Positions 1 to 27,121 of a stretch of DNA of 27,121 nt are shown here, in pieces. Position numbers and translations under genes: made by a program. The DNA lies in IMG/VR virus record IMGVR_UViG_3300025637_000049, positions 1-27,121 of that record; one strand, written 5' to 3'. This stretch comes from a virus (Duplodnaviria > Caudoviricetes). The first letter of the stretch is position 1; each line of letters opens with the position of its first letter. The notes beneath the pieces are model-generated. The model searched no databases, was not told where the DNA came from, and worked only from the letters and a program-made list of their open reading frames with translations.

Positions 1-1
1 T

Positions 2-151
2 ACACTTGGCAACCTTAAACAGTTTATGGCTACGCAATTTAACAACCCACAATTTGCAAACTACGCGCTAAAAATGGGCAAGCAACCGTTAGTTGTAGCG
101 CCTAAAAATATGGCCGTTATTGCACCGACAGCCGACCAATTAACAGCATAA
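2..151 (+). CDS. 3' end of a hypothetical protein (partial, runs off the window start)
   Basis: Open frame from base 2 to TAA at 149-151: TLGNLKQFMATQFNNPQFANYALKMGKQPLVVAPKNMAVIAPTADQLTA*. Followed by hairpins. Not in the ORF track. Confidence 0.5.
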   Translation, partial: TLGNLKQFMATQFNNPQFANYALKMGKQPLVVAPKNMAVIAPTADQLTA

Positions 152-162
152 ACCATGCCAAC

Positions 163-194
163 ATGCAACACTGTATACCCATACAGTGTTGCAT
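163..194. repeat. Perfect 14-bp inverted repeat (hairpin)
   Basis: ATGCAACACTGTAT (163-176), loop ACCC, ATACAGTGTTGCAT (181-194). Confidence 0.9.
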
Positions 195-247
195 ACGTAG
201 CACACATATGGTAGGTGTGCAAGTGGTATTATTACCAAAAAGGGGGG

Positions 248-269
248 GCAAAAAAATATTTTGCTTTTT
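248..269 (+). terminator. Possible weak intrinsic terminator
   Basis: GCAAAA-AAATA-TTTTGC followed by TTTTT. The stem is AT-rich, so the call is weak. Confidence 0.3.
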
Positions 270-350
270 AAAATAAAATCCGCCATAGTGTCTCTCATCA
301 CATTCTTAAATTATGCCATTTAAAATCACTATGTATGCACGGAGGGCTTA

Positions 351-731
351 ATGCCTCAGTTAGTTATACTGTCGGGTAGTCCTGGAAGTGGGAAGTCCAC
401 AACTGCCAGAACCAAGTACCCAAACCACCACCTTTGCGACAAAGACCTAGGCACCGAGCGTGACTACCAAAAGTACGTAAACCAAGATTGCGTACTTACA
501 GCTTGCGCCCCCACCAAGAAACAGAAGTCTTATTGGATTAAACAAGCCAAGCTCTATGGCTTTACTCCGTTAGTGCTGGTAGTATGGGTAGATAGAATGG
601 TAGCCTACGACAGAATGCTAGGTCGTAGCGGTACAAGTAAAGACCAGATGAACAACAAACAAGCTGGCGTAGAGCAGTGGTTTAAACTATACAAGCCACA
701 CCCACTAGAACAGAAGGTAGCCAATGAGTGA
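351..731 (+). CDS. Small P-loop kinase/ATPase (AAA_33 / polynucleotide-kinase-like)
   Basis: N-terminal Walker A LVILSGSPGSGKST. RBS GGAGG upstream. Overlaps the next gene by 8 nt. Confidence 0.75.
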   Translation: MPQLVILSGSPGSGKSTTARTKYPNHHLCDKDLGTERDYQKYVNQDCVLTACAPTKKQKSYWIKQAKLYGFTPLVLVVWVDRMVAYDRMLGRSGTSKDQMNNKQAGVEQWFKLYKPHPLEQKVANE

Positions 732-1113
732 CAAACCAGATTATTTGGTGGACGTGCCTGCGGAGTATATCTCAGCTGACGAGTACGAAGCCCAAGAAGT
801 TGTGCAGCAAGAGCAAGTAGTACAGATAACAGACTGGGAGCAAACAATGTCCCAGCTTGCAGAGCGCAAGGCCACTAGCATTACAATCCCCCGTGGTGCT
901 GGCTTCAACAGAGCACAGATAGTCCAAGCCTTCGACAATGCCTTCCACCTTATTGGCGGTACTCCTAGGCTGGCACTTTGGGCAGACGAGAATCCAAAGG
1001 AGTTCTTTAAGCTGTATGCTAAGTTGCTACCAAGCCAGAGCACCAGCAGTCTAGGCGAAAGTACAGACATAGTCATTAAGCACATCCTACCGAAGAGTCC
1101 CCTAGATGAGTGA
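724..1113 (+). CDS. Probable terminase small subunit
   Basis: Directly upstream of and overlapping terL. IGG..RLALWADENPKEFFKLYAKLLP resembles a motif common in phage TerS-position proteins. Confidence 0.65.
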   Translation: MSDKPDYLVDVPAEYISADEYEAQEVVQQEQVVQITDWEQTMSQLAERKATSITIPRGAGFNRAQIVQAFDNAFHLIGGTPRLALWADENPKEFFKLYAKLLPSQSTSSLGESTDIVIKHILPKSPLDE

Positions 1114-2449
1114 GATACAATTAGCTTATAAACCTAGAGAGCAGTTCTTACCTCTGCATAACAGAAAAGAGCGCTGGGCTTGCTTGGTAGTGCATCGGCG
1201 TGGTGGCAAGACAGTAGCTACCATAAACGAGATGATAGCCAGAGCCAGTTACACAAACAAGAAGAATGCCCGCTACGCTTACATAGCTCCGTTCTATCGG
1301 CAGGCTAAGGATGTTGCATGGGTGTACTTAAAAGAGTTTGCTGGTGATGCTATTGTAAAGATTCGCGAATCTGAGCTGCGGGTTGAGCTTTTCAATGGTA
1401 GCTGGATTACATTGTACGGTGCGGATAACCCAGATGCTTTGCGGGGACTTTACCTAGACGGCGCAGTACTAGATGAGTTTGGCGATAGCCGACCTAGTTT
1501 GTGGGGTCAGGTTGTACTCCCCACCTTGGTTGACCGTAAGGGCTGGGCTATCTTTATCGGCACACCCAAGGGCAAGAACCACTTTTACGATATATCAGTA
1601 AGGGCAGAAAGTGATCCAGGATGGTACAGCCTAACTTTAAAGGCTAGTGAGTCTGGACTTATAAACCAGTCTGAGCTTACAGAAATGAAAGCTCAGATGG
1701 CTGACGAAGAGTATGAGCAGGAAATGGAGTGTGACTTTTTGGCTGCGGTCAAGGGTACATACTACAGTGCAATAGTAGAGAACTTAGAAAAGAGCGGTGT
1801 GATATCACCTACCGTAGCCCGTTATGATCCTAGCCTACCAGTTCAGGTAGCTTGCGACTTAGGTTACAGTGATAGTTGCGCTTGGTGGTTTTGGCAAGAG
1901 CCTGTTGGCAAGCGGCCCCAAGTAATTGACTATTACGAGAACCAAGGGCAAGCCCTGCAACACTATATAGATATGCTGAGAAGTAAGGGTTACTTGTTTG
2001 ACAAGATATGGCTACCACATGACGCAGTAGCTAAAACTCTGCAGACGGGACGGTCTACTGTGGAGCAGATGTTAGACGAGGACTTACCAGTGATGGTTGT
2101 GCCAAGATTAAGCCGCCAACATGGTATAGATGCCGCCCGTAAGGTTCTCCCCAGTGTTTATATCAACAGCGACAAGTGTTACGAGGGTGTCGAGGCGCTA
2201 AGGGCATACCGAAGACGCTTTAATGAGCTAACTAAGTCTTTTAGTGACGCACCCCTACACGATTGGTCAAGTAATGGCTCTGATGCGTTCCGTTACCTTG
2301 CTTTAGTAGTGCAAGACAGGGTAGAATGCGAAGATGAGAGTACCAAAGACCCTGAGCCACTGTTAAAACCCCAAAAATTCACCCTAAACCAGTTATTTAA
2401 AGAGAACGAGCGCGGAAACAAGCGTAGATTCCAAAAATCGAGGATTTAA
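1106..2449 (+). CDS. terL: Terminase large subunit
   Basis: Walker A VHRRGGKT, YIAPFYRQAK, LRGLYLDGAVLDE (Walker B), FIGTPKGKNHFY coupling motif, nuclease domain ACDLGYSD ... HDWSSNGSDAFRY. Confidence 0.95.
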   Translation: MSEIQLAYKPREQFLPLHNRKERWACLVVHRRGGKTVATINEMIARASYTNKKNARYAYIAPFYRQAKDVAWVYLKEFAGDAIVKIRESELRVELFNGSWITLYGADNPDALRGLYLDGAVLDEFGDSRPSLWGQVVLPTLVDRKGWAIFIGTPKGKNHFYDISVRAESDPGWYSLTLKASESGLINQSELTEMKAQMADEEYEQEMECDFLAAVKGTYYSAIVENLEKSGVISPTVARYDPSLPVQVACDLGYSDSCAWWFWQEPVGKRPQVIDYYENQGQALQHYIDMLRSKGYLFDKIWLPHDAVAKTLQTGRSTVEQMLDEDLPVMVVPRLSRQHGIDAARKVLPSVYINSDKCYEGVEALRAYRRRFNELTKSFSDAPLHDWSSNGSDAFRYLALVVQDRVECEDESTKDPEPLLKPQKFTLNQLFKENERGNKRRFQKSRI

Positions 2450-2450
2450 A

Positions 2451-4586
2451 ATGTCTGAAACAGGCGGTAGCATAGACAGTAGAGAAGAATTTAAACCAAC
2501 CCCTGCTGGACAGTATAAATACTGGAATGAAGAGCTTACAGCCTCTAAGAAGATGCTAAACTCATTCCATAGACAAGGTACAGAAGTTGTACAACGATTC
2601 CTTGGCGGTAATGTGCGCAGAGAGGATGACAATTTTTCAAGTAATATCTTTCGCCTGAACCTTTTCCACAGCAACATAACCACCTTGCAGTCTTTGATGT
2701 ACAGCAACCTTCCTAGCGTTACTGTCATGAGGGCAAATAATGACCCCAAAGACGATGTTGGACGCGTAGCGGCCAACATTTTAGAGCGTATTCTCACCAA
2801 TGACATCCAGTGCAATGGTGAAGAGTACGACACTGTACTAAGAGCAGATTTACAAGATAGACTTATCCCAGGATTAGGGTGTAGCAAAGTACGATACAAC
2901 TGCGAAGTCTGCGAAGATGAAATGGGTATGGAGTATGTCAAAGATGAGGCCGCACCAGTAGAGTATGTTCACTGGCAAGACGTTTGCTGGGGTTGGAGCC
3001 GTACATTTAAAGACATTCCTTGGATTGGCTTCCGTAGCTACATGAAAAAAGACGAAGTAATGGAGCGTTGGGGCGAAGACGTAGCCAAGGCATTGGAGTA
3101 TAAGAAGCAAACAGCTACTGACCCGCAAGAAGACATAGAAATAGATGGTGATGATGGCCCGTGGCAAGTAGCAGAGATTTGGGAGATTTGGGACAGGACT
3201 AAAAAGCAGGTTGTTTGGTATACAAAAGGGTATTCTAAAGTTTTAGAAACAAAAGAAGACTTTCTAGGTCTTTCTGGGTTCTTCCCATGCGCACCTTTCC
3301 TTTTAGCCAACTGCACCACAACACTGTACCTGCCGCGAAGTGACTTCCACATGGCGCAGGACTTGTACAATGAAATTGACGAGTTACAGACAAGAATTAG
3401 TGTAATTACCCAAGCTGTCAAGGTAGTCGGTGTTTATGACGCAGGTAGTGATGAAGTTGGCCGTATGTTCGAAGAAGGTATGGATAATGACCTAATACCT
3501 GTAGAAAAATGGGCAATGCTTAGTGAAAAAGGTGGTTTACAGGGTGTTATTGACTGGTTTCCAATCAGAGACGTTGTTGAGACACTTGGCCGCCTTAGAG
3601 AAGTTCGTGATGAGACGATTGGCCTGCTACAGCAAGTAACTGGCATGAGTGACATTATGCGAGGCGAATTAAGTGGCCAGTATGAAGGTGTAGGCCAGTC
3701 GCAAATGAAGGCTAAGTTCGGAAGCATACGGGTTCAAGCTATGCAAGACCAGTTTGCTAAGTTCGTAACCGACTTAATGCAAATTAAAGGTGAGTTGATT
3801 TGTAAACACTTTGAGCTTGAGCGAATGGCGCAGTTGGCCAATGTTGAGTCAATGAACGAAGACCCCGAAATGATTATGGAAGGGTTGATGATGCTAAAAG
3901 ACTGGGATGCGTCTAAGTTAAGGATAGAGATTAAACCAGAATCTGTAGCCATGGTTGACTTTTCACAAAAGCAGGCAGAAAGAACGCAATTCTTAGATAC
4001 AATGTCAAAATACTTGCAGATGTCTGCCCCAATGATGGAAGCACAGCCAGAATCTACACCATTCTTATTGCAGATGTTGCAGTGGGGTCTTGCTGGATTT
4101 AAAGGCAGTAAAGATATTGAAGGTGTGTTGGATAAAGCTATTATGCAAGCCGAGCAAAAGCAGGCAGAAGATCAGCAGAATCCTCAGCCAGACCCAGATC
4201 AGCAAAAACTTGAGATGGAAACGCAGAAGGTTGTAGCCGCAATGGAATTAGAGCAGTTTAAAGCTCAAAGCGCAATGCAGCTAGAGCAAATGAAGTCCCA
4301 GAACAAGCAGGTGGAGATTCAGTCTGAGACACAAAGAGATATGATGACAACACAGGCAGCCGTGGAAGCTGACCTAGCTAAGATATCTGCAGATATGCAG
4401 GCCGACATTCAGCAAATCGTTACTAAAGCACAGGTTGAGATGGAAACTGAGCAAGTTACCAGTGAAATCAATGCCCAGCAGCAAGTTGCAGCGGTAATGG
4501 CTGAAATAGAGAAGTTGGGGGTTCAAACAGCCCTTAAAATTCAAGAAATCAACGCCGCTAAACGGGGGGACTCAGAAAGTGAGTAG
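2451..4586 (+). CDS. Portal protein
   Basis: 711 aa, directly after terL. Portal-like segments (VAEIWEIWD, VTGMSDIMRG) and a long Q/E-rich C-terminal helical region as in P22-type portals. Confidence 0.88.
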   Translation: MSETGGSIDSREEFKPTPAGQYKYWNEELTASKKMLNSFHRQGTEVVQRFLGGNVRREDDNFSSNIFRLNLFHSNITTLQSLMYSNLPSVTVMRANNDPKDDVGRVAANILERILTNDIQCNGEEYDTVLRADLQDRLIPGLGCSKVRYNCEVCEDEMGMEYVKDEAAPVEYVHWQDVCWGWSRTFKDIPWIGFRSYMKKDEVMERWGEDVAKALEYKKQTATDPQEDIEIDGDDGPWQVAEIWEIWDRTKKQVVWYTKGYSKVLETKEDFLGLSGFFPCAPFLLANCTTTLYLPRSDFHMAQDLYNEIDELQTRISVITQAVKVVGVYDAGSDEVGRMFEEGMDNDLIPVEKWAMLSEKGGLQGVIDWFPIRDVVETLGRLREVRDETIGLLQQVTGMSDIMRGELSGQYEGVGQSQMKAKFGSIRVQAMQDQFAKFVTDLMQIKGELICKHFELERMAQLANVESMNEDPEMIMEGLMMLKDWDASKLRIEIKPESVAMVDFSQKQAERTQFLDTMSKYLQMSAPMMEAQPESTPFLLQMLQWGLAGFKGSKDIEGVLDKAIMQAEQKQAEDQQNPQPDPDQQKLEMETQKVVAAMELEQFKAQSAMQLEQMKSQNKQVEIQSETQRDMMTTQAAVEADLAKISADMQADIQQIVTKAQVEMETEQVTSEINAQQQVAAVMAEIEKLGVQTALKIQEINAAKRGDSESE

Positions 4587-4920
4587 AACAGATAGAAATT
4601 GTACTAGCTGGATACAGCACCCAATTACGGGTAAGTTAATTCCAAGGCATGAGTACGTAAGGCCAACTACAGAGCGGCACTTTTTTGCTCAGGGGGATTT
4701 TGAGTCATTCACTTCCCCAGTAGATGGTTCTCTCATAGATGACAGAGGTAAGTTACGCAGGCACATGAAAGACCATGGTATTACTCAGTCTAGTGACTAT
4801 AGTCCTGAGTACTACAGAAAGAAAGAACTAGCGCGAGAAGACGCTAGGTTAGGTGAGGGCCATGCCGCCACCCAAGAACGAAAAGAATCAATCCACCGCA
4901 TACTAGAGGAATATTCCTGA
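4579..4920 (+). CDS. Hypothetical protein between portal and scaffold
   Basis: GTG start overlaps the portal end. TGA overlaps the scaffold ATG. Contains SPVDGSLIDDRGKLRRHMKDHG. Confidence 0.7.
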   Translation: MSRTDRNCTSWIQHPITGKLIPRHEYVRPTTERHFFAQGDFESFTSPVDGSLIDDRGKLRRHMKDHGITQSSDYSPEYYRKKELAREDARLGEGHAATQERKESIHRILEEYS

Positions 4921-5969
4921 TGTCAGAAGAAAATGAAGTAGTAGAAGAAATTGAAGAAGAAGGCAGTATCCGTGACTTGCTGGAAAGTGAGTTTGAAGAT
5001 ATAGATACAGAGGAAGTACCTGAGTTAGCAGGTGACTTTTTCGCTAACAAAGAAGAAGAAAAAGAGGAAGAAAAACCAGTTGAAACTTCCCCCAAGGAGA
5101 AAGAGGAGGCTACTCCGATTGCCGCTGAATCTCCAGCGGGGGAAGACCAGACTAAGGCTCCTATGGGATTTAGCCCAGAAGCCCGTGAAGAGTGGGGTGC
5201 TACCCCTGAAAAGGTTAAGCAGCAAATTATAAAGCGTGAGCAAGAAATAGCCACAGCTATGCAAGGCACTGCTGAAGCCAGAAGGACTGCTGACACTGTA
5301 AACAAATTTGTAGGTAGCTACCAACAAGTATTGGCTGCAGAAGGCGCTGGCAACCCAATGGAGGCCTTAGAGGGCATAGTAAATACTGTGTCTGTGCTAC
5401 GCATGGGTAGCCCGCAGCAAAAGGCTCAGGCCATGGCCAGTTTAGTAGGTCATTATGGTGTAGATCTAAACACTTTAGATTCTGCAATAGCTTCTACAAT
5501 AACTGGAGAACAGATGGCAGCACCTGAACAAGGTAGCAACCCCGACATTGAAAGAATGATAGAAGAAAGAATGGCACCAGTAAACCAGTTGATGAATGGT
5601 GTTACTCAATTTCAACAACAGCAGCAGCAAAAAACCCAACAAGTTACGCAGCAAAATATCCAGCAATTTGCAGCAGACCCAGCTAATGAGTTTTTTGCAG
5701 ATGTTAAACAAGACATGGCAGATATGTTTGACCTAGCAACTAAGCGTGGCCAAAAAATCAGCTTGCAGGATGCTTACGACAAAGCAGTTGCCATAAACCC
5801 GCAAATTTCTGGTGTTTTGAATAAGCGTCAAACGGCTCAATCATTGACACAAAAGAGAAACGCAAGTAGTTCTGTAAGTAGTGTCAATACCAGAGCACCT
5901 GTAAGAGAAACATCTGGTCAAGACTTACGCAGTGACATTATGGACGCTTGGGAATCTGGAATGGGATAA
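4920..5969 (+). CDS. Capsid scaffolding protein
   Basis: Very acidic N-terminus, Q-rich helical body, position immediately before the major capsid gene. RBS GAGG. Confidence 0.8.
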   Translation: MSEENEVVEEIEEEGSIRDLLESEFEDIDTEEVPELAGDFFANKEEEKEEEKPVETSPKEKEEATPIAAESPAGEDQTKAPMGFSPEAREEWGATPEKVKQQIIKREQEIATAMQGTAEARRTADTVNKFVGSYQQVLAAEGAGNPMEALEGIVNTVSVLRMGSPQQKAQAMASLVGHYGVDLNTLDSAIASTITGEQMAAPEQGSNPDIERMIEERMAPVNQLMNGVTQFQQQQQQKTQQVTQQNIQQFAADPANEFFADVKQDMADMFDLATKRGQKISLQDAYDKAVAINPQISGVLNKRQTAQSLTQKRNASSSVSSVNTRAPVRETSGQDLRSDIMDAWESGMG

Positions 5970-5973
5970 ACCC

Positions 5974-6002
5974 TTGCATTGTCCCTAGTTCTTTGGTAAT
6001 GT
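5974..6002 (+). promoter_or_regulatory. Sigma70-type promoter for the major capsid gene
   Basis: TTGCAT (5974-5979), 17-nt spacer, TAATGT (5997-6002) with extended -10 TG at 5994-5995. Overlapped by the 10-bp inverted repeat CCCTAGTTCT/AGAACTAGGG (5983-5992 / 6008-6017). Confidence 0.6.
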
Positions 6003-6016
6003 GCCTGAGAACTAGG

Positions 6017-6124
6017 GTATTCCCAGCCTTCGGTAGCAGAATACAACCCACCTAGATCGTTAAAGTCTCAGCCTTCGGTAGCAGACTATATGTAACACCA
6101 GACCCCAGCCTTCGGTAGCAGGTC
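6017..6124 (+). ncRNA. Three tandem hairpin elements in the capsid 5' leader (putative cis-regulatory RNA)
   Basis: Identical core CAGCCTTCGGTAGCAG at 6024-6039, 6069-6084 and 6106-6121. Each copy is closed by a different but complementary stem: GTATTC/GAATAC, AGTC/GACT, GACC/GGTC. Confidence 0.75.
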
Positions 6125-6169
6125 AAACAAAAACCGTAACTTAACTTTAACTTTTTAGGAGAAGTCCTC

Positions 6170-7210
6170 ATGGCTTTCGCTAACCCCAATTATTCGGGAA
6201 TGCTTGCAACAACTATTGCAAACCGTTCCGCTAAAGTGGCAGATAACGTCACAGCAAATAACGCTTTATTACGCCGCTTAAACCAGAAAGGAAATGTTAA
6301 AACATTTTCTGGTGGTTACAAGATTCTTCAAGAACTTTCTTTCGCGGAAAACAAAAATGTCGGCTGGTACTCAGGCTACGACTTATTGCCAGTTGGCGTA
6401 AGTAATGTAATCAGTGCAGCTGAGTTTGATATTAAACAAGCAGCAGTTCCAGTTGTAATGTCTGGTTTAGAAATGTTGCAAAACAGCGGCAAAGAAGCAA
6501 TCATCGATTTGATGGAAGCTCGCTTAAAAGTTGCTGAATCATCTATGTCTAACCTTTTAACTACTGGTTTGTACTCAGACGGTACTGGCGCAGGCGGTAA
6601 CGAAGTTACTGGTCTTAATGCAGCAGTTCCTGTTGATCCAACAAACAGCTACGGTGGTATTGATGGCGCAGCGTACACTTTCTGGCAGAATGCTGTAAGT
6701 GACAACACTTCCGCTGCGGTAACTAAAGATACTATCCAAGGCTTGTGGAATACTTTGTGGTCTAGCTTGGTTCGTGGTAATGACCGTACTGACTTAATCA
6801 TTGTTGACAACAACATCTGGGGCATCTACGTAGATAGCTTACAAGCCCAGCAACGCTTCAGCAACACTAACGAAGCTGACGCAGGTTTTGTAACAATCAA
6901 GTACATGGACGCTGATGTTGTATTGGATGGCGGCTTGTATGCTGGCCACCCAACAACTCGCTTACCTTCAGCTGATTGGCCAACGCAGACAGACGGTGTT
7001 GCAGGTGGTGTTGGTGGTGGTACTGCTTACTTCCTAAACACTGACTATATGCACTGGCGTCCACACGCTCGTCGCAACATGGTTCCATTAAGTCCTAACC
7101 GTCGTTACTCAACAAACCAAGATGCAGAAGTGCAAATCATGGCTTGGGCTGGTAACTTAACTTGTAGTGGTCGTCAGTTCCAAGGCCGCTTTGACGCCAA
7201 TGGTGTATAA
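6170..7210 (+). CDS. Major capsid protein
   Basis: 346 aa after the scaffold. RBS AGGAG. Codon usage typical of a highly expressed gene. Motifs (ADNVTANNALL, WYSGYDLL, STNQDAEVQIMAWAGNLTCS) resemble podovirus coat proteins. Followed by a terminator. Confidence 0.92.
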   Translation: MAFANPNYSGMLATTIANRSAKVADNVTANNALLRRLNQKGNVKTFSGGYKILQELSFAENKNVGWYSGYDLLPVGVSNVISAAEFDIKQAAVPVVMSGLEMLQNSGKEAIIDLMEARLKVAESSMSNLLTTGLYSDGTGAGGNEVTGLNAAVPVDPTNSYGGIDGAAYTFWQNAVSDNTSAAVTKDTIQGLWNTLWSSLVRGNDRTDLIIVDNNIWGIYVDSLQAQQRFSNTNEADAGFVTIKYMDADVVLDGGLYAGHPTTRLPSADWPTQTDGVAGGVGGGTAYFLNTDYMHWRPHARRNMVPLSPNRRYSTNQDAEVQIMAWAGNLTCSGRQFQGRFDANGV

Positions 7211-7223
7211 GTTCTAGTAGCTT

Positions 7224-7248
7224 GGGGGGCGTAAAAACCCCCTTTTTT
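7224..7248 (+). terminator. Intrinsic terminator after the capsid gene
   Basis: G-run (7224-7229), loop CGTAAAAA, CCCCC (7238-7242), then TTTTTT. Confidence 0.75.
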
Positions 7249-7270
7249 ACTAACTCTAACGGAGATTATT

Positions 7271-7681
7271 ATGACTGCTGAAAATTTAGCATTCGCTCTA
7301 AACAACCCTGCTGTAGCTGACGCTAGTGTAGAAGGTGCAAGTTCTGGAATGAACGCAGGTAGCTGCGCTCCTGGAATCGGTATTGGTACATTACAAGCTG
7401 GAATCACAGCCGATGAGTTTTCTTTGGTGGCTACTGGCCCTCAAAAAAGCTCTAACCTAGGATGGGGTGGTGATAGTGTGGTATCTGGACAAGAAACGGC
7501 AGATTTGCCTAACTTGACAGAAGCTGATTACACAACTCCTGGATTCACAGCAACCACTGGGTTAAATGTGACAACTGGTTCAACCGCCGCAGACGCTGAA
7601 ATTGGGTCAACAGGCTACTTTAACCGCACAGGCGACACAGTCGCATCAGGCGTGTGGTTATGGGGTACGACTGACACCTAA
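7271..7681 (+). CDS. Hypothetical virion protein (possible head decoration/fibre)
   Basis: RBS GGAG. G/T/A-rich 136 aa protein directly after the capsid gene. TAATG coupling to the next gene. Confidence 0.6.
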   Translation: MTAENLAFALNNPAVADASVEGASSGMNAGSCAPGIGIGTLQAGITADEFSLVATGPQKSSNLGWGGDSVVSGQETADLPNLTEADYTTPGFTATTGLNVTTGSTAADAEIGSTGYFNRTGDTVASGVWLWGTTDT

Positions 7682-8007
7682 TGCGCCTCGGTGATAAGCA
7701 AAGAGAATTTAACCGCTGCCTTGGGTTGCTTTATATCTACATCTACAGTTGTGGGTATGCAGTTACGCAGGGTAGAGGTCGAGTTTCTGAAAAAGCCAAT
7801 GCTGCGGATGGTGGACATAAAAACTCCTGCCATCTGTCAGGGTTAGCCCAAGATTTAAACTTATTTTTAGACGGTGTTTTCTTAACAGATACAGCAGACC
7901 ATGAAAAGTTTGGTGTATACTGGGAATCACTACACCCACTAGCTCGCTGGGGTGGTCGCTTCAATGACGGCAACCATTACAGTTTTGAGCACCAAGGGGT
8001 AAAGTAA
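7681..8007 (+). CDS. M15-family (L-Ala-D-Glu type) peptidase endolysin
   Basis: Zn-ligand pattern SCHLSGLAQDLNLF ... WGGRFNDGNHYS (H-x6-D ... H). Confidence 0.82.
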   Translation: MRLGDKQREFNRCLGLLYIYIYSCGYAVTQGRGRVSEKANAADGGHKNSCHLSGLAQDLNLFLDGVFLTDTADHEKFGVYWESLHPLARWGGRFNDGNHYSFEHQGVK

Positions 8008-8258
8008 TGAAGGTAAGGGAAGTCGTTTGGCCAGTATTCTTTTTCTGGAGTAAGTGGGTTGAAGCAATTGTCCTTTACCCATTTATAATTTACAAATCTG
8101 AAAAAGCTGTAGAGCACCACAGAAAACATGAACTTATCCATGTTGAGCAAGTAAGAAGGTTAGGTTGGTTGAGATTTTACACCAGCTACCTGTATGAGAG
8201 TTATAAAAACGGCTACTACAACAATAAGTATGAAGTAGAAGCAAGAGAAAGATCGTAA
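8007..8258 (+). CDS. Small HExxH zincin-like protein (DUF4157-like)
   Basis: KHELIHVEQ ... FYTSYL ... NKYEVEAR. TAATG coupling to the endolysin gene. Confidence 0.7.
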   Translation: MKVREVVWPVFFFWSKWVEAIVLYPFIIYKSEKAVEHHRKHELIHVEQVRRLGWLRFYTSYLYESYKNGYYNNKYEVEARERS

Positions 8259-8276
8259 AAACAACGGAGTAAAATT

Positions 8277-8441
8277 ATGAACTACTTAGACCTAGCTTTA
8301 GCAATTCTTAGTACTATGGGAACAGGTGCGGTACTAGCTGCATGGATCCCAATCAAAATACAAAAAGTAATTCCTGGACTTTCTATGATTTTAAAAGTAG
8401 TTGGTCAAAACATTCGCGAAGCAAAGAACAGTGAACGCTAA
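8277..8441 (+). CDS. 54-aa membrane protein, candidate holin
   Basis: Not in the ORF track. MNYLDLALAILSTMGTGAVLAAWIPIKIQKVIPGLSMILKVVGQNIREAKNSER*. RBS GGAG, hydrophobic N-terminal helix, charged C-terminus, near the endolysin. Confidence 0.7.
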   Translation: MNYLDLALAILSTMGTGAVLAAWIPIKIQKVIPGLSMILKVVGQNIREAKNSER

Positions 8442-8443
8442 AA

Positions 8444-8689
8444 ATGGAAGTTGTGGATGTTGTGGGGATTTCCACCTCTATAGTAGTTGCGATGGCGGCG
8501 GGTATGGTTATGCTTTGGAAGAGTAACCAAGCCTCCTTAGCCAGTAGGATAAAGCACACAGAAGATAAGTTGGATAAGTGTGAGGAACACCACCAACAGG
8601 CACTAGACTCTATAGTTATACTAGCTGAAAGAGTTGGTAACTTAGAAGGCTATGCTAAACATTTCCCCAAGATAAAAGATCTATTGTAG
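8444..8689 (+). CDS. Membrane-anchored coiled-coil protein (holin/spanin-like lysis accessory)
   Basis: N-terminal transmembrane stretch (VVGISTSIVVAMAAGMVMLW) followed by a helical, charged segment. Confidence 0.6.
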   Translation: MEVVDVVGISTSIVVAMAAGMVMLWKSNQASLASRIKHTEDKLDKCEEHHQQALDSIVILAERVGNLEGYAKHFPKIKDLL

Positions 8690-8712
8690 TCACGTCAATT
8701 TAAAGTTATTAT
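8684..8712 (+). promoter_or_regulatory. Possible sigma70 promoter for tail genes
   Basis: TTGTAG (8684-8689), 17-nt spacer, TATTAT (8707-8712), leading into a 74-nt intergenic gap. Confidence 0.4.
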
Positions 8713-8763
8713 AGAATAAGTAGCGCCATAAGCTACACACCAACCTACTAGAAGGAAGTTAAG

Positions 8764-9375
8764 ATGCAAGACATAAGAGATGTAGACCATACATTGTTTA
8801 ATGAAGGTACACAGAACGAAGCCGATAAAGTTTTACTGGTTAAGTTCTTTTTTAAACCTATGATAGACAAAGAGAAGTCTACAGAGCAACAACGTGCAGT
8901 ATATAAAGATCGGTTATATATTAGTATAACAATTCCTGGAAGTAGGGAAGCTACAGTACGAGTAGCTCATGCTGGCGATTTAGACCGTTTCCCAGAGCAC
9001 TACGCTAGGTTCAAGAACCGAGTAGAGGAACCGCTAGAAGGTACTCCACTAAAAGAATGGCCTATGATTACAAGAAGTATGGCCGAAGAATTGAGCTTTT
9101 TAAACATTAAGACTGTTGAGCAGTTAGCTGGTATGTCAGACACCCATGCAGGTAAACTCATGAGTGGCTACCAACTAAAGCAAGATGCAAAAGAATGGTT
9201 AGAGCGCACAAAGAAAGATGTAACCACTGGCAAGTTACAGACTGAGTTAGCTCAGCGTGATGAAACCATTGCTAAAATGCAAGCCCAGATAGAAGAGTTG
9301 ATAGCAAACTCAAAACCAAAAGCTAAGGCAAAAGCCAAAGCTAAAGCCGAGTGGCCAGAACCTAAAGAAGGGTAG
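8764..9375 (+). CDS. Hypothetical phage protein preceding the tail adaptor
   Basis: GTPLKEWPMITRSMAEELSFLNIKTVEQLA (HhH-like) segment, C-terminal coiled coil and KAKAKA tail. RBS AAGGA. Confidence 0.75.
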   Translation: MQDIRDVDHTLFNEGTQNEADKVLLVKFFFKPMIDKEKSTEQQRAVYKDRLYISITIPGSREATVRVAHAGDLDRFPEHYARFKNRVEEPLEGTPLKEWPMITRSMAEELSFLNIKTVEQLAGMSDTHAGKLMSGYQLKQDAKEWLERTKKDVTTGKLQTELAQRDETIAKMQAQIEELIANSKPKAKAKAKAKAEWPEPKEG

Positions 9376-9380
9376 TCTTA

Positions 9381-10124
9381 ATGCCAGTAACCACCGCAGG
9401 AACAGCGAATACACTATTAAATACTGTGGCTGCGGAGGTTGGGCTAACACCCGCCACTGACCCATGGGCCAGTAACGAACCCCAATTTGTACAGATGCGA
9501 GTCCTTCTTCAATTAGTTGGGGAGGAGCTTTGCTGGTTGGGTGAATGGGAGCACTTAAACAGGTCTTACAGCATAACAACAGCGGTAGGTGACACAGGTC
9601 TATACGACTTACCTAGTGACTACCTAACAATGATTCAGCAGACAGGGTGGGAGCTTAGTAATAACACCCCATTACTAGGGCCATTAAGTCCACAAGACTG
9701 GGCTTACTTAAAAGGTCGTGACCTAGTCAGCCAAAGTATCTATGCCAACTTCCGTTTACAAGATGGTAAGTTTAGTGTATTCCCTCAACCACCCCCTGCT
9801 GGCTTAGTCTTAGACTTTGAGTACAGAGCTAATACCTTTGTACAAGACCCTACAACGCCAGAGGTTAAAACGGCCATTATAAACAATGGCGCAGACATTG
9901 TACTTTTTGACAAAACATTAGTTTCTCGTTACTTAAAAGTTAAGTGGTTAGAGGCAAAGGGTTTTGACAGCACAAAAGCCCAAGACGATGTAAATATGAT
10001 GTTTGGGTTAGTACAGCCCGCAGATGGTGCTGGTGGTAAGATACTTAGTGCAGGCCGTAGTCGTAGAGGGTTCCCGTACCTAAACAGTCGCTATAACGTG
10101 AGGGATACTGGCTATGGCAATTAG
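9381..10124 (+). CDS. Head-tail adaptor (P22 gp4 / T7 gp11-like)
   Basis: Size, synteny, and motifs YDLPSDY, LGPLSPQDW, FSVFPQP, KWLEAKGFD. Confidence 0.75.
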   Translation: MPVTTAGTANTLLNTVAAEVGLTPATDPWASNEPQFVQMRVLLQLVGEELCWLGEWEHLNRSYSITTAVGDTGLYDLPSDYLTMIQQTGWELSNNTPLLGPLSPQDWAYLKGRDLVSQSIYANFRLQDGKFSVFPQPPPAGLVLDFEYRANTFVQDPTTPEVKTAIINNGADIVLFDKTLVSRYLKVKWLEAKGFDSTKAQDDVNMMFGLVQPADGAGGKILSAGRSRRGFPYLNSRYNVRDTGYGN

Positions 10125-11829
10125 ACCGACAGCCAAAGGTATTAAAAGAGGTCAAGAGAGAACCATTCAATCTCTTACACTCCCAGCACCCCAAGGTGGT
10201 GTAGACGCTAGGTCTCCTCTAGCCACCATGTCTGGTAGTAATAGTATCTACAGTTACAACCTCACTGTACAAGAAGGTGCAGTAGAGCTTCGAGCTGGTT
10301 ATAGAGAATGGTCTTTAGGGTTAGAGCAAACAAGCAATTTGTCAGCAGGCACCTTAATTCCTCACACAACAGCGGGGAGTAACTTTTTATGGGCGGTGAC
10401 TAACGAAGGCATATGGAACATAACTGATTACAACATTGCCCCAGTTCACGAGCTTCAACCAGATGCTACTGGGGTGGCTGAAGATGATTGGACAGACACA
10501 TCTGCAGATGCTAGTTACGGCGTATTTACAGCATTCACAGCTGACAATGGTGACGAATATGTGTTGTATGCCGACAGCCGTAATGGTTTGTGGCAAAGAA
10601 ACGTATCGATCCCCACAACTCCTTTATGGGTTAGGCCAAACCTAATTTCTCCAGGAGGTGCTAACCCTGATGTCGAGGTAGAGGATGTAAACTTTGTTAT
10701 AGTTCACAAGCAAAGAATATGGGTTGTGGAAAGAGACAAAAACTACGCCCATTACTTGGGTATAGGGGCAATTTCGGGTGCAACAACAGCTTTCTTTTTT
10801 GGCTCTAAGTTTAAGTATGGTGGTGGTATTGCTGGGCTATTTAACTGGACTGTAGATGGCGGTGCAGGGGTTGACGACTACCTAGTTGCAGTGGGTGAAG
10901 GTGGTGACCTAATACCGTACAGAGGCATAGACCCAAGTCAAGACGATTGGCAGAACGTAGGTAGTTTCTACATTGGCCAGCCTCCTATAGGTGGAACATT
11001 TGCCAGTGAGTACGCAGGGGAGTTGTATTTTTTAAGTGAGTTTGGTGTTATAGCCATGTCTGACATCTTGAAAGGTGTAGATTTGGGTGATTCTAACCGT
11101 AACCCCAACAGCCTTAGCTTTTTAATCACTAAACTATTAAGAAAAGACGTGGCTCAAAGATCTAACAGCTACGGTTGGCAGATGATATTTGCACCGAGCC
11201 GTGGTGATTTAATCATAAACACCCCACAAGCGGGAGTTACCCAACCAACACAGTATGTACTGAATTTGAGTATGGGTGCTTGGTCTTTTTGGCGAGACAT
11301 CCCAATGTCCGCTGTTATAGACTGGAACACTTCTGTTTACATATTAGCGGAACCTTCTGGGGCTACCAGTAGTAATGCGTATCTAATGGATGTGAACAGG
11401 GACAATGTTAAAATAGTACCTCCTACCAGTGGGCAGAATGGTGACGACATAAATTTTTCAATACTTACGTCTTTCAGCAGACTCGGTGCTGACACTGTTT
11501 ACAAAAAGGTTCAGTATGTTAGGACAGACTTCCTAGCCTCTAACGCACCTACGCTTAACACCAGAGTGCTGTACGACTACAATATAAACGAACCCACCAC
11601 ACCAGTATCTCCACCAGACGAGGGGGTTTTAGTATCGGGACTTTGGGACATTAGTACATGGGACAATGCTTTGTGGGCGCAAGGCCAGTATGGATCTCCA
11701 TCCAACGTAACAATAGGTGCAGATGGTATGGGGCGCTCTGTCGCTATAGCCATAAGAGGCACAGCGATAGACAAAACCGTACTACTTAGCTGGGATATAA
11801 GTTGGGTTGCGGGTAACTACGCACTGTGA
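10114..11829 (+). CDS. Tail nozzle / head-closure protein (P22 gp10 / T7 gp12-like)
   Basis: 571 aa beta-rich protein after the adaptor. LPAPQGG, HKQRIWVVE, WTVDGGAGVDDYLVAV, LWDISTWDNALW. Confidence 0.78.
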   Translation: MAIRPTAKGIKRGQERTIQSLTLPAPQGGVDARSPLATMSGSNSIYSYNLTVQEGAVELRAGYREWSLGLEQTSNLSAGTLIPHTTAGSNFLWAVTNEGIWNITDYNIAPVHELQPDATGVAEDDWTDTSADASYGVFTAFTADNGDEYVLYADSRNGLWQRNVSIPTTPLWVRPNLISPGGANPDVEVEDVNFVIVHKQRIWVVERDKNYAHYLGIGAISGATTAFFFGSKFKYGGGIAGLFNWTVDGGAGVDDYLVAVGEGGDLIPYRGIDPSQDDWQNVGSFYIGQPPIGGTFASEYAGELYFLSEFGVIAMSDILKGVDLGDSNRNPNSLSFLITKLLRKDVAQRSNSYGWQMIFAPSRGDLIINTPQAGVTQPTQYVLNLSMGAWSFWRDIPMSAVIDWNTSVYILAEPSGATSSNAYLMDVNRDNVKIVPPTSGQNGDDINFSILTSFSRLGADTVYKKVQYVRTDFLASNAPTLNTRVLYDYNINEPTTPVSPPDEGVLVSGLWDISTWDNALWAQGQYGSPSNVTIGADGMGRSVAIAIRGTAIDKTVLLSWDISWVAGNYAL

Positions 11830-12254
11830 AAACTTCCTATAGGCAGATGGATGCTAGTGACTGGGAATGGTTTCAAGAAAAACTGCCTGTGTTCATGGTG
11901 GAGGACAGTGCTGGTATAATTATGGTGGATGGGGAAGAAAGGCTTGCCGCATGGGTTTTTGATAACTATACTGGTGCAAGCGTTCAATGCCACCTAGTAA
12001 TAGAAAAGCCCATGTGTTTAAGACATGGGCTTATACAAACCATAGCTAATCTGGCTTTCGATACACTAGAATGCTTTGCAATATACGCCCTTGTACCTAG
12101 TAACAAAGAAAAAGGTCTTAAAATAAACGAGCACATAGGTTTTACTGAGAAGTGTGTTATGAAAAATGCGTTTGCTAAAGGGGTAGATTCTCACTTATTA
12201 GAGTTACTTCCTGAAAATTGCAATTACTATCAAATTCAAGACAGGGCAGCATAA
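11826..12254 (+). CDS. GNAT-fold virion-assembly protein (T7 gp13 / P22 gp14-like position)
   Basis: ALVPSNKEKGLKINEHIGFTEK resembles the GNAT C-terminal motif. Lies between the nozzle and ejection genes. Confidence 0.7.
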   Translation: MKTSYRQMDASDWEWFQEKLPVFMVEDSAGIIMVDGEERLAAWVFDNYTGASVQCHLVIEKPMCLRHGLIQTIANLAFDTLECFAIYALVPSNKEKGLKINEHIGFTEKCVMKNAFAKGVDSHLLELLPENCNYYQIQDRAA

Positions 12255-13378
12255 TGGGTAAAAAATCAAGTGATCCAGCAGATGTAGCTGGGGCAGCAAA
12301 AATAGAGGCCAAGGCAAATAGAGAAGCCGCCGCAGCCGAAATGTACGCTAACAAGGCAAACCAATTCAACTACCTTGGTGGGGTTGAATGGACTCCAACT
12401 TACGAAAAAGACCCTGTTACTGGCACAACGGTTACTCGCTGGACTCAAGAAAACAGCCTCAGCCCCAATGCACAAGCCGCCGTAGACCCTATGATGCAGC
12501 AGATAGCTGACAGGGCAGAAATGGCCAATGCCCTGTCTGGCAGAATATATGACGAAATGGGCGAAGCGCCTGATTTTGATCAGTTTGGTGAAGCAACGGT
12601 AGCCCCAGCCTTTGGTGAGTATAACCAAATTACAGGCAGAGAAGACTATGTTGATGCCCCTGTAAGAGGCGATTACCAAGACGCCGCTGTTCGTGGGGAT
12701 TACCGAGAGTTTGAGTTTGATGACAGCAGTCGTCAGGCCGTAGAAGACGCCTATTATAATAAAGAGGCCAGTCGTCTAGATGCAAGGTATGGCAACGAAG
12801 CAACTGAAATGGAGGTAAATCTTCGTTCTAAAGGGTTGCGTCCAGGAGATCAAGCATACGATTCCGCAATGGCCAGTTTCGGGACAACTAAAAATGATGC
12901 TTACGAACAGGCAAGGTACAATGCTATTATTGGTGGCGGTGAAGAGTCTGACAGAGCTTACGACCAGCAATTTGGCGTGGTGGATTACTTTAACCAGCAA
13001 GTTGATTCAACGTATGGTCAAGATGTTGATGCCATTGCTAGACTAGACGCACAAACAGACCAGACATACGACCAAGAACTGGCAGCAGCGGAATACGCAA
13101 ACCAGCAAATTGACCAGACATACAACCAAGGTATTGGCGAAACTGAGTACGCAAACCAACTCCTTGATTCAGAGTATGACATGAGACTAGGAGAGACAGA
13201 AGCTGCCAATGCGCTTAGAGATAAGAAAATTGAAGAGTACATCAGCAAACGTGGGTTCTCACTTGCCGAGCAAGACAACCTCAGCCCTCTCAACGATTTA
13301 ACAACACTTGCTGGCTTAATAACTGGACAAGGTGTAGGTGGTAAAACTGACTCAGGAACGGGTGGAGGTGGATCATGA
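12254..13378 (+). CDS. Internal virion / DNA ejection protein
   Basis: Start reassigned to ATG 12254 (TAATG coupling; MGKKSSDP... N-terminus typical of ejection proteins). Helical, with 9-aa and 18-aa internal repeats. Confidence 0.72.
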   Translation: MGKKSSDPADVAGAAKIEAKANREAAAAEMYANKANQFNYLGGVEWTPTYEKDPVTGTTVTRWTQENSLSPNAQAAVDPMMQQIADRAEMANALSGRIYDEMGEAPDFDQFGEATVAPAFGEYNQITGREDYVDAPVRGDYQDAAVRGDYREFEFDDSSRQAVEDAYYNKEASRLDARYGNEATEMEVNLRSKGLRPGDQAYDSAMASFGTTKNDAYEQARYNAIIGGGEESDRAYDQQFGVVDYFNQQVDSTYGQDVDAIARLDAQTDQTYDQELAAAEYANQQIDQTYNQGIGETEYANQLLDSEYDMRLGETEAANALRDKKIEEYISKRGFSLAEQDNLSPLNDLTTLAGLITGQGVGGKTDSGTGGGGS

Positions 13379-13683
13379 ACCTAAATAAACTGTTAGACCC
13401 TATAGGGGCTTTGGATGGTAAGGCTGGTGAGTATGCAGACTACCTTAAAACAAGTATGAAAGACCCAACCCGTATGGGCCTTGATGCAGACTACCGAGAT
13501 AAGGGTATGTTTGGCAAAATGGCCAGAGCTAATGACGAGCAGGCTGCCAAACAGCAAGTTATAAGTGATGATCAACAGTATGCGCAGTCTATGGCTGATA
13601 TGGGCGCTGCCGCCGTCGCAGGTTCGGGTTCAGCTATGGACTTCAACACTTACTATGCAGACCAATTGAGAGGACTCAAGTAG
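13375..13683 (+). CDS. Hypothetical virion protein
   Basis: ATGA coupling, RBS GGAGG, located in the ejection-protein block. Confidence 0.65.
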   Translation: MNLNKLLDPIGALDGKAGEYADYLKTSMKDPTRMGLDADYRDKGMFGKMARANDEQAAKQQVISDDQQYAQSMADMGAAAVAGSGSAMDFNTYYADQLRGLK

Positions 13684-14231
13684 TGGGTAAAAGATCTCGT
13701 AAAAACAAAAATCCTTACAAGTACGCACTTACTTCTGATAGAGCGACTGCAAAAGATGTTGCTGTTGAAAAAGGTGATATGCTGAAAAGTGCAATGTACA
13801 ATACACCCAGCGGTGGTTATAATTATGACAGACTGGGTTCTGGTAGACAAGCTGCAAACGCTTACAACCAGCAAGTGAATCAGTACGCCAAGGATAAGTC
13901 AGAGCAGGTGACTGCGCAAAACAAATACGACCAACTCCGCACCCCTAATAAAGATTTTGGTAAATTGGGTAATAAAGCTAGAAGGCAGAAGGTTAAGCAA
14001 CAAAACAAACAGGGTATGGTTAGGCCAGAAGTTACCGCCGTGGCTCCACAGCAATTGGCGTATCAGCCTGCTTACAATAGTGCTGCAAGAAGCATGGGCG
14101 GCCCAAGAAGCATGGATTCTAGAATGGCTAATTTACGTAACAAAGCTGGCAGAAGCAGGTCTCCAGCAGGTCAATCACAAGAACAAGCACCTGCGGCGGG
14201 TACAGTCGCGCAAGGTCAAATTAAATCATAG
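13683..14231 (+). CDS. Highly basic hypothetical (internal virion) protein
   Basis: GTG start overlapping the upstream TAG. K/R/Q-rich, low complexity. Confidence 0.65.
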   Translation: MGKRSRKNKNPYKYALTSDRATAKDVAVEKGDMLKSAMYNTPSGGYNYDRLGSGRQAANAYNQQVNQYAKDKSEQVTAQNKYDQLRTPNKDFGKLGNKARRQKVKQQNKQGMVRPEVTAVAPQQLAYQPAYNSAARSMGGPRSMDSRMANLRNKAGRSRSPAGQSQEQAPAAGTVAQGQIKS

Positions 14232-14240
14232 GAGTTAGTC

Positions 14241-14993
14241 ATGGCACTATTTCAACCATACCAAAGAGTAAGCAGAGCAAAAGTTCCGTCTTATGTACAG
14301 GCAGAGATTGCACAAGCAAGGGCTGACCAAGCCTCTAAGTCTGCTGAAAACTCAGCAAGGTCTATGAATATGTTGGGTGGAGCCACCCTCTATAACCAAG
14401 GTATGAATGCAGCGGGTAAGTCGCCTATTAGTGACTTCATCAGTGAGTCATTTGATGGTGGGATGACAGGTACTCCAACATCTACCGAAGCACTACCCAA
14501 CGACCCTAGTATTCAACAAAATATGGACCTTATGGATGCTGGTCTAAACGACCCTAGTGTAAATCCAGGAGCTATGGGGCCAGTAGACCCAGCATTGTCA
14601 ACAGTAGACCCACTAACTACCGCCGCAGAAGCTAATGCAGGAGTTGTTCCTGTAGATGCAGGAGTTGTTCCTGTAGATGGTGGCATTGGCGGTCTTGGTA
14701 CTGAGGCAGGCGCATTAGGTACTGAGGCAGCATTAGGTACTGAGGCAGGCGCATTAGGTGTTGAGGCAGGCAGTACAGCAGCGTTAGAGAGCGCACTAGC
14801 AACTAACGCAGCAGCAGGCACTGGCGTAGGCACTGGCGTAGGCACTGGCGTAGGCACTGGCGTAGGCACTGGCGTAGGCACTGGCGTAGGTACAGCAGCA
14901 GGTGGCGCAGCAGGTGGTGGCGCTATGAGTAGTGCATTAGCGGCCTTGGGGCCATTAGGCGCAATTGCGGCACTAGCCGCCTTATTTGGGTAA
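14241..14993 (+). CDS. Gly/Ala-rich ejection protein with C-terminal hydrophobic helix
   Basis: RBS AGGAG. Tandem repeats (GTGV)6. Ends ALAALGPLGAIAALAALFG. Confidence 0.72.
   Translation: MALFQPYQRVSRAKVPSYVQAEIAQARADQASKSAENSARSMNMLGGATLYNQGMNAAGKSPISDFISESFDGGMTGTPTSTEALPNDPSIQQNMDLMDAGLNDPSVNPGAMGPVDPALSTVDPLTTAAEANAGVVPVDAGVVPVDGGIGGLGTEAGALGTEAALGTEAGALGVEAGSTAALESALATNAAAGTGVGTGVGTGVGTGVGTGVGTGVGTAAGGAAGGGAMSSALAALGPLGAIAALAALFG
14637..14770 (+). repeat. In-frame 21/18-bp tandem repeats
   Basis: GCAGGAGTTGTTCCTGTAGAT x2 (14637-14678), then four GGTACTGAGGCA(GGC)GCATTA-type units from 14697. Confidence 0.85.
14817..14888 (+). repeat. Perfect 12-bp tandem repeat x6
   Basis: (GGCACTGGCGTA)6 encoding (GTGV)6. 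Confidence 0.95.
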
Positions 14994-14999
14994 TATAAA

Positions 15000-16358
15000 A
15001 TGCCAATAGACTTTTCACAATTGCAACAAGCTATGGGTGCAAACACTCAGGCGCAGGCTGATTTTCAGGCAACTGAAGACCCATACGCTTACGCCCAGCA
15101 ATTACGGGGTGGAGCTAACATACAACCAGACGCATATGGGCAGGTCAGCCCGTTGCAGATTATAGGTGATATGATTGGTCAGTCTACTGGTCGCAGAGAT
15201 GTTAGAAATCTAGAAGAAGAGCGCAAAGGTTTGTCACAAACCATGGCAGCGGCTGAGGCTATGAAGCAGCAGTACGAGTTAGAGGGTATTGAGCAAGATA
15301 GGGCGCTTAAACAGACCGCAGAAGCTAGGGCTGTAACCAAAGAAGCTAGGGAGGCAGCTAAGGTAGATGATAGAGACAAAACCCCTAGAACCTTTGTTGG
15401 CAACACTGGCCCAGTAGGTGCAGATGGTAAAAGGGCTACTGTAGAAGTTATGGGACTGTTTGACCCCATGGCCAAAGAGGGTAAGGGTGGTTGGGTTACT
15501 GAAGACGCACAAGGTAACACAGTCGAGATAAATATGTCGGAGATGAGAGAAAAAGAAAGTGCAGCTTCTGGTAATCGTAAAGGTTCTAAAGCAATGCCCA
15601 GCAGCACTTTGAAAGAGTTCAGAAACAAGGCTTCTAGAATAGGTAGCTTAAACCGAACCATAGATACTTTTGACCCCTCCTACATTCAGTCTGACTACGG
15701 TGGTAAGGCAGTTAAGACAGGTGTTATAAACAAAATTATGGATAAGTTCGCCAAAAACGACCTTGTCGATGTTATAGACTCAGAAGAGTTCAAAGAATTA
15801 GATGTCCAACTGCAAAAATCTATGTTGTGGTGGGGTGAGTTGATGCAAGGGTATAGTTTACAAGAGCGCCATGACTTGTTTGGTGCTACTCTGACAAATA
15901 ACGAATTCAAGAGTTGGGAGCAAGCGTTCGCGGTGATGAGAGGTATGGACCCTGAGACAGCCAAGGCTAGGCTGGGCATGGCTTCCTCTAGGGCTAATAG
16001 AATACTAGCTAACGACATAAACGTCACCAGAGCTAACTACCAAGACATTCCAGGAAATGTAGCCGCCATGGATTTACTTGCTGAGCAAGTAGGTTTCGAG
16101 AAAGCTGGTGAAGATGATTTGTGGCAATGGACTGGTTTATCAGAGTTTGAGAGCCAGTACATAGATAAGTTTGGTAATTTAGTAACCCAAACACAAGAGG
16201 GAGGGTCTACCCCACCAGAAGGTGGTGCAGGGGCGGGTACTGACCCCACTCAGTATGACATTTTTAAGCAAGGTATGAGTTCTGAAGACCAAGCTAAGTT
16301 TGACCAGTTAAGTGAATCTAATAAGCAAGTTTACATGACCCAGCAAGGTATGATATGA
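15000..16358 (+). CDS. Internal virion / ejection protein
   Basis: 452 aa, helical, in the ejection block, coupled to the next gene by ATGA. Confidence 0.7.
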   Translation: MPIDFSQLQQAMGANTQAQADFQATEDPYAYAQQLRGGANIQPDAYGQVSPLQIIGDMIGQSTGRRDVRNLEEERKGLSQTMAAAEAMKQQYELEGIEQDRALKQTAEARAVTKEAREAAKVDDRDKTPRTFVGNTGPVGADGKRATVEVMGLFDPMAKEGKGGWVTEDAQGNTVEINMSEMREKESAASGNRKGSKAMPSSTLKEFRNKASRIGSLNRTIDTFDPSYIQSDYGGKAVKTGVINKIMDKFAKNDLVDVIDSEEFKELDVQLQKSMLWWGELMQGYSLQERHDLFGATLTNNEFKSWEQAFAVMRGMDPETAKARLGMASSRANRILANDINVTRANYQDIPGNVAAMDLLAEQVGFEKAGEDDLWQWTGLSEFESQYIDKFGNLVTQTQEGGSTPPEGGAGAGTDPTQYDIFKQGMSSEDQAKFDQLSESNKQVYMTQQGMI

Positions 16359-17851
16359 ACTTAGACGAGCTACTCGCACAGCAACAGGCTGAGGAAGCTG
16401 CTTCTCAACCACAAGCAATCAGCTTAGACCAAATGCTTGAGCAGCAACAAGCTGAAGAACGAGCACCAGCAGAAGAAGTGGGTCGTAAGTATGAAAGATT
16501 ATTTAAGGCTGGCCCACTACAGAATACTCTAACCGCATTCAGTAGTGGTGGTGCGGAACTTGCTCGTATAGGTGACAATTTAAAAGACATGGTCGGCTTA
16601 ATGTCACCAGAAGAGGTCACTGCTAGAGACCAAGCAAGGCAACAAGAGTTATCCATGAATACAAATTTAGACATGGACTCTGGGTACGCTACAGCGGGTA
16701 AAATAGGTGCTGATATAGCTGCGGCCATTCCCACAGCGGCCCTTGCAACGAAACTTGGGGCAGCAGCTATACCCGCCGTGGCTATGAAGTACCTACCACA
16801 GGCAGGTACTAAATTGGCGGGGCTGGCTGGCGCATTGTTCGAAGGTGGTGTGGTAGGCGCTACGCAAAGTGAAGCAGGTAATAGGGGTGTTAATACCGCC
16901 CAAGCAGGGGCTACCAATGCGATTGTAGACACAGCCCTACGCAGTTTAAGCAGGGGTACTATTCGTGGCATAGGTAACGAGAGTAAAGAAGCTAAAAAAT
17001 TACTTGATCAAGCAGAGTTTAAAACAGGCGAAAGGCCATTTTTACCAATGCAACAATCTATAGACCCTAAAAGCACAGGCATTGGGGATACACTAGCTAA
17101 AGCGGGGGCTTATGTCGCCTCAGTTCTACCAAAAGCTAAAGCAACATTCACAAAGCAAGCGGATGAAGGCGCACAAGCAATTAATAAAGGCATTCTTCAG
17201 ACAAGGTTTGCAGGAAAAGACAGAGGGGCGACTGTCGGCAAAGTTTTAGATGAAACAGGTGATGTAGGTAAAGCAATAGATGCTTCTAGAAGAACACTTA
17301 AACAAGGAACCCGCACTCCTTACAGCAGCTTAGAGCAAGCAGCTATCGCAGCCGCAGCTAAAAAAGCACCGCAGGGTAGATTTACACCAGACCAACTGGC
17401 CACAGCTAGTAGGAAAGTTAAGGCAGACGACGATGCCGCTAGGGGTGTGTATGAAGTTAGTGGCGCACCGCTTGAAGACACTATAACCTCACTTCAGAAA
17501 ACAGTTGGGCAACCAGTTTCCGTAACGGACTTAGCCACCAGAACATTTTTCCAAGGCGTTACCAATGCTGTGGGGAATGTTGCAAGAGTTATTCCTGGAG
17601 CTAGTTTATTGGCCAGTACAGTGTCTACAAAAGGCTTCCAAAATTTTATCATGGGCAACACAGGTGCTCAAAAAACACTTCAAAATCTTATGAAAAAAGG
17701 TGATGACGCAGGTGTTGTTGAAGCTTTGAAAGGGTTTGTTAAAGCATATTCAGCAGACTCCAGCAATGACCAAGCAATGGATCAAAGGGATGGTGTACTT
17801 AACCAGAGTCTAACAGCAGCTTCTAATGTAAAAAACAGAGTAGGATTATAA
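16355..17851 (+). CDS. Internal virion / ejection protein (membrane-inserting type)
   Basis: Ala/Gly-rich hydrophobic segments (IGADIAAAIPTAALA ... LAGLAGALFEGGVVGA). Last gene before the tail fibre. Confidence 0.7.
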   Translation: MNLDELLAQQQAEEAASQPQAISLDQMLEQQQAEERAPAEEVGRKYERLFKAGPLQNTLTAFSSGGAELARIGDNLKDMVGLMSPEEVTARDQARQQELSMNTNLDMDSGYATAGKIGADIAAAIPTAALATKLGAAAIPAVAMKYLPQAGTKLAGLAGALFEGGVVGATQSEAGNRGVNTAQAGATNAIVDTALRSLSRGTIRGIGNESKEAKKLLDQAEFKTGERPFLPMQQSIDPKSTGIGDTLAKAGAYVASVLPKAKATFTKQADEGAQAINKGILQTRFAGKDRGATVGKVLDETGDVGKAIDASRRTLKQGTRTPYSSLEQAAIAAAAKKAPQGRFTPDQLATASRKVKADDDAARGVYEVSGAPLEDTITSLQKTVGQPVSVTDLATRTFFQGVTNAVGNVARVIPGASLLASTVSTKGFQNFIMGNTGAQKTLQNLMKKGDDAGVVEALKGFVKAYSADSSNDQAMDQRDGVLNQSLTAASNVKNRVGL

Positions 17852-17852
17852 A

Positions 17853-20297
17853 ATGTCAAGAGATGGTAACGGTAACTACACTCCTCCATTAAACCCCGTA
17901 GTAGGTGGCCAACCTATAGAGGCTGACTGGGCTAATGATACAATAAATGACCTAGCTGCGGCACTTACAGACAGTTTATCACGTAGCGGTAATGGTGGTA
18001 TGTTGGCTTCCTTCAGGGCAGTTGATGGCACTGTTAATATCCCCGCCATATCATTTAATAACGAGACTAACAGCGGTATATATAGAGCCGGAACTGGCGA
18101 CTATCGACTTTGTGTTAATGGTAAAGACAAAGCTCGTATTAGGGACGTTAATGGTATGGCTGCGTTCCAAGTGTTCGACCTTGCAGGTACAGGTGCATGG
18201 GAAACACTGGCTACATCGGCTGAAGTTGGTGCCATAACACTGGCTGATGTTCTGGCCGTAGGTAATACTACTGGCGGTACAGATATTGTTGTAGGTGATG
18301 GGGATTTGATCCTTGGTGATGACGACATTAGACTAAGGCCAGCAGCAGCCAAAGAGACAAGATTAGAAACTAGCGCGGGTGTTGTTAGAGTACAAGTTAC
18401 TGATACTCTCGTGCGGCTTTACTACGGAGCTACTTTAAACCAGACAGCATCAAAGCTAGAAACTACAGACACAGGCGTAACCGTAACAGGTACGGTTGAC
18501 TGTGACGGCTTAAGAATGGATGACAGTGAGTACGCAGGTTTTGGTGATTCTGACGACTTACAGATATTCCACAATGGCACTAATAGTTATATTCAAGATG
18601 TAGGCACAGGCATACTAAGCATACAAAGTAATGGCGATTCTATTACAATGGTCGATAGCGTCAACGCTAGAACAATGGCTAAGTTTAGCGTAGGTGGTAC
18701 GGCGTTATTGAGCTGGGCTGGAGGCACAGGCACAGGTACTAAACTAGAAACTACAGCTACAGGCATAGATGTAACAGGTACGGTAGAAGCTGGTGAGTTT
18801 AGCGGCACTGGCACTGTAGCTATAACTGACTTTGTTACCGATGTATCCACAAACGATAACGATACAACTGTACCAACAACTGCTGCCGTTAAGAGTTATG
18901 TAGATACCGCTGGAGGTAACGAAACTTTAGCTGAAACACTTGCTCTGGGTAACACCACTGGTGCTACAAATATAGAAATGACTAATAATGCTAAAATTAC
19001 AAGTAGCAATATTATACCTCTTGAAACGCCCCAATTTACCGTGAAACTTCCCAGCGGCTCTCCATTGCTGACTACAGGTTTAGAATCAGTACGATTGTAC
19101 TGGCAGACTACTGGTTCTGTTGGCGCCAGACTAGATACTACAGAAAACGGCGTGGACATATCGGGCGATATGGTGGCTAATCGCATCAAACTAAACTCTC
19201 CCGCTGGGAGTCCTAGTGTTGTTGTCGGATACCCAATTATAGACCTCTACAATAGGAATTTATCGGGGGGGACTAGTGACCCAGTTATAGGCCTATTGAT
19301 AGGCCCAACCAATTATATTGCCAAAGTGGACGTCCTCACAGGCGGCACTGCCCCTGCAACATTCGCATTCACACAAGCTAAGACGGTCGCTGTGGAACAA
19401 GGTGCTGAAGAAGGTAAGTACGAAATTTGGGTAAAGGAAGCTGGCGTTGATGTTAATGTTTTGCAAGTTGAGGCTACAGGCGTAACCGTAACAGGTACGG
19501 TAGATTTAGATAACCTAACCATTGCTACCGATCAAGGTACTGCTGGTCAGGTACTAAAATCTACTGGCTCAGGCATTGAGTGGGGTAGTGTTGGCGGTGA
19601 AACCTTAGCTCAAACACTTGCTCTGGGTAGCGCCACTGGTGGTACGGATATTGTACTCACAGATGGGGATGTTATCACAGGGACAGCCACCCCTGTTATT
19701 AAACCGCCAGCACCATATGTTGGGTACGGCTCTCCCAGTATAGAGTTACAAACAAGTTCTGGTGCTGCGAGAATTAGCACAACTGAACTTGAGGCTAAGT
19801 TGTGGTATGGGACTACGGGAGCGCAATCTGCTCTAAAACTACAGACTACAAACACAGGCATAGACGTAATAGGTGACTTAGACGTAACAGGCACCATAAC
19901 ATCTAACGCATTCGCTTACTCTAAAGCTACAGTTAATAACGCTGCTGACATCCTCTACACTGCTTTTAATAGTTTTGCTGGCAAGCGTATTATCAATACT
20001 GCAAGTGCTACCAACACGACCTACGGCCTGCCAACTCCAGTTGCGGCAGACATTGGTAAGTCTTGGATTATTTGTAACCCAACAGACTCCGAAATAACTA
20101 TAGACCATGATGCCTCTGGCACAGCTAACTATATTTGGATTATGGATGGTGTAACCCTTGCGGCAGCGGCATCTAGCTGGACTATTAAGAAAGGAGCAAT
20201 AGTAGAGATTGTTGTGGCTGCGGCTGCGGCTGGTGGCGGTAGTTCAACAGCACCTAACTATCTTATCTTTGGTGCAGGTCTTCTGGAGATTGTTTAA
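17853..20297 (+). CDS. Tail fibre protein
   Basis: N-terminal virion anchor MSRDGNGNYTPP ... WANDTINDLAAALTDSLSRSG. T/G-rich repeated beta modules. Confidence 0.88.
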   Translation: MSRDGNGNYTPPLNPVVGGQPIEADWANDTINDLAAALTDSLSRSGNGGMLASFRAVDGTVNIPAISFNNETNSGIYRAGTGDYRLCVNGKDKARIRDVNGMAAFQVFDLAGTGAWETLATSAEVGAITLADVLAVGNTTGGTDIVVGDGDLILGDDDIRLRPAAAKETRLETSAGVVRVQVTDTLVRLYYGATLNQTASKLETTDTGVTVTGTVDCDGLRMDDSEYAGFGDSDDLQIFHNGTNSYIQDVGTGILSIQSNGDSITMVDSVNARTMAKFSVGGTALLSWAGGTGTGTKLETTATGIDVTGTVEAGEFSGTGTVAITDFVTDVSTNDNDTTVPTTAAVKSYVDTAGGNETLAETLALGNTTGATNIEMTNNAKITSSNIIPLETPQFTVKLPSGSPLLTTGLESVRLYWQTTGSVGARLDTTENGVDISGDMVANRIKLNSPAGSPSVVVGYPIIDLYNRNLSGGTSDPVIGLLIGPTNYIAKVDVLTGGTAPATFAFTQAKTVAVEQGAEEGKYEIWVKEAGVDVNVLQVEATGVTVTGTVDLDNLTIATDQGTAGQVLKSTGSGIEWGSVGGETLAQTLALGSATGGTDIVLTDGDVITGTATPVIKPPAPYVGYGSPSIELQTSSGAARISTTELEAKLWYGTTGAQSALKLQTTNTGIDVIGDLDVTGTITSNAFAYSKATVNNAADILYTAFNSFAGKRIINTASATNTTYGLPTPVAADIGKSWIICNPTDSEITIDHDASGTANYIWIMDGVTLAAAASSWTIKKGAIVEIVVAAAAAGGGSSTAPNYLIFGAGLLEIV

Positions 20298-21292
20298 TGA
20301 GTAGTGGAATAGTAGCGGCTTCTCGTGGTGTAGGCTTGGAAGATAGCAGTGCAAGTAATGTGCTGCTTAATTCTAAGTTTAATAATGATAACTATCCTGT
20401 GGGATATACTTATGTAGATAACGAACAGGCTTTGACCTACCAACAAAATTCTGGCGTTGAAACATTCCTTCCTGCTTGGGCTAGTGGGAGCTCTTTGTAC
20501 TTTATAGACCCACAATTCGCTACTATGTGCTCTAACCAGTACCTTTATTCTTGGGGTGATTATGAATTAGCCCCATTTTTAGCGGGTTTTATTCCTAGAA
20601 TTAACAAGATATTTGGTGTGTCTAATTTATTCCCAGGAAATACAATAAGTAATGACAATGCAGACAGAGGGGCTGGCAACTATGGGTTTGTTGCAGGTGG
20701 AAACTCTAGGATTGTAAACCACACAACACTCACCACTATAGATAGCAACACCTCTATGGATAACACCGCTATATGGGTAGATTCAACTAAGTGGTGCCAG
20801 CAGTTAAATGTTCCAGATAGTGCCACTACCGTAAAATTTGGCGCACAGATTAGAATACCTTCTGGGGATAAACTCAGACCATTAAACTGGGCGGGGATAG
20901 CTGTAACTCAGGATACGTTCGGGCCAAATTCGACTCCTTGGAGATTCGTTAATTACTTTGGCATCCGTCACACTAATGCTACATTTTCTTTACCTACAAG
21001 CGGGAGCCTCGGTAATCCAGGATATAACTGGGCAGGCCAAGGTGTAGATGCCCCAGTTAGCAGTCCATTCTATACACCAGAAGTTTTTACGGCTACTGAA
21101 CACGCAATGCTAGACCAAGATGATTACGAAGACTTTACCAAAGTTGAGTACACATTCACGCTTAATAGTGGAACCAATAGAAAGATTATGATGCACATAT
21201 TCTTTGCAGAAAACGCTAAGTATATGTATGACGAAGACACAGAACTAACGGGCGGGTTCCAATACTACGACCCCTTTATAGAATTTAGTTAG
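20297..21292 (+). CDS. Fibre-associated protein (possible distal receptor-binding subunit)
   Basis: TAATG coupling to the fibre gene. Aromatic, N/T/S-rich beta-type composition. Stop overlaps the convergent gene. Confidence 0.6.
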   Translation: MSSGIVAASRGVGLEDSSASNVLLNSKFNNDNYPVGYTYVDNEQALTYQQNSGVETFLPAWASGSSLYFIDPQFATMCSNQYLYSWGDYELAPFLAGFIPRINKIFGVSNLFPGNTISNDNADRGAGNYGFVAGGNSRIVNHTTLTTIDSNTSMDNTAIWVDSTKWCQQLNVPDSATTVKFGAQIRIPSGDKLRPLNWAGIAVTQDTFGPNSTPWRFVNYFGIRHTNATFSLPTSGSLGNPGYNWAGQGVDAPVSSPFYTPEVFTATEHAMLDQDDYEDFTKVEYTFTLNSGTNRKIMMHIFFAENAKYMYDEDTELTGGFQYYDPFIEFS

Positions 21293-22011
21293 AAGTACAG
21301 TAGCCGCCTACCATCATCTAAAGTTAGGCCATGCCCCTGCAAGGTTATTCTATGTTCAGAATCTGACATATCACCCTTGTTGGCTATGCGGTGGGGGAAT
21401 AAGCCATCATGTGTGTACAGAACACCTACCTCATACTGCAAGTGTTCATGTGGTGGGTATATATCCTCTTTAATAACCCTGTGCAGGTCTTCCCCCGTTG
21501 CATTAGGCCAGTAGTCCATACCCGCTCCCACAGCAGGTTGTTCAAGAAGCATGGTAAAGCTGAATGGGTTGGTGAAGCCTTTTGAAGGCCAAGCCACTTT
21601 CGAAAACGGCTCATCTATGTGAGCACTGCCCATAAGACCATTGGTGGTGTGGTCAAATATGTGAAATCCAGGACGGGCAATACCCCATGGTTGTTCATAA
21701 CATGCTTCGTAAAACTCATACAGTTTGTGCAGTAATGGTTCAAAGTTCTTAGTTAGTATGGTGTTTAACCTGTTTGCTCTGGCTGGGTACTCACTCACAC
21801 CATCCTGATAGGTGGCCGCCCCTAGTGTAAAGAAGTGGCCTCTGTCTATCCAAGTAAAGCGCAGCTTCTTGACTAAGTTCGCCAAGTCGCTACACTCTTG
21901 TTCGGTGAGGAATTTAGTTGGTGCTATGAGACAACCCTGAGCACCGCAGGGATGGGGAGAGGCAGTGTCTCTCTGTTTATCATCCATCCAAAGCCATTCT
22001 TTTTTAATCAT
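21289..22011 (-). CDS. 2OG-Fe(II) oxygenase superfamily protein
   Basis: FLTEQEC N-terminal motif, H-x-D (AHIDEP), distal H (FPHRIA), 2OG-binding R (HRITLQGH). Start placed at ATG 22011 (ATGA overlap with the upstream stop). Confidence 0.8.
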   Translation of the reverse strand: MIKKEWLWMDDKQRDTASPHPCGAQGCLIAPTKFLTEQECSDLANLVKKLRFTWIDRGHFFTLGAATYQDGVSEYPARANRLNTILTKNFEPLLHKLYEFYEACYEQPWGIARPGFHIFDHTTNGLMGSAHIDEPFSKVAWPSKGFTNPFSFTMLLEQPAVGAGMDYWPNATGEDLHRVIKEDIYPPHEHLQYEVGVLYTHDGLFPHRIANKGDMSDSEHRITLQGHGLTLDDGRRLLYF

Positions 22012-22391
22012 CCTTGGTTTACATAACCTTTCATTTCTTTCTGGCACTCGTCATCCATCAACTTATTAATAAGTATTGAGGCCTCGTAGTAGTCTGCATC
22101 AGCCACATACAATATGGCTGCTTCAACCTCTACTGGTATGTCTACACCCTCCAGCCAAAAGTTCAGACTTATAGAGTCGTCTGGGTGCAGCGCTCTTATA
22201 CCACACTTATTAGCTTTTTTGACAAAACTTAACGCCTTGTCAAGGTCTTGATACCTGTTTTCTTTTTCACGCAGCAAGTACTTAGTTGCGCAAGCCTGTA
22301 AATAGTTCATGTCTGTATCTACAACCATGTCCCAATGTTGGTACTCAGTACCCTCGTAATGCTCTCCACCCACCTGCTTTACATAACTCAT
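22008..22391 (-). CDS. DUF3310 (T7 gp1.7-like nucleotide kinase) protein
   Basis: QVGGEHY ... YLQACATKYLLR ... QDLDKA signature. Start placed at ATG 22391 (ATGA overlap). Confidence 0.8.
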   Translation of the reverse strand: MSYVKQVGGEHYEGTEYQHWDMVVDTDMNYLQACATKYLLREKENRYQDLDKALSFVKKANKCGIRALHPDDSISLNFWLEGVDIPVEVEAAILYVADADYYEASILINKLMDDECQKEMKGYVNQG

Positions 22392-23374
22392 GCTTTCCAC
22401 TCCTGCCATTTTTCACACGCTATACGCCAATTTTGGTCTGATATTTGCTTAACCCAATGAGAGCCATCGCCACCATCTTTCCTTTCCATATACGCCCAGT
22501 ACATGGGGTATGCCACCACTCTAAACCATTGTGTTTTAAGGACAGAGCGGCTGCTAATCAAACCTGCTTCAAAGCATGTGGCGTCATCTATAAAGTCAGC
22601 CATTTTTTCGTAACCGCTTATCAATGGCACACAAGGGTAAAACCCGTAGTTATCAAAGGTTGGCAGTATGGGGTATCTTATGTTCAGCAACTCCGTGGCA
22701 TTGGGTAGGTCTTGGTAAACGTGGGCATTGTTGGTGAATACAATATAGCTACCTATTGGTATATCTGCTTCGGCGGCTATTAACTCTTGCAACATAGTCA
22801 TATGTACAGCATTGGCACCTGTCATACCCCATATAACATCATTGCTACGGTTACAAACTGTCATATTTAGTTTGCCATCAACAACTCTAAAGTATATGTG
22901 GGTATTGCAGGGTAGGTCGTTGTGGTGGGTGTCTAGGTCACAAGACCCATCCCACATAGACAACACTACCCGCCTCGTGGTTGGGTCTTCTTTAAGCATT
23001 CTGGCAGCAGCTATTAACTGGTCTCGGCCAAAGTGGTTGCGCCATCGGTAGCCATAAGCGCCATGTATCAGAGGCTTTTCAACCATGTTGTTGGTGTCTG
23101 CATACTCCTTAAACCTGCCATTAAATTGTTGTATCCAGTCTGGCTCTTGGCTACCCGACATCATCCATATAAACTCCATAGCATGGAAGTATGGGTTAGC
23201 TTTTCGCACTGGGTCTAGCAGTACTCTGTGCTTTGGGTTTTTTACAGTTATTGTCAGCGGCTCCTGTAGGGTTAGCACATTGCCATTCCTACTTTCTTCA
23301 AGGTCGCCATTTATGTGCATGAGAATCATCATCTCGCTGAACATGGTTGGTACATCTCTTACTACTTTTTCCAT
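22388..23374 (-). CDS. Thymidylate-synthase-fold dUMP hydroxymethylase (probable)
   Basis: SRNG, ANPYFH, GAYGYRWR, DPTTRRVVLSMWD, catalytic PCN, RSNDVIWGMTGAN (Asn at the dUMP-specificity position), NNAHVY. Resembles phage hmdU synthases rather than ThyA. Confidence 0.85.
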   Translation of the reverse strand: MEKVVRDVPTMFSEMMILMHINGDLEESRNGNVLTLQEPLTITVKNPKHRVLLDPVRKANPYFHAMEFIWMMSGSQEPDWIQQFNGRFKEYADTNNMVEKPLIHGAYGYRWRNHFGRDQLIAAARMLKEDPTTRRVVLSMWDGSCDLDTHHNDLPCNTHIYFRVVDGKLNMTVCNRSNDVIWGMTGANAVHMTMLQELIAAEADIPIGSYIVFTNNAHVYQDLPNATELLNIRYPILPTFDNYGFYPCVPLISGYEKMADFIDDATCFEAGLISSRSVLKTQWFRVVAYPMYWAYMERKDGGDGSHWVKQISDQNWRIACEKWQEWKA

Positions 23375-23400
23375 TGGTCTCTCCCCATTGGTGGTTGTTA

Positions 23401-24243
23401 TTAAGTGCCATTATACCTACGTTTGCTTCGACCGCAATTAGTAGATACTCTCATATACTTGTCAAATTCACACAAGCAATTCTGTAAGTCTTGGGCGTGT
23501 ATATCTGGTATGCCCAACCCATGCAGTTGGTCTGTTACTTCTTGAAGCAGCCATGGCATATGGTGCTTAAACTCTGTAGGGGTTACTTTTTCTTTCCCAA
23601 GTACCCAAGCCAAGCCCCTCAAACTTCCAGGACCGTGGGCGCACCAACTACGAAAGTCGTCTGCATAAGTAAGCTCGTGACCCTCTGTGTTTTTAAGGTC
23701 AGCTATTATTTGTGCAGCCATGAAACTGCCAAGCCCCTGTAAGCCCATTAGCGCCACATGAGCTTTTGCCAAGGTGGTTGCACCACTTGTTAGGTCTTTT
23801 TGCTGCCACAGGCTGCGTAGCAAGCCCCCAATGTACTCGTGCTTGGGTACACTACGGCCATTAGTACTAACTATATAAGCAGACCCCCAAGAACCACCTT
23901 TTGACATAACCGCTCGCCATTTTGGTGGGTCAAAGGTAGTCCATGGCCACCCAAGTGATTCTAGTGTTTCTATTTTGTTGACAAACCTAGCCATAACCAT
24001 GTTCTGGACTATGGTTTCTGTGGTAAACCCTGCATGTCTGTTATACCACATCTGGCGAATACCTTTAGTAACCCTGTCAGCCTCCCTATGCACATTACAA
24101 AAGTATGTTTCTTGGAATACTTGGTCAAGGCTCCATGGCTTTTCTACACCACTCTCTTTATTGAGCCTTACTGAGTATCGCTCTTTGATCCAGTAAATTA
24201 GCTTGTCCAAATTTAAAGGCTCGTTTCCATTGTACATTAACAT
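23401..24243 (-). CDS. 5-hmdU DNA kinase-like protein (aGPT-Pplase1 / HMUDK helical family)
   Basis: YWIKER ... PWSLD ... YFCNVHREADRVT, GSFMAAQIIADL, GPGSLRGL, DLQNCLCEFDKY. Start placed at ATG 24243, with GGAG 7 nt upstream. Confidence 0.85.
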   Translation of the reverse strand: MLMYNGNEPLNLDKLIYWIKERYSVRLNKESGVEKPWSLDQVFQETYFCNVHREADRVTKGIRQMWYNRHAGFTTETIVQNMVMARFVNKIETLESLGWPWTTFDPPKWRAVMSKGGSWGSAYIVSTNGRSVPKHEYIGGLLRSLWQQKDLTSGATTLAKAHVALMGLQGLGSFMAAQIIADLKNTEGHELTYADDFRSWCAHGPGSLRGLAWVLGKEKVTPTEFKHHMPWLLQEVTDQLHGLGIPDIHAQDLQNCLCEFDKYMRVSTNCGRSKRRYNGT

Positions 24244-24961
24244 CTGTTCTCTCCCCACCGCCCCATGCGGCCTTAGTTGTTTTCTTGACTACCTTAACAA
24301 ACGGCTCATGAAGCTCGTGTAGCTTATTGGCCGCCTCTGTTTGTATCTCTGGAGTTCTGTAGGTACTACACCCTCCTTTGGTATTACTTCCGCCTTGGTT
24401 ATGAACCCAGTTATTAAGGCTAACGTTGGGGTATCCTAACTTTAACATTTGTAACAGCATGTCAAAGTCTTCCATAACAGGCGTTCTGTCATACCTTACA
24501 TCATTGTGACTTAGTATTCTAGTGTCAAGCCCTGTAACTCTTGTTATTCTTGTATTGTCACTCCAGTATTCTGTCTGCCTATTACCCCCCTCTCTAGCGC
24601 AAACCCCTACAACAGGAATACTGTCTAGTGTAACCTCAATGGTATCAACCATCTCCTCTATATCTTCGGGGGTGCTGGGTTTAAACTTACCTAAATCTTC
24701 TTGGCGGCGAGTGGCAAACACTAGGTCGTCATCTAGTAGCAATACTTTGCCCATGAAGTTATCTATAATCCACTGTCTTGTCGGCCCTACCGTGGTTATC
24801 CACTCTGGCAGCACCACAACAGGGTATTGTGTGCGGCACCAGTACTCATCCCACTCTTTACCTTGTACTACAAACTTGGTTCTTTCTCTTACACTTGGGG
24901 GTAGGTTATCCCAAGTAGTCTGTTTAGCTTTCCTACCATAAGTAGGTATTAGTATTTGCAT
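24158..24961 (-). CDS. GT-A DNA glycosyltransferase (TAGT / JGT-GREB1 / T-even beta-glucosyl-HMC-alpha-glucosyltransferase-like)
   Basis: ILIPTYGR, TRQWI, LLLDDDL (DxD), EDFDMLLQML, GGCSTYR, VQWKRAF. RBS GGAGAG. Confidence 0.85.
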   Translation of the reverse strand: MQILIPTYGRKAKQTTWDNLPPSVRERTKFVVQGKEWDEYWCRTQYPVVVLPEWITTVGPTRQWIIDNFMGKVLLLDDDLVFATRRQEDLGKFKPSTPEDIEEMVDTIEVTLDSIPVVGVCAREGGNRQTEYWSDNTRITRVTGLDTRILSHNDVRYDRTPVMEDFDMLLQMLKLGYPNVSLNNWVHNQGGSNTKGGCSTYRTPEIQTEAANKLHELHEPFVKVVKKTTKAAWGGGERTDVNVQWKRAFKFGQANLLDQRAILSKAQ

Positions 24962-24978
24962 GAGTTTATTCTCTCCAT

Positions 24979-25001
24979 AAAAAAAGCCCCCGAAGGGGCT
25001 T
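24979..25001 (-). terminator. Intrinsic terminator
   Basis: Minus strand reads AAGCCCC-TTCG-GGGGCTT followed by a T run. Confidence 0.88.
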
Positions 25002-25017
25002 AATTTTAAAACACTTA

Positions 25018-25248
25018 CTATGCAACTTCAATAAACTTTCGGCTGACATCGTAAGCAATGTCTTGGTACTTAACACCATTTGTGATCGCTTGGCCAACAG
25101 TGCTGGCATTCAAGTAACCATCAAAACGTACAGCAGATTTAGAACCTGCTTTTTTAGGGTTTTCATTTACAAGTAGCTTGAGGGTGGCGTCCGCAGGGTA
25201 CAAAACACTGAACTTGCTACGGCGACTCTTTTTAGTTTCTTCGGTCAT
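25018..25248 (-). CDS. Small basic putative DNA-binding protein
   Basis: NPKKAGSKSAVRFDGY ... TVGQ ... G ... DIAYDVSRKFIEV pattern, seen in small phage nucleic-acid-binding-like domains. Has its own promoter and terminator. Confidence 0.7.
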   Translation of the reverse strand: MTEETKKSRRSKFSVLYPADATLKLLVNENPKKAGSKSAVRFDGYLNASTVGQAITNGVKYQDIAYDVSRKFIEVA

Positions 25249-25279
25249 TTTACTTCTCTGGTTGGTTAATAGAGTAAGT

Positions 25280-25308
25280 ATTATACTTCCACTCTATCAT
25301 TATGACAA
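25280..25308 (-). promoter_or_regulatory. Near-consensus sigma70 promoter
   Basis: Minus strand TTGTCA (25308-25303), 17-nt spacer, TATAAT (25285-25280). Confidence 0.8.
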
Positions 25309-25533
25309 CACTCTATCCACAAACATAAGCATCACTTTTTCGGTAGGCTCATCCTCTGTACCCATAAGCACCCAATGGTCGGGCATACTTTCTATAAGGT
25401 GCTCCAAATTACCAATGGGTATGAATGGGCTTTCGCCAAGCAAGTCCTTAGCGTCTGCACTTTTAGCGGTCAGTACTGGTGGCATAGTCCCAGCCCACAA
25501 GTGTATGTCTACCATGTTAAAAACCTGTCCCAT
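25300..25533 (-). CDS. Hypothetical protein
   Basis: 77 aa, TAATG-coupled to the upstream small ORF. Confidence 0.65.
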   Translation of the reverse strand: MGQVFNMVDIHLWAGTMPPVLTAKSADAKDLLGESPFIPIGNLEHLIESMPDHWVLMGTEDEPTEKVMLMFVDRVLS

Positions 25534-25712
25534 TATAAAACACCGCCAAATACTTCATCAGTGCCCAGCACCTTGAATGGCTGGCTAAATACATCAAACA
25601 ACTTTTGTTTGTAAATGGCCTCTACATCGTCAGGATGTACAACTATATACTTGTCAACATAGCCAAGGCTAACCCAACGCTCTATGCGCTCTAATATTGG
25701 TGTTTTTTCCAC
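25533..25712 (-). CDS. Hypothetical protein (59 aa)
   Basis: Not in the ORF track. GTG 1 nt after the helicase stop, RBS GGAGAG. MEKTPILERIERWVSLGYVDKYIVVHPDDVEAIYKQKLFDVFSQPFKVLGTDEVFGGVL*. Fills the gap exactly. Confidence 0.7.
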   Translation of the reverse strand: MEKTPILERIERWVSLGYVDKYIVVHPDDVEAIYKQKLFDVFSQPFKVLGTDEVFGGVL

Positions 25713-25713
25713 G

Positions 25714-27057
25714 TTACTCTCCCATTAATAATTTATGTACGTCATCTTGTACTTTGGTTTTACTACCTAGTACGTCAACAACACGCTCGTCTAGGGTTTT
25801 GCTGGCTACCAGTATGTAGCACAAAACCATTTTACTGGCCTGCCCTTGCCGATACAACCTATCCTTAGTTTGAATGTACCATTCAAGGTTCCAAGTAACA
25901 CTGAACCAAACCATGTGGTGACAGTTACCGTGGATGTTTAAACCATGGCTGCTCCCACTGTGCATGACTAAGTAAGGGATATTACCTGCATTAAAGTCTT
26001 GCTGTATTATCTCATACTTTCTGCCAGTCACACCTGTTATACAAACGGCAGTCTTACCCAGCATTTTCATTATGCGGTCTCTGTCATGTGTAAACTCATA
26101 CACGACTATCAGCGGCTGCCCATTTGTTTCCTCTACTATTTCCTCTAGTGCCTGCATCTTGGCTTCATGTACGGCCAGCACTTCCTTATTTTCATCAAAG
26201 ACTGCGCCGTTGGCCATCTGCCTGCACTTAGTTCCTGCTGCTGCGGCATTGGCCGCCACAATAGTTCCACCCTGTAGCTCGGCTATAAAGTCTTTTTCTA
26301 TTTCCTTGTATTGCTTTAGGGCTTTTTCTGGTAGGTCTACCCTCCTGATTATTTTGTTAAACTCAGGCATGTCTAGGTAGTCTTCTGCATTTAACCTTAG
26401 CGTCATGGGCGCTATCTTCTTGGCTATCTCGTCAGCAGCTTGGGGGAATGGCTCGTATGTGTAACCGCCAAACCCCGTCTGGTGAAAATACTTATTCTTG
26501 TAGTGCGTGACGTACTTACCCAAAGACTCACCTAAGTCCATCAAGAACACTTGGCTAAACAAATCTAGCAACCCATTAGGTACGAACGTGCCAGTTAATA
26601 TCCACCTGTAGTCAAACTTTGTTAGGTGCTTTTTAAAAGACTTAAAGCGTTTACTACTTGAGCTTTTAAACTTGGTGCTCTCGTCTATACATAGTATGTC
26701 AAAGTCTGGCCACTTGGCTTGGTCACACAACCACTGCACACCTTCTGGGTTTATAAGGTATATGTCTGCTTCTTCATGCAAGGCTTCTGCCTTACCTGCA
26801 CCATGCAATGTCTTAAATTTAAGGTGCTGTAGGTGATCCCACTTTTCAGCCTCTTGCCGCCATGTGCCATACATCGGTTTAATGGGGGCTACCACCAGCA
26901 TTTTCTTGGCATGGCCTGCATCCTTTAAAATGTCAAAAGCGCATAGGGTTATTACAGTCTTACCCATTCCAGGATCTAGTAGTAACCCAGCGCCACCACT
27001 GTCTTTTGTCAGTAGCTCTATACCTCTTTGCTGGTAGTTGTGTGGACTATATTGCAT
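25714..27057 (-). CDS. SNF2-family (SF2) phage helicase
   Basis: Q motif HNYQQRG, DPGMGKT, IDEST, LTGT, HGLNI, QTKDRLYRQGQ. Confidence 0.92.
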   Translation of the reverse strand: MQYSPHNYQQRGIELLTKDSGGAGLLLDPGMGKTVITLCAFDILKDAGHAKKMLVVAPIKPMYGTWRQEAEKWDHLQHLKFKTLHGAGKAEALHEEADIYLINPEGVQWLCDQAKWPDFDILCIDESTKFKSSSSKRFKSFKKHLTKFDYRWILTGTFVPNGLLDLFSQVFLMDLGESLGKYVTHYKNKYFHQTGFGGYTYEPFPQAADEIAKKIAPMTLRLNAEDYLDMPEFNKIIRRVDLPEKALKQYKEIEKDFIAELQGGTIVAANAAAAGTKCRQMANGAVFDENKEVLAVHEAKMQALEEIVEETNGQPLIVVYEFTHDRDRIMKMLGKTAVCITGVTGRKYEIIQQDFNAGNIPYLVMHSGSSHGLNIHGNCHHMVWFSVTWNLEWYIQTKDRLYRQGQASKMVLCYILVASKTLDERVVDVLGSKTKVQDDVHKLLMGE

Positions 27058-27121
27058 TTAACTCTGCCTCTAAAAAATCTATACATTCTTCTGCACTGTC
27101 ATACCATTTGGTTATGACGTA
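27047..27121 (-). CDS. C-terminus of a probable VRR-NUC nuclease (partial)
   Basis: YVITKWYDSAEECIDFLEAELNAI* overlaps the helicase start. The ending and the position upstream of a SNF2 helicase are typical of VRR-NUC genes. Confidence 0.5.
   Translation of the reverse strand, partial: YVITKWYDSAEECIDFLEAELNAI

Follow-up and report, generated by a model that had tools for sequence, protein, structure and literature searches.

Base hypermodifications of phage DNA are usually treated as armour against nucleases, and biochemistry is needed to find their sequence contexts. Phages T5 and T7 avoid restriction sites in the DNA that enters the cell first. Thymine hypermodification at TG or TC has been described for phages M6, ViI and phiW-14 (available text of PMC6449724; for the contexts also that of PMC13458397), and modification of GA sites to dPreQ0 by DpdA for Pseudomonas phage iggy (available text of PMC10484667). 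For T4 MotA/AsiA, the accessible part of PMC6755090 describes an early protein that lets the host polymerase use sugar-modified promoters via an element near -30. The literature basis also includes parts of PMC8989533 and PMC7544227. Here we describe a short island free of TC and of its complement GA upstream of the terminase genes of a phage clade. The island is real, conserved and apparently undescribed: the gene module that accompanies it belongs to a known, predicted type, unlike the recoded island itself, and a literature search, with supplements and most subscription journals outside its scope, returned no account of such an island.

The window, that is, the whole 27,121-bp record analysed, represents a podovirus-like phage whose plus strand carries the terminase, portal and capsid genes and whose minus strand carries a replication/modification block; the sequencing runs holding the record are mostly marine metagenomes. 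Positions 1-278 contain no TC and two GA (at 127 and 134), where base composition predicts 14.5 + 18.3 = 32.8 sites and 278-bp windows across the contig hold 25.8 ± 5.6 on average. The first TC lies at 279, positions 291-300 read TCTCTCATCA, and 721-780 alone has eight sites. These counts bear out the preliminary description of this DNA, as does the composition of the partial 49-aa frame, which has no Glu, no Ser and one Asp. The features at this end of the genome are as follows.

1..278, no strand: TC/GA-free island, 3' half (full island, positions 227-805 of the related locus L001)
2..151, plus strand: reading frame, last 49 codons of a 92-aa basic gene (full gene, L001 399-677)
L001 310-337, upstream of the window: promoter-like site TTGTAT-N16-TACTAT serving the 92-aa gene
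163..194, no strand: perfect 14-bp inverted repeat with a 4-nt loop, just past the stop codon
265..296, plus strand: T5-A4 ... TCTCTC element closing the island downstream
351..731, plus strand: P-loop kinase/AAA_33-like gene
724-1113, plus strand: putative terminase small subunit, by position and conservation
1106-2449, plus strand: terminase large subunit (terL)

The lowest 278-bp window elsewhere in the contig, at 14725, has five sites. This second-lowest count falls on GTGV/GTEAGAL tandem repeats in a 250-aa gene, and region 14725-15010 was rejected as part of the same phenomenon as it is a Gly/Ala/Thr tandem repeat.

The full extent of the island is seen in near-identical contigs, where it has a sharp boundary on either side and contains the promoter-like site, the 92-aa gene and the hairpin. 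In L001 (100% terL identity), window position 1 corresponds to 527 and the island spans 579 bp with one GA; the two GA of the window are a strain variant near the gene end, absent from L001 and L002. Normal frequencies immediately upstream of the window had been named as a refuting observation, but in L144 (100% terL identity) the depletion continues for 300 nt upstream of the window start (no TC, one GA), and the next 300 nt further upstream hold 11 TC and 27 GA (38 sites). An assembly chimera at 279, raised earlier as a concern, is excluded because contigs from three DNA runs of three studies cross that edge. The earlier proposal that the desert is the tail of a larger genome domain did not survive, since the islands are 0.42-0.87 kb long, a repeat-rich block with TC/GA above average lies directly upstream, and the early genes beyond it have ordinary TC/GA levels. 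Such a rich block adjoins the island with 11-24 sites per 100 nt in 16 of 18 loci (for example L001 80-226, L005 4500-4730, L071 8290-8440 and L072 1400-1575) and could be a modification-dense barrier; in several loci it is GA-rich first and TC-rich where it adjoins the island edge. On the downstream side, the T5-A4 ... TCTCTC element occupies the same place in the island loci L001, L004, L044, L045 and L108, as well as in L046, which has no desert. The P-loop kinase/AAA_33-like gene that follows the island is present in some relatives and not in others.

Relatives whose terL identity is as low as 47% (L081) carry islands of about 0.4-0.9 kb, at a distance of 0.8-4.5 kb upstream of this gene. 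Pooled, 16 non-identical islands amount to 8,979 bp and contain 36 TC/GA sites where 1,119 would be expected; their edges were chosen after the fact, a choice that cannot account for a 30-fold gap. The first scan found an island in 6 of 30 terL loci and a further scan in 12 of 54, in which only one window of any other dinucleotide class went beyond a log10 p of -6. Of 80 metagenome loci, 30 extended 2.4 kb or more beyond terL on its upstream side; an island was present in 17 of these, many of them being the same phages again. The free zone begins 81-466 bp before the ATG and extends 7-128 bp beyond the stop codon. It moves with the gene in loci where the gene is inverted (L007, L045, L057), and in L072 it widens to 865 bp, with two divergent Asp/Glu-poor genes within it. 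In a terL tree (50 rows, quick method) the island label was not clustered beyond shuffles (12 changes, with 92 of 500 shuffles as low), although this tests little, as many of the rows without an island are contigs too short to hold one.

Several other compositional features were recorded in these loci. Partial depletions, which look like intermediate states, occur at L082 1900-4200, L181 900-1400 and L057 80-560, the first being a broad half-level TC/GA dip in the sister of the island phage L081. The distant terL relative L095 is CC/GG-poor at 217-517 (10 against 38, log10 p -7.1). Dips of AG/CT in L170, L171 and L173 were considered as an alternative kind of island and rejected as short repeats. 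Upstream of its rich block, L004 has an origin-like array of direct and inverted GTTACCTATG-type repeats (3290-3600), and among its early genes a pyrimidine-dimer glycosylase-like gene (870-1331; PF03013, E 1e-4).

Selection acts at the DNA level, and the composition of the island proteins is shaped by avoidance of TC/GA. The 18 island genes contain 32 sites, 14 of them in the partial case L181, where random synonymous coding of the same proteins gives 296. Serine is encoded by AGY 55 times and by TCN four times. Asp and Glu make up 12 of 1,736 residues, compared with 12.5% in eight genes of the window, and the complete 92-aa protein of L001 is without Asp, Glu or Ser. TC is avoided on both strands, at synonymous sites as well as in the non-coding flanks; this reverse-complement symmetry and the clean upstream flanks exclude an mRNA motif as the cause. 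After TC and GA were forced out of the pooled islands in the expectation, the other 14 dinucleotides stood at 0.90-1.15 of it; AG/CT depletion, at 0.92, was accordingly dismissed as a by-product. In 7 of the 16 islands the Glu of a conserved E-P motif still carries a GA, which is the sole in-gene site in six of these; therefore the proteins are real and under protein selection that can hold single sites.

These data bear on mutation pressure (TC-specific deamination or UV damage), amino-acid bias and assembly artefact, which are largely refuted and, taken together, have very little probability left. In their favour, AA and TT reach 1.11 of expectation in the pooled islands, and the Gly/Ala repeat at 14725 gives a milder dip. 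Yet the columns with TC in G011, a relative with normal composition, are replaced in island orthologues by many different pairs (TT 18, GC 15, AC 13, TA 7, CC 7, other 21), a spectrum unlike C-to-T deamination; amino-acid bias is rejected by the recoding control, and the bridging contigs of three studies argue against an artefact. Four of 26 listed single changes between island strains create a site, whereas a site would arise from 33% of all conceivable changes; no weight is placed on this count, several of the changes being linked or adjacent to indels.

The minus-strand block of the window contains a predicted thymine-modification module.

22388..23374, minus strand: dUMP hydroxymethylase-like gene, thymidylate-synthase fold (PF00303), 35% identity to M6 gp58
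23401..24258, minus strand: aGPT-Pplase clade 1 gene (Pfam name HMUDK_hel), 28% identity to M6 gp55
24158..24961, minus strand: TAGT-family glycosyltransferase (PF20691)
25018..25248, minus strand: 76-aa gene directly upstream of TAGT

The hydroxymethylases share 33-44% identity with M6 gp58 and have Asn at the uracil-specifying position (aligned with the E. coli TS Asn177 region), as expected for hmU-based thymine modification; their dUMP hydroxymethylase activity is predicted from sequence. TAGT, aGPT-Pplase1 and hydroxymethylase genes lie side by side, the arrangement of a TAGT glycosyl-hmU (base-J-like) module, and in G003 a sugar-nucleotide epimerase is located beside TAGT. The preliminary description had placed an hmU kinase in this operon. 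The protein concerned is a homologue of M6 gp55 (aGPT-Pplase clade 1), for which the Pfam label is misleading, and a tblastn search with the HMUDK of M6, gp54, gave no match at E ≤ 0.01 in 21 loci including the complete G002 and G003, a result from one query, which distant kinases may escape. The same 21 loci gave no hit with M6 gp51 (AADT, aGPT-Pplase2).

The composition would be the same whichever of the four bases is modified, and GA is the proven deazaguanine motif in iggy. An unrecognised enzyme acting on the G or A of GA, or on the C of TC, would account for the same avoidance. We regard this as quite improbable, given that searches of the 21 loci (including complete G002 and G003) with the DpdA of iggy and of CAjan and with the QueC of iggy found nothing, the Pfam scan found neither dpdA nor queC, no methyltransferase or TET appeared among 112 proteins scanned, and the hydroxymethylase carries the uracil-type Asn.

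Island and modification genes co-occur. Among 21 records, all five island carriers that cover the region have the hydroxymethylase, aGPT-Pplase1 and TAGT (G006 and G007 do not cover it). No island is present in the ten records that lack these genes, of which three (G015, G016 and G017) are 91-100% complete. The proposed tie between desert and modification genes holds in this direction and fails in the other, as in G011 and G012, which possess both the modification genes and the unit, the gene itself is normal in TC/GA. Upstream of the gene in G012, 300 bp are partly depleted (7 against 34). G010 and G021 lack the part of the genome with the unit, and no gene family separated island from non-island genomes in a comparison of gene content. 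Both G011 and G012 have lost the desert; in G011, whose protein still has one acidic residue and which is nested among island phages (a 99-supported terL group with G001, G002 and L064), these two features fit recent relaxation. The leading idea remains that the phage's own thymine modification would be placed at TC, because the depletion is real, continues upstream, affects both strands, shapes the protein and is common to relatives with hmU/glycosyltransferase genes.

The loss of the island in close relatives with the same modification genes (G011 among G001, G002 and L064) would also be explained if the unit were an anti-defence gene that has to survive a host system acting at TC/GA, such as a modified-T nuclease or a TC-specific enzyme, so that the host sets the pressure. 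Avoidance on both strands agrees with this, and modification-dependent nucleases exist (available text of PMC6449724). However, a nuclease would cut next to the island, given the TC/GA-rich block at its edge and the ordinary frequencies in the remaining genome. The island protein is basic, unlike DNA mimics, which are acidic. The specific host motifs put forward earlier (TNTC, GATC and GANTC) would require only some contexts to be removed and cannot explain the loss of every TC context. Overall, we find the anti-defence explanation unlikely. Across the whole window, CCGG occurs twice against 71 expected (both strands) and CGCG 22 times against 72, a scarcity that is probably host restriction-site avoidance and separate from the island.

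Alternatively, the island might have to stay free of sugar for some step of DNA handling (firing of an origin, the start of packaging or duplication of a terminal repeat), with the gene recoded merely because it lies inside the zone. The position between a repeat-rich block and the terminase genes, the cleanness of both strands, the many contigs that start inside the island or within 0.9 kb upstream of it, and the mostly non-coding GA-poor zone of iggy are all in keeping with such a role. Against it, the edges track the gene unit, moving with its inversion and with a second gene, and contig depth is flat across the region with no end signal, although contigs cannot show ends. The earlier suggestion that this is first-injected DNA, with the island at the leading genome end, meets the same flat depth and absence of an end signal in contigs of this kind. 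We think that a role in DNA handling, too, is improbable, though worth keeping in mind.

The island protein has a predicted beta-alpha-beta-alpha-alpha-beta domain, and its product may be winged-helix-like and DNA-binding. It had no Pfam or PHROG match at E ≤ 0.1, sequence searches of the ESM Atlas and the PDB with island proteins gave no match, no cultured relative was found, and no MotA or AsiA chain was among the fold matches listed. A paralogue of the island gene is situated directly upstream of TAGT in eight records; in the window the 76-aa gene occupies the position where relatives carry this normal-composition paralogue, and it is a candidate paralogue judged solely from its position and by eye (14% identity in A6). 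The inverted repeat at 163..194 has no U-run and is not called by the terminator scan; it may be a terminator or a binding site. In L064, L066, L069 and L112, many TTAACATAAT / ATTATGTTAA repeats, candidate binding sites, flank the gene on both sides, and they are kept in the desert-less G011.

In the lineage of the window, the island site and the other early promoter-like sites differ in TC. Of the 12 early promoter-like sites that lie elsewhere than in the island, 11 have TC at the -35/spacer junction (TTGyWT|C); they correspond to about five different positions, found in up to three relatives, and the pattern was set after looking. One of the TC-bearing sites precedes the replication genes (L031 1465). 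The island promoter-like site, which the stock promoter scan does not call (TTGTAT-N16-TACTAT), reads TTGyAT|A, and the junction is TC in none of seven island sites; in the background, C follows that hexamer in 72 of 291. When all island phages are included, 17 of 38 sites have TC at this junction. Run X15, which may be RNA, covers only fragments and gives no evidence on expression.

From the gene families, the hmU of these phages would be glycosylated, and the island together with the TG/TC contexts of other thymine-modifying phages suggests that the modification is placed at TC. Virion DNA would then carry glycosylated hmU at TC, the sugar would hinder the host RNA polymerase there, and the one unit kept TC-free could be expressed from the incoming genome and so be read first. 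By analogy with T4 MotA at middle promoters on glucosylated DNA, the island product may be a DNA-binding activator that helps to open TC-bearing promoters. We would give roughly even chances to the island being such a modification-free bootstrap unit, with a product predicted to help switch on the TC-bearing early promoters. The narrower version, in which a recoded cassette escapes the phage's own TC-specific sugar and encodes a protein that recognises the modified base and opens early promoters gated by TC, is put forward tentatively, as possible rather than probable.

If true, DNA modification would act as an inbuilt switch for transcription, and the genome alone would be enough to read the sequence context of a modification from such islands. 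A whole clade here marks one context in plain sequence, at the cost of two amino acids. If the bootstrap reading holds, the armour has a cost, namely DNA that the host machinery cannot use, and also a fix that the literature searched does not describe. The same reading predicts T in TC as the context of an uncharacterised TAGT module and offers a simple scan for other phages, for which iggy is a weaker case with a proven motif and G011 and G012 are natural controls.

Compared with the hmU phages that use HMUDK and AADT (M6/YuA, ViI, phiW-14 and SH-Ab 15599), the island phages have the dUMP hydroxymethylase and aGPT-Pplase1 homologues in common, but carry the TAGT glycosyltransferase in place of HMUDK and AADT matches; M6 has no island and only a mild intergenic depletion (CA/TG 0.75, GA/TC 0.79). 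PhiJL001 and LuckyBarnes, predicted to make a base-J-like glycosyl-hmU, have the same TAGT, Pplase1 and hydroxymethylase families, with a likewise predicted sugar product, but are siphoviruses without any dinucleotide island, and none was found in MW202897 or CAjan. Iggy resembles the island phages in the dinucleotide class and in having a local GA/TC-poor zone, with 16 sites in 679 bp against 67 expected (L222 10450-11128; MN029011.1, about 59,950-60,628), which the available part of the iggy literature does not mention. It differs in enzyme and base, in the degree of depletion (about 4-fold against 30-fold) and in that the zone is mostly non-coding. Dips of GA/TC were also noted at L141 27704 and 42700, and one of AC/GT at 38453. 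T4 modifies every C and has no modification-free gene, and MotA uses a double-wing domain. With T5 and T7 the likeness is local motif avoidance in DNA that is needed first; there the motifs are host sites of 4-6 bp or more and no amino acids are lost, whereas here a dinucleotide is avoided that points to the phage's own chemistry.

Follow-up and report, generated by a model that had tools for sequence, protein, structure and literature searches.

Gene content of the locus

Five adjacent open reading frames, each starting with ATG, occupy the minus strand between positions 21289 and 24961 of the window, by which we mean the whole 27,121-nt stretch of viral DNA analyzed here (Table 1). They are joined by one 86-nt overlap, one 26-nt gap, and two 4-nt ATGA overlaps; rederiving the coordinates and start codons reproduced the five-gene layout and the junctions given by a first-pass annotation of this DNA. 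The small basic ORF upstream belongs to a cluster of 15 ORFs from 15 loci and had no match in Pfam or PHROG. Terminator-like sites numbered 8, against 5.2 expected from shuffled sequences, and promoter-like sites did not exceed chance (10 observed, 10.8 expected).

Table 1. Coordinates of the cassette genes and neighboring features in the window
Feature	Position	Strand	Description
ORF1	24158..24961	(-)	267 aa; TAGT-family GT-A DNA glycosyltransferase; predicted glycosylation of 5-hmdU in DNA
ORF2	23401..24243	(-)	280 aa; aGPT-Pplase1 (PF18723), helix-hairpin-helix; paralog of AADT; tentative candidate for hmdU-to-T conversion
ORF3	22388..23374	(-)	328 aa; thymidylate synthase fold with dUMP hydroxymethylase residue signature
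ORF4	22008..22391	(-)	127 aa; DUF3310-like; predicted deoxynucleotide monophosphate kinase for 5-hmdUMP
ORF5	21289..22011	(-)	240 aa; 2OG-Fe(II) oxygenase with WelO5/amino-acid-dioxygenase-like fold; probably a passenger gene
76-aa basic ORF	25018..25248	(-)	Conserved upstream of the glycosyltransferase in close relatives
Terminator-like hairpin with T run	24984..25001	(-)	~20 nt upstream of the glycosyltransferase start; consensus match only

By joining overlapping contigs, we closed a composite genome of ~37.8 kb, in which the 5-hmdU kinase and the amino acid:DNA transferase (AADT; aGPT-Pplase2) were undetectable by profile (contigs G000, G001, and L081), with M6 serving as the positive control. 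The AADT profile had zero matches in G000, and the scan of the window and the remaining genome bore out the earlier statement that the transferase is absent. The first-pass annotation had also proposed a scan for dCMP deaminase; neither this enzyme nor an HD nucleotidase was found in the composite genome, so that replacement of T may be partial. The virion genes look podovirus-like, as had been claimed before.

ORF1 matches the Pfam family TAGT (E 2.8e-16) and PHROG 842 (E 1.8e-44). Across 26 homologs, D77-D78-D79 is invariant and D165 of E164-D165-F166 is at least 90% conserved, and both motifs fit the GT-A motif of phage enzymes that glycosylate 5hmC and resemble JGT (10.1101/2023.12.21.572611), placing ORF1 among TAGT/JGT-like GT-A glycosyltransferases (GTs). 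Counting against a 5-hmdU target are the 5hmC substrates of the characterized phage GT-A enzymes and the annotation of PHROG 842 as a second-sugar transferase. Alignment profiles of ORF1, ORF2, and ORF5 each returned 0 matches at E ≤ 1 against the sequences of solved structures. NDP-sugar genes stand beside the GT in some relatives (L076 and phiRSL1). In another relative, L011, the GT is 50% identical to ORF1, versus 96 to 97% for ORF2, the thymidylate synthase (TS), and the oxygenase, a pattern that suggests exchange of GT alleles.

ORF3 matches the Pfam thymidylate synthase family (E 1.7e-22), in agreement with the TS fold assigned earlier. Read by the diagnostics of PMC13326640, its conserved residues C156, D153, D179, and N188 correspond to ThyA C146, L143, D169, and N177, the last assignment spanning a one-residue alignment gap. 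ORF3 thus carries the dUMP residue (N177) and the hydroxymethyl residue (L143D) of the dUMP hydroxymethylase signature, without the D169N hydroxylase mark. It is 34.6% identical to M6 gp58, and the best of its named full-length relatives belong to the M6 type of enzyme. Judged by these residues, ORF3 likely makes 5-hydroxymethyl-dUMP.

Like ORF5, ORF4 had zero Pfam matches at E ≤ 0.1, and its earlier DUF3310 label holds only through a homolog, M6 gp61 (48% identity over 58 aa), which itself matches DUF3310. It also has a weak match to a PHROG annotated as nucleotide kinase (E 0.0037), and DUF3310 has been tied to the kinase activity of T7 gp1.7 (PMC9339283). Genes of this type occur in 66 of 80 TS-anchored loci.

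ORF2 is an aGPT-Pplase1 protein and not a kinase

The first-pass annotation had taken ORF2 for a 5-hmdU DNA kinase of the aGPT-Pplase1 family. Over its full length, the protein does belong to aGPT-Pplase1 (HMUDK_hel/PF18723, E 1.6e-37; 129.9 bits, cutoff 25) and is homologous to M6 gp55 (28% identity, E 7e-28). However, it has no P-loop, the kinase profile gave zero match, comparison with M6 gp54 gave a best E of 6.1, and all kinases listed in PMC8989533 are P-loop kinases. Its sequence and its all-helical model (pLDDT 92) rule out the kinase family PF18748 (P-loop), and by both ORF2 is not a kinase. The pairing of a kinase with the GT and the sugar-phosphate product that had been proposed consequently lose their basis. 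The Pfam name "5-hmdU DNA kinase, helical domain," which stems from the fusion of a kinase to a C-terminal PF18723 domain in SP10 gp186, misleads into false kinase calls. In published work, the SP10 gp186 kinase domain functions without its C-terminal part, and M6 gp55 can be omitted from the reconstitution and is dispensable for the hypermodified base (PMC8989533).

The top fold match of the ORF2 model is AADT (8z2m; Z 10.6, rmsd 3.9, 206 residues aligned), tied with queuine-salvage hydrolases and helix-hairpin-helix (HhH) glycosylases (Z 8 to 10). C258 aligns with the catalytic C247 of AADT, although the two profiles align with a weak score (E 0.0012, probability 19%), and ORF2 has no Pfam match to PF18724, the amino acid:DNA transferase family. 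A Cys-Glu pair is present in all 61 ORF2 homologs. The AADT metal ligand E243 is replaced by Q254, with Glu at that site in 11 of 61 homologs; this Glu-or-Gln position, four residues before the Cys, does not separate GT loci from kinase loci. We found no site in ORF2 that could take a reducing cofactor.

Glycosyltransferase and kinase are alternative partners in relatives

GT-A and the kinase are alternative partners of the cassette in relatives. They never occur together, whether counted in 50 whole records (23 positive for GT-A, 12 for the kinase), 80 TS-anchored loci, 111 dereplicated clusters, or 80 kinase-anchored loci, the last set comprising near relatives only, with no TET/JBP-type loci among them. 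On the ORF2 tree, the GT/kinase label switches at least 10 times, 7 of these switches being forced by starred branches. ORF2 itself accompanies TS in 77 of 80 loci and the kinase in 79 of 80. A search for aGPT-Pplase3 gave zero matches anywhere, but it covered G001 and G046 and not the window, and hence carries no weight.

A probable kinase-free pathway and its alternatives

On balance, we favor a kinase-free pathway of thymidine modification. ORF3 would likely supply 5-hydroxymethyl-dUMP, which ORF4 would likely phosphorylate for incorporation, so that 5-hmdU likely replaces thymine in phage DNA; the TAGT glycosyltransferase would then likely place a sugar directly on 5-hmdU in DNA, and the resulting base-J-like nucleotide would protect phage DNA against nucleases of the host. 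The GT occupies the place held in M6-type phages by the kinase and AADT, and the nonkinase ORF2 is the common partner of both versions. The earlier idea that the acceptor is a sugar, giving a base-J-like glycosyl-hmdU, is probably correct.

What ORF2 contributes is less certain. Virions of M6, ViI, SP10, and PhiW-14 lack 5-hmdU, the unmodified remainder becoming T by an unknown route; the route from 5-hmdU to thymidine in DNA has been stated to be unknown (PMC5889632). M6 gp51 together with borohydride yields thymidine (PMC8989533), and aG/PT-PPlase is absent from SPO1. This step is the role that we prefer for ORF2, though only tentatively: its cysteine might attack C6 of unmodified 5-hmdU, water would leave, and reduction of the methylene would give thymidine. 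The wider proposal, that a base-J-like glycosyl-hydroxymethyluracil arises from a nucleotide-pool precursor and that aGPT-Pplase1, independently of any kinase, reduces 5-hmdU to thymidine in DNA through a cysteine-bound methylene, as a new DNA-base reductase common to kinase-type and sugar-type phages, is more speculative, and we hold it as doubtful. A T-restoring enzyme would be less needed if T replacement were partial.

Two other roles for ORF2 draw on the same fold and neighborhood. That it is a repair glycosylase or a noncatalytic base-flipping helper of the adjoining modifying enzyme seems to us rather unlikely: the HhH glycosylases and queuine-salvage hydrolase among its fold matches, the fusion to the kinase in SP10, its mostly direct adjacency to the GT or kinase, and its absence from two complete genomes (MW202897, with GT and TS, and P26218, with kinase, AADT, and TS) would all suit such a role, but the Cys-Glu pair, which is invariant and sits where AADT has its nucleophile, is better suited to thiol chemistry, and the SP10 kinase domain is active alone.

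Unlikely as well, in our estimation, is a group transferase resembling its paralog AADT, which would join the C5 methylene to an amine or another nucleophile, with the kinase or GT supplying either the leaving group or a further decoration. Against it, of the 17 near-complete virus records that carry ORF2, 14 lack the kinase, Q178 stands in place of the glycine-binding Lys of AADT, and the glycine product was not formed in M6 reactions without gp51 (PMC8989533). This reading has on its side AADT as the closest fold, retention of the catalytic Cys position in 61 of 61 homologs, and a 95% complete genome (G020) with kinase and ORF2 and neither AADT nor GT-A. SP10, moreover, has a kinase-ORF2 fusion and makes glutamyl-T with no AADT detectable by profile (gp185, too, is unmatched), and AADT is missing within 8 kb in 59 of 80 kinase loci; together these favor a transferase role for ORF2 in that setting.

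ORF5 is a genuine oxygenase but probably a passenger rather than a pathway step. Its identity as a 2OG-Fe(II) oxygenase, proposed earlier, stands on an HxD...H triad, a 2OG-binding Arg, and a double-stranded beta-helix fold; among 83 sequences, H131, H207, and R221 do not vary and D133 is conserved in at least 90%. Foldseek found WelO5 (E 9e-9), with TET, JBP, and AlkB not among the matches listed, and the Tet_JBP profile had zero matches among the 83 family members. The further oxidation suggested along with it fares worse, and we judge it improbable that in this lineage ORF5 processes the modified base or the sugar on it. The ATGA overlap implies translational coupling, the motif is intact, and in L013, the nearest distinct relative, an oxygenase gene likewise comes last in the cassette, but only 2 of 111 cassette clusters include one, just 1 of 74 other family loci (many of them short) lies near TS, ORF2, GT, or kinase, the neighbors vary among family loci, and the folds that it matches are those of hydroxylases acting on small molecules and proteins.

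Cytosine as the target, in a T-even-like pathway, is very improbable: ORF1 matches PHROG 842 and, weakly (about 24%), T-even beta-glucosyl-HMC-alpha-glucosyltransferases, but where ThyA has N177, ORF3 carries Asn rather than Asp, and the best of its named full-length relatives are M6-type. We give hardly any credence to kinase activation of 5-hmdU followed by GT action, yielding a sugar-phosphate or two parallel modifications, since ORF2 has no kinase features and the sole remaining kinase candidate, the small P-loop-containing ORF at 351 to 731 (AAA_33, E 1.7e-6), reaches 8.7 bits with the kinase profile versus >100 for members, lies >20 kb from the cassette beside terminase genes, and is found only in two contigs of the same phage.

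Direct glycosylation of 5-hmdU, the reading we prefer, would if true make the GT a tool for labeling 5-hmU that is paired normally with A. For the 5-hmdU-to-thymidine step, aGPT-Pplase1 is a concrete candidate because of where it occurs and its conserved cysteine, and kinase-free cassettes offer a clean three-gene system for testing that step.

Comparison with known systems

The cassette is widespread and occurs in cultured phages, including PhiJL001 and LuckyBarnes. Iyer et al. reportedly defined TAGT and aGPT-Pplase in 2013 and discussed such gene neighborhoods, so an earlier bioinformatic description is likely. The cassette has been noted in pelagiphage podoviruses, and cultured PhiJL001, LuckyBarnes, and phiRSL1 and HTVC023P-type pelagiphage genomes (PMC9599517) have the same core of GT, aGPT-Pplase1, and TS. 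As here, PhiJL001 and LuckyBarnes lack kinase and AADT; the gene order in this group differs from ours, and extras include Nmad5, more GTs, and NDP-sugar genes. We found no nucleoside analysis of these phages in the literature, and searches of the literature outside subscription journals and supplements found no characterization of aGPT-Pplase1 function, of phage glycosyl-hmU, or of the chemistry of the cassette product.

With M6, PaMx11, ViI, PhiW-14, and SP10 (PMC8989533, PMC5889632), the phage of the window has in common a dUMP hydroxymethylase, an aGPT-Pplase1 (gp55 homolog), and a DUF3310 protein (gp61 homolog), all located in the replication module. It differs in having no P-loop 5-hmdU kinase and no AADT, with a TAGT GT-A in that slot, and in having no PLP, radical SAM, or FAD tailoring genes, no dCMP deaminase, and no HD nucleotidase. 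Phage cytosine glycosylation by 5mYOX, C5-MT, and GT-A involves a similar GT-A motif, and ThyS-associated GT-A contigs were counted there in bulk (10.1101/2023.12.21.572611); here, in contrast, there is no methyltransferase, the oxygenase has no TET/JBP match by profile or among the fold matches listed, and the predicted target is uracil. In the SP-15 and Carin-5 sugar-phosphate thymidines (PMC12686479), sugars are likewise borne at thymidine positions in phage DNA, but through a linker, phosphate, and oligosaccharide encoded with a nucleotide-sugar gene block, which was not seen here.

Kinetoplastid base J, made by JBP and JGT, resembles the predicted system in product class (glycosyl-oxymethyluracil) and in its JGT-like GT-A. 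The difference is that 5-hmdU would here derive from the nucleotide pool, whereas in kinetoplastids it comes from the JBP dioxygenase; phage glycosyl-hydroxymethyluracil, if true, would be the bacterial-virus counterpart of base J.

Cassette and genome context

Five adjacent minus-strand genes (see the table) lie downstream of an SNF2-type helicase gene and convergent with the virion genes, and their junctions are those given in the first-pass annotation: one 86-nt overlap, one 26-nt gap, and two ATGA overlaps. ORF4 and ORF5 have no Pfam match. A near-consensus promoter, a 76-aa basic ORF, and a terminator-like hairpin stand immediately 5′ of the glycosyltransferase (GT) gene and may restrict read-through into the cassette.

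Coordinates of the cassette genes and of other features in the window and in related loci (prefixed by locus)
Feature	Location	Strand	Description
ORF1	24158-24961	minus	267 aa, ATG start; Pfam TAGT
ORF2	23401-24243	minus	280 aa, ATG start; PF18723
ORF3	22388-23374	minus	328 aa, ATG start; Pfam thymidylate synthase (TS)
ORF4	22008-22391	minus	127 aa, ATG start
ORF5	21289-22011	minus	240 aa, ATG start
Region 5′ of GT	24984-25308	minus	promoter, 76-aa ORF, hairpin
P-loop ORF	351-731	plus	upstream of terminase genes
Divergent GT	L011:140-967		near-identical phage
Early-region features	L080:2286-2747; L080:1744-2070; L081 near 380-680		strains of the window phage
5-hmdU kinases	L083:12383-14296; L004:6411-6974; L005:10603-11181		SP10; M6; P26218
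Kinase locus	L231:1353-2823		Microbacterium phage Golden
Acb2/Tad1 domains	L033:12480-13424; L037:4967-5821		cassette end

The window is a virus record estimated to be 72% complete (CheckV). Contig G001 overlaps it at 99.7% and reaches 10.7 kb past it, and contig L081 bridges 16 nt between the distal end of G001, which it matches at 94%, and the start of the window, matched at 99.8%; the closed genome of ∼37.8 kb, a composite of near-identical strains, agrees with the completeness estimate. In the part beyond the window lie genes for PolA, an exonuclease, and a primase-like protein, together with small genes. There, with phage M6 as positive control, we found no match to the kinase profile, the amino acid:DNA transferase (AADT) profiles, HD nucleotidase, or dCMP deaminase, for which a scan had been proposed; the genome has no recognisable kinase or AADT, the latter as claimed earlier. 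Pfam and PHROG scans named no NDP-sugar genes in the genome, and the sugar donor would therefore be host-derived. A small P-loop ORF, found solely in contigs of this phage, scored 8.7 bits on the 5-hmdU kinase profile; it does not appear to be a member and is treated as unrelated. A pyrimidine-dimer glycosylase-like gene (weak match) lies in the early region, along with two small ORFs, paralog-like by eye, one of which crosses the genome junction. Among cultured phages, the nearest portal match is Myxococcus phage Mx8 (39%). Because PHROGs named no tail tube or tape measure among the window proteins, we infer a short-tailed virion, consistent with the podovirus-like form first suggested.

ORF2 is not the kinase

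The first-pass annotation took ORF2 for a 5-hmdU DNA kinase, a reading that we reject. ORF2 aligns along its length with M6 gp55 (28% identity, E = 7e-28), a PF18723 protein, and does not match the M6 kinase gp54 (PF18748; best E 6.1); M6 gp51, an AADT, belongs to PF18724. The AlphaFold model of ORF2 (pLDDT 92) is all helical, and every 5-hmdU DNA kinase listed in PMC8989533 is a P-loop kinase. In the M6 reactions described there, gp54 and gp51 were enough without gp55. In SP10 gp186, PF18748 (residues 35-193) is fused to PF18723 (313-598), and the kinase domain is active by itself (PMC8989533); we infer that the misleading kinase name of PF18723 stems from this fusion. RefSeq calls the kinases of SP10, M6, and P26218 “terminase small subunit.”

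Predicted supply and glycosylation

Aligned with Escherichia coli ThyA, ORF3 has C156 at C146, D153 at L143, D179 at D169, and, across a one-residue gap, N188 at N177. By the diagnostics reported in PMC13326640, it is predicted to be a dUMP-specific hydroxymethylating enzyme, not a dCMP hydroxylase, and its best named relatives are M6-type enzymes. A role in 5-hmdUTP supply is suggested for ORF4, since it is homologous to M6 gp61 and DUF3310 has been tied to the T7 gp1.7 nucleotide kinase (PMC9339283). ORF1 carries DDD and EDF, described as motifs of JGT-related phage GT-A enzymes (10.1101/2023.12.21.572611). The cassette would make 5-hmdUMP, the phage PolA would incorporate 5-hmdU into DNA, and direct glycosylation would occur at the hydroxymethyl oxygen, with no need for activation by phosphate, since it is the NDP-sugar that comes activated. 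In L011, the GT is 50% identical to ORF1, and ORF2, TS, and the oxygenase are 96 to 97% identical; the last 28 GT residues, overlapping ORF2, are the same in both, as if the GT allele had been exchanged between near-identical phages.

For ORF5, proposed earlier as a pathway step, we favor a mobile gene that in one lineage has come to lie at the end of the operon. ORF5 has 86 homologs and a conserved HxD...H...R set, its ESM Atlas neighbors are the 2OG-FeII_Oxy_3 and WelO5 families, and its model (pLDDT 89) resembles WelO5, an amino-acid dioxygenase, and prolyl hydroxylases. Gene neighbors in the family are highly varied; outside the window phage group, 1 of 74 loci, many of them short, had a TS, ORF2, GT, or kinase gene at a distance of up to 8 kb, namely the nearest distinct relative, L013.

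GT and kinase as alternative partners

Viral contigs were scanned separately from three anchors: ORF2, with 72 loci; TS, with the best 80 of 579 used; and the kinase, with the best 80 of 431. Each scan was biased to close relatives and included redundant strains. Among the best 80 TS-anchored loci, 77 have ORF2 (the other three have little upstream sequence), 41 GT-A, 25 the kinase, 6 an AADT, and 7 a GT-B-like gene (clusters c19, with weak Pfam support, and c24 and c33, by our reading); among the best 80 kinase-anchored loci, ORF2 is present in 79 and an AADT in 21. The kinase-plus-GT pairing first proposed is absent from both sets (0/80 each) and from the 111 clusters that 140 ORF2 proteins form at 90% (GT, 70; kinase, 34; neither, 7). 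Fifty whole records (the 44 longest of 65 relatives, G001, and five named phages) comprise 23 with GT-A and 12 with the kinase, none shared, and the 7 AADTs are all in kinase-positive records; the 17 virus records among them that are at least 90% complete divide into 10 with GT-A, 3 with the kinase, and 4 with GT-B-like only. A FastTree tree of 108 ORF2 rows, which left out unlabelled and short rows, has at least 10 GT/kinase label changes, 7 forced by starred branches. Thus, TS plus ORF2 forms the core, and GT or kinase is an exchangeable partner. PhiJL001, LuckyBarnes, and phiRSL1 are cultured phages with the GT version; ORF2 is missing from MW202897 and P26218 and so is not obligatory.

No AADT lies near the kinase, aGPT-Pplase1, and TS genes in 59 of the best 80 of 431 kinase loci (L045 [G020], L277-L303, and others), whose product is possibly terminal phospho-hmdU. 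Partner families without Pfam matches (c21, c24, and c33, in L026, L033, L046, L055, L059, and L070), c21 being sulfotransferase-like by our reading, often occur with radical SAM/SPASM genes. A ∼130-aa family (c20; L022, L054, L075, and others) lies 3′ of TS where the DUF3310 gene is absent (12/80 versus 66/80 of the best 80 of 579, never together), which suggests non-homologous replacement. The Acb2/Tad1 anti-defence domain is fused to DUF3310 in L033.

Possible role of ORF2

The top fold match of the ORF2 model among 48,161 chains was the PaMx11 glycinyltransferase 8z2m (Z 10.6, moderate for helical proteins; rmsd 3.9; 206 aligned). In a weak profile alignment with AADT (E 0.0012, probability 19%), C258 falls at C247, the sole invariant Cys, F174 at the base-clamping Trp, and Gln at both the glycine-binding Lys and the metal-binding Glu (roles from PMC11472151). 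Cys-Glu occurs in 61/61 distinct ORF2 homologs from TS-anchored loci, counted only if the ORF exceeded 150 bits and not chosen by this motif.

According to PMC8989533, virions of four model phages lack 5-hmdU, the remainder having been turned into thymine, and the paralog gp51 yields thymidine once borohydride traps its methylene; PMC5889632 calls the route from 5-hmdU to thymidine unknown. SPO1 has no aG/PT-PPlase. ORF2 is a natural, if tentative, candidate for converting residual 5-hmdU to thymidine, because it retains the cysteine, can be left out (as M6 gp55) when the hypermodified base is made, and is present with both partner types. Against this count the lack of a detectable AADT in SP10 and near most kinase loci, the lack of dTTP-depleting genes in the window phage, and the lack of a known reductant site in ORF2. 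A glycosylase or helper role is unlikely; in its favor, a queuine-salvage enzyme ties with 8z2m as fold match and HhH glycosylases come next. That ORF2 is itself a transferase is about as unlikely.

Our literature search turned up no biochemical work on aGPT-Pplase1 or on a phage glycosyl-hmU, and as far as it showed, the cassette is chemically uncharacterised. Its use is that the old question of how 5-hmdU becomes thymidine is made testable. Microbacterium phage Golden, in which P-loop kinase 3 adjoins aGPT-Pplase1 and a divergent TS-fold gene is annotated ThyX, offers a cultured testbed. The cassette is common, not unique. Pelagiphage Podoviridae are reported to carry TS and aG/PT-PPlase1 with a putative glucosyltransferase nearby (PMC9599517).
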